Assembly: GCF_001194135.2 (NCBI RefSeq)
Contig: NC_068985.1
Coordinates: 40,693,311-40,757,310, forward strand
From: Octopus bimaculoides
Taxonomy: Eukaryota
Reading direction: 5' to 3'
DNA: 64,000 nt
Shown here piece by piece: positions 1-64,000 of the stretch (positions within the stretch are counted from its first letter, which is position 1; each line of letters starts with the position of its first letter). The position numbers and the translations under genes were made by a program. The notes beneath the pieces were generated by a model that saw nothing but the letters and a program-made list of their open reading frames with translations, made no database searches and was not told the origin of the DNA.

Positions 1-387
1 TTCAAAGTTCACTCTGTTGCAAGCATTTGGGCCAGGTCTTCAGTTTAAGGATACCTTCCTCACACCCTCTAACCAGTCTTAGAGGCCCTCTAAAGTGTCA
101 TGTGCATTACCTTCCCTCTTGACTAAAAGACGTGATGTGTACGTTGCATGCTTGCACATGCAGATGCTCCAGGATAGACTTACATTCAACCCATGTGATT
201 ACTTGTTACAGATGCATTCTACCTTTGAGACAGCCTTATAAGATATAGTTCTTTATACAAGATGTGGAATAAGTTACTGTACTTTAAAATGTGTACTGCT
301 AATGTAATTCTGAAGGAGAATCAGTGTGATGGTCCTCAGAATTATAGATATAGTCCATCCAACAGGCTTTCAAACAATTTCAAAATG

Positions 388-884
388 AAGTGATAGTATG
401 TTGTCAACTTAATGTGACAGTCCCATGAAAGGGAAGAATACTACTGTTATTTATCCCTAGGAAACACCATTTCCTGTGTCCTTATATTTTTAAAGTAGAG
501 ATAAGCACCTCTACTCAGCAAAGCCAGCATCCAGAGACTAGTTTCCGAGTCATTGCTCATGCTCTCAGAGATTTAGAAATGTATTATTTCTATTTTAAAA
601 AATCAGTGAATGTATTTCACTTGAAATATATATGTTTTCAAAGGCGGATAGGCATCGACAGCTAGCAGGCCATGCTACTCCAGACTGATGATGAGCAATG
701 ATTTTGAAACTAGTCTCTGGATGTTGGCTTTGCTGGGTGGAGATGCTTAACTCGATTTTGAAAACATAAAGACACAGGAAATGTGTTAAGTCCAACAGGA
801 AACGGTGTTTCCTAGGGCTAAATAACAGTAGCATTCTTCCCTTCCATGGGACTGTCACATTAAGTTGACAACATACTATCACTT
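388..884. repeat. Long imperfect inverted repeat (arms 388-560 and 691-884)
   Basis: The left arm AAGTGATAGTATGTTGTCAAC...GTCATTGCTCAT is the reverse complement of the right arm ATGAGCAATGA...GTTGACAACATACTATCACTT, apart from substitutions and an insertion of about 20 nt. Confidence 0.9.
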
Positions 885-1742
885 TATCAAGAGATACAAC
901 AGGGCAGGATGGATAAAATTATTAGTGTGTTAGACAAAAAATGCCTTGCAGTATTTATCCCAACTCTTTATATCTATGTTCAAATTTCACTGTGGTTAAC
1001 TTTACCTTTCAAACCTTCTAGAGATCAATAAAAGCACTAGTCAATTTAGTGCAAAACTCCACCTTCCAAATTTATGACCTTGTGACTGATAGGCATTATT
1101 ATAAAGCGAAACAATGACTGTGAGGTTAAGGTGTAGACTATTGACCACATCATCATCATCATCATCATCATCATTTTAACTACTACTTTTCCATGTTTGT
1201 ATGGGACAGATGGAGTTTATTGAGGCAGTTTTTCTATGGTTAGATACCATCCTTGTCAATTCTTACCCATTTCCAAGTGAGGTAATAATTCTCTATGGCC
1301 AGACTTGTTTTCACAGAATACTGGAAATGAATGACATTCATTTACAACAATCACACAATGTGAAGACAAGGAGACACAAACAAACACAATGGGCTATATT
1401 GGAGAACACTTGCCAGAGTGCCATGTAATGGGACTGTCCCTGAAACCATGGGGTTGGGAAGCAAACTTCTCAACCACATAGCTATGCCTGCATCTGTAAC
1501 CACATGGCTTTAAATCCAAATTTCACTGTAAAAGGCTTACTCCACCTTACCTGGCTAATGTAGTATGTCTCAATTATGAACTGGCAAACAATTCTATTTT
1601 CATACACCAACAATTGTACAAATTTTCTTAGGGATTCATTCAGTAAGGTCCAAGACATATCTGAAGTTTGCTCCTTGACTAATTTTGATTTTTCTTCAAA
1701 TATTTCTTCCTAGTTAGCTTTATGAAAATACCCTTCATATTA

Positions 1743-3174
1743 TCAGGTCATCCCATAAGTTCTGTCCGATTTTACCTTTTTTAAAATTGAATGAAATTTA
1801 ATACTAGTTTAGAATGTCTAATGGAATTAAAAATTATTTTTATGCATTTGTGTACATTTAAACTAATTAAATATTATTTTACAGAATAATAGAATTGAAA
1901 TTTCTTTGATTAAAATCCTTTCTAACATGGGAGTATCCAAAGAGCATTTGAGGCACATAATGCTTTATGAGTACTAAAAAGGAAACTCTGCAGCCGAAGC
2001 GACTCAAAACATACACTCAGTTTATGGGAAAGAATGCTTGAATGAAAGAACTTGCAAAAGATGGTTTGCAAAATTCAAAAGTGGAGATTTCAGCCTTGAA
2101 GATGAAGNNNNNNNNNNNNNNNNNNNNNNNNNNNNNNNNNNNNNNNNNNNNNNNNNNNNNNNNNNNNNNNNNNNNNNNNNNNNNNNNNNNNNNNNNNNNN
2201 NNNNNNNNNNNNNNNNNNNNNNNNNNNNNNNNNNNNNNNNNNNNNNNNNNNNNNNNNNNNNNNNNNNNNNNNNNNNNNNNNNNNNNNNNNNNNNNNNNNN
2301 NNNNNNNNNNNNNTCCTGCATTATCAGTTGAAGAATTGGCAATAAAGCTTAGTTCAAACCATACAACTGTTCATCGTCATCTTCAATGACTTGGAAAGGT
2401 TCCTAAACTTGGAAAATGGGTGCCTCATGAATTGTCTGAAAGCAACAGCAAATCCAGAGTTGATATCTGCTCTTCTTTCCATTCTTGTGAACTCATTTCA
2501 CCCTTTTTGGATAGACATGTGACTGGTGACGAAAAATGGATCTTCTATCGAAATGTTAAATGTCGTAAACACTGGTTTGGTAAAAGGGAAAAAGCTCAAC
2601 CACAACCGAGAAGGGAACTTCACGGGAAAAAGGTTCTTCTCTCTATCTGGTGGGATTGCAAAGGAGTAATTCACTTTGAATTGTTACCACCTAATGCAAC
2701 AATCAATGCTCAAGTCTACTGTCAGCAATTAGAGCATTTGAACCAAGCTTTGAAGAAAAAAGACCCGCTTTAGTGAATCATGAAGGAGTGATGTTTCATC
2801 AGGACAATGCGTGACCCCACACTGCAAAGATCACATCACAGAAGATCGAAGAGCTTGGTTGGGAAAAAATTCCTCGTCCACCTTATTCTCCCAACCTTGC
2901 TCCTTCAGACTACCATTTGTTTCGTAGTTTACAGAATCATTTATGGGACATAACTTTCACAAGCCAGGAGGAGGTCGAAATTGACATTTCAGAGTTCTTC
3001 GCTTTGAAACCAAAAGAGTTTTACATTGATGGAATTAAAAAACTTGTAAAAAGATGGAAGGAAGTCATAGATAATCAGGGAAAGTACATTGATGATTAAA
3101 TTTCAATTAAATATAACATTTGATCACTTGTTTTCTTTACTCAAAATTCAGACAGAACTTATGGGATGACCTGA
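1743..3174 (+). mobile_element. Near-full-length mariner (DD34D) transposon, inactive
   Basis: TIRs TCAGGTCATCCCATAAGTTCTGTC at both ends, with TA TSDs at 1741-1742 and 3175-3176. The transposase relic runs from ATG 1927 to stop 3099 with WMPHEL, VTGDEKW, HQDNA*PH and YSPNLAPSDYHLF motifs; it has in-frame stops, frameshifts and an N-gap at 2108-2313. Confidence 0.95.
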
Positions 3175-3269
3175 TAACTATTATTTTCATATGCTATCTC
3201 ACAATTATAGAATTTATAGACAATTCTATTTTCCAATAAATTTCAATCTTGTACATTTGTTTAGTGATA

Positions 3270-3928
3270 GCCCGTTGCCTATGCCAGTGGGTGTAACCAG
3301 CCCACTTATGAATACCCCTCATTCATTGGACAATAAACTTTGCTTGCGAAGACCTATTGAGGCAAGTGAAATCAAATCAAAATTACTGACATGGCCGATG
3401 ACAGTACCGCCTGATTGGCACTCGTGCCAGTGGAACGTTAAAAGCACATCTGAGCGTGATTGTTGCTAGGGCCAAATATTGGCTCTCGTGCCAGTGGCAC
3501 ATAAAAAGCACCATTCAAGTGTGATCGTTGCCAGCGTCGCCTAACCAGCAAATGTGCCGGTGGCACTTGTAAAACAACATTCGAGTGTGGTCGTTGCCAG
3601 TACCGCTGGACTGGCTCCCATGCAGGTAGCACGTAAAAAACACCATTTGAGCCTGGTCGTTGCCAGAACCGCCTGACCGGCCCTCGTACTGNNNNNNNNN
3701 NCTGGTCGTTGCCAGAACCGCCTGACTGGCCCTCGTACTGGTGACACGTAAAAGCACCAACTACACTCTCAGAGTGGTTGGTGTTAGGAAGGGCATCTGG
3801 CTGTAGAAACTTTGCCAGGTCAGATTGAGCCTAGGTGCAGCCTTCTGGCTCACAAGTCCTCAGTCAAACCGTCCAACCCATGCCAGCATGGAAAGCAGAC
3901 GCTAAACGATGACGATGATGATGATGAT
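3270..3928 (+). mobile_element. RTE LINE 3' UTR fragment with tandem hairpin array and (GAT)n tail
   Basis: Matches the sequence after the stop codon of the long RTE copy (50185-50580). It ends in the CCATGC-CA-GCATGG hairpin and GATGATGAT. Confidence 0.85.
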
Positions 3929-5551
3929 CCTTTCATCACAACTTCAGCAAGTACAATGAAAGCTGTTTTACTGATGAAGTCATAAAACCAAAAACATGAC
4001 TAAAGTTGTCTTCCCATTCTTTTAGGAAAAATTAGAAAAACAATTTCAAGTTATTTTTCTCACCACACATTACTAGTTATGTTTTTAAAGTTGCATAGAT
4101 TAGGATATATTAACACTGTTATAAAACAGGCATCACTAGTTTGTCATGATTAAGTGGCTAGCTGCAAGAATAACACTGACTTGTAAAACAAATTGCATCG
4201 GCTATTGGAGAAAACATCACATCACAGCCAGACAAGAAAAGAGAAATGGATGCAAAGCAGTAAAATGAAAAGAAAAGAAAATCCTATGATTTTGTTTCAT
4301 GAAAATAAACAAATTTATCACATGAACCACACCCAGTTTACTGTGGTGATAATAACTAATTAGTGTTAGTAATAATGGTTTTACATTTTGGCACAGAGCC
4401 AGCAATTTTTAGTGATTTGGGTAAGTCAATGACATTGACCCCAGTGCTCATCAATTGGTATTTATTTTATCAAGTCTGGAAGGATGAAAGGCAAAGTCAA
4501 ACTTTGGTGGAATTTGAACTCAGAATGTAAAACCAAAAGAAATGTTGCTAAGCATTTTGTTTGCCATGGTACTGATTGTACAAGTTCCTGCTTTTGCTAG
4601 TAATTAGTTGCCAGTAGTAGTAGTAGTTATAAGAAACACCAGTAGCAGTTGCTGTAATGACAGTGATCATGTAAAAATAGTAGTAATATGAAATATTTAG
4701 AGCTGGTAGGAGTAGTAGCAGTAATAGTGGTATTAAGAAGTGATAACTGCAGTAGTAAAAGTAGCAGTGGTAGCCCACTGCTCTGCATGATCTGAGCACA
4801 ACATCCAAACTATTCTAATTACTTCTTAGAGAAACAGATTGAAGAATGTAAGTAAAACTCTACATATTTGACTCAACAGAAGCAAACAGCCAGGAAGTGG
4901 TTTCAGACTTCACACTGCATGTGTGTCACAACACAGATAACAGCCTACAGGCAAGTGGTTATATGGCTATATATAGAATAGAGGTGGTAACAGTGAATAA
5001 GAAATATTTTGATATGCAGTAAATTTCAATTTGCAAGTGATTGCATTTAAATTTAATGCATATGATTAAGTGGACGACCAATGATGGAGGGTAGCAGACA
5101 AATGAACGAACCAACCAGCTGAGAGATTAATGGGTTCAAATTTTGTCACTAACCTCATACTTTACCCTTGGCATAGACACTTAAATCTCAAAATCCTCAG
5201 GTCACTTGGCTCTGAATAGGGTATAAGAAGTATTTGCCACAGTAAACAGCTGCAGTGGTTTGTTAGCTTGTAAGGTTGAGTTCAACTATTCAGGCCAACA
5301 ACAGCCTCTAAATAGTCACACAACCTGCTAGAAACAGCAGCTAAAATCTTAAAATCAGATGCTAATTTTAAAAATGGAAAGGTTACAGTGAAATAATACA
5401 GTTCAATATGCCCTTACAAAGACATTCATGACTGGAGTGTCAATGATCAGAGACCTGCTTGTATTTAAGTAAAACTAAGCTTCCACACTTAACATTTGTT
5501 GACCTGAAGATTGCTGTCAACAGGAAGCCTTGTTCTGTGACCTGGTGGTTT

Positions 5552-6652
5552 CTGACAAAGCTAGCGGGTAGATGAATGGCTTGTGAGAACTATACAAGTC
5601 ATATACAGAGATGCTGTCAGCAAGGTTACAGTTAGCAATGAGTACAGCGATGAGTTTAATGTGCACATAAGAGTTCATCAAAGCTTGGCTCTCAGTTTCC
5701 TATTCATCATAGTCTTCCTAGTCATAATAGACAAGTTTAAGATTAGTTGCTTGTGGGAACTGATATATGCTGAATTCTGTAGGAGAATTAGAAAAGAAAC
5801 TTCCTGTATGGAAGCAAAGGATCTCAAAAATCAATCTAGTGAAGACATAAGTCCTAGTAAGTAGGAAAACAGACAAATCCTTGTTTCCATAAGAGAAATG
5901 GTCTTGCTCAATATGTACAAAAGTGTAGGCTGAAATTCTATACATTGTGCCCATGCAAACTGTGGGCACATAAGAGATGCAGTGGTATCAAAGGCAGGTT
6001 AAAAGTGAAAATAGACTTTGTATGTGGCAGGTGCTCAGGAGCAATAAGTACTACAAGCATATGGAAAAGAGTTTTTGACAAATGCACAAGTGGATTTTTT
6101 TGTGGTAGTAGATACTTTCTGTTCCATTAGTGGCCTAATTAGTAATGAAGGTGGAGGTCTCAAAAGTATAGTTGCTACAATATGAACAGACTGGAGAAAG
6201 CTTGGAGAGATTTTACTTCTGCTAGTAGCAAAAGGATTTTCTCTCTCAAAATGAAAAGGCAGCTTGTATGACACTTGCTTACTAACTGCAATGCTACATG
6301 GTAGTGAGACATGGGCCCTGAATGCAGAGGACTTGTGAAGATTAGGAAGAAACGAAACTAGCATGTTTCACTGGATGTACAACACAAGTGTGCATAAACA
6401 ATGAATTACAAATGGGCATAAGAGGAATCAAGATATAGTCTGCAAGAAAGTAGACTGCACAGGTATGGACATGTAATGCATATGGATGAGAATAGCCGTA
6501 TAAAGACGTTCTCATCTTTTAAGAGAGAGACTCAAGAAGTTACGAGATAAAGTAGTAAAAGCTGATCTCAGGACTTTGAACCTCATGAAGATGAAAACGG
6601 ACTAGGATGACCGGAGATATATGGTGCTTAAGAAGACCCACCCATCATGCAA
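5552..6652 (+). mobile_element. Degenerate RTE LINE fragment (RT C-terminal half with PHD-like insert)
   Basis: VHIRVHQSLALS..FIIV, CKFSCLWELIYA, CKLWAHKRCSGIKGRLKVKIDFVCGRC and later RTE C-terminal motifs, with many stops and indels. Confidence 0.85.
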
Positions 6653-7612
6653 ACACAATGTATGTGTGTACATATACATACACACATATTATGCCCCCAG
6701 CACGATTTTCTTCTCAAGCCTTTGCCACCACTCATTATTTCTATAATCTACCTCTTCATTTTCTTCATAATTGTATTATTTTATGTCTGTTATTAAAATG
6801 GGAGTAAAACTACATATTTCATCATCTTATTCTGTGATACTAGTTATCTTTCTCACTTAGCAGAACCACTTCACACCGTATTCATCCACAATTATTAATA
6901 TTGTCCTTCTGCACTTGCATTTTATACTGATCACCCTTGTGTGCTACCAAAATTATCTCTCCTTCTCAATCACCGTACACATCTCACTCTCCTCCAGTAC
7001 TACATCTGCCTCTCCTCTCACTCTCACCATTTCCCTGTATGCTGTATATTTAATATTCTGTTATTCCTCACCTACTTCTGTCCTGCCAGTCATCACTTAT
7101 TCTTCCCTACATTCCCCTATCACATTGTATTTATAACCAAATTAACCTATGTTTTTTAAAGTGGAATTTGATGTACTGAAACCGGTTGCATGTGTGTATT
7201 ACTGATGCAAAATGGTGTTGCAGTTGCATCTCTCTATGTAACAGGATAACCGTGCCAATCAATAAACAGAAATTGATAAAATAAATATCAGACTGAAATA
7301 ATTACTGGGATTGATATGTTAGCCTAAAACCCTTGATGGATGTAATTAATATAAAAGGATTAGGAGATAAGCAGCTGGCAAGAAAGGTGCCAGTTACTAG
7401 GCTCTCAGTTCATTAGATAGTTGATGATAATCTTTTTGTTTTAACGATTTTCCATCTTTCTTCCTAACATGGAAATTTTCTCCTAAGTACCTTAGAGGTT
7501 TTGCAAATACTGAACCAACCTTAATAGGTTTGGATCTGGATTATGGTTAGAATTGAAAGATAAACACCAAGATATTGAGGAAGATAGTATCTTCCCACCT
7601 CCTAGTACTTAC

Positions 7613-7778
7613 TTTGGTATTCGCCACCATTCATCATCTGCTATAGCAGCTCTTCCCAACTGTCCTCTGCTGTTATCTCCCCAGCTGTATACCTCACCAC
7701 CTGTGTGCAGCACCAAACTGTGATAGACACCAATTGCCACTCGCTTCACATACAGGTTCTTCAATGCGGCCACATGTA
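7613..7778 (-). CDS. HERC4: HERC4-like second coding exon, RCC1 repeat
   Basis: Acceptor TTTGCTTTACAG| at 7779/7778 and donor CCAAA|GTAAGT at 7613/7612; 166 nt, phase 1 in and phase 2 out. It splices in frame to the previous exon to give KSRTRL-V-HVAALKNLYVKRVAIGVYHSLVLHTGGEVYSWGDNSRGQLGRAAIADDEWWRIP, collinear with recalled HERC4 (KSRKKPEQVVALDAQNIVAVSCGEAHTLAL...WG..SDGQLG). Confidence 0.88.
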
Positions 7779-9536
7779 CTGTAAAGCAAAAAAGAACAAC
7801 AAAGTTTACATAAGTACAGTAAAAACAACACATCGTGGGAAGGGTACCTAAAGTTTAAAAGTTATATCTATATGAGGTGGTCTGCAAATATTTTAAATTT
7901 CAGTTAAACCCCCCACCACCACAACCACACAAGAAATGAGGATGATTAATCATTCTGATATGTACAAAAAGAAGCAACAATACTGCATGGGTGTGTGCAC
8001 ACATATCAGAAATACTAAGTCAAAGTGTACTGAACATTACCAGATGATAACTTTATTATTTTTTTATAAGATAGTGCTATGATTTTAAACGATACAGATG
8101 AGATTATGGTTAACAATGCAAAAATCAAATAGCGATTCACAGGAGCCAGTTACTTTATTTGTGAAACATTACAAAATAAAATAAAATACTTTTAAGATAA
8201 CATTAAAGTAACATACGTTAAGCTGGAGAAGTGCTGTTATTTTATTGCTCAACTGCAAGAGTTTTTCACATTAGATCCTGTAGAGCAAACTCAACACAGG
8301 TAAAAGACTCTAAAGATGCTCTCCACAATGTTACAAATATAAACTAAAAACAGACTATAAAAGAGACTAGCCTCATAACATGGAAAGCATTATCCTGCAT
8401 TTGAGAATAAAATTATTTCCTTGTCTGTATATTTCAATACATCTCAATGCTTCTAAAGCAAACTTACTTTGTTGACTTTCAACGTAAGTTGGATTTAACA
8501 TATATATATATATATATATATATATTACTATCATGAAATTAGCATTAGCTTATCTCACTTTCTTGCAGAACCCCTAGGAACCTTTTGTGGAACTCCGGCT
8601 GAGAAACGCTGAACTAAACACTTGACATCCCCACTTAAACAAAGATTGGGCACCTGAACAGTCATTTTTTCTTTTTGTTAAGGAGTCTGAAATAGAGCAA
8701 GAAAGACTGTTCATAGCTCCTTTGGGGCCCTTATAAAGTGAGTGATTAGTCAATAGAAATGGTGTGAGGGAAGGACATTCTGCTTGAACTGTTGCAGGTT
8801 AGTAGTTCAATAAACAATGTTGCTTGCAGTTGTTAGAAGACAGGATTGGGGTTAAGTGCTTATGAGGTGTGGATGGACTACTTATTCAAGTGTGGGTGTT
8901 ATGTAATCCAAGGTCAACTTTGATCAAGCAGACCTATGGCATGCAAATAATCAGTCAGACACCCAACAAATCTATTGCTTCATGTATACCATACCTCTGC
9001 TTAGCTGAAAACAACACTGGGTGCACAGAGAATGCAATGGTTGACTGTGTGGAGTGAAGTGCAAAAGTTTGGATACATTCTATCCTCTCCACTGCCCAGT
9101 CTATTACATACACTTGTAATTGTTTAAACTAAGTTAGTTCTAACTGAGCAAATCTATGATCAAAGGCATTTTTTTCTCAGCTATAGTTATCTAACATTAC
9201 ATCATCAAATGTGGCCTTGTTTTTTCAAGGATAGCAAAATTTGATTTTAAGATTTGGTTAGCAAAAGAAATGGCTATGTAAAGGTTCCCTTATTGGCTTT
9301 TCTGCATAATTGTGGATCCTGATGGCAGCCATAAGGAAGTCAGCAGGAATGACAAAGTAGTAATGATATGAGGTGTGGCAGTGAATGAATTAAGATTAAG
9401 AGTAGTACAAAATTAGTGTGTTTATACCAGATCAGAGGCTATTATAGTAGTTAGGAGGCTGAACTGAACAGAACTAGATAGGGAGTTAGCAGTTAATGTA
9501 TTGATCATTCTTTATTTCGACTAGATACAATCTAGA

Positions 9537-9578
<42 letters not shown>

Positions 9579-12517
9579 CTATGTGTCTTAAATGTGTGAA
9601 TGTTACTCTAGTGTAGAGGAAGTACTTTTCTGTGTAAATGCTGTGTTAGAAACTGTTTAAGGCCAACATTTTGTTTTGGCTTTGAAGAGGAAATCCAACC
9701 TTTTATGATACACACAATGAGCTATGTGAAGAATGCAGTCAAAGGTGGGACAATAAGACCTACAGACACCATACACCAATGTATAGGTCCACTTAACTAA
9801 GTCAGTTAAATTGTATATATATTCAGCACACACACACACACACACACACAGATTTTATTCTCTTGATAGTCTTTCAAGTGATGGTTTTAAAACAAAGTTA
9901 CAAAACCAAGATCAAGTTAGGGTAAATAAATTTTAGGTATTTGAACTTGATATCATTTATAGAAAATTTTAGAAGTATGAAAAAAAAAAGAAGTTAACTC
10001 AGTGTTGATGGACATTCTTCCATAAAGATACTGACCACACATTGTTCATCCACCCCAACTCTCCAATTTATAAATATATCTCCTTCAAGCCATAAGGAGT
10101 TAGTGCTCAGTCTCATTTTCTGGGCATGACATAAATGGTAGATATATCTTCCACTGGATATATCCTAGTCTATCATACATAACATTTCCAAATAATCTGC
10201 TAACTACTCCCTTGACAAATAAAAGAAACGAACTACTATAGATCAAAATGTTCTACCCTAGAACAACAGAAAGGTTGCAACAGATTTTAACTATTGACCA
10301 ACAACCAATGAATATGGAATATGTATGCTATTTGTCAGCCACCTTACTTAAACATAAACCAGTTGTTATTTAACCCCAGGGCAGCCCTCATCCAGCAGGC
10401 TTATGAGCAAAGATATTCTTCTGTTTTTATGATAGGTATGATTTGAGAGAGATTTGACTGGTATTTCTAATAGATCAAGAGAGCATGTAGAAACTTCTTC
10501 ATGGACATAGTCCAATTCAGCTGTTATTGTTTAACCTCTGATAATCTATGATCCAACAGGGTTACAACCAGAAACACTTAGCTGTGCTCAGCTCATCTAT
10601 TATTCAACCACACTGTATCTAGTACTACATTATCCAATGTGACTTTCTTTAAAACAGTAGCTTATGATTTGAAGAAGATTTTGCTGCTATTTCTTCTAGC
10701 AAAATGAGTAACCATTTAGAGTCTCCCTTGTTAGTTCCTTGTTGTTGTGAGGAGTGTCTTCACTCATTTCCTGACATCAACATATGAAGATGATAAATAA
10801 GAAAACAAAAATTAAAAAACTATAGCTGCAGCTACTGCAGTTTATGAGATGTTATATTAATACAGCAATAGATGTAGTTTAGGTGGGATAGTAGAACAGA
10901 AATATTGCAAAAGATGGTACTAGAAAAGCAAGAAAAAAAAAACATAACACGTAAGCATTCAACAGATTAATGTTGATGCCTATCATCTAACACCACTACT
11001 ATTCAAACACCATGATGACAGAAAAAGATGAATTACAGAGATGTTTCACTGAACATGTCCTGACTTGCAAACTCATAAGTTCCTATGCATCAAGGATGAC
11101 GCTATGTGGGTTGCTAAGTAAAAAAAAACAAAAAAACTAGACATGTGATTATGTGGAGAGAGAGAGATTGCTTGTTATAAGGAATAATGGTTGTAAGCCC
11201 AAGGTACTAGACCATTGATCCGATGGGCAGTAGTTCAAATTTTACTATAGTGCCTGTGTTGTCCCTGCTTCAGTCAATTAGTAACAGCTGGAAAAAGCAA
11301 CAATCCCACCAGAAATAACTTCTACTTGACAGCTGATAGTTAGAAGAACATTAAGGGTCCAAGCTTTACCATAGTCACTGTGAAGCACCTTAACCAACTT
11401 GGCTCAGACTGAAAAACAGACAAGTTGGTCTACTTCTGCTTCACAAATTGGGTGGTTAATGGTAGAGTATAAAGAGTTCAAACTAGAAGATAAACATTTT
11501 TGCTGAAGTAATTCTGATATGCTGTTAGTCAAAGCAGAAATCTCCACTACAGCCAGTGGTGGCTGACAACAAGTCCCACTTCTATTTCTACTTTATAGAT
11601 TTGTTCGTAGTAGGATGGGTAGGTACTGTTGTAGAAAGATGAAGTGTTAGAAAAAAAGAAAAAAAAACACCACAAATTATATAGTAATCCAAGTTATTAC
11701 AGCATCACAGTTTAGTACAGTAAGAAGAAAGTAAAAAATAAAGGAAGAAAAACTGAAAGCTATTGTTAAACAACCATAAATATTTGGGTGCAGAAATGGC
11801 TGTGTCGTAAGAAGTTTGCTTCCTAACTACATGGCTTTGGGTTCAGTTTCACTGCATGGCACCTTGTGCAAGTGTCTTCTACTACAGCCTTGGGCTGACC
11901 AAAACTCTGAGTGAAACCAGCCTGTTTATATGTGTATGTATGAATGTGTTACTATTTTCTTGCCTTGCTTTCATGTAATAGTGTGTGCCCCGCCCCATCA
12001 TACAAGCAGTGACTTTTATTTTCCATTTCCTTACTTTAATACAGGTGAGGGTGGGGACAGGAAGAGCATCCAGCAATAGAAAAATCTGCCTCAACAAATT
12101 TTGTCCAACCCATGCAAACATAGAAAAGTGGATGTGAAAACAATGAGGATGAATTTTTATACTGAACTTTGAAAAATTGCAGTGATAGAGGAAGGAAAGA
12201 ACATTAGTAAAGGCTAAATAAAGAATTGAACTTGCAACATGTAGGTCAACTTGAGCTTGAATCTCTTGCAAATGCTGTTTTGCACTTAGGAGTGATCTGT
12301 GATTTTTCATTTACTTTGTGGTATTAATAATACCCCTTTAGATTTAGAATTAAATACATGTTCAGGATGATTGACTTTCATCCTTCCAAGGAGCAGATAA
12401 AATCAGTATTGAGGTCAATTAAATTAACTGTGTTCAGCCCTAAAATTCATAGATTTGTACTGTTTGTACTACGTACGACTAGAAATATCAGCAACATCAT
12501 TATGACAATAAGGAAAC

Positions 12518-13761
12518 AGTAGGAAGGTAGATAAAACACAAACCCCTTCAGGTAGATGGCCCTGCTCAGTATGTAGAAAAGGAGTAGGTAGTAACTCTAT
12601 AAGATGTACCCGGTGCAAGCTATGGACACATAAGAGGTGCAGCAACATCAAATGCAGGTTAACTAGCAAGTTAGTTTTTGTTTGTGGCAGATGTTCAGGT
12701 GCAATAAAGACTGCAAACAAACAGGAAACAACTTCTATCTCATTCCAGGGTGAAAAACTAGAGGTAGTCGATAGCTTCCGCTATCTGGGCGACCAAGTTA
12801 GTAGTGGGGGTGGGTGCGCTGAAAGTGTAGCTGCTAGAATAAGAATAGCCTGGGCAAAGTTTAGAGAGCTCTTACNNNNNNNNNNNNNNNNNNNNNNNNN
12901 NNNNNNNNNNNNNNNNNNNNNNNNNNNNNNNNNNNNNNNNNNNNNNNNNNNNNNNNNNNNNNNNNNNNNNNNNNNNNNNNNNNNNNNNNNNNNNNNNNNN
13001 NNNNNNNNNNNNNNNNNNNNNNNNNNNNNNNNNNNNNNNNNNNNNNNNNNNNNNNNNNNNNNNNNNNNNNNNNNNNNNNNNNNNNNNNNNNNNNNNNNNN
13101 NNNNNNNNNNNNNNNNNNNNNNNNNNNNNNNNNNNNNNNNNNNNNNNNNNNNNNNNNNNNNNNNNNNNNNNNNNNNNNNNNNNNNNNNNNNNNNNNNNNN
13201 NNNNNNNNNNNNNNNNNNNNNNNNNNNNNNNNNNNNNNNNNNNNNNNNNNNNNNNNNNNNNNNNNNNNNNNNNNNNNNNNNNNNNNNNNNNNNNNNNNNN
13301 NNNNNNNNNNNNNNNNNNNNNNNNNNNNNNNNNNNNNNNNNNNNNNNNNNNNNNNNNNNNNNNNNNNNNNNNNNNNNNNNNNNNNNNNNNNNNNNNNNNN
13401 NNNNNNNNNNNNNNNNNNNNNNNNNNNNNNNNNNNNNNNNNNNNNNNNNNNNNNNNNNNNNNNNNNNNNNNNNNNNNNNNNNNNNNNNNNNNNNNNNNNN
13501 NNNNNNNNNNNNNNNNNNNNNNNNNNNNNNNNNNNNNNNNNNNNNNNNNNNNNNNNNNNNNNNNNNNNNNNNNNNNNNNNNNNNNNNNNNNNNNNNNNNN
13601 NNNNNNNNNNNNNNNNNNNNNNCGTTAGGAAGGGCATCCAGCTGTAGAAACTCTGCCAAATCAGACTGGAGCCTGGTGTTGCCATCCGGTTTCACCAGTC
13701 CTCAGTCAAATCGTCCAACCCATGCTAGCATGTAAAGCGGACGTTAAACGATGATGATGAT
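12518..13761 (+). mobile_element. 5'-truncated, little-diverged RTE LINE (internal N-gap 12876-13621)
   Basis: Open frame from 12518: SRKVDKTQTPSGRWPCSVCRKGVGSNSIRCTRCKLWTHKRCSNIKCRLTSKLVFVCGRC...LEVVDSFRYLGDQVSSGGGCAESVAARIRIAWAKFRELL. After the gap the family 3' tail ends in GATGATGATGAT. Confidence 0.92.
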
Positions 13762-16220
13762 TACAAGACTTAATACTTTTTTCTAGTATTTAGTGATGTC
13801 TATTGATATTCAGTTCAGATGGTTTTTTACTGAAACCACCTTTGGTCAGAGGTATGCTCAATCAGATTGAACTGAAGATAAACAACCACAACTAGGTATA
13901 ATAGGCAATTGAATTTTGCTCTTTGGAAATGTTTTGCATGAGATGGGAGGAAATGAGAAGAAGGCAAGTATACAAAGTGGAACACATACCCAATTTCTCT
14001 AATTACGAGAAGAACCAGACCTTCTATGTATTAAGTTTAACAAGCCAGTAACCTATCTAGAGAAGGTAGGAGAGAAGGTTTATATTTTAACAACCACTTA
14101 ACATCCTGAAACTGGAAATAAGTACCTGCCTTACGATGAGTCTTTCAGTGTTTATGGGGACATTCACATTTACATTTTCACTTAGGAATTATCAGGCAAT
14201 ACAAAAAGTATTTACCATTACACACAGACACATTTGTTTCAGAAATGAGAAAAAATGTATTCAATACATAGAGTATGATTATTTATCTATACTTGGCTCC
14301 ATCACCCTCCAGAACGTGAGAAATATAGTGGCTACGAGGGAAGTGCCATCTCATCAATAGCTATTTCATATATATAACATTAAAAAATTGAAAAAAAAAA
14401 ATCAATTTTTCTAATGTGCAGCAAGGTTACGGAATTATAGTCAAGGCACATTTGCTTGACCCAACATTTTGCTGGGTCAAGCATGTTTAGTGCTTGACCA
14501 ATTCATTTTAATGTCTGTTTTCCCATGTGACCTTGGGTTCGATGAGGACCTATTTGAAGCAGCATGTTACAGTACATTGCTTTTCATTTTGGCAACCTTT
14601 ATCTGTTTTCAGAGAACTTTTATTCACTCATCTACAAACTGTTCACAAGAAACTGTAACTCACTAGTTTACACACAGATGCATATACACAGGATGGGTTT
14701 CCATACAACTTCTGTCAACCAATTCTACTCATAAGGATTTAGTTAACCCAGAGCTACTGCACAAGACATCCAAGTTGTCATGCAATGGGACTTAACTGAA
14801 AACTATGCTACTGCAAAGCAGACTTTGTAACCACACAGCCACATGGCATTTATGCATGTGTGTGTTTGGGCAGACTTGGACTGAAAGGTGCTAAACAATG
14901 AGCAACCAGTCATGGAGGTGAAAAGCAAGTGTCTCCATGTGGCTTCACCTCACATTGAATAGATGTTATTAGTGAGGAAATGAGTAAGAAAAGAACATAT
15001 TATTTGGCCAAATCCAAAGAAAGCTCAGTATTACAGTCTAATTGATATTCACTGTTATTAAGTCTGGCAATCTTGGAAACAGAGTGAAAGTTTTGGTTTA
15101 GTTACTTTTTCTTTGTACTTTGGTTTACTTCACATTTAAAACTGAATCATCTCTCTGACTTTGTAAGTTGTCTGAAAACAAGTCATTTTGGCAACCAAAC
15201 ACAACAGGGAAACCATTAATTGTTTTGCCATACTATCAGCACTTCTGTTACTACTTAGAGGATCTGGGCTATAAAGAACAATGCTTAATTTAATTACAAC
15301 AAAAAAAAAAAAATGATGTTACTACTTTACACAAAATTTAACTTCTATGAGCTGGAGACCAGTGAAAGAATTCATATCATCACGAGATTTGAAACAGCCA
15401 AATATCTCTCTACAAACTATTTAGTATTTTTTAAAAAATGAAAACCACATAAATGAAGAATTTTCAGGATTGTTCACTCACTTCAGCATTGGTGTAACAA
15501 CATTTGAGCTTTAATGAAATGAAGATTTGTGAACTCACTCTCAGTTCATATATACATATACTTCTAATATAATAAATGCAAAAAGTAATTTGTGTGTCAG
15601 TGTGTCACATTTTGACCCCCCCTCTCTCACTATTCATTGACACTCCTACTATTTCTCATGTTGGGGTGAGAGTAATAGTAGGCATAGGAGACAGTGAGGG
15701 CGATGGCAGAGAGAAACAGAGAGAGAGAGAGAGAAAGAGAGACAAAGAAATTTAGGGAGAGTTGATGATGGCAGTGGGAGTAATAATAAGGGAGAGAGAA
15801 AGAGTGGGTATGTGAGAGAAAGTGGGACTGACCACTGAACTAACATACTGAACGAACACACAAATTTAGCCTTTTTGTGATGATAATAGTATGAGCTGTA
15901 GTTGTGATAGAGGCAGAGGTGACAGTGGTACCTGAGTGGGTGAAGGATGAAGTGAGAGTAAGCGATGCGAAAGACAGTGGTGATGGTGATGAAGGGGGCG
16001 AAGTCAAAGGTATTGATGGTGGTGGTGTCAGAAGTCTGCATGGTGTGTGTATGGCAGATGTGGTGATGATGGTGGTGGTACTGTTGTTTATCATGCAACT
16101 TTGCAACAAGTTCCAAGTCAACAAATTATATCATTGTTGGGCCCAAGGCCTAATGAAGAGTCCTCCACAGGAGCTAGCTTAAAAGCCACCCCAATAGGGC
16201 GACTTTTAAGCTAGTATATC

Positions 16221-16268
<48 letters not shown>

Positions 16269-16291
16269 CACACACACTTTTTATTCTTTTC

Positions 16292-16640
16292 TTTTACTTG
16301 TTTCAGTCATTTGACTGCGGCCATGCTGGAGCATTGCTTTTAGTTGAGCAAATCAACTCCAGGATTTATTCTTTATAAGCCTAGTACTTATTCTATCGGT
16401 TGCTTTTGCCAAACAGCTATGTTACAGGGATGTAAACACACTGGCATCAGTTGTCAAGCAATGTTGCGGGGACAAACACACACACACATATATACGATGG
16501 GCTTCTTTCAGTTTCCGTCAACCAAATCCACTCACAAGGCTATAGTAGAAAACATTTGCCCAAGGTGCCACACAGTGAGACTGAACCCGGAACCATGTGG
16601 CTGGTAAGCAAGCTACTTATCACACAGCCACTCTTGTGCC
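16292..16640 (-). mobile_element. tRNA-headed SINE, family A (well-preserved copy)
   Basis: Minus strand starts GGCACAAGAGTGGCTGTGTGATAAG...GGTTCAGTCTCACTG (A/B-box-like head) and ends ATGACTGAAACAAGTAAAA. Relatives lie at about 1410-1500, 11786-11910, 14690-14845, 25880-26175, 29870-30182, 32169-32345, 37790-37930 and 57290-57840. Confidence 0.85.
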
Positions 16641-16756
16641 TTATATGTATTTTTTTTTTCATGCAATAGATTGTACAAGAGATCATAATTGAGGTTAAAA
16701 TTTATCATTAGCATTAATTCTTTTATTGTGGAAATTTGATATATCCACTCAAAATG

Positions 16757-16901
16757 CCCTTAACTGCAGAAAGAATTTTTACATACCAATCTTTTGTTCA
16801 GGAATGTCATGTTTGAAACTATTCCTATTGAGATATGACAAGTTTATTGGGGAAACGTGACTTGCAGAAAACACCAAGTCTGTTTTTTGGCAGTTAAAGG
16901 G
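16757..16901. mobile_element. Short piggyBac-type MITE (second family)
   Basis: Ends CCCT-TAACTGC...GCAGTTAAAGGG followed by TTAA (16902-16905); the left TTAA is degenerate. Confidence 0.65.
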
Positions 16902-16929
16902 TTAATGATAATTTGACTAAAAAATTTAA

Positions 16930-17130
16930 ACCTATAATGTGAGACTTCATGTGGTTATTCAACCTGCTAAATATAGCAGCCAAATCTCCTTCAGATCATA
17001 TCCTACTGTCTTAAATAAAGATGGCTGTATTGGATGAGGCAGCCCTGGATATAAGCAGGATGGTCATAGTTAGAACGTTTTTGAGCATAGATCTGCACAA
17101 TTAGTGTTGACCTGTTGCTAAGCAACAACA
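16930..17130 (+). repeat. Interspersed repeat family D (ends GACCTG..GCTAA.CAACAAC), probably a SINE body or tail
   Basis: Recurrent AACCTGCTAGAAATAGCAGCCAAATCTC...TAGATCTGC...GACCTG motif. Similar pieces lie at about 5290-5500, 9110-9260, 10340-10730 (two in tandem), 17730-17910, 30420-30600 and 43420-43580. Confidence 0.6.
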
Positions 17131-19302
17131 TGCTTTAAGTCCTAAAGTCTTAGAAAAAAATAAGAGATATTTTCTTCAATTGGTTACTGCTGTACAAAAG
17201 ATAAGTTCAAATAAAGCTGACCAAATTTACCCAATGACAACTGATTACTAACAAAAAATTCAGACATAAAAGATCTGTAAAATAACACCCACAATACCAA
17301 TTCACTCTACCACCATCACATCTCATTATCAATCTATCCTGTCCTAATCAACTACTCTCTGGTTACTGAACTCCAGTGTGTGCTAACACACATTCACACT
17401 ATTAAATTGGTAATTATTTCTGTATACTAAAGGATGGTAGTGGAGTGTTCTATATACTATACAGTATTCCCATGCATATCATATACAAAATTAATAATCG
17501 TTTCCTTGTTATTTGCAACATAAACGTACATATTCCCATTCAAAAACTGCGATAACCCAGCACTGTGCAGGGGAACAGCAATTGTTGCACAGATTGAGTT
17601 CATCTTGCACAAATAGACTCTATAGACAGACAAAAATAGACAAGACAGTAAGATGGGTACATGCCCAGGATGTCATACAGCAACCCATACAATCCACCAC
17701 TGTATGTCAGTATGTTCCTAATCTTTGAATGAGCAGACCTATAATCATAAGCATTTCAACCTTAGCCTCCTGTCCCCTCAGTATTGTATAATTATTATTA
17801 CTAGATTATTCAGTATGTCCCCTTCTCTTCCAAGATGGTAGGGTAATATTTAAGAGATTTGGCTGCCATTACTAGCAGGTTGAGCCTGTAAAAGCTCCCT
17901 CATTGGTTCTTCATCATCATCATTTTATGCATTTTTTAAATATTGGAATGTGTTGGACAGATGCCACAGTATCTCACCGCTTATCATAATCCTTCATTAT
18001 CTGCTACACATACCAAGAGAAAAAGCTAGTCAACTTTGCTTTGCATTTTGTGTGATAATATTTTTAAAGCCTTTTGATACCAGCCTGTCTCGTGCTACCT
18101 GTGGTTCATATTAATTTATGCCACCAAAACACCAAAGTTATTTTATTAACTTTTTCATTATTTTCAAAATCAACCGTTGGTGCCATATAAAAAGCACCAG
18201 CACACTCTGAGGAGTGGTTGGCATTAAAAAGGACACCCAACCTTAGAAACCAAGCCAAAACAGACTCCAGAACTTGGTGTGGCCCCTGACCTTGCCAGTT
18301 CCTGTCAAACCATCCAACCCATGCCAACATGCATAACAGGTGTTAAATGTTGATGATAATAATGAATTGCAATGATAGCAGTATATTTACCTGGTTGGGT
18401 AAATAACTATTTCCATGTAAATATGGATAATCACAAGAACACAGTGCCATTTTTACATAAAAGTGCCCATGTGGTGCCACATATAAGCACCTGTGCAGTG
18501 CCATGTAAAAGCACCCAGCACACTCTGTAAAGTGTTTGGCATTAGGAAGGGCATCCAGATGTAGAAACCATGCCAAATCAGACTGGAGTTTGGTGCACCT
18601 CCCCAGCTTGCCGGTTTCATCAGTGTCCAACCCATGCCAGCATGCACAACAGATGTTTGATGATGATGATGATATTCTAAAATGAAAGCTGTTTGATATC
18701 ATTTTTTCCATTCAAGCCCAAGAAGGATGTTTTTGTTATTGGAGCAATTATATTTTTACAGATGGATATCTTTTCTATAACCAAACCATGAATTAGAACA
18801 AAAGTAGGTTTTATGCTGGTCAAGCAAACTGGCGCAAGCAGTGTTGTATACCAGTTTCAGACACATGAAATGGCTGTAGTAAAATTTAAATCACCTGCTG
18901 CATGACGAGAAATAGTTGAACACTATTGTGTTACAGCCATTGTATTTCATGTGGTGTTTATTTCAAATACTGATTTCTTCCACAGGTTTCAAGACCTCAA
19001 GTTGGGAAATGAGTATAGTCAGTTATATTCATATTGACCCCAGTACTGAACTAGTAGTTTTATTTTGTCAATTATGGAAAGATGAAAAGGTAAAGAAAAC
19101 TTTCAGCAAGAATTAAAATAAGAATTACAAGAGGGTCACAACTAAATATTGCAAGGCATTTTTGCTAATTAAACTGTCAATATTCCTTTTGGATATTCAA
19201 AAGAGATATAATTAAAAATGGTAGACAGTGAGTGAGTGGGAGAACAAATTCAATGATACGGTTAGAAAAAAAGAAAACAATCAAATACTAAAAAGACCTT
19301 AC

Positions 19303-19543
19303 CTAGTCTGGTTCTAGATTTGTTGTGTCCCAACTGACTGTAGTCATTGTTACCACAGGAGTAGGTTTCACCATTTTCTAGGGCAATTAAAGTGTGGTGT
19401 TGACCACAAGCAATGCTCACAATAAGATTGTTTATGTCATCAGAGTACAGTTGTTTAGGACTTGTTACAATGTGGACATCATCAGCTCCAATGCCCAATT
19501 GTCCATCTTGAGAGTTACCCCAACAGAACACTACATTGGACAT
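19303..19543 (-). CDS. HERC4: Small HERC E3 ubiquitin ligase (HERC4/HERC3-like), first coding exon, RCC1 repeats
   Basis: Translation MSNVVFCWGNSQDGQLG...IACGQHHTLIALENGETYSCGNNDYSQLGHNKSRTRL has two RCC1-repeat signatures and resembles the recalled HERC4 N-terminus (MLCWGNASFGQLG...CGLRHT...TCGCNDLGQLGHEKSRKKP). ATG at 19543 has A at -3. The donor CTAG|GTAAGG at 19303/19302 gives 241 nt, phase 1. Confidence 0.88.
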
Positions 19544-19675
19544 AGTGGGCTACAGGGCAGGAAAAAAAAAAGCCACTGGCCAAAGACAATGAATTACTTC
19601 ATTCAGCCAGAACTGTATTTTGCTTCAATTCAGGTTATATCCTTCTTTTAGGAAATTTGCCTCCAAGATTGACAG
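19544..19675 (-). other. 5' UTR part of the first coding exon of the HERC4-like gene
   Basis: A pyrimidine-rich acceptor TTTTTCTGTTTACTATTTGCAG| at 19676/19675 lies 132 nt upstream of the ATG, which implies an upstream non-coding exon. Confidence 0.65.
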
Positions 19676-20712
19676 CTGCAAATAGTAAACAGAAAAATAT
19701 TAAATGAAAGCATTTAAACAATATATGAGAGAAGTCTCAAAGTATAAATAAATAAGTAAACAACAAAAGTAGGACAGTTACTTGGCTCAAAGAAACTAGT
19801 GTTGATCAGAAGATGGGCAGTGACAATGACCCACACAGGTCCACTCAAACTAATGAGGTTGATGTGGTTCGTTAAGCCTGAAAACATCTGCAAGAAAACC
19901 ACGGGTAGGGAGAACTCAGCCAAAGACATCCAGGAGCCAGGTGATGGTATTAACCTAGGCCTACAAAACTTTGTTAACTGAATCAGTAAATAATTCAAAG
20001 TACTTCTGAAATCATTACTGCTGAACATCAATTTTTCCACCTTTAGAAGTTCTTTTTTTTCTTTTTTTTTGGAGTGTGGAGGGGAGAAGAGTAGAAACTT
20101 ATATAAGCAAGCCAGTCAAATGCAGCCTGTAAATTATCACCTATGTATAAGTAAGCCAATCAAATGCTGCTTGTAAATTAGCGAAGCAATCTACAAGCTG
20201 ACACTTCAGGGACAGCTTTCTATTGACATTATTTTCTGAATTAGATTTAACAGCCTGGTTGCCACCCTATTGCAGCAAGTATCAAATGAACCAAATACTG
20301 AACAAGTTAACAAGGTCAGTGATCCAATGTAAAGTGTGAATATGCTCTGGATAATCTTTGTTTTTCCTACCACCTTGTGCTTCTGCAATTAGGTGCAGAC
20401 CAACTTGATTATTGAGGCATGAAAGACATCACCTTGATGCTGGTGTCTTTCATGTCAGCTGACACTGCCCTTGTATGTTATGTTGCAAACAAGGCTGTGC
20501 ATAGGCAAAAGATCTTCCTTGCATAAGGAGAAGGGTAATATGTTCAGTGCCATATTATATTAACAATTCTGGAGCAATAAAAGAGTGAAACCTTGAGGTA
20601 GTTGAAATAACAATGGTAGAGAATGATACAATGAAAAGAAAAAAATTACTATTGATCAACATGGATGTAGGGAAACACAAACAAAAACTGAAGAAACCAA
20701 AATGTATATAAT

Positions 20713-20729
20713 GCAGAAAAACAGAGAAT

Positions 20730-20772
<43 letters not shown>
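20713..20772. repeat. (GT)n microsatellite (representative of many)
   Basis: Pure GT run ending in an N-gap. Others: (GT)n 9540-9570; (CA)n 21383-21428 and 41489-41520; (TA)n 16231-16261, 22575-22606, 24303-24341, 43317-43346 and 58075-58128; (ATT)n 53145-53172. Confidence 0.95.
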
Positions 20773-21380
20773 NNNNNNNNNNAAGGGAGAAAGGGAAAGG
20801 CAGATAGAATTAGTACAAGGAAAATCACACAATATCTGTATGTGTGTGTGTGTGTGTGTGAGTATACATATGTAAGAGAGAAGGGGAGGAAGAAAGAAAG
20901 GTACATTAAAGTAAGAAAGAAAGTCAAAATGGAGGAGAAGGAGAGGCACATTAAAGTAAGAAAGAAAGAGTGAATAGGAGAGGGAGAGAAAAGAAATGGG
21001 AGGGGGAGGAAATCAATGACAATCTGTAAAGAAAGAAATATTTCCACCAATTAAGAATGAAACAATGGGTTCCAGCAAATAGATTTGACTGGAATCTGTA
21101 GATCTTATTGTTCTCAATGTTGTTGTTGTTGTTCTTCACATTGTTTCCTTAATGTTTGTTTTCTTGTTTTCTTTTTTTTTAACTTGTACATTTTTCCTAT
21201 TTGCTTTTCTTTTTTTCTTTTGCTTAAAAAAATAATAAAAAAAACCCCCATTTATGGTTGTCTTTTTTCTTCATTGTTTTTGTGCATCTGGGGGAGAGAG
21301 AGAAAGAACGCCAATGTTTGCTTGCTTGCTTGTATGTGTGTGTGACATGTATATAAACATCTATTTGTATACTTGCATGC

Positions 21381-21433
<53 letters not shown>

Positions 21434-22571
21434 TAAAACACAAAAATAGAAGAATATACTTCAGAATGGAGAAAATTGGTGGAGGGATGAACCAGTAGTG
21501 GGTGATAGAGGCAATCAACTGTGAAAAGTATGTCAAAGTTAAGAGAGAGAGAGAGTGAGAGAAAGTGCAGCAGAGGAAGGGGGGAGGGAGAGAAAGGGAG
21601 GGACATACAACAGCAGTCTGCCATTGCTGCACAACATCGGTATATAATGCATTTATCAATTTTATTCAGTATATCCAAAACAACACACACATATCTACAC
21701 AAACAACTGTATCAACACACAAATTATAGTTACATTGTGGCAGTCATGGTAGAAATTGACAACATACATACACTGTCATATTTACTGTTACTTCATTATT
21801 ATATTGTAATGATACATACATACATATATACATACACAGTACTTGATACAAAGTTTTTCATGATATATCCACGATCTGGTCACTGACACTGTCTAAGTAG
21901 TGAAGGTTTAACACACACATGTACATACAAACATGCATACGCATGTACTAACATGTATGTGCATGAGCATATACACCTACATACACATACCCATATACAT
22001 ACATACGTACATATGTATGTAGTCAAAAATAAGAAAAACATGAAGACTAGGTGAAAACAACAAATAGGGTGCGTTGGGTTCATGCACAGGAAAAATGGAA
22101 GTCTTAATGTTTCAAGCCGATGCTCTTCTACAGAAAGGATAGATGAGAAGAGAAAAAGATGGAGAGAAAAAAATGAGTCTGAACTAAAACAGCCAAGGTT
22201 ATCCTGAAAATGTATGCATTTATGCACTATATACACATCTCCGTACATACATACATACATACATGCATGCACTTGGAGCCTGGTGTAGCCATCTGGTTCA
22301 CCAGTCCTCAGTCAAATCGTCCAACCTATGCTAGCATGGAAAGCAGATGTTAAACGATGATGATGATGATGAAAGACAAACATTTTGTCCACTACTGAAG
22401 TCTGATTGTCATGTTTTAGATGACCTGATAGTTTGTATACTGTGACAGCTGGATAATATCTAAAACCTGTTTAAATAAATATCTGAATAAACTCTATATC
22501 TTATTTGAGTACTATCTTATTTTGTTTACACCTAATATTTGTATATGGATATGTAAATATCTATTTGTACA

Positions 22572-22608
<37 letters not shown>

Positions 22609-23236
22609 AATGAATGAGGGTGAGGTATCGAGAGGTGGAATTGTACTAAATATTGAGAAGCAACACTTGGTATAAAACCACCTTCCTCCATCGAGGGGTC
22701 TTGTCTTGCAAAGTACTTGGTGACCTCACTAGTATTGGTGCTATCAAAACAGCACCCAGTACACTCCGTAAAGTGATTGGTGTTAGGAAGGGCATCCAAT
22801 CATAAAAACCATGCAAAACTGATTCCTGCTGAATTGTCCAAACCATGTCAAGAATGGAAAATGGATGCTAACGCTTTAGTATTTAAACTGGCCATATCCA
22901 GCTCAAATATTCTACTTGTTTTACATTCAAACTAACCAGATCTGGCCTCTCACACCATTCCTAAATATCCTTCTAAAAATTAGCAGTTACCTCATCAAAA
23001 TCCCAAAGTTCCAAGATAATGCAAAGATTAATTCAAAACATGTGAATAAATAAGCATTGCATTGGACAGAATAAATGATAATATGTGTTAATGGTGTCAG
23101 TCATTTTACAATTGAATCCAATTGAATCACAACAAAAGTATTAGTCTTTTTTGATGATGGGGCAAGATTTGAATTTGGAATGCACAGAGCTGGAATAGAC
23201 ACCACAAGACATCTTGTCTGGCACTGGACTTCATAC

Positions 23237-23570
23237 TTAGGCCCTTTGCTCCCTATGGAGCATAAGCCCCCAACAACTTTTATCCATTGTTTTTGACTCT
23301 AGGTTGTCTTTCCCTGTAAGAAGAACTCCATCTCCCAGGTCTTGCTGGTTTTGAATTGTCATCAATACTTCTGTAACTTTGTTTTCTAGGTAGAGGTGTT
23401 GGCCCTACACAAACCCATTTTTACCTCTGGAAAGTGGTGGTGGACATTAATCAGGCCTTTTTCTTTTGACCTGTCCAGCACGGGAAACACTACCAAGAGC
23501 TTGTGCTCCACTGGCATAGTTCTCAGGGTCATTGAAGCATACAAGTCACCACACCACAACACAACAAGGA
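23237..23570 (-). mobile_element. Bipartite non-autonomous RTE-derived element (RTE 5' UTR fused to RTE 3' tail)
   Basis: Minus strand begins CCTTGTTGTG...CAATGACCCTGAGAACTATGCC...GCTGGACAGGTCAA, like recalled RTE 5' UTRs. It ends GGCTTATGCTCCATAGGGAGCAAAGGG, like recalled RTE 3' ends. Confidence 0.55.
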
Positions 23571-24288
23571 CTGATCTGTGGTGGACTGCCCTGGACTGGT
23601 ACCCCAAAAAGGATGAAAGCAAGGTTGACAGTAGAAGACTTGAAACTTGAATTCAGGACGCATACAGAGAAATGGTGGATTTAGTTGGATATGATGCAAT
23701 TTTGGTTTGCGTTTTGATGTCAAAGTCTAGAAATATTATCTACTGTGACAACCGAGAGAAAACTTTTTAGTTAAAAACGAAACAATTTTGTTTTTACTGA
23801 TAGGTGAAAAAGCTCTTCGACAAAAAAAGAAAAAAAAAAGCCTGGTGAAATTTTAATTAAATGAAGAGGGAGGAGAGTTCAGGACAGACATGAATATGAA
23901 AAATGAGAGCTAAAATTGCATTAAGACCTTAACTAATCTCATAAGCAGTAAAAATAGAAGAGACCATTCCAATATGAACAAAAAGTATTAAAACATGCAT
24001 GCATATGTGTGTGTGTTGTTAAACTTGGAGATGATCATATATTTTTGTCAATTAAACATATGCAGCTTCAATATTATTATTTTAGTTTCTTTGTCAAAAT
24101 TCTTTTGTCACACACTTTGTGACCTCTTCAGCAACTCTCTATCCCATGTCCCCTCTTGTTCTGCTTAAAGCTGAAGTGAAGACCAAATACATAGTGTGTT
24201 TAATTGGCAAAATATGACCATCCCCAAGTATAACAATGTGTTTCAATGCACAATTTCACATCAAGAATCTTGCAAAACAATATATGAA

Positions 24289-24346
<58 letters not shown>

Positions 24347-24962
24347 TACCCAGTTCAGTCTGTAAAGTAGATGGTGTTAGGAAGGGTATCCAGCTGTAGA
24401 AACTATGCCAAAACAGACATGGAGCCTGAACAGTCCTTGAGCCGGTCAGCTTCTGTCAAGCTATTCAACCCATGCCAGCATGGAAAATGGACATTAAATG
24501 CTGATGGTGATGATATATATATATAAATTTATCTGAATTAAGTATCCAGATGATATAATACATAAGAAGGTTTTTACATTAGGTAATTTGAGTGTACATG
24601 ATATTGGTGACTATTCTTTTAGATTTGCCATTATACTTGCATCATACCTAGGAGTTCTTAATAGAACAATATACTATTTTCTATGTGGAAACAGATAATA
24701 AGTAGAAAAGAACTGACCTATTTTACTTAATGATTATCATTGAAATATATTAACTGTCGCTGTAAGAGTCACTAGAATTAGAAAATGCAATTATGTAAGG
24801 GTGAATGGCAGTGGTGTCAAAAAGTCTGTTTAATTCTTGGCACAATAATGTGTTTTTTTTCACAATGTTCACCATCTGTGACAAGGTTGCTTTGAATCAT
24901 GCATTCATAAATATAGATTATTCAAGTTCTGGTCCAACACAAAGCTCATTAGCCTTGCTTAA

Positions 24963-25183
24963 CCCTTTAGCATTTAAACTAGCCATATCTGGCCATAATA
25001 TTCTATTTGTTTTATGTTCAAACTGGGCAAATAACAGTTTCTTACACCTGCACTACAATGTCATATTAAAAGTAGACAATCCTATCTTCAAAATCTCAAA
25101 GCTACAAGATAATGTACGGTTAATTCAAAACAATGTGAATAAATAAGCATTACATTTGACAAACTAATCTGAATGCTAAAGGG
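24963..25183. mobile_element. piggyBac-type MITE
   Basis: TIR CCCTTTAGCATT...AATGCTAAAGGG flanked by TTAA at 24959-24962 and 25184-25187; 221 bp. A decayed relative lies at about 22870-23075. Confidence 0.9.
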
Positions 25184-27564
25184 TTAAATTATCGCAACAG
25201 CATGACAACTCATCCCTTTTTCAAAGTCAAAGTAAAGGGATGAGGGTGATTTTTGCAGATGATAGCATATTCTTCCACTTAACAATCTAGGTTTTCTCTT
25301 TGTGCAATAGTGTCTCCATTAGTATGCACCAATTGTTTTTGTACATGTTGAGGTTCTCCAATTGCCACCTCTTTGTATTCAGGAATTTATGAAAAGCAAA
25401 CAAAATCCTTTTCAATAACATTTCTATCCTCTTCACTACAGGTGAAATAAAATACACTGAAAGTACCATATTTATTAGCATATAAGACACATACCTTGTG
25501 TCTTTAAATATATCAAAAAACTGCTCTGTGCCTAGTGTGTCTGTAATAAGGATGAAAGACTGAATACCATACACTAGGGAGCCAGATGTGCATAAGTCCA
25601 CTAGGTATAATAATTACTAGCTGGACGCATGAAAAATTCACAGAAAATATGAAAAATGTAATCATCTGTAAATTGTGTGCTGGTGCCATTAGAAATGTTT
25701 CTATATTGTAACTGTTACAGAATATAGAAAAAGAAGTGTAAAACCGATAACTATATAATCCAGCCAAAATATCTGTTACACAAACAAACATAATTACTAT
25801 TTAACCTTAAAATACATTGTACATATTCAAATAACTTTCTTGGTTTAGTGGTACAAAACGTTCTTCTGGTATTTTATTCCTTTACTTGTTTCAGTCATTT
25901 GATGGTGGCCATGTTGGAGCACTGCTTTTTAGTCTAAGAAATCAACCCCTGGACTTATTCCCTGTAAGCCTGGGGCTTATTCTATCTGTCTCTTCTGCTG
26001 AACAACTAAGTTATGAGAATGCAAACGCACCAACATCGGTTGTCAAACAATGGTGGTGGTGGTGGGGACACACAAACACACATATAAATATATATATGAT
26101 GGGCTTCTTTCAGTTTTTGTCTACCAAATTCACTCATGAGGCTTTGGTCAGCCTGAGGCTGTAGTAGAAGACCCTCTTTAACGTATAGAGTTAAATTTTG
26201 TGTAGCCACCCGTTGGCAACTTTTCTCCCCCACCTATTTTTGTGGTGGGTATTACCCAATTTTCTGGGCTCTTTTCACAGCTACACCCTGTTTGAAATTT
26301 GCATTAATTTTTGTATGGAAAAATAAAAAATAAAAAAGGAAGTGAGAGGGAGTTGTTTATAGTTTGTAGAGAAAATGTTAAATGTACCTGAAAAAAAAAA
26401 AGGTCTTTCCCCCCAACTAAAACTAAACGTCTTTCCCTCTTCTTCATTGTTAAAAGTAAAGAAGCTAGAAAAGATCGATCCTATTTCAGTCTAATTGCCA
26501 TTTTAAATGACTGAGGCATTCCTGTCTCTGTCTCTATCACTTCCCTCTTTTTCTCTACGATTAAGAGAGTGAAGGTGTGTGGCTCAGTAAGGGATATTTG
26601 GCCCACGATCATAAAGTCATGAGTACGATTCCCAGCGATGTGTTTTTGAGCAAGTTACTCTACATCACCTTGCACCAGTTCACCCAGCGGGCAAAAATGA
26701 GTTGTAGCTGTAATTCAAAGGAGCCAGCCTTGTCACATTCTGTGTGAAGCTGAATCTCCCAGAGAACTACCTTATGGTATGCTTGTATGTGGAGTACTCA
26801 GCCACTTGCGAGTTAATTTTACGAGCAGACTGTTCCATTGATCAGATAAACAGGAACCTTGTCATCATAACCAATGGGGCGCTATTTTTTAAAAAAGAGT
26901 GAAAGAAAAGGAAATGTTCCATATTGTAAGGCAAAAATGTCGAGTGTTTAGTATAAGCAGTGAAAGCTAAGATGAAATAGTTGCTATTCTGTCATGTATT
27001 CGCCCTTGACTCATGCTCAGTTTGATAACAACAGCCTGCACATCGGTGTTTATCTGGGGGCTTGGCCTCCAGATCTATGAGACCCACAGATACCACTGTT
27101 AAAACCGGATTAACACCATAGTGACCCTAACAACTAAAAAGATTTTCCTGCCCCTCTATAGGATCTTTTTTCATTTTCTTCCAACCACTTGAAGGTTTAC
27201 CTTGCTCCAGTCCACTCAGCTAGACAAAATAAGTTGTAGCTGTAATTCAAAGGGGCCAACCTTGTCATATTCTGCGTGAGGCTGAATCTCCCTGAGAACT
27301 ATGTTAATGATATGCATGTCTGTGGAGTACTCAGCCACTTAATTTACATACTCGTGTGGTAATGAAACATAAAAGTGACATCCAATATTTGTTGTAGTTA
27401 CTAACAATGTGTCTATGTATCCATGTATCAACTTTTCTTTGGATCTGTGTATCTATTGTCTCGCTTTCACTTTTTCTCTTTCACTTCCTCAGTGTCCCTC
27501 CTCTCTTCTGCTTTTAATTTAATAATGTGTCTGTATCTATGTATCAACTTTCCTTTCCATCTAT

Positions 27565-27712
27565 GGCATTAGGACGGGCATCCAGCTGTAGAAACTCTGC
27601 CAAATCAGATTGGAGCCTGGTGTAGCCATCTGGTTTCACCAGTCCTCAGTCAAATCGTCCAACCCATGCTAACATGGAAAGCAGACGTTAAAAGATTGTT
27701 AATAATGATGAT
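27565..27712 (+). repeat. Solo RTE 3' tail (representative)
   Basis: GGCATTAGGA.GGGCATCCAGCTGTAGAAAC...CCATGC..GCATGGAAA...GATGATGAT. Other solo tails lie at about 18170-18360 (-), 18480-18670, 22270-22372, 22720-22870, 24340-24515, 28140-28330, 36740-36960, 38930-39010, 41320-41475, 47510-47680 and 57065-57245. Confidence 0.85.
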
Positions 27713-28932
27713 GTATCTACTTTTCTTGCGATGGGATAAACATTTAAAAACACAAAACGAACAGTCACCACTCACTGTCTCTTTCACTCTCTCTCTCTCT
27801 TACTTCCTCTCTAAAACATTAAAAAACACAAAATGAACGCCATCACCACTCACTATCTCTTTCACCCTCTCTTTCTCTCCCTTTCTCTGTTACTTCCTCT
27901 CTGTCCTCCTCTCTCTCACTTTGCCACTCACTTCTTCCTTTGAAGTAAAGAGTGACACACAGCACAGATATGGACAAAAACAAACAAAACTAAGTGTATT
28001 AATATTATTGATTACAAATAATAAAATATTGAAAACAAGCTAAATTATCTGTCTTTTATCTGGCACCTTGCTGCACTCAAGAAGACCTGTCCTCCACAGC
28101 AGAAGTGTTAAGGCTGCTCCACCTAATGAAGGGAGTTGGCCTGCAAGAGTCCTGTGCTGGTGCCATGTAAAAGCACCCAGCACATACTGTAAAGTGGTTG
28201 GTGTCAGGAAGGGCATCCAACCATAGAAACCAAGCCAAATCAGAACCTGGTACAGCTCCCCAGCTTGCCTACTCCTTCAAACTGTGCAATCCATGCCAGC
28301 ATGGAAAACAGATGTTAAAGGATGATGATGTCAACAGAAACTTATAAAAATATTTAACGGTACGTTGGTAGTTGTACGGGGAGGATACATCAACTCAATA
28401 CACCTCCGTCCCCAACCTACATAATTACACTATTTAATGACTAAGAAACATTTTCTAATTGTCTAAATGAAAAATTCTCCTAAAAACATGAAAGGAATGT
28501 TTAATTTCATCTGCCTATCAGTAATTTGCAACAAAAAAATGACAACAAAACCATTGTGGTTGTGCACCACCCTAATGGCTGATCATTGTTTACAGAAAAC
28601 ACCACAACCAGAAATACAAGTTTTATGTCCTGTATGGGAATTCTCTTGATCAAAATATAAACAAATATACAGCTGAACTGAAAGAAGATAAAGTTGAAAT
28701 ATGTTACTCCCATAATGTAGTTTATGATAAATTTATGGTTTCAAACTGCATTCCAGTATACTATCACAACATTGTATTTACATGTACAAACTCATAAATT
28801 TCCTCCAACAAAACCACTTTAACAAACCTTTCAATGGGTGTATGATGAAACATACTAAATTTGTTTTTTTTTCCATAAAATATACTTGTAAAATAGAGGG
28901 GCATTGTGAGAGTGCAAGTTATATAAAAAGAA

Positions 28933-29263
28933 GGTAAAGACTAAAAATCCCCTTTGGTCATGAATGACCATGGGATTGCACCTCTGAGGCACACGTCCAG
29001 GCACGGTTGTTTATGGAAGACCAGTAGACACCCATGCATACCAGCCTCCCTTCTCCATACCACCAATGTTGTCCAAGGGAAAGGCAAAAGCTGATACAGC
29101 TTGGCACTGGTGATGTCACAACTCATTTCTACAGCTGAGTGAACTGGAGCAAAGTGAAATAAAGTGTCTTGCTCAAGAACACAATACACAGCCCAGTTCG
29201 GGAATCAAACTCATAACCTCATGATTGTGAGCCCAATGCTCTAACTACTGAGCCATGTACCTT
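28933..29263 (-). mobile_element. tRNA-headed SINE, family B (CORE-like central region)
   Basis: Head GGCTCAGTAGTTAG...GTTTGATTCCCG, then TGTTCTTGAGCAAGACACTTTATTTCAC..TGCTCCAGTTCACTCAGCTGTAGAAATG. Relatives with another tail lie at 26571-26883, 27199-27345, 39772-40015, 46452-46760 and 47090-47200. Confidence 0.8.
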
Positions 29264-31713
29264 CATTTATATATGCAAATATATTTGTTGTTTGATGTCC
29301 AAGAAACAACTGCTCTTACCACATACACTTCACTGAGAAAATTTCTAAGAGTCACAGTCAAAGTGCGACAAACTAACAAGGTTATTTTAGTAGATTTGTG
29401 TGGGCCCATGCCTGTTTACACTAATTTAAGAAGAAAGGAGTTTATATAGTACTCCCTTATGTCCAATAACTAGCTGTTCAACAAATAAAAAACGATAAAA
29501 TATGTACAAGACTGAAGTGTGTGCTGGGGGTTGATATAATTGACCCAGCATGTCAACAGAGAAATAAAAGAGTAAAATAGAAATACCGCTGATGTGGTTA
29601 GCAAGTAGATGAAAGAGTAACAGGTAAAAGCAAGAAAGAATGAATAAGTGTGAGTGAGAACTTCTAAGTGAGAATGAACAGAAAGAAGAGTATGGGAGTT
29701 ATGGAATGAAGTGTAGCAATCTTTGTAAATAATGTATTAATTTCACTTCATCAAACTGTTGCTGCTTTCACTTCAGTGGTCAGTACATTTTTCATTAGAA
29801 ATGTTGCTGAATTAACATTTTTTTTTATTATTGAATTATTTTTTTGTGTTCTTTCATCTTATATATTTTACTTGCTTCAGTCATTGGACTGTGGCAATAA
29901 TAGAGCACCACCTTGAAGGGTTTAATTGAATAAATTAAACCTAGCATTTAATTTCTGAAGTGTGATGTTTAATTTATCAGCCTCTTTTGCAGAACCACTA
30001 AGTTTCAGAGACATATTGGGGGAGACAAACACTTAGACACATATACATGACAAACTTCCACACAGTTTCTGTTGACTAAATTCACTCACAAGGAATTGGT
30101 TGGCCTGGGACAAAAGACACTTGCCCAAAGTGCTGTGCAGTAGGAGTGAACCCAAAATGACATGGTTGCAAAGTGAGCTTTGGGTTGTTTTTCCTTTTTG
30201 TGTTGCATACAAAGATGTTTAAAATCCAACAGCAAAAAAACTTCAATTACCATCACTGAAGATAAACAAGCTGGCCATAGTACTGTGTCGAAAGAAATAA
30301 AACCTTTCTGAGTGACCAAACAGAGCCATAGTAGCTATACCTTGAGAAAATGAAATCTCTATTTTATTAACAAAGCTCACTTTGAAAGAGAGCTAAAAGA
30401 AAAGAGATAGAAAAATTACTCCTGTTGACAATGACGGTGTTTAATCACAGGACAGCTCTGATTGAGTAGACCTATGATTAAAGACATTCCAGCTACACTC
30501 ATCATGTTATTTTAAATTATCAAAGCTATCCTTCCAATGGTAGGTTGTAATCTAAAGATTTTGCCTCTATTTTTAGCATGTCAACTGACAACATATGGTT
30601 TCTTTGCTTTACTTTCTCTTTAATGTCTCAGTAGAAAGGTTTAACAGCAAGAAGGAAATGTGTGTGTGTGTGCCTATGTACATGCAGACAGAACTATCAT
30701 ATTTGTTTCATGTAACGTGGGGAAAATTCACTTCTGGCCTTGGTTTGCCTGAATTCCACAAACTGCTTCTGTGATTTCTGAATTGTTACTTTATTTTTGT
30801 AAAATTTTGCAATTATTTCAACTGAATATGACATTAAGCAAAAACTAAAAGAAAGCCTTTGAGAGAAAAATTAGTGATAGTAAATTATAGCAAAGTGCCT
30901 TCGTAGTACATGTTTGTGAAATTTAGTTTTAAAAAAAGCAAACTGTCTTTTTATCTTGCCCAACATGAAAGTTGGGTAAAATAAAAATGTAGAAGCCATG
31001 TAAAAGTGGTATCTTCAACAGAGATCAAGTGCTGTTAATGTGTAAGATGGGAAATTCTCGGAAAACACATAGGGACTTAATGAGGTAGGTCCTAGACATT
31101 GCAAGTTTTAATGTTTTGGCTATGTGGCTGATTTTTCTTCCTGCATCAAACCTTTGTAAAACAAGTTTAATATCCAGCATAATCCTTTTACTGTTTCTAT
31201 TTCACACTACAGCCTTCTGTTCCACTTGACAGATCCTTTCCAAACATTTTGAATAGAAGGTAAATCCAACGGCAGCAATGATCAACAATTATCCGCAACA
31301 AATATGCAGTAAAAGAAAAATAGCACCAAGAAAGAACTATTTTGTGAAAGCAAAGAATTGTTGTCCTGTTCCTTTAGGTGTAAAAATGGAAATGAGAAGA
31401 TGAAAAGGTGAAGGAGTGTGATGGGATGTTAGTTGAAGGGTTACTGAGTTCATAGGCACTTTGCTCCTTGCATCTGACTTGAACCATAAAAACCCTACAG
31501 TCTACTCACATACACATGTGCACACACAAATACACACGCTGGTACTATAATTGTTGTAGCCAGTTAGTAATTCAAAAGTCGGTGGGTTGATAGTGATGAT
31601 GGGTTGTATTAGTTTTGATGGTAATAGCAAGAGTATTATGGATGGTGGCAGTAGTACCATAGTTATTCTTTGCTGATATTTAGTTCCAACTCAATCCTCA
31701 TTGACCTAATATT

Positions 31714-31927
31714 GATTTCAAATTTTGGCACAAGGCCAGCAATTTCGTGGGAGGGGATAAGTCAATTATGTTGAGCCAAGTGCTCAACTGGTACTTATTT
31801 TATCGTCCCTGAAAGGATGAAAGGCAAAGTCAACTTTGGCAGAATTTGAACTCAGAACACGAAGACAGACGAAATGCTGCTAAGAATTTTGCTTGGCATG
31901 CTAATGATTCTGCCGGCTCACCACCTT
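31714..31927 (-). mobile_element. tRNA-headed SINE, family C (Meta-domain-like), 16-bp TSD
   Basis: Contains GCCTTTCATCCTTTC..GG..GATAAAATAAGTACCAG. A perfect TSD TCATTGACCTAATATT lies at 31698-31713 and 31928-31943. Confidence 0.85.
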
Positions 31928-33049
31928 TCATTGACCTAATATTAAAGATATCTTGTTCAACTTTTAAATACACTAGAGTACCACATTGTCTCATGTAATT
32001 GTTTTTTTAGTTTAGATGGAATAGCAAATTATACTGTTCACACAGTTGTTGTTGGTCATTAGAGTTGTTGAGTTGGTAATGGTGGTGGTTGCATTGGTCT
32101 TTGGTGTTGTAGCAGGTTGTGCTGGTGTTGATGACAGTGATGGTGAAGAAGATTGATTTTTTTTTATAGGCGTGGCTATGTGGTTGAGAACCTTGCTTCC
32201 TAAGAATGTGGTCTCAGGTTCAGTCCTACTGCATGGCATCTGGAGCAAGTTTCTTCTACTCTAGGTTGACCAAAGCCTTGTGAGTAAATGTTGGTAGATG
32301 GAAACTGAAAGAAACTCATTGTACATGTGTCTTTTTGTGTGTACCTTTGTCTTAATACAGCATGATGGTTGTAAAGAAGCATCACCATCATACAAACAAT
32401 CTTGTTTGATATCAAGTGACTAGGGAAATATTACCTTGCTTGAAAACAGGCGAATGTTGATGACAGGAATGAGCATCCAACCATAGAATATTTGCCTCAA
32501 CAAATTCTAGCTGGCCCATGCAAGCATTGAAAAGTAGACATTGAATGATGATGATATAGACAGAAAGTTACAAATTAATAGATGCTCATTGAGATCCCAA
32601 AATATATATACAAACATACACACAAATATTCACAATGAAAAATACCATCTCACAATCTCTAAGTGTCAATAATGATGCATACGAAAGCATCTACATACAC
32701 CACACATACGAATGTGTGTATTGTTATAAGTTTTTCAAATTGCTAATGACTTTCATTTTAGATAAAATGTTCAGAAGTGGACTTCTGGCTAAGAAGAAAG
32801 AGTTGTTTTCAATTCTTAAAATTACTGAGCCTTTGTAATAGTAAAATTATAGAAGATATCTCATATCATAGAAGAGATAGTTATAACTGACCTAGATTAT
32901 TATAATTTTAGTATATCATTACTATACACCTAGTAAGCAGATCTGCCAACTTTTGTTGTTCCAGACTGAAGTAGACAACTGTAACTGCACTTTGAACACA
33001 CCCTACTAAACATTGCTGGTCACAGCTGACTAGTTTGCAAAATGCAGTC

Positions 33050-33720
33050 AGGATGTCTGGAAACTCACTATGCAATAAAATATTTTGTTAAACTGTGTGA
33101 AAATGCTACAGAAACATATGAAAGGCTCTAGGCTGCATGTGGATTAACTTTTCACTGGTACAAGAGGATCAAGGATGGTAGAATGGAGGTGAGAGATGAT
33201 GAGAGGTGTGGAGGGTAAGGAACTTCAGAACAGAGCTGGCTGAGAGAATATGCAATTTTCTGGATTAAGATTGTCATGTGTCTATAAAGACAATAAGTAT
33301 ACAGTTTGGAGTTGGTGTGGCAACTGTGCATAGAATTATTCATGACGATCTGAACATGCACAGAATTTGTGCAAAGTTTGTTCCCAGGATGCATCCAGGT
33401 AACCAACTACTTGACAGAGATGGGTATCAAAACTGCCCTTCATCTTCCTTACAGTCTAGGCCTTGCTTCCTGTGGCTTTTTGTTGTTCCCAAGCTGAAGG
33501 AGACCTCAGGGGCAGTAGTTTTGAAGATAAAGCAGATTGTGAGAAAGGTCCTGGACACCTTCACTTTGGAGGACTTCTGTGAGGCCTTCACAAAGTGGCC
33601 AGAGTGTTACAAGTGCTTTGAAGTCAGAAGATCAATCTTTGAAGGAGAATAGAATTTTGTACTTCTTTGAAATTGATGTCTCTCCTTCTAAAGTTTGAAA
33701 ACTTCTGGAATGCACCATGT
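33050..33720 (+). mobile_element. Internally deleted mariner-family relic
   Basis: KYFVKLCENATETYE (HTH start), SIKTISIQFGVGVATVHRIIHDDLNMHRICAKFVPR, an SPDLAPCDFFLFPKLK-like segment and FCEAFTKWPECYKCFEV...FEGE*. Confidence 0.75.
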
Positions 33721-33868
33721 GCGTGTGTGTCTATGCACATACATACTAGCAAGCTCACTCGCAATGCTGCACTAGGGAAACATTTGTAGAACTAATTTGC
33801 TTCTTACAAGATGTTGCATGAACATGACCAATAATAACCAATCAACAAGCATTATTAATCCTCTCAAA

Positions 33869-34080
33869 AGCAGCAGGCTGGCAGAATTGTTAGCACAGTG
33901 GACAAAATGCTTAGCAGTATTTCGCCCGTTGCTACATTCTAAGTTCAAATTCTGCCGAGATCAACTTTGCCTTTCATCCTTTCGAGGTTGATAAAATAAA
34001 TATCAGTTGAATACCGGGGGTCGATGTAATCGACTCATTCCCACCTCCCACAAGCTGCCCTTCTGGCAAAATTTGAAATA
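33869..34080 (+). mobile_element. SINE family C copy, 18-bp TSD
   Basis: Same body; TSD ATTATTAATC[C/T]TCTCAAA at 33851-33868 and 34081-34098. Confidence 0.85.
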
Positions 34081-34691
34081 ATTATTAATCTTCTCAAATA
34101 AATAATATGAAACCTTGATAAATTTCAATCCCTTGTTATTTCAAAAACATGCAAAATTCAATCACACAACTAACTCCCACTACCTAAAATTACTGGTCTT
34201 GTACCAAAATTGAAAACCATTATTATTATTAGTATCTTAATTCAATTTATTGTGGTATTATCATTAGGTTTGTAAGGATGGCACAGATGGTAATTAACTT
34301 TGTTGACTGATGAGTGTACAAATACTGCTAGTCTGCTTCATCACTGGATTTGGTCCTACCATTGGTTTGCAGGAAATATTTACCATATTCAGTTCAAGAG
34401 ACTACAGCTACTCCAATACATCATGTATGCGTGTGGGGTACATATTATATTATGCAATAGAAATTTATACAGCGTGAAGGGGTCATGAACTGACTGGGAG
34501 ACACACACACCAAAACTCTTGAAGCATAGTGACCAGAGACTACAACAATAGCATAACTTTCCATTTAGTATATAGGAAATAAAAAAACATACACAAATAT
34601 ACATATATGCATCTAAACACACATATATACATATAAAAACATATACATAGATAATTATATATATAAACATGTAAATACACACACACACACA

Positions 34692-34925
34692 CAGGGTGCA
34701 TAAGGTATTTGAAGACATACCTTTTTTGGGGTCATTGCTGCATTTTTTGCTAACTCTGTATAATCTTTGTTTCAGAAAATAATAATAGCAGCCCCTCAGC
34801 TTACTCAAGAAATGAAGAGGCATGCTGTTATTGTGGTTATAAAAGGCTGAGCATAGCGATTCAGAAATATATCAATTTTTAAAAGTTGCCAGATCTTTTG
34901 TCTACAAAGTTTGTAAGGAGCAGAT
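34692..34925 (+). mobile_element. 5' end of a maT/DD37D-like Tc1-mariner element
   Basis: Starts CAGGGTG next to a CA microsatellite. A frameshifted N-terminus MKRHAVIVVIK/AEHSDSEIYQFLKVARSFVYKVCKE starts at 34812. Confidence 0.55.
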
Positions 34926-36640
34926 TTCATGGATCTAGACACTTTACCTGCACACTATAACATTTGGGAGGCTAGTAAAAGTATTGAACTCCTTGCATTG
35001 GATGAAATCGTAACAGAGATGATTTCTTCTGATACAAAGTTAGTCATTACTTATTCTGGTGATGGATCTAAAAAACAGGGAGCCAGATCTTACTCCGTCC
35101 CGGGGCTGACTATTGATGGTCATTACAGACTTCTGCCAATTCCACTTGAAGCATCAGAAGCAAGAAATAACCTGGCTGACTTGAAAGTGGCTGTACATTT
35201 GCTACTAGAAGCAGCAAGTAATATCCCAGTTAAAATACTATTTGAAAAAAATTGATTTTGTTATCTCAGACCAAACATCACACAATGTTGGGGTTGAAGA
35301 GGTCATAGCAGGAAATCTCAGCACAGAACACATACCTGAACATCTGTTTCGCAATGTGCACTCTTCACTTATGTTCAATTTAATAATAACTGAACTGTGG
35401 AGTGACACTGAGAACACAACTGGACGAGACAAAATTTGAGTTTTCTTGTAAATGTGACATCAAGCTCATGCAGTGCCACTGAAGATAACAAGATTAATCA
35501 ATCATCATTTTGATCACAAGTCCTGGAACAAAGTCAATGAATTTGACATGCTCATTCAACCATGGGTTAATAAATTTGTTGCCCTGAAGAATGAATGCTT
35601 TAACCATCCCATTTTAACTTGTACAATAACTTTGTACCACCTGGATTATGTAACATTGTATTTGGCAAAATATGAGCATGTTACAAACCAACTGGCTTGT
35701 ATCGTATGAGGTTTCATAGATCTGGAGTTCCTCAAAGTATTATATTGCACAGGAGCGCTGATTGGACTGCACCTTGTTGAACCATTCCTTTCGCTCATCA
35801 CTTCAACAAGCACAACCTACTCAAAACTTGTACCTGCTTTCAAACAACTTTAGGATGACCTTTCCACAGTGGATCCAAACCAACTGCTAAATGTACATAG
35901 TCCTGCACTCAATTTCGTATCTTCAGGCAGATTCCAGGAAACCAGATATAATGAAGATATATGCTGTGCTGTTGAAGCTATTGCAACCGAGTTGAAGCCA
36001 GAGGTTTTTAAAAGTACTGTCATGGCTTCTTCCAAAGTTAGCAGATGGTTTCCAGAACCAGAAGGAAGTTCTGTTTCATTTTGGAAACATCATCAATCTC
36101 TCCATGCTCTGGCAAACATGGACTTAACTAAACTAGAGAGTCACAATCTTGACTCAGAATGCAGTGTGGGATTTACCAACGAGTTGAGTCGTTGAGGTAT
36201 CAAGTAACTCAAATTAGCATCTTCCCAAGTTAAATCCAAGTCGGCTGATCTGATTGAACATTGGGAGTCCATATACCAAACTCACCAAACTTGGTAGGGT
36301 GGGTGGTGGGGCGAGTGCCTGACATCATTAAAGAATGGGATAACTGTCAGCAGTAGTTAATGGTGGAGGAAGTGGAGAAGAAAATCAACATTGCAGTGGA
36401 TAAATGACAAACAGCTGACTCAGATATTTTGAAAAATCATGGTGGACTGTTTACTAGCAGCACTGAGGTAGATGCCTATCTCATGGCAGATATACCAGAT
36501 AAAGAAAAGGTTGATTTAGAAATCAGATATGCCAGAGACACTGCCCTTTCTGTGTCAAAAACCAGCAATGTTTTTCATCTTAAACAAAATTATCAAAAAT
36601 TGTCAGTATGCAATAAATTTGAAAATTTACTTGGATAATG
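34925..36640 (+). pseudogene. Fragmented RNase H-like DDE transposase (CxxH clan; superfamily unresolved)
   Basis: Five collinear ORF pieces with ITYSGDG (D about 35061), DFVISDQT (D 35269), HLF[R]NVH (CxxH with TGC>CGC at 35350) and HNLDSE.SVG (E 36157), then a C-terminal HGGLFT...LEIRYARDT segment. Confidence 0.7.
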
Positions 36641-37129
36641 TGATTTGCAAAACAGACATGTTATTTATTTCAACTATGCATTGGATGACTTGATGTAAGA
36701 TTTTGAAGCCATAATGGTTGTAAAAGTATTATTGTATTGTGTGGGAGATACCAGTGTCACGCAAATGGAACCAGTGTTGGTGGTATGTAAAGGTGCCCAT
36801 TACACTCTCAGAATGGTTGGCATTAGGAAGTGTATCCAGCCATAGAAACCATGCCAAATTAGACTGGAGTCTGGTGCAGCCTTCCAGCTTGCCAGCCCTG
36901 GTCAAACCGTCCAACCCATGCCAGCATGGACAACGGATATTAAATGATGATGATGATGATATAGGATTTGGGGGCTAAATTTGATGATTTTCTATGTCTC
37001 TTTTCTTCAGGAAAAGCTAGATGTATTGGTGAACAGTTAATGTTGGAGAGCATCAAGATTAAGGTTATAGTTGAGAAAAAGTTAGCTGATGTGGAAGATT
37101 GGAAGTCATCTGAATACTGGAAGAGTTAC

Positions 37130-37700
37130 AAGATGATTTGTGTCAGGTATCAAAATGCTGACATCATGATTGCTAGTCAGTGCACTGTGAACACTGTAAA
37201 GGCTGTATGACATCACAAGGATAGCTGCAATGGAGACTACAAAGCTGTGGCCAGCAGGCATTCTGACTGCGTTTGCATGCCAGAATTCATCCCCACATCT
37301 TTGAACAGGGTCTTAGGCTCAATTCAGACTACAATGTGAAGCTGCTACAGACTGGTCACTCCCTGGTTGAAGAGGGTTGCTGCAGGAAGGCCTTTATATG
37401 TGGCAGCAGGATTTTCCTTGCCATATCTCCAGAAAGAGTGAGAAGTGGTTGTCGGAGAATTTCTATGACTTCACCAGCCCCAATTGCTGGCCTCCTAATT
37501 CCCACATTTGCAATCTCATGGATTACTACGTGTGAGCACAGTTGAGAAAGACACCAACTACTCTGTCTGCAACACTGAGGCAAAGTTAGTGGCCAAGATC
37601 AAGGAGGTGTTTAAAGATTTTCCCAGGGACAGAGTGAGGAACACATGTACCAGGTTCCGGAGCTGTCTTTGAGCTATGGTGGAAGCTGAGAGCTTTTGCA
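37130..37700 (+). mobile_element. maT/DD37D-like transposase relic with internal deletion
   Basis: PHIFEQGLRLNSDYNVKLL...PWLKRVAAGRP.YMWQQD..CHISRKSEKWLSENFYDFTSPNCWPPNS...MDYYV...VEKDTN...FRSCL*AMVEAE across frameshifts. Confidence 0.8.
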
Positions 37701-38097
37701 GTATATTGGAAATGAAGGACACCATTTGCATTACGGTGGCGATGCCAAAGCAAGGAAACATTAACACACCTGCACACATAACAACACATATAAAATGGGC
37801 TTCTTTCAGTTTCCATCTACCAAAGCCACTAACAAGGCTTTAGTTGGAATGGATCTATAGTGAAAGGCATTTATCCAAGGTGCTATGCAGTGGGATTGAA
37901 CATGGAACCATGTTGCTGAGAAGCAAATTTCTTACCTATATTCAAATATAGATACATATACACGTGTATATATGTACATAAATACATATGTATGTGTAAA
38001 TAAATATGTATATACATGTGTGTGTATATAAAAATGCATATATATGTGTATGTATATCATGATCACCATCAACATTTAACATCCGTTGTCCATGCTG

Positions 38098-38335
38098 AAG
38101 GCAAGGATTACGGCAGTATTCACCAACTTAAACAAAGAGACCATCCAGAAGAGTTACAGGAGATTCCTAAGTTGTCTGGAGGCCATGATTGAAGCCAATG
38201 GTGATTTTATTGAATAAATTTACTCTTTAGTGTTTCAAGATATTTTTATGTAATTTTGGTAAATATATCTGTTAAAATGAGATTTATTTTCATTTTTGCG
38301 TAATTCAGACAACAGTTTATTCATCATTTTAACAT
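38098..38335 (+). mobile_element. 3' end of a maT/DD37D-like element
   Basis: ARITAVFTNLNKETIQKSYRRFLSCLEAMIEANGDFIE* followed by AT-rich 3' sequence. Confidence 0.65.
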
Positions 38336-39039
38336 CCACTTCTCTATGTTTGCATGGATCAGATGGTATTTAATGAGGCAGATTCTCTAAGACTAAACAA
38401 CCTTCCTGCTGCCATATGAATACACACTTAATAGGCCAGTTGCTGCAGTATTTGGTCTGAGATATCATCCCTTGTGGATTTGCTGTATTAAAAAAAAACA
38501 AATTTCAGACAGAGACAAAACTTGTCCCAGCAAAGAATTTTTAATCAGTTGAGCAACTAGTCACTGCATTAGTGAATGTTTCATTTACCATTTCCTGTAT
38601 CAGACACAAAAATTTCTCAACTGAGAATCTGCCTGGCTGCAAATATGCACTATTGAAAAGACCACAAAACACAGAAATGCAACTGGCACTCCCACTGGCC
38701 ACTGCTGGGACAAAGTTTCGTCTGTGGTGTCTAATACAGCAAGTCTATAAGAGATGTGATCTTTGGACAAATATTGCAGTGACTGGCCTATCAACTGTGT
38801 ATGTTCATTAAAGTATCATACAAGGATGGCTATATATATATATGTCTATATATTTGTGTGTGTGAGTGTATGTTCATACATATATGTAATGTTCAAATGT
38901 ATATATACATTTTATGTATTTGTAGATATAACAGAAGCCTGGTGCAGTCTTCTGCCTAGCCAGCCCCTGTCAAACTGTCCAACCATACCAGCATGGAAAA
39001 CGGATTTTTGATATACATTTATGCATATGCGCGTTTGTG

Positions 39040-40575
39040 TGATTGTGCAAACATGCATCACTCATATAATTATTCAAGTTATACTGGAACGTGTCATATC
39101 CAAGGACTTGCAGTGTAGTATCTGCATGAACTGCTACAAAGGCAAAGGAGATGCCTTAGGAGAGGAATTTATAGAAGAGTTAAACTACTGGATCAAGTTA
39201 TGAAGGTCATGGAGAGAGTTACAAGACAAATACCTTAATAGACTTATATGAGATGCTGCTTGACCTCTTGCCTACTGTGTGGGCTGTATAAGCAATGTCC
39301 AAAGATGCAGTGAGTGAGTGCTAACAATGATTTCAGTGACAAATTTATCATGAGGGTAGGAGTCCATCAAGGCTTAACCATCAGTCCCTTCTTATTCATC
39401 ATGGTCCTACAATCCATCACAGAGAAATTTAAAACTGGCTGTCCATGGGAACTCTTGTATGCTGATAATCTAGTTGTCATAACTGAATCTATAGTGGAAT
39501 CATGATCATCATCCTTTAATGTCTGTTTTCCATGCTAGCATGGGTTGGATGGTTTGAGAGGAAATTCCAAGCATGGAATCTAAACCTAGAATCAAGAGGC
39601 CTGAAGGTAAAATTAACAAAGACTGAGGTTTTAGTAAGTAGGAAAGAAGACAGGACCCTATCTCCAGGGAAATGGCTTTGCTAAATATGCAGAAAAGAAG
39701 CTCCATTGAAACTGGTACTCTGTCGGTTATGATGACAAGGGTTACAGTTGATCTGATCAATTGAACAGCCTGCTCCTGAAATTAATATGCAAATGGCTGA
39801 GCACTCAGCAGACATGCATATCTTTAATGTAGTTCTGAGGGAAATTCAGTGTGACACAGAATGTGACAAAGCTGATGCTTTTGAATTACAAGTACAACTC
39901 ATTTTTGCCAGCAGAGTGAACTAGAGTAACAAGACAAAGTGCTGCCAGAGTGAAACTCTTGACCTTACAATCATGAGCTGAATACTTGAAACCACTAAGT
40001 TGCATGCCTTCACAGGAGTATCATACACTGCACCCAATGTAAGCTATGGACACACATGTGGTAGAGTGGAATCACAGGCAGACTCAAAAGAAAGCAAGCT
40101 TCATCTGTGACAGATGCACTGGAGCAGTATGTTTCCAACAGCACATTGGAAAAAAATTTTCTTAAATGCTTGGATGACTCTCTACATGTAGTTGACAGCT
40201 TTTGTTAATTAGAAGAGATAATTAGCAAGGGAAGTTATAGAAAATAGATTAAGAATGGCTTTGAAAAGTTCAGGGAGCTACTGCTGCTAGTATTAACAAA
40301 GTTCTTTGTCCTCAGAGTAGATGGCAGATTGTATGACCTCTGTGTTATAACTGAAGCTGCATAGTGGTGAGACATGAGCCTTGAAAGACTGGAAAGAACT
40401 GATGCTAGCACATTCCAATGGCTATGCAATGTAAATTTGCATGAATGACAAAGTACAAAAGGGAAATTAAATGTAGCGTGCCAGACAGAAGATTGCACTA
40501 GTATGACCAAATGATGCATATGGATAATGGCTGCTGTATAAAAAAAGTGGCAATCACTTAATGTGGATGAAACTA
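39040..40575 (+). mobile_element. Degenerate RTE LINE fragment interrupted by a SINE and an RTE tail
   Basis: CYKGKGDAL, GVHQGLTISPFLFIMVLQ, CPWELLYADNL, a decayed PHD and the C-terminal region. Inserts lie at about 39500-39560 (minus tail) and about 39770-40015 (SINE). Confidence 0.85.
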
Positions 40576-41480
40576 TGTACGAGAGATTTGTTGTTCATTC
40601 ATAAGACTGTTCTCTCTCTACACATTTTACACTGTTCACCCTTCTGAGCTACCAAATTATTCCACCTCTCCTTCTCTATTTACTATGCCTGCCCCATACT
40701 CTTACAATCAAGCAAACCACTTATCATATCTCTCTCTTTGCCTCATCTTCTCTCTTCCTTCCCCTGTCTGCTGTATTATTATTACTATTCTGCTACTCTT
40801 TACCTATCTCCTTCAACACTCAGTCATGTCTGCTTCCCTATCTCCCTCAACTTACCTGTATCACTGATCACCTCTCAACCTTACATAATTTTTAGTTATC
40901 ACCTACTCTTCCTCTTTTATTCTCTCAACACTTGTTCTTTATATTCACCCTCTCACACATTCTCTATTTGTAACCATCTCTCTCCTCCATACACTTTTAC
41001 ATCTACTCACCCACACTTCTTGTTCTCCTATCCCCAATTTATCCACTTTGCACCTTAAGGGCCCACCCTGACACCTCAATATCACTATTTTTTAAATTTC
41101 CTTTCAGCTCCACTACAACTACTCCCAGTCACCCTTGTAAAATTTGAGTAGTCATGCAGCTCCTCTACAGCAAGAAACCTGTTCTGGAACCTCTCACATT
41201 TTAGTTACTCATCTCATTGTATAAAGCTGCCCATCACCCTCTCTAATGTAGACCTACTCAATCAAAGAGGATCGTAGTTATACAGGCTGCGTAGCAACTT
41301 CATTGGTGCCACGAAGGAAAAACAAACTGTACATGCTGTAAAGTGGTTGACATTAGGAAAGGCATCCAGTTGTAGAAACTATGTCAAAGCAGACACTGAA
41401 GCATGATGCAGTCTTTGCATCAGATGGTTCCTGTCAAACCATTCAATCCATGCCAGCATGGAAGATGGAAGTTAAATGTT

Positions 41481-41522
<42 letters not shown>

Positions 41523-43312
41523 ATCATAAGAGTTACATGTACGTTTGAAATAAAATTTCCAACGTAGATATATATATTTTTTGTTATTGATACAAAGACA
41601 AAATATACCCTGGTTGAAATGTGATATAAACAATATTTGCACGTATAGATTATGTTGCTCCTCCTCCATAATGAGTTAAAATCTTCAACAATATTAATAA
41701 CTGCTTCAAAATGTTGGCATAAGGCAAACAATTTAGTGGGGGTGCAGGTGTCCATTAAATTGACCTCAGTACTTAATTTTATCGATGTGATTTAAACTTA
41801 GAACGTAAATACCAGAATAAATATTGGAAGTTAATTTTCCAACAATAACGAACGTGCCAATTCACCTCCCCCAACTTTGTAAATAATAAATGTACTTTTA
41901 ACATAAGCACAAGGCCATGAATTTGGGAATGTGTTTAGTCAAACCAACCCCAGTATTTGACTGGTACTGTATTTCATCTATCTAGAAAGACGAAAGTTAG
42001 TAAGATTTGAACTCAGGATGTCAAAAGTCAGAAGAAACACAGCAAGGCATTTTATACCTAATATTTCAACGATTCTGGTAGCTGATCGCCCAAGTAACAA
42101 TTGTTTCTAACGTAGACGCAAGGCCTGAAATGGATTTGTGGGGGGTAGGGTGTTGATTATATCGACCCAGGAAGGATAAAAAAGCTAAGTTGCCTTTAGT
42201 GGGATTTGAACTTACAGCGTAAAGGGATGTAATTAAACACTGCAAGACATTTGTTCGGCGTTGTATTCTGATACTCCACTCCACTGAATAATAATTATTA
42301 TTCTCATACAGGCACAAGGCAATCGAAGTAATATAACTTTAAAAAAAAACAGTTTTGAACTGTTGTTTCGGCCTATCATCGTCCTCTTTATTGGTAAAGG
42401 TGTACACACACATTATATATGTATATATATACACACACACACATATATATATATGATAAATAGACAGATACATAAAGATGAAGCTTCTCGAAACGTACCG
42501 ACACAATGAGAAACGTCAAAATCAGTGCTCACACTACTTCAGGTACTGTTATTTTTTCCGTTTGTAACGACTATCATGTATGTATGAGAATTTATTATTC
42601 GTATTATTCTGGAATAATTTTAGATAATAGTAGTTACAAACATAGTAGCTGACAAGGCTTCCATTATTTTTAAAATATATATATTTGGCCATGCGATCAA
42701 CAATTCTTAAAATGTCAGTTTTGCAGAGGAGAAACATGGCATGCTTATAAAAACAATAATAATAATGATATCACATAATCTTGTGTGTATTTGGTATAGC
42801 GAAGACACAATTTTGCATTACACCAAACGTTTCTTTGAATATACGCACAGACACGCATAATTATATATATANNNNNNNNNNNNNNNNNNNNNNNNNNNNN
42901 NNNNNNNNNNNNNNNNNNNNNNNNNNNNNNNNNNNNNNNNNNNNNNNNNNNNNNNNNNNNNNNNNNNNNNNNNNNNNNNNNNNNNNNNNNNNNNNNNNNN
43001 NNNNNNNNNNNNNNNNNNNNNNNNNNNNNNNNNNNNNNNNNNNNNNNNNNNNNNNNNNNNNNNNNNNNNNNNNNNNNNNNNNNNNNNNNNNNNNNNNNNN
43101 NNNNNNNNNTATATATACACTTTACGGCATGGACGGTGATATACAACTGTATTTTAATACATGTCACACACTAAGCTATGTTGTGTTATTTTACGAAAAA
43201 TTGTGGTACTTACCTCAAAATAAACTGCTAGAGATATATAGAGAAACAAAAGGCTGCTAAGAAATATCTTTGTAAGTCACTCCACATTGCACAAACACAC
43301 ACACACAAGACA

Positions 43313-43358
<46 letters not shown>

Positions 43359-43650
43359 CACTCCACTATAGTGAGAGTGAGTGTGTTTAACTGTCATCGA
43401 GTAGATGTATGAGGAAAGGTATTTTAGCCGTGACTATCCCGTCTTTCTACGTGCAGGGAACTTAGAATGAAACATTATCCAACGTGTCCTCGAAGATACT
43501 GGATGTGATTTGAGGGAAATTTTGCTGCTATATCTAGCAGGTTGGACAACTACACAGAAGCACCTTTCTTCGTTGGCTCGATATGAATGATGTGTTTGAG
43601 CCAGAAGTAATTTTACAAACGTTTGCGTGCGCGTGTCATATATACATATA

Positions 43651-43692
<42 letters not shown>

Positions 43693-43768
43693 ATACATAT
43701 ATATAATGAAAGACACTCTTGTGTATATCATATACATTTTTGTATATTACGTGTGTAGATATATTTAC

Positions 43769-44100
43769 CTGTCACCCGTGTCTAGCAGTCTTAAGTACAG
43801 CTCTGTCTCTTTTCTCTTCTGTTTTAACTCAGTGTTTTGACTTCGTCTCTTCTTCCTCCTGATTACGAGTAGCCCAGCTTCAATCTTTTCATAGCGATAT
43901 TAGTTTTACCTTAGCTTCTTTCTAAGGAAGTCTTTTCGATTAATATTTTTAATTTTTTGTTGTTGTTTGGGGTTATAAAAATCCTGCCCACATCAATAAA
44001 ATGTATCTTTTCTATTACATAAATTTATAATATATTTATATATATAAATATATTTTAAAGAAATGTGAGAATCACGTCACCCGCCTTTCAATCATTAACT
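43769..44100 (-). promoter_or_regulatory. Candidate non-coding first exon / promoter of the HERC4-like gene
   Basis: Minus-strand donor GACAG|GTAAAT at 43769/43768 in a CpG-richer, repeat-poor stretch. A second perfect donor GAG|GTAAGT lies at 43214/43213. There is no transcript evidence and the upstream boundary is a guess. Confidence 0.4.
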
Positions 44101-45214
44101 CTTAGGTTTCGCTTTCTGACAGATCTTTAAAGCGTCTCGACATGATTATCTCACGAGTTACTTCCACTTGATTGCTGTATGGTGGTGGCGCTTTTTCTCA
44201 AGGAATTTTTAGGTTTAGTGTTTCGTTTCAGTTCCTGATTTTGATTTTACGCTTTGTATTGTTTAGTTTTTGTTTTCTTTTACTTCTAACTTTCAATTCT
44301 TCGCCGCTATGTGGCGCTCGCGCTTTAAGAAGCTCCTAAAATGCGACGAAACGCAGAGAAAGTTTATTTAAAAATAATAATAGTGAAAATAAAATATTAC
44401 GAAATGTAACGAAAGTTTGTAGAAAACAAAAGTGAAATCGTCTGAATCGAAAATGAAAGAATAAGACCTCTTTCAAAATATTAATATTAGTTTAATATCC
44501 GAACGTCGTGAAATTTCTTATTCCTATATATGTACACCGCACTCGTTTCAAACCACGAGCCAGTGGTTTAAAGCGTCATTACTCTTTGTATTAGCATAAA
44601 GATTCGCTATTCGAATCCAGTTTTAGAACTATGTACATATTGAGAAAAAATACCTGATGACGACCAGACAGCAAACCGATTGACATATATAGTATAATTA
44701 TTTTTTAAAAGATGAAGATTAATAATCTAATCGTATTAACAATAATTCATAGACATTAAGAAAGAATAGAACAAATGAATTATGATTGTATTACTTTCTG
44801 TTTCTTAACCAAAGAATAATTAATTCTACCTCCACACACCAGGGACAGAGTATAGTGTGTTTCTAAAACAAAACATCAAAATATGAGAATTAAAAACAAA
44901 ACAAAAGGATAAAATAAGCCAGAGAATATTGTCTTTTCGTCATCACCTATTTATTTTTTGATAATTTTTTAAAATATACTTTTTGCAGTAAATGTTAAAT
45001 CTAACTTTCGATTTTCATAGGAGTAGCGTCCATGAATAATGATTTATTTTTGTTAATATGCTAATTTACTACTAGTGATTTCCTTACAATTCTTTTCACA
45101 AATATAATGATGTATATTTTTTCCATCGTGGAGGTCTAATAAAGTCGAAATATGTCCAAAGTTGTTTCTCAATTTGCCAAAATAATGAAAATAATATTAA
45201 TTTGTTTGGCTGAT

Positions 45215-46030
45215 ATTTGCAGACAACATGTTGCTACTTGGTTTATCAGAAGGTGATCTCTAGCATGCACTGAACAGGTTCATTGCTGAGCGCTGCAAGG
45301 CAAGGGTGAAAATTAGTGTTGCAAAGACAGACATTTGTCCTCTTAAGAAAGTCTTCCCAATACACTCTACATGTTAGTGGAACATCATGTGGAGAAGTTT
45401 AAACATCTTAGGGCCATATTAACGAGTGATGAGAAGCAGGAAGCTGAATTTAATGCTAAAGTTGCAGGTGTTGGTACAGTAATGTGCCATTATCCAGCAT
45501 TCAATCTTTAGAAGAGGAGAAGTTGGAAAAAAAGCCAAATTTGTTATTTTCAATTTTGTTTTTTGTACCTATTCTCACCTATAGTCAAAACTGTTGGATA
45601 ATGACCAAAAGAGTACAATTTCAAATACAATAGGTAATGTCCAAAAAAGAACAATGATGTTACTCCAAAGGATCTCTGGAGTAATGTTACTCAATAGGGT
45701 GCATAGCTCAGAGATCAGGGAGTCTATAGAACGAGTCACTACCTTTCCACATTCAGAGGTCACAGATCCAGTAATATGAACATGTGGTTAGAATTTGGAA
45801 GAAAATAATTGCAAGACAGATTCTTTAAGCTGAGGCAACTGGCAGGAAACCTAAGGACAGACTAAGAATGAGATGGTTGGGTAATGTCCATAGTCTCAGT
45901 TTGTCATGCTTAAGAATCCAGCCAAAAAGTCTAATAGCAGTTGCTCCTGATAGGACTATATGGTGGAAATACATGCAGACACTACCCCAGCAACCCTCTT
46001 AAGAATAGTGGACAGAGAAGAAGGATGGAT
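45215..46030 (+). mobile_element. Degenerate Expander/Rex3-like RTE LINE 3' half (no PHD insert)
   Basis: Reads as LQHALNRFIAE...KISVAKT...VEKFKHL.AILTSD...VPILTY...WIMTKRV...MMLLQRISGVMLLNRVHSSEIRESI. It ends ACTACCCCAGCAACCC...GAAGAAGGATGGAT, like recalled Expander/Rex3 tails. Confidence 0.7.
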
Positions 46031-46882
46031 CTCAGTACATTAAATATGTTGACACAAACAGTGGTATGATCATACCTTCTACCAATGTTCCAATCTCTTG
46101 GCAAAAAAAAATGAAAAAGGGAGAGAGAGAAGTTACTCACCTATCAGAGGAGATCTGATGTGGAGAGATTTAACACAGGGGAACACTTAAAAGCATGTTA
46201 AGATGTTATACAGATTAAGTCTACAACCCAGAGACAGAAAATCACTATATTTCACCAAAAAAGAGAGGGAATAAGTATGTGTGTATGCATGTATGTATAT
46301 ATATTTGTATAAATATTTTATACCATATTAACATCTAATTTCCTCCATTTATAAAAAATATGATTGAATTTGTTGAATTTCATTCTATAACTTAAATCAG
46401 ATACTTAATATACGTATATTTGTATAAAAATATATATATGTACATGTGAATGCGCTTAGCTTAAGTGGTTAGCATATTCAGCTCACAGTTGTAAGCAGAT
46501 TACTGGCAGTGTGTTGTATCCTTGAGCAAGACATTTATTTCATGTTGCTCCAGTCCATTCAGCTGGCAAAAATGAGTTGTACTAGTAATTCAAAGGTCCA
46601 GCCTTGTCACATTCTGTGTTGTGCTGAATCTCCTTGAGAACTACATTAAGAGTAAGCATGTTTGTGGTGTTCTCAGCCACTTGCTTGTTGATTTTTACGA
46701 ACAGGCTGTTCCATTGATTGGATCAACTGGAACCCTTGTTGTAACCAATGGAGTTCCAGGTGCATGCAATAAATATATGTATGTATATTTATATACACAC
46801 ACACATATATATATCACGGTTTCAACCAGACTATCTGATGTTATTATACACCATTGGTCTCAATGTGTTTTGTACTGTTCAA

Positions 46883-46915
<33 letters not shown>

Positions 46916-47250
46916 GGACTCTCCCATAGTTAGATGATGTATGAGGGTTCAACAATTTCTAATAAAACAACCACATAGATGATTTGTTTATAGTGATCAA
47001 ATGTTTGTGTAGACATAATCTTACTCTCTCCATCATATTGACATTACCTGTACAGGTGCAACTGGGTGCCACATGATCGCAGAGCAACATGAAACAAAGT
47101 GCTTTGCTTAAGAACTCAACACAATGCTCGGTTTGGGAATTGAACCCATGATCTTGCAACCGTGAGTGTAACACCCTAACCACTAAGCCATGCACCTTCA
47201 CACACACACACACACATATATGTGTGTGTGTGTGTATATACATACACATA

Positions 47251-47485
47251 CAGGGTGGCCCAAAAGTAGGTTTACAGTTATTCAACTGTCCCTTTCACAT
47301 TCATATATTAACAGTTTAGATCTTAATTATACAAAAATATGAAACCATTATTCTATGCTAATTTAGTTAATTTTGTCAAGCTCCCTTTTCAGTTTGTAAG
47401 ATTGAAATTTAAATGTAATAAAATGTTTTAAAAGAAATTTAAAGTGCCTACGTGATAACTGTAGACCTACTTTTGGACCACTCTG
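47251..47485. mobile_element. Tc1/mariner-type MITE
   Basis: Imperfect TIR of about 30 bp, CAGGGTGGCCCAAAAGTAGGTTTACAGTT / AACTGTAGACCTACTTTTGGACCACTCTG, with TA on both sides. Confidence 0.85.
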
Positions 47486-47879
47486 TATATACAGATAGAT
47501 ATAGATAGGGGGTCACATAAAAAGCACCCAGTACACTCTGTAAAGTGGTTGGTGTTAGGAAGGGCATCCAGCTGTATAAACCAACCCAAAATAGACAAGG
47601 GGACCTGGTGCAGCTCCTGTCAAGCTGACCAACCCATGCCAGCATAGAAAACAGACATTAAATGATGATGATGATGGTCATCATGATCATGATCGTGATG
47701 ATATATATTAAACTATCAAAGAAGAAAGTGAGTACTCAAAACCACATTGATGAATGCGTCATTTATTTTAATAGAATAGGTGGTGTTAATGCAGTACCAA
47801 TGGTTTCATGCAAAGTATTTACATTTTTTAACTGCAGCTTCAATAACACTGGCATAGCACTGACAAGGTACAAATTATC

Positions 47880-50577
47880 AGCCACCTAATAACCTATCAA
47901 TCAGGCGACTCTGCCAGCCTGATTGATAGGTTATCAGACAGCGGGATGCATGTTTGCTCTTAAATACAAAGACCCTCCCTGGCGAAGAATGTACCCCCAG
48001 CATAGTCTAATCATTAGTGACTTTAGACTTGAGACCAGAAGGATGCCAAGAAGCAGATCAATCTTGAAAAGAAGGATTTGGAACCTAACGACACTTCACA
48101 TGGTCAGAGATTTAAGGACATCCTCACGGAGCAATTTGATGAGAGGGAGGAGGAGCCACAGACTTGTGACATAGAGGGTAACTGGAAATTCCTATGTGAC
48201 AGCTTACTGAGCACCACAGATCAAATCTGCGGCTGGTGCAAAGTCCCTTCCAGACCTAGGGTAACATGGTGGTGGAACAATACTGTAGATAAGGCCATTA
48301 GAGCAATGAAACAGGCCTGGAAAACCTGGAAGAGTGCGGGTAGCAGGAACTGTACCAGATAGCCAGAAGGGAGGCTGGGAGACAGGTATATATAGCCAAG
48401 AGAGAAGCAAATAAGAAGAAGTCTGCGAATGTTCAGCGAAATGAGGACCAAAGAACTGAAGTATTTCGGATTGCAAGACAGTGTGTGAGAGAAAATTACA
48501 GGAGAGAAGTGTGTCTGCATAGATGATGGTGCACTTGCTTTTAATGATTCTTCAAAGAAATAGGCTTGGAGATGCCATTATGAAAGGCTGCTGAATGTGG
48601 AGAATGAATGGAAGGAGGAGAGCCTGCCAGATGTTGACCCAATCGAGGGACCAGCTACCCGAATCGATAGCGCCCTGGTAGATAAAGCAATTAAGGATTA
48701 AATGTCATGAAAAGCTCCCGGCCCGTCAGGAATCACTGCTGAGATGCTTAAAATATCTGGTGGTGTGTGTTATGGTCTAGTCATAGCAGCACCATAGTCA
48801 GCTGCTACAAAGGTAAAGGTGATGCTTTAGATAGAAATAACTACAGGGGCATCAAACTGATGGATCAGGTGATGAAGGTCATGGAGAGGGTCATAGCCCA
48901 ACTAATTAGGAAGAGAGTCTGCTTAGATGAGATGCAGTTCAGTTTTGTGCCAGGTAGAAGCACCACTGATGCTATATTTCTGGTAAGGCAACTGCAGAAG
49001 AAATACCTAGCCAAAGATAAACCTGTATACTTGGCTTTTGCTGACTTGAAGAAAGTCTTTGACAGGGTCTCCTGATCCCTTATCTGGTGGGCGATGTGGA
49101 AACTAGGGATAGACGAGTGGTTAATAAGAGCTGTACAGGGATGCTGTCAGTAAGGTAAGGGTTGGCAATAAGTATAGTGAAGAATTCTGGGTAGAAGTAG
49201 GGGTTCACCAAGGATCAGTCTCCTCTTATTCATCATAGTCCTCCAGGCAATAACAGAGGAATTCAAGACATGCTGCCCCTGCGAGCTCCTCTATGCTAAT
49301 GACCTTGCTCTCATAGCTGAATCACTACCAGAACTAGAGAAGAAATTTCAGGTGCGGAAGCAAGGTTTAGAATTGAAGGGCCTTAAAGTCAATGTTGCAA
49401 AAACCAAAGTCTTAGTAAGTAGGAAGGCGAACAAACCACAAATCCCTTCAGGTAGATGGCCCTGCTCAATCTGTAGAAAAGGTGTAGGTAGAAACTCCAT
49501 AAGATGTACCCAGTGTAAGCTATGGATGCATAAGAGGTGCAGCAACATCAAAGCAAGGTTAACCGGGATGGTAGCTTTTGTGTGTGGCAGATGCACAGGG
49601 GCAATAAACACTGAAGATGCTCAGAAAACGATTCCATCACATGCCAAGGGGAGAAACTAAAAGTAGTTGATAGCTTCCGCTACCTATGTGTCCAAGTCTG
49701 TAGTGGTGGGTGGATGCTCTGAGAGCGTTACCACTAGAATAAGAATAGCCTAGGTAAAGTTCAGAAAGCTCCTACCTCTGCTGGTGACAAAGGGCCTCTC
49801 ACTCAGCGTGAAAGGTAGATTGTATGATGCATGTGTGCGTACTGCCATGCTACATGGCAGTGAAACATGGGCTGTGACTGTTGAGGACATATGTAGGCTT
49901 GAAAGAAATGAAGCTAGTATGTTGGACATAAGAAGCATCAAATGTGGTGGGCAAGAGAGACGACTGCATTGGTATGGTCATGTGCCGTGTATGGATGAGG
50001 AGAGCTGTGTGAAGAAGTGCCACTCCCTAACAGTGGAAGGAACCTGTGGAAAAGGGAGACCCAAGAAGATATGGGATGAGGTGGTGAAGCACGGCCTTCA
50101 AACATTGGGCCTCAAAGAGGCAATGACAAGAGACCTAGACCTCTGGAGATATGCTGTGATTGAGAAGACCCGGCAAGTAAAGTGAGATCACAGCCATAGC
50201 CTATACCTATGTTGCATAACCAGCCCATTTAAAAAATACCTTTGAATCATTGGGCGACACGCCATGCTTGAGGAGACCTATTGCGGAAGTAAAATCAAAA
50301 ATCAAAATCAAAATGGAAATTGTAGTTGTGGCCGATGCCAGTGCCACCTGACTGGCTCCTGTGTTGGTGGAATGCAATAAGCACCATTCCTGTGTGGTCG
50401 ATGCCAGCCCNNNNNNNNNNTTGGTGTCGTTGGCGTGAGGAAGGGCATCCAGCTGCAGAAACTTTCCCAGATCAGATTGGAGCCTGATGCAGCCTCCTGG
50501 CTTGCCAGTCCCCAGTCAAACTGTCCAATCCATGCCAGCATGGAAAACGGATGTTAAACGATGATGATGATGATAAT

Positions 50578-50580
<3 letters not shown>
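47880..50580 (+). mobile_element. Longest RTE LINE copy (end of APE endonuclease, RT with internal PHD finger, 3' UTR, GAT tail); pseudogenised
   Basis: HLITYQSG...GEECTP-QH.L..SD (endonuclease end), PRVTWWWN, CYKGKGDALDRNNYRGIKL, FLVRQLQKKY...AFADLKKVFDRV, GVHQGS, LLYANDL, PHD finger, FRYL and RTE C-terminus ending VIEKTRQVK*. Several stops and frameshifts. Confidence 0.95.
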
Positions 50581-50615
<35 letters not shown>

Positions 50616-50627
50616 CATACATACTCA

Positions 50628-51710
50628 CTGAGTATCCTGTCATTGCCAGGAAATTTTCACAATAGAATGCCTTGGTGGGCTTTCCGAATTGCACAATCAT
50701 ATAAGTTGGATTTTCTGTTTTGCTGGTGAATTTTTCACATTCCCTCTTTCCCATACCCTTGCAAATGATGGAGGGAAGGTTTTCATGAAAAAAATTGCAA
50801 ATTTATGAATCCCCAGTTCCAGACTAATTTTGTCCAATTTTTCTTTCTTCTTTTTTGCCTTTTCGGTAAAAATGATAAAAAAAAAAACAATTTTGAAAAT
50901 GTATAAATTTTTTGGAACTCCGTCCATTCAGTACTGATTTTGGCTAATGTTTTTTTTCTTTTTTTTTTTTGCCCTATGTCCTTAAAAACGACAGGCGAAG
51001 CCTTGTAGGTTAAAAAAGAATATTATATATAAAAAAGCATATCACTCATGCTGAGTGTGTGTGTGTGTTTGTCAGTGAGTGTGTATGGATGTGTGAAATA
51101 AATTTCATTAGGTTGATAAATCGATTTAAAAAAGGTATGTAAAAGAGAATTTATATCAAAGCATTCTTTTTCTTTTCTGTCAGTAAATATGATTTTCCTT
51201 TATACACACACACATATTTTAAAACTATAGTTTAAAAAAATTTCAATAAGAAGCTGAAATTTTAGGATTTATTATTTTTCTATTACGTTTCATTTTCTTT
51301 TTCGAAAATAAAGGAAGAGGAGATTGTAATGGTGATCGTTGATTTCCAAATTTATTTTAACCGCCAAGGCTTCTCTCATCGTTTTACGTGCGTAGTACAA
51401 AAAACAAAAACATTGGCTAAATCGGTACTGAAAGGGGGAGGTGAATTTGAAAAAAATTCATAAATTTTCATTTCTTTCTTTCTTTAGTAGGCGTTTCCCA
51501 TTGTTTTTAAGTGTGTAGTACAAACAAATTGGACAAAGTCGGTCCGGAAGCGGAGAATTCATAAAAAGTTTCCCCTACCCCACCCATTTGCAAGGGGGCT
51601 GGGAAAAAAATTGGAAAATCCCCGTCAAAACGGAGAAAATCCGTTTTGTGTGGGTGTGCTATTCTGAAAGTTGGCCACAGGAAATTACTCGGCAACGACA
51701 GGATACTCAG
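50628..51710. mobile_element. Putative non-autonomous DNA element with ~200-bp degenerate terminal inverted repeats
   Basis: 50628-50845 (CTGAGTATCCTGTCATTGCC...TTTGTCCAATTT) is the diverged reverse complement of 51515-51710 (AAATTGGACAAAG...GGCAACGACAGGATACTCAG). The interior is non-coding. Confidence 0.7.
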
Positions 51711-53142
51711 CTGTCTTTGTGTGTGTGTATGTCCTATGTGTTCTTCCTTTTCTTGAGATGGTAGTGTGTGAAGGGAAATTTACTGCTATTTCTGGCAGAA
51801 CGAGCGAGGATGATATTTAGTTTTTAGTTGGAATAATTTTTTAAAGGAAGGTTGTTTAACTCCCGTTAATAACGTATGTTTGTATGTGTGTGTATTTCAA
51901 AGTTCCCCCAGTATGACGTACAATCGACAAAAAATACCGCAATGTTTTGTGTGCGAGTTGTGGGAATTTCCAACTGATCGTCCGTGTTGTAGTAACTAAA
52001 CAAACAAAGCATTTGGTAAAGAAAGTTGGTGTGACTTGTGTTGTTCAGAAGCTGTGCTAAAGTACTTTTTCTTGCGAGCTGCCGAAAAGTAAGTTACATA
52101 TAACAAACTTAAATGGGATCTTGTTAACTTTCAACCAACTCAAATTCTCATCCACAGTGTAGCTAAAGCGAATAACTCGATTGGTTCAAATTACATAACT
52201 TTAAATGCTTGTAATTTCGTTAATTTCTAGGGAAATGAACGCGAAAATTCGGAGCGAATTACCGTAATCCGTCGATAAATTAGGTTTTTTAACATGTGGC
52301 TATAGAGACGTTATGGGAGAATTTGAACAAGGAGGCTTCACTGAAGTATCCGATGATGCTTAGGAGGGTGCCTAGTTATTCTCGTGCTTCGACCACGCCA
52401 TCATCCACGTAATGATTCACTGTTTTGAGGAGTTTTAGATTTCTCTTTTTTTTATTATTAATTTAGAGAATAACACCACTGTCCATTGGTACGATGTATA
52501 AGTGAAACAATGTTCACGCCTCTAGTTCCATTGGTTATTTATAGATTTTGTTTTAACTCTTTCTCTTCCTCTATTTTGGTTTTTGTTTTTCCTTTCCATT
52601 TTCTTACTGTTTACTTTTGTAAATTATGTTCTTTTTCACTAAGTATCAATGTAATCAAGAATGTGAATTGTTCAGTATAAAAAAAGAAAAAGAAAAAGTC
52701 GTTTAACTATTGCCAAAAGTTTTTGTTTTTAAACCGTTTAGAGGAGAAATAGCATCACCCATGATCCCCATTCAAGACCCTCCGAGTTTGATGAGGAGAG
52801 TTTCTCTCCAGTTCAGAGACGTGGTCTGAATGTTTGCAACTGAGTGAACCCCGTGAAATGCACCCAAGGTTACGCACTAGTATTAAACAAGGCGTCAAAT
52901 CACCATTAAAAAAAATCATAATAGTATCGTTGTATAGGTTTTAATTATTTGTTGAACAAGCTGGCAGAAAGCTTAGCGGAATTTCGTCCGTCTTTACGTT
53001 CTGAGTTCAAATTCCGCCGAGGCCGACTTTGCCTTTCATCCTTTCAGGATCAATAAATCAAGTATCAGTGAAACACTGGTGTCGATGTAATCCACTACTC
53101 TCTTTCCCCCAAATTTCAGGCCTTGTGCCTTTAATAGAAAGG

Positions 53143-53173
<31 letters not shown>

Positions 53174-53380
53174 GGATAAGCATATTAAAAGGGGTACGTG
53201 GGAAAACTCATTTAAATAAAAGTTTTGGGAACCACTGTACTACAATAACGATTCAGTGGAAAATAACAGGATGCCAACCTAGTAACTTTTAGTGTTTGCT
53301 AGGATGAATTCCCGACTACCGATTTGTATGGGGTGTGTAACCGCAGAAGCATTCAGTTATCAATATTTTCAAAAGAAGAA

Positions 53381-53562
53381 GGCGGCGTGCGAAATGCTTA
53401 GCGGTATTTCGTTTGTCTTTACGTTCTGAGTTCAAATTCCGCCGAGATCGACTTTGCCGTTCAAACTTTCGGGTTCGATAAATTAAGTACCAGTACTGAA
53501 GTAAATCTAATCGACTGGCCCCCTCCCCCAAAATTTCGGCCTTGTGTCTAGAGTTAAAAAAG
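53381..53562 (+). mobile_element. SINE family C copy, 19-bp TSD
   Basis: TSD AATATTTTCAAA[A/G]GAAGAA at 53362-53380 and 53563-53581. Another copy lies just upstream at about 52955-53140. Confidence 0.85.
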
Positions 53563-54828
53563 AATATTTTCAAAGGAAGAAAAGAAAAGAGCTTTCACTT
53601 TTTGTTTGGAAGTTGGAATTCTCAACCAATGAAAACAACTGACTCAAGGGGCTCCTGTATACACTTAGCTGTAAAATTAGAGGGTGGACTTTAAAAATCA
53701 CCACATAGAAAGTGAAAATTAGCTTAGCTAAATAACTTCAGTAAAATGTTCAATTTCTCTGCTAATGCCTTCGCTATTAAACACATTCTTCGATAAATGT
53801 AAACTCAAAGTTTTTAATAATGTCTCAAAATTTTATGTTGATAATAAACGATGAAGAGATCATTAAATAGAATAACTGAAGGTCAGGATAAAATGAAGTG
53901 ATCTCAGATGGATGGCTTTACAGGAAATGATTTGATTTAACATCTATACTGCTACAGAACTTATGTGTTTATCTAAACTATATAAGTGGGGAGATAGCAT
54001 GTATAAAAAGACGTTCTTAAGGGTTAAAGAACTAGAGTATTGAATAAGAATATGTTTACTTCTAAGTAATTGTAAAACTTCCATTTCCACCGGCCTTTTC
54101 TTTAGTCTTCAAGAGAAAGCTTTCACCTTCATTTACTTCGCAGCCAACTCCACACTGCACACACTTTGTTTTTGGCAAATCTCTTACAGTTTTATCCCTG
54201 CATCCTTCCAGGTATACAACCTTGTATACATTCATAGCTAAGTGCAAGAGTACCTTCACTAGCTTCAAACCAACAAGGCCACCAGTCATGACAGTGTCTT
54301 TCAAATACCCTCAAGCATTGCATCCAACCCTTATATTCTCCAAAATTTTCAAGGTATACCTACACAAGTGTGGCCCCTATGACTTTGTTTCTCATAACTT
54401 CCGGAAAAATGGATAATTTTTTAATGAAAGTTTCTATAAATGCATTTCAGATGATATAGATTCTGATTACATTTGTGAATTTTTGAAAAACATTTTTCCA
54501 TGGGTGGGGAGACGAATTTAGGTAAATTCATACAAGTCAGCTTTGTTTCCTCATAACATACAGAAAAATGAAGATCTTTTAATAAAATTTTCTACAAATA
54601 CCTATCAGATAATGTAGATTACCATTATATGAGACACATGAAGTGTTTAGTTGGTGCCCTCAGAGAAAATTGATGTTGAAGACATAGAATTCCCTACTTA
54701 CCGACTTGTGAACAAAAATCGCTCATAAACTGACTCAAAAACATAAGTATATGAGTATGTGTGTGTTGTTTGCTCTGCTTGCATAAATGCTTTCTACTTA
54801 TAGCCTATTCTTGGTGACCCATTTGCTG

Positions 54829-55885
54829 TTATCATCATCATCATTTAACATCTGCTTTCCACGCTGGCATGGGTTGGACAGTTTGACTGAAAACTGGTAA
54901 GCTGTACCAGGTTCCAGTTTGATTTGGCATAGTTTTAACAGCTGGATGCCCTTCCTAATGTCAACCACTCCAAGAATGTAGTGAGTGTTTTTTATGTGCC
55001 ACCAGCACACGTGCCAGTTATGTAACACTGGTATTGGTCGTGACTACAATCGTACTTGTCTTGACAAGTCTTCTCAAGCACATTTGAATGGTGCTTTTTA
55101 TGTGCCAGTTATGCAACACTGGCATCAGCCATGACTATGATTTCACTTGATTTGATGGGTCTTCTCAAGCATGGCATATTGCCAAAGATTTCCATCACTT
55201 GTCATCGCCTCTGTGAGGCCCAACGTTTGAAGGTCGTGCTTCACCACCTTATCCCATGTCTTCCTAGGTCTACCTCTTCCACAGGTTCCCTCTACTGTTA
55301 GGGTGTGATGCTTCTTCACACAGCTGTCCTCGTCCATACGCAACACATGACCATACCAGTGTAGTTGTCTCTCTTGCACACCACATCTGATGCCTCTTTT
55401 GTCCAACTTTTTTCTCAAGACACTTACACTCTGTTGTGCATGTACACTGACATTACACATCCAGTGAAGCACACTAGCTTCATTTCCTTCAAGCCGACAC
55501 ATGCTCTTGGCGGTCACAGCCCATGTAGCATGGCTGTTCATACACAGGCATCATACAATCTGCTTTTCACTCTGAGAGAGAAGCTCTTTGTTACCAACAG
55601 AGGTAGGAGCTCTCTGAACTTTACCCAGCCTATTCTTATTCTAGCAGCTATGCTCTCAGAGCATCCATCCCAGCTACTGACTTGGTCACCTACATAATAG
55701 AAGCTATCAACTACTTCTAGTTTTCCCTCCTGGCATTTGATGGAGTCTATTTTCTGTACATTTCTAGTGTTAATTGTACCTGTGCACCTTCCACACACAA
55801 AAATTATTTCCCTGTTAACCTTCCTTTGATATTGCTGCACTTCTTATGTGTCCATAGCTTACACCGGGTACATCTTATGATGGAG
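54829..55885 (-). mobile_element. 5'-truncated RTE LINE copy
   Basis: Minus ORFs with FVCGRC...LEVVDSFYYVGDQVSS...RIRIGWVKFRELLPLL and RLHWYGHVLRMDEDSCVKK...RGRPRKTW, followed by the 3' UTR and tail. Confidence 0.9.
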
Positions 55886-56594
55886 TTTCATATCATCTTT
55901 ACTGTACCTTATCTTTTATTTACAATCTTTCATTCACTTGTTTATGATGGTCGACCATCTTGTCCCATTGACTGTTGGACCTTTGAAATCCTTTGACATC
56001 CTTTAAGTGGATGAGAGATTCTTTCTCTTTTTCCTCTTTTCTCTTTCTTTTTTTTCTCCCTTTGTATTTCTCTTTCTACCCTTCCTCTATTTCAATCCCT
56101 TAAACAAATCCATTAGTTCATTACCATGTATATTTACCTTGAAATAGCATTCTCTATTCACTCTCTCAGCTGTTACCAAAATGGGAGGGTCAATATGCAT
56201 TATGTTTTATTTATGTAAAAAATCCTAAATGTTAAATTTTACTCTTAATTCACCCGAAGAAAACATTTTTTTTACACAATATAATTTTTTTGTTCATTAG
56301 TAAAAAGCACGTCTGAAATAGCTGTAGTGAACCTCAACCCATTTGTGTTATTGTTTATACTTCACCACACTCAGAACCTTCCTAGGATGGATCGTGAGCC
56401 TATAGTTGACTGTGGAATATGTGCTGGAGTGTACTCTTGTGTGATTTCGTGTATACATTGTGTATTTGGTCAATATTTGTGAATGGAGGGACAAATTCAT
56501 ATTAACTTTAGTAAGCACGTGTGTATCCGTTATTTAAACACCTTGATTCTATTGTATCCTGAAAATTTATATATATATATATATATATAAAATC

Positions 56595-57000
56595 ATCATC
56601 ACCACCGTTGTTTAATGTCTGCTTTCCATGCTAGCATGGGTTGGATGGTTTGACTGAGAACTGGCAAGCTGGGAGGCTGCATCAGGCTCCAATCTAACTT
56701 GGCAAGGCTTCTACAGCTGGATTCCCTTCCTAACACAAACCGCTCTGAGAGTGTAGAGGGTACCTTTTATGTGCCACCGGCACAGGAGCCAGTCAAGTGG
56801 CACTGGCGTCAGCCACACTTGAATGGTGCTTTTTATGTGCCACCAGCATGGATGCCAGTCAGGTAGCACTGGCATCAGCCACGACTACAATTTCACTCAG
56901 TTTAACAGGTCTTCACAAGAATGGCATATCTCCAAAGGTCTCGGTTGCTTGTCATTGCCTCTGTGAGGCCCAATGTTAGAAGGTTGTGCTCCACCACCTC
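56595..57000 (-). mobile_element. RTE LINE 3' end with 2-3 hairpin units
   Basis: Reverse complement of the family tail (CATCATC...CCATGCTAGCATGG...), the GCCAG/CTGGC units and the end of the ORF. Confidence 0.8.
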
Positions 57001-58059
57001 ATATGTATATTTATTTGCTGCCCCCCCCCCCTAGTCTTGCAAGCTACACACCAACTTCAGTAGTGTTGGCTGCATGAACAAAGCACCCTGTATGCACTGT
57101 AAAGTCATTGGCATTAGGAAGAGCATTGAGCTGCAGAAACCATGCAGACACTGGAGTATGATGTAGTCATTGGACCACCTTGGATTCTGTGAAACCATCT
57201 AATTGAAGCGAGTATAGAACATAGACATTCAATGACAATGATGTTTTATCTATCTGTCTGTCTCTCTCTCTCTATATATATATCTTTTATCTTTTACTTG
57301 TTTCAGTCATTTTGACTGTGGCCATGCTGTGGTACCACCTTGAAAGGTTTTAGTTGAACAAATTAACCCCAGGGCTTATTTTTTAAAGCCTAGAATTTAT
57401 TCTTTTCTACTCCAGGCACAAAGCCCGAAAATGTTGGGGAGGGGGTCAGTCGATTAGATTGACCCCACTATGCAACTGGTACTTAATTTATCAACCTCGA
57501 AAGGATGAATGGCAAAGTTGACTTCAGCAGAATTTGAACTTAGAACGTGAAGACAGACGAAATAACACTAAGCATTTTACCTGGCATGCTAACATTTCTC
57601 ATTTCTTTATTGCCCACAAGGAGCTAAACATAGAGGGGACAAACAAGGTCGATTACATTGACCCCAGTGCGTAACTGGTACTTAATTTAAGACCCCGAAA
57701 GGATGAAAGGCAAAGTTGACCTCTGTGGAGTTTGAACTCAGAACGTAATGGCAGATGAAATACCGCTAAGCATTTCGCCTGGCGTGCTAACTTTTCTGCC
57801 AGCTCGTCGCCTTAAGCCTAGTACTTATTCTATCAGTCTCATATATGTGTGTGTGTGCGTTTGTTTTTATGTCAATATAAAGAGAATTTAACATTAAACT
57901 GAAGGATTACTCAATACTTTGTCATAGAGTACATATTTATTGATAGTTTCAAAAGGTTGACGGTGACTTTGAAATTTCAGCTTGCTTGCTATTATCAGAC
58001 TGGTGATGGTGAGCACTCCATACCTTTATCTGTATATATATAATGTAAATATATATGTA

Positions 58060-58128
<69 letters not shown>

Positions 58129-59073
58129 NNNNNNNNNNNNNNNNNNNNNNNNNNNNNNNNNNNNNNNNNNNNNNNNNNNNNNNNNNNNNNNNNNNNNNNN
58201 NNNNNNNNNNNNNNNNNNNNNNNNNNNNNNNNNNNNNNNNNNNNNNNNNNNNNNNNNNNNNNNNNNNNNNNNNNNNNNNNNNNNNNNNNNNNNNNNNNNN
58301 NNNNNNNNNNNNNNNNNNNNNNNNNNNNNNNNNNNNNNNNNNNNNNNNNNNNNNNNNNNNNNNNNNNNNNNNNNNNNNNNNNNNNNNNNNNNNNNNNNNN
58401 NNNNNNNNNNNNNNNNNNNNNNNNNNNNNNNNNNNNNNNNNNNNNNNNNNNNNNNNNNNNNNNNNNNNNNNNNNNNNNNNNNNNNNNNNNNNNNNNNNNN
58501 NNNNNNNNNNNNNNNNNNNNNNNNNNNNNNNNNNNNNNNNNNNNNNNNNNNNNNNNNNNNNNNNNNNNNNNNNNNNNNNNNNNNNNNNNNNNNNNNNNNN
58601 NNNNNNNNNNNNNNNNNNNNNNNNNNNNNNNNNNNNNNNNNNNNNNNNNNNNNNNNNNNNNNNNNNNNNNNNNNNNNNNNNNNNNNNNNNNNNNNNNNNN
58701 NNNNNNNNNNNNNNNNNNNNNNNNNNNNNNNNNNNNNNNNNNNNNNNNNNNNNNNNNNNNNNNNNNNNNNNNNNNNNNNNNNNNNNNNNNNNNNNNNNNN
58801 NNNNNNNNNNNNNNNNNNNNNNNNNNNNNNNNNNNNNNNNNNNNNNNNNNNNNNNNNNNNNNNNNNNNNNNNNNNNNNNNNNNNNNNNNNNNNNNNNNNN
58901 NNNNNNNNNNNNNNNNNNNNNNNNNNNNNNNNNNNNNNNNNNNNNNNNNNNNNNNNNNNNNNNNNNNNNNNNNNNNNNNNNNNNNNNNNNNNNNNNNNNN
59001 NNNNNNNNNNNNNNNNNNNNNNNNNNNNNNNNNNNNNNNNNNNNNNNNNNNNNNNNNNNNNNNNNNNNNNNNN
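58129..59073. other. Assembly gap (largest of seven)
   Basis: N runs at 2108-2313, 3692-3701, 12876-13621, 20773-20782, 42872-43109, 50411-50420 and 58129-59073. Confidence 1.
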
Positions 59074-59762
59074 AATACCGCCGTTCTCTTTGAGCATATA
59101 AAAGACAAGTTTAGCTGGGGCAAAATGAGTAAGGCATAATAAGGTAAATCTCTCTTCAATTCTTCAGAATTACATTTGAAAAAAAGACTCATACACATCA
59201 ATATCCATCCCTAAACATCATTAAGATCAGAAATGCAACAAAAATTAAAAATATTTATGTCAAATGAAAGAGATGAAATTAACGAAACTCCACGAAATCT
59301 AAAAACTCGGCATAAAATATTCTCTGTAGCTTCTTCGAGATCTACCGGAATGACTCTTTTCTTGATATATTTACGCACCATGCATTTAAAGGGAAGAAAT
59401 TATTAACATTAATCATTACTCATTCTGCCCCAATTTAGACAACATTTTTTTGAGAGTTATTAAATGAAACATTACAGTGGGAAAAGATTGACTTGGAATC
59501 CAACAGAGAAAAGGATATTGATTGTTAAACATCAAAAATTATCCAGATATTTTATTAACAACTTCAATTGCAATCGGGTCAAGTTGAGGAAAAATTTCTT
59601 GAAAAAGTACCTGCCATCTGACTATGTTTCAAACTCTCAACTTTAACAACTATGCTGACTGACTTTTAACCCCAATGATGATGCAATATAATGATTTCGA
59701 GCTTGTAGAAATAGTTATGAAAAAAATCAGAAATTATTCATTCCCCCCGCTCTCTGTATGTG

Positions 59763-59804
<42 letters not shown>

Positions 59805-61369
59805 AATTTGTTTTCATTAATTTGCTAGAGTATTCTACAATAGGCTGATAGTATTAGATAAATGGAGGGTTAGTTAGCTACATCTCTAGTCAGATCGATG
59901 ATTTACTTAGCGAAGTATTTTAAATGAAAAAAAAAAAACATTCTATTTTCACGGCCCTAGTTTCGTAGCGAAAGTTTTCGTTCGTTGAAACAAGTAGGGG
60001 AGAGTCATAGAAATAAATATACTAAGAGGTGACATGTTACTCTCACTTCTGGAATTAACACTTATTCGAGGAAAATAAAGCCATTAAAATTCAGACGTGA
60101 TTAGCTTGATGGAAAAAATGAACTAGAGTTCTGATATTGAATGCATTTCCAGAAAAAGATGATCAATGAAAGCGATAAATTTAGTTTCTCAAACGAAACG
60201 GAATTTACTAAGGTTATTTTAAAGACAATGAAGTTTTTTTGGTGTGATGTCACGTCCAGAAATTTCATCGGGAAACCTGAACAGAAATCCAAATATCATA
60301 TTTGAATTTTACCGGAAATTTTGTTATACATAATTAATATGATTAAGAAAATTTATATAAATACCTTTTATTATTAACGTTATTAATTCTCCGAGAAATT
60401 CAAGATCATCTTCTATTTTATCACAAGATGAAGGAGTTGCAATACTTTGCATAGATTTCTACCAAAAATTCGAAAATTACAACTTAAAGTCTGTGGAATT
60501 CGAAAACCGTATCACGTGACTGATGCGGTTAGTTACCAAATAACAAATGATTGACTTATTAACTTCAAACTGTACGATATTATTTCCAAGACTAGCTAAC
60601 CGCTCGTCTTTAAAATAGTTGTCTGCTCGATATTGACAGTGGTGGATAGGTAGAATCCTTAGGATGGTGGGCAAATGCTATGCAGTATCATCTCGGATTC
60701 GACTATGCTTTTCATTCCTTTGGGATTGATAAAAAAAAAGGCAATGGTTGGAAATTGAAACATACTGCATAAAAGTTTTTGCAAAACAAAAAGCTACTGG
60801 GTAAAGTGAAAGCGCCGCGTTATTTTTGTTCAGCTCTACGTGATGTAAGCATTCTTTCGGTTTGACTGTCTAAAATGAAAAAATTAATATTCATTTCTTC
60901 TCGCGCGCACACACACAGACGTTTGTGTGTGTGTGAATATATGTAAGTGTTCCTATAAAATAGAGTCGGAAATTATCTAGTGCACCCAAAGCTGTGGTTT
61001 CATTGGTTTTATGCATCGTAAGTTTTCTGAATAAAAAGTTCCCCCACCCCACCACCTACAAAAATAAACGACAGTTTTAATATTTACTTATAAATGGATT
61101 TCTGATATCCACCAAACGATTTTATTTTACTGATTCCATTCTTTGTATTGCAGTCATGCTGGGGTAGTGTCCAAGAGGGTTTTTTTGTTGTTGTTGTTGC
61201 TTATATTGATCCTAGTATGCATTCTATCAATCTTTGTCCATTGATCTGCAATTTTCGGATACACCATGATAAATACACTTTCAGAAATATGTGTGTGTAT
61301 AGTTCACTGAGTTTCTACGTACCATATTCTACTTTTAAGTGAAAGTAACAAGATATTATTTGAGGTACT

Positions 61370-62080
61370 ACACGGTGAGATTAAATGAGGAACTAAAAGA
61401 TCCTGCAGTTGGGAATAGGTTTAGAGAAATTTTGACACATTTGATGACTGTTAGGAGAAAGATGTAGGCATCTGTAGCATAGATGACAACTGGAAATTTC
61501 AATGCAATAACTTGCTTAAGGTAATGTGCTGATGAAATGATACAGTTGATAGGGCAGTAAAGGCTAAAGACAAATTTGAAAAACTGGAAGGTAAGAAAGA
61601 TGGTAGGGGAGCATTATCAAATGGCTAAGCAGCTAGGCAACTGATATCTTAGGCTAAGGGTGGGCAGAAAGGAAAAGATTTGTGCATGTCATGCAACATA
61701 AAAATCAGAAGCATGAAGTGCTCAGAACTGCGAGGTAGTGGGTGAAAGAGAACAGAGACGTCATTGATAAGAAACGTATCTGGAATGCCAACAAATATGT
61801 AGAACGAAAAACTGGCATGGAAGTTCTATTATGAGAGACTTGACTGTGGAGAATGCATGTGATAAAGAGGGTATACATTATACTGACGCTACAGAAGGAC
61901 TGGCAATTCAAGTTGAAAGTAGCAAGGTAGATAAAGTGAAGGACACCAAAAGAGACAGTTGCAGAAGTGCTCAAAATATCTGGTGAGTTGAAAATATTAT
62001 CACCTGGATAATCAATCAAGTTATGCAGGAATGTGTCCTACTCAAAGACTGGCACAGTAGCATTATCACAAAGGCAAAGG
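61370..62080 (+). mobile_element. Highly degenerate RTE LINE fragment (EN-RT linker)
   Basis: Nucleotide similarity by eye to 48200-48850: the TWW.ND..D region, AWK.YYERL.VENAW, and IINCYKGKG-like segments. Confidence 0.6.
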
Positions 62081-62243
62081 AAATGCGCATAGCTTCCCTA
62101 ATCATAACCCTTAATTGGAGCCATCCTTGATCCTAAAGGGTAGCTACTCCATCCAATATTCCTCCTGTGAATGTTTGTCTAGCTCCCTAAGTGCCATTGT
62201 TTAAAACACAGTTGCTAATTAACTAACAGTATATGACATGTCT

Positions 62244-62463
62244 AAGGTGGCGAGCTAGCAGAATTGTTAGCACGCTCGGCAAAATGTTTAATGGCATTTC
62301 ATCCGTCTTTACGTTCTGAATTCAAATTCCGCCGAGGTCAACTTTGCTTTCCATCCTTTTTGGGTCGATAAAACAAGTATCTGTTGAGCACTGAGGTCGA
62401 TGTAATCGACTTAACCCCTCCACTTAAATTGCTGGCCTTCTGCCAAAAATTGAAACCAATATC
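62244..62463 (+). mobile_element. SINE family C copy, 10-bp TSD
   Basis: Full head AAGGTGGCGAGCTAGCAGAATTGTTAGC; TSD TGACATGTCT at 62234-62243 and 62464-62473. Other copies lie at about 960-1100, 4385-4565, 18975-19165, 41690-42260 (three partial) and 57404-57811 (two). Confidence 0.85.
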
Positions 62464-64000
62464 TGACATGTCTGATGATTACACAACTTACATGATTTAA
62501 TCACTTGTATGTGAAATTACAGAAGTTTTTGTGTTTCTTGATCACTTTCCTGACTTTTCGTCACTTATCAAATGAACAATTGCCGCTTAATAAGTGTTTG
62601 ATATATATAACTGCACCCATTTAGACACTATTATTATTTATATATTTTTTTATTTGATAGTTATTTAAGCTACTGAAAAGTACTCAAAATTCTATCAGGA
62701 TATCGACCACTGTTAATCAAACCAGCCATTTGCATTAAAAGGGGTGGGTAGTAATTTTAAACATACTGAACGATAAATCGAACTTTATTAAGCATCGACC
62801 AACGTCAAAGTAGTGGTTTAGTGATCAGATAACAACACGTAAAGGTAGCCAGTCTGCTCTTAAGATAGTTTGTTAAAGAGAAAATCTTATATATTTCAGA
62901 TTTATTATTGACTACATAAACCGCCAGTCGTTCTGTATTAAACAAAAAAAAAAAAAGAAAGTATAAACTTTATTCTGTTACGAGATAATATACAATATAT
63001 TAATATAAAAAGATTCATGTTTTCTACAAGTTGGCTATCTTTCGTTTGTTTATATAAACAAAACTTAGAAATTACCTATTAATCTAGAAAAATCGAGACT
63101 AACCAGAGGTTTTCGCAGAGTTACAAAATGAGGCTTTTATGTGTATATATTTCGCTCTAGCTCTTTTATAATGTAACCCCAAGCTCCTGATTTAGATCTA
63201 ATTTTAATAATGTAGCTCAGACACTTCCCCCATCCATACGAAATATGCAAAATATAGAATGCTTTCAGTTTTGTTTTCAGTTTGCCAATTGCGCTCATTG
63301 GTTAAGTCCACCTCCGGTACAAAACGGGAAAGGCCCACAGAGAAACGACATATTACATTCGCCCAATTTACAATTGAATCATTTTACACAGATCCTTGCC
63401 GAGAAAAGTTAAAGTGAGTCAATTACCATTTTATAGTATACAGGCGTACCTCAACATATATCTGAAAGACAAGCGACTTAACTAAAAAACAAAAACAAAA
63501 ATGTAACATGAAAAAACATTTCAAAAATTATATTCACTTAGTTTTTCCTATTTTCACACATCTTGTATTTACCTTTCCGTTTCAGTATGGGTTTTAGTTG
63601 TTTTTATTTTTATGCTTTTAATATGTTTGCTGAGACCGACGTAAGGTCAAATAAATCGACTTAAGTTGAAGTGTAATTTTTCCGTTGACTTCTTTAAAAA
63701 ATGATGTCGAAAAAGATGTAACTCAAAATTACGTAAATTGAGGTTTGCGTGTATTTTATAAGCTTAGAATTTTTGTAGACATTTGGGGAATCCAACATGT
63801 TTCTGTGTAATCCCTACTGTTTTGTTCTGGATATCGTTGTTTATGTATATATTTAACAATTTTGCCTACTTTTGTTTATAAATGTTCCATTTGTCAAATA
63901 GATGATGCGAAAGAACATTTGCTTCTGTAATGCAGTAAAGGGAAAGAAAAACAAACAAAACAAAACATTAATTGATATTTTGACTTGGAAATGACCCCAC

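Follow-up and report, generated by a model that had tools for sequence, protein, structure and literature searches.

A PHD-type zinc finger inside the reverse transcriptase of an RTE-like LINE family from Octopus bimaculoides, and its possible role at the target site

In this study, a stretch of 64,000 nucleotides from Octopus bimaculoides, referred to below as the window, was analysed, and we observed that a LINE family represented in it carries a zinc-binding module within its reverse transcriptase (RT). This module, about 46 residues long, is with near certainty a true zinc finger of the PHD type, set in an insert of about 60-65 residues, and it is equally close to certain that it is a true insertion in the RT, in the loop between motifs 6 and 7. 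The PHD finger is best read as a target-site anchor on chromatin or DNA, with docking of the histone H3 tail as the leading mechanism, to which the sequence features lend a likelihood somewhat short of even. The wider proposition, in which a target-DNA-contacting RT loop of an ancient animal LINE clade was turned into an H3 tail reader through which the polymerase would sense the chromatin state of nucleosomes, is possible but rather doubtful.

Identity of the finger and LINE copies in the window

The best-preserved LINE copy harbors an intact C4HC3 finger at 49457-49594 of the forward strand, recognized by translation, Pfam and the fold matches of an AF2 model. Its translation, WPCSICRKGVGRNSIRCTQCKLWMHKRCSNIKARLTGMVAFVCGRC (WPCSIC...FVCGRC), falls within the open reading frame at 49352-49660, and the zinc ligands are spaced C-x2-C-x10-C-x2-C-x4-H-x2-C-x14-C-x2-C; the peptide, spacing and coordinates had been given exactly by the first-pass annotation. 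The ligands span 49463-49594 in this copy and 12563-12694 in the other intact copy of the window. In the six-frame translation of the window, a regular expression for the C4HC3 module matched only these two intact copies, and it matched nothing in 100 shuffles, so that a chance origin of the module is excluded. The same annotation had assigned the peptide to the PHD class and had proposed a PF00628 profile comparison and a structure prediction as checks, and the assignment held in both. Against PF00628 (PHD), which is also the family matched in homologs of the LINE finger, the peptide recorded 30.9 bits alone and 29.7 bits in the context of its ORF, the curated gathering threshold being 24 bits. 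The AF2 model of the PHD alone (pLDDT 73.9) adopted a PHD fold, solved PHD fingers being cross-braced with a small beta-sheet, and the 50 Foldseek matches listed from the PDB were all PHD-finger-containing chains, with TM values of 0.5-0.62 and E-values of merely 0.02-0.1 because the domain is small. In the full-length predicted model (pLDDT 89, pTM 0.85), residues 351-400 stood at 88-93. The aromatic PHD signature residue two positions before Cys7, which is W377 in Pygo2 (PMC2927781), was F or Y in all 157 sequences.

That the module belongs to another class, such as C2H2, RING-variant or C1-type, has a close to negligible probability. An earlier report gave the label C2H2 to the zinc finger in an RTE element of octopus (PMC9115989), the C1_1 profile gives a weak sub-threshold Pfam match (23.6 bits vs a cut-off of 26.5), and the RING families match likewise weakly; however, the C4HC3 order, the eight ligands and the C-x2-C and C-x4-H spacings are those of a PHD finger and neither of C2H2 nor of RINGv, PHD is the sole zinc-finger Pfam model above its threshold, and the fold matches of the predicted structure are limited to PHD fingers. 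The C1, RING, RINGv, ZZ and C2H2 classes were all considered, and they either stayed below their Pfam thresholds or required the wrong ligand order or spacing.

Five dead, 5'-truncated LINE copies were detected in the window, all of them lacking the endonuclease and two of them with an intact finger. The 49.4k copy is a coding remnant on the forward strand, running from about 48000 to 50185 in three-frame translation, in which a post-endonuclease linker, RT motifs 0-6, the PHD, motif 7, the thumb and the C-terminal region follow one another, interrupted by several frameshifts and stops; a tblastn search with the homolog P0005 as query covers 48489-50158. Its whole insert (linker-PHD-linker) occupies 49418-49674 (+) between KTKVLV of motif 6 (49400-49417) and FRYL of motif 7 (49675-49686), which had been placed at about 49400 and 49675 beforehand. 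One base pair is missing from the insert near 49632, and a stop is present at 49658; because of the deletion FRYL lies in a different frame from KTKVLV. The 3' UTR of this copy, at 50186-50578 (+), is interrupted by an assembly gap (N) at 50412-50421 and closes with the conserved tail ...CCATGCCAGCATGGAAAACGGATGTTAAAC(GAT)n.

The second copy, at 12518-12876 (+), is truncated at its 5' side just upstream of the finger and meets an assembly gap; its motif 7 reads FRYLGD, and its intact PHD at 12557-12694 keeps 8/8 ligands and shares 80% amino-acid identity with the finger at 49457-49594. Two further copies are old and decayed. One, at 5462-6401 (+), holds a frameshifted PHD remnant (5879-6034) of which the C-terminal half, CKLWAHKRCSGIKGRLKVKIDFVCGRC, is still legible, and the other, at 39057-40457 (+), holds two stop-bearing PHD halves (39673-39723 and 40008-40085) with about 285 bp of foreign sequence between them. 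The remaining copy, at 54844-55887 on the reverse strand, is 5'-truncated within the PHD, and displays a PHD remnant with one frameshift (55878-55784) and the conserved 3' tail (54871-54844). When the 3' UTRs of the four long copies were aligned, only the two young ones could be matched, the old ones being too diverged. The additional fingers, intact at 12557-12694 and decayed or partial in three other copies, were found where the first-pass annotation had located them, and its view that the finger is a feature of the family and not of a single copy agrees with the window copies and with the homologs, which carry it as well.

Family architecture, placement in the RT and conservation

Full-length members of the family, taken from a search of representative proteins, consist of an APE endonuclease, the RT, the PHD, the thumb and a C-terminal region. 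In a full-length protein of 1031 aa, Exo_endo_phos covers residues 29-240, RVT_1 551-755 and the PHD 771-815, and identical intact 1031-aa ORFs were discovered on separate contigs. The combination of RVT_1 and PHD has already been flagged by automatic Pfam annotation. No full-length element adjoins the homologs P0005, P0037 and P0041, their loci being either truncated at the 5' end or without any called feature upstream. In the consensus of 69 sequences, no conserved Cys/His (CCHC) motif follows the thumb, the region downstream displaying just RLRWxGHV...RGRPxKTW. At the 3' end, a conserved tail about 45 nt long leads into (GAT)n and not into poly(A), and six such conserved tails were noticed in the window vs five RT bodies. 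Elements of the RTE clade have no ORF1; their only ORF, of about 1000-1100 aa, places an APE-type endonuclease at the N-terminus ahead of the RT and has no CCHC motif after the RT, and their 3' end is made of short tandem repeats next to a conserved tail that may be common to them and SINEs. On the basis of architecture, the label RTE is plausible for the present LINE family, and an octopus element of similar architecture has been placed in RTE (PMC9115989).

The placement of the finger within the RT, as claimed beforehand, agrees with both gap lengths and profile alignments. The distance from motif 6 (KTK) to motif 7 (F-x-YLG) is bimodal: carriers have 83-96 aa, and relatives that lack the PHD have 23-34 aa. 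Profile alignments with L1 ORF2p and R2 extend as far as the start of the finger, and the end of the Pfam RVT_1 profile (205/205) is reached only in the PHD-less relatives. Judged by analogy of position after motif 6, the insertion site would correspond to the motif 6a loop of R2, which protrudes into the target DNA during target-primed reverse transcription (PMC12180492, PMC11204384).

With regard to conservation, the insert is present in all 120 of the closest homologs, and 111 of them keep all eight ligands, a persistence of Cys and His on which the first-pass annotation had staked its reading; none of the eight ligand columns varies among 60 homologs. The PHD has a mean column identity of 0.70, compared with 0.65 in motif 7 plus thumb and 0.52 in the C-terminal region, finger and thumb being conserved to a similar degree, and it is still 0.63 at the non-ligand positions of the PHD. 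Between the two intact fingers of the window (12557-12694 and the 49.4k copy; 46 PHD codons) dN/dS is 0.28. It is close to certain that the finger is held under purifying selection in cnidarian, mollusc and amphioxus elements. The 30 PHD carriers in the neighbor-joining tree of the RT core all fall on one side, and since they form one RT-core clade, the sequences fit a single acquisition of the finger. At -2 of Cys1, Asp takes the place of the aromatic residue in one sub-lineage, and in another the spacing H-x3/4-C was observed. If the finger were just a passenger, derived from an exon fragment that was captured and is tolerated in a surface loop without taking part in transposition, this would suit the variable length of the finger's loop, the weakly conserved linkers on both sides and the abundance of PHD-less relatives, for instance in teleosts; against it stand the retention of the insert and its ligands in the nearest homologs, the conserved non-ligand positions, the dN/dS value and the identical intact full-length ORFs on separate contigs, which together make such a passenger very improbable.

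Histone-reader features and possible roles at the target site

A profile search of the PDB returned Pygopus as the best match (E 2.6e-7), then PHF23, KDM5B, Alfin-like, PHF13, PHF2, BPTF and TAF3, and the closest solved relatives of the finger are mostly H3K4-methyl readers. The first-pass annotation had described a reader signature made up of a Trp two residues before the His and an aromatic residue just before Cys1; the W-x-H part is conserved, in 155 of 157 sequences, but the aromatic residue is found two positions before Cys1 (138/157) and not directly before it. In TAF3 the arrangement before Cys1 is W-I-C and in ING and BPTF it is Y-C, and the semi-aromatic pocket of the LINE finger is presumably TAF3-like as well. 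By alignment, the W-P-C of the LINE finger has the arrangement of Pygopus, Y-P-C (numbering of PMC2927781 and PMC2726290). The conserved Trp aligns with W366 of Pygo1, the residue (W366/W353) that, as a wall, separates the K4me pocket of Pygo from its A1 pocket (PMC2726290, PMC2927781), and the position two before Cys1, which aligns with Pygo Y341/Y328, holds His in 10 and Asp in 5 of the 157 sequences besides the Y/F/W of the majority. Taking the Pygo1 pocket residues as defined in PMC2726290, five of the seven have conserved equivalents in the LINE finger, V350 being matched by V in 55/60 sequences, A356 by S or A in 59/60 and I357 by I in 58/60. The conservation of Val, Ile and Ser could also serve the fold alone.

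The acidic side of the Pygopus pocket, which contacts K4 and anchors the tail at R2/A1 of H3, has no conserved counterpart. At the LINE positions aligned with D352 (the K4 lip) and E360 of Pygo1, no conserved Asp or Glu was detected, and the EVND 'Pygo loop' is absent from the finger in the alignment. The finger's net charge varies from +2 to +10 around a median of +6, with K or R at most positions flanking the ligands, and a finger of such basic charge is electrostatically ill suited to the H3 tail, which is basic as well. Acidic contacts to R2 of the H3 tail are made by BPTF and ING. The PHD of Pygo2 in the same alignment has a net charge of about -4, and the histone face of Pygo is described as acidic (PMC2726290).

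The mechanism that we propose would start from the loop after motif 6, which would face the target DNA in target-primed reverse transcription. In this LINE family, a motif 6a-type loop may have been replaced by a PHD finger that kept a pocket of Pygopus type, with the aromatic residue at -2 of Cys1, the Trp at -2 of His, a floor of Val and Ser/Ala, and an Ile channel. Such a finger could dock the N-terminal H3 tail, probably K4-methylated, on the nucleosome beside the nick, its basic surface lying on the DNA meanwhile, and docking would hold the RNP on chromatin and bias the landing sites of the copies. Elements of this architecture lack ORF1, DNA-binding fingers at the N-terminus and a CCHC knuckle at the C-terminus, so that the finger may be their sole dedicated target-engagement module.

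Two other roles have to be weighed against histone docking. The finger may be a nucleic-acid-binding or structural zinc module that grips the target DNA, the primer or the 3' RNA tail of the element, standing in for the CCHC knuckle and ORF1 absent from LINEs of this type, and not a histone reader; we regard this as a substantial though clearly minority possibility. The basic charge and the K/R residues around most ligands suit contact with nucleic acid, the insertion site is equivalent in position to the DNA-contacting loop of R2 (PMC12180492, PMC11204384), a conserved Cys/His motif is missing from the family consensus beyond the thumb, the 3' tail which the protein must recognise is extremely conserved, and the acidic histone-contact residues are absent from the finger. 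What speaks for a histone reader instead is that the near-invariant Trp at -2 of His and the aromatic residue at -2 of Cys1 make up a methyl-lysine pocket signature for which the PHD fold has no need, and that the nearest solved relatives almost all read H3K4me. The nucleic-acid and histone roles of the finger are compatible with each other.

Alternatively, the finger might dock another protein, either a host factor or a second copy of the ORF protein, by way of a free N-terminus or methyl-lysine that mimics the H3 tail, or through its rear surface as Pygo does with BCL9. The PHD fingers of Pygo do have two binding faces (PMC2927781, PMC2726290), and in the LINE finger the pocket residues are conserved while the histone-specific acidic ones are not. 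Yet no candidate partner is known, and because the family spans several animal phyla such a partner must be very conserved, which points back to histones; docking of another protein is an improbable explanation.

Significance and comparison with known systems

Little is understood of what, apart from the short endonuclease motif, decides where APE-type LINEs land. A reader borne by the polymerase, at the place where R2 touches its target, would, if true, offer a concrete and mutable handle on site choice, and it would help to explain single-ORF elements that lack ORF1, N-terminal fingers and a CCHC knuckle. If the finger does read the H3 tail, integration would be guided by chromatin rather than by sequence, which to our knowledge has not been shown for any non-LTR element, and if the marks read are those of active chromatin, new insertions would be biased toward active genes. 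For gene insertion based on retrotransposons, the field from which the cited R2 structures come, targeting modules embedded in the RT have practical interest as well. A finger that is only a DNA or RNA clamp would be a smaller finding, namely a zinc finger put in modular fashion in the place of a loop. Since RTE-type LINEs are reported to be expressed in octopus neurons, the octopus holds added interest (PMC9115989).

A zinc finger in an Octopus RTE element, as mentioned by the first-pass annotation, does exist in the literature. RTE-2_OV is a single-ORF LINE of octopus expressed in the brain; its 1109 aa comprise an endonuclease, an RT and a single zinc finger, and its phylogenetic position is in the RTE clade (Petrosino et al. 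2022, PMC9115989). Set side by side by description, it is probably the same family as the present LINE or a sister family. In that report the finger is called C2H2, with no PHD assignment and nothing on its placement within the RT, and the position of the finger and the sequence of the element are absent from the main text and the 16 supplementary files (PMC9115989). A full-text search of the literature found no paper describing a PHD inside an RT.

PHD domains are likewise encoded by other non-LTR retrotransposons, those of the Jockey/CR1/L2 superfamily. In CR1/L2-type LINEs they were reportedly described in ORF1 by Kapitonov and Jurka in 2003. They lie in ORF1 or at the ORF N-terminus, upstream of the endonuclease, whereas the present PHD lies within the RT fold, where it separates motifs 6 and 7 of an RTE-like element with a single ORF. 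A general role in targeting the host genome has been proposed for PHD domains in ORF1 of CR1/L2-type LINEs, with no functional study as of 2014 (Metcalfe and Casane 2014, PMC4120745). Like the present insert, motif 6a of R2 extends the RT after motif 6 in a manner that varies between lineages, and it engages the target site in target-primed reverse transcription (PMC12180492, PMC11204384, PMC13188248). In R2, however, it is a short loop between ZnF and Myb domains that wedges into the upstream target DNA, whereas the present family has a complete zinc-finger domain in a protein that has no domains for DNA binding at its N-terminus.

The best PDB sequence match is the Pygopus PHD (PDB 4up0, 2vpe; PMC2726290, PMC2927781). 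Both fingers share [Y/W/F]-P-C-G-x-C, V, small-I-x-C and W-x-H-x-x-C-[ST]-G, but the LINE finger has a shorter loop between Cys6 and Cys7, lacks the D352/EVND loop and E360, and carries a charge of about +6 vs about -4. We know of no BCL9-type cofactor for it. The chromodomain of chromoviruses and the PHD of RAG2 are likewise histone-mark readers built into the integration or recombination machinery of mobile elements. In chromoviruses the chromodomain sits on the integrase. A chromodomain reader has been mentioned for chromovirus-like LTR elements (10.64898/2026.05.21.726589), and the RAG2 PHD binds H3K4me3 (PMC3520747). These systems derive from LTR elements or DNA transposons and work with an integrase or recombinase, on which the reader is a terminal appendage, whereas in the present LINE family the putative reader is an insert in the polymerase itself.

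A C4HC3 finger in the LINE copies of the window

The RTE-like LINE of the window contains a C4HC3 finger. The peptide reported by the first-pass annotation at 49457-49594 is an exact plus-strand translation, lies inside a 102-codon ORF (49352-49660) and has the ligand spacing C-x2-C-x10-C-x2-C-x4-H-x2-C-x14-C-x2-C. The flanking reverse transcriptase (RT) motifs were found where they had been placed, KTKVLV (motif 6) at 49400 and FRYL (motif 7) at 49675; a 1-bp deletion near 49632 has put the two out of frame with each other. With this peptide, tblastn recovered every further copy that had been listed: the copy at 12557-12694 is intact (80% identity, 8/8 ligands), that on the minus strand (55878-55784) is 5'-truncated, and the remaining two, at 5879-6034 and 39673-39723 plus 40008-40085, are decayed. 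Scanning six frames of the window with a C4HC3 regular expression matched only the two intact copies, and 100 shuffles of the window gave 0 matches. All five LINE copies here are 5'-truncated pseudogenes without the endonuclease. About 285 bp of unrelated sequence (39723-40008), probably a later insertion into a dead element, splits the PHD halves of the 39.7k copy. The true extent of two copies is uncertain owing to assembly gaps (N): the 12.5k copy breaks off past motif 7 at one gap (12877-13620), and another (50412-50421) lies within the 3' UTR of the 49k copy.

The proposed PHD assignment held in profile search and structure prediction alike, and a PHD finger placed inside the RT is supported. 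For the window peptide the Pfam PHD score was 30.9 bits (cut-off 24), and every solved structure matched by a profile of 60 homologous fingers was a PHD finger, the best being Pygopus (E 2.6e-7). When the finger was modelled by itself with AlphaFold (pLDDT 73.9), all 50 Foldseek matches listed for it were likewise PHD-finger chains (including ARID5, ORC1b, BPTF, TAF3, BAZ2B, ING4 and BHC80), at TM-scores of 0.5-0.62; the small size of the domain makes the E-values weak. In the model of a 619-residue homolog (pLDDT 89, pTM 0.85), the finger reached pLDDT 88-93, and the two flanking linkers were of lower confidence. None of the other zinc-finger families, C1, RING and ZZ included, reached its own Pfam threshold with the finger peptide.

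Position within the reverse transcriptase and family distribution

The claim that the finger interrupts the RT domain was borne out. The family profile could be aligned to L1 ORF2p and R2 up to motif 6 and ended exactly at the finger start; in L1, about 30 residues lie from the KS motif to the KYLG motif. Among the best 150 representatives from 1.84 billion proteins, the spacing of motifs 6 and 7 fell into two groups, 23-34 residues in PHD-less proteins, including a teleost element, and 83-96 in carriers of the insert. The Pfam RVT_1 model reached its last position only in PHD-less proteins; in carriers the match stopped at profile positions 193-199 of 205, with the remainder past the finger. 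The full homolog model resembled the R2 and L1 ORF2p structures of target-primed reverse transcription (TPRT), with TM 0.61-0.68.

The insert belongs to the family rather than to one copy, as had been proposed: the stitched RT gave 2174 matches, of which the best 120 all carry it, and conservation of the Cys and His residues, on which the first-pass annotation had staked its reading, was complete (8/8 ligands) in 111 of these 120. Named sources are Hydractinia, Octopus vulgaris, Mercenaria and Branchiostoma, and identical intact copies are present on separate contigs. Full-length members are one protein of about 1000-1040 residues, as in the homolog P0125, which displays Exo_endo_phos (29-240), RVT_1 (551-755) and PHD (771-815), then the thumb and the C-terminal region. 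When the RT core without the insert was put into a neighbour-joining tree (no bootstrap), 30/30 carriers formed one clade with a PHD-less sister, compatible with a single PHD acquisition. The architecture is of RTE type: the family apparently has a single ORF, its consensus lacks a conserved Cys/His motif past the thumb, and its conserved tail is closed by (GAT)n. A similarly built octopus element was placed in RTE by phylogeny (PMC9115989), and our family likely belongs to the RTE clade, judging from architecture. One homolog, P0002, 69% identical to the octopus RT+PHD, carries the record name 'MAG: hypothetical protein [Herbaspirillum sp.]'; it seems to come from animal DNA that binning assigned to a bacterial metagenome-assembled genome. 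At L001, the locus encoding homolog P0005, a Helitron-like ORF (Helitron_like_N, PIF1 helicase; 1-4472, minus strand) adjoins the 5'-truncated LINE copy.

A conserved 3' end of about 45 nt reads GTCCAAYCCATGCCAGCATGGAAAACGGATGTTAAA, contains the palindrome CCATG-CCAG-CATGG and precedes (GAT)n; it is probably the RNA signal recognised by the RT. In the window it occurs at 50531-50558 (plus strand), 54844-54871 (minus strand), 28292-28319, 36917-36944, 24471-24498 and 41449-41476; with six tails against five RT bodies, some tails are SINEs or extreme 5' truncations. The tail of an element of another organism (L001, about 7810-7870) is nearly identical to that of the window, while their RTs are only 59% identical. 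In some distant members (P0005, P0019; L001 7840-7860) the ORF continues into the tail, giving C-termini of ...HASMENGR or ...VENGR; in the window copy the tail lies in the UTR, about 390 nt past the stop (50183-50185).

Candidate ligands of the finger

In Pygo1, the K4me2 pocket has walls of W366, Y341 and D352 and a floor of V350 and A356, I357 lines the T3 channel, and E360, hydrogen-bonded to the R2 backbone, is critical for A1 anchoring (Fiedler et al., PMC2726290). Reading the equivalents from the HMM alignment, we observed Y, F or W two before Cys1 (Y341) in 138/157 sequences, Trp at W366 in 155/157, Val at V350 in 55/60, Ser or Ala at A356 in 59/60 and Ile at I357 in 58/60. D352 has no equivalent, its loop being missing in the family, and E360 has no conserved acidic one. 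The finger's net charge is positive (median +6, range +2 to +10), as against about -4 for the aligned Pygo2 finger, whose histone face has been called acidic (PMC2726290). The hydrophobic half of the methyl-lysine pocket is thus conserved and the electrostatic half not, which points either to reading of histone tails by a finger that lies on DNA as well, or to a nucleic-acid clamp.

An H3K4me3 reader is plausible, though the acidic contacts, one of its defining features, are not conserved. Histone-tail reading in general is a tentative proposal, somewhat short of an even chance, in which the finger would dock the tail while also lying on DNA. Nucleic-acid or structural binding only, for example by a clamp retaining the PHD scaffold, is a slightly weaker candidate, and another protein ligand is unlikely. 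That the finger has no function is very improbable: mean column identity was 0.70 over the finger (0.63 without the ligands), compared with 0.77 for RT motifs 1-6, 0.65 for motif 7 plus thumb, 0.52 for the C-terminal region and 0.50 for the two linkers, and dN/dS over the finger of the two intact window copies was 0.28, a weak estimate from 46 codons.

Two sub-lineages depart from the common pattern. In P0130, P0146, P0150, P0151, P0158, P0260, P0124 and P0129, 3 or 4 residues rather than 2 separate His from Cys6 (WVHYKKC, WVHGRKC), and P0127, P0207 and P0244 read D-P-C, with Asp at the usual aromatic position two before Cys1. Elsewhere among PHD fingers this change is associated with recognition of unmethylated lysine.

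Comparison with known systems

In TPRT complexes of R2, the motif 6a loop forms a wedge in the upstream target DNA, between the ZnF and Myb contacts; the loop varies among R2 lineages (PMC12180492, PMC11204384, PMC13188248). Judging by its name, motif 6a follows RT motif 6, the same sequence place as the family finger, and from this position we infer that the finger may face the target site. Such a site favours a role in target engagement, whichever reading is taken.

A full-text search, covering little of the subscription literature or of Repbase Reports, turned up no account of a PHD finger within an RT; automatic Pfam annotation already gives RVT_1+PHD for these proteins, and a prior mention is possible. 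Integration machinery with histone readers is familiar from chromoviruses and RAG2. PHD fingers also occur in ORF1 of CR1/L2-type LINEs, where a targeting role was suggested, with no functional study as of 2014 (PMC4120745). The zinc finger of the octopus RTE described by Petrosino et al. (PMC9115989) was labelled C2H2.
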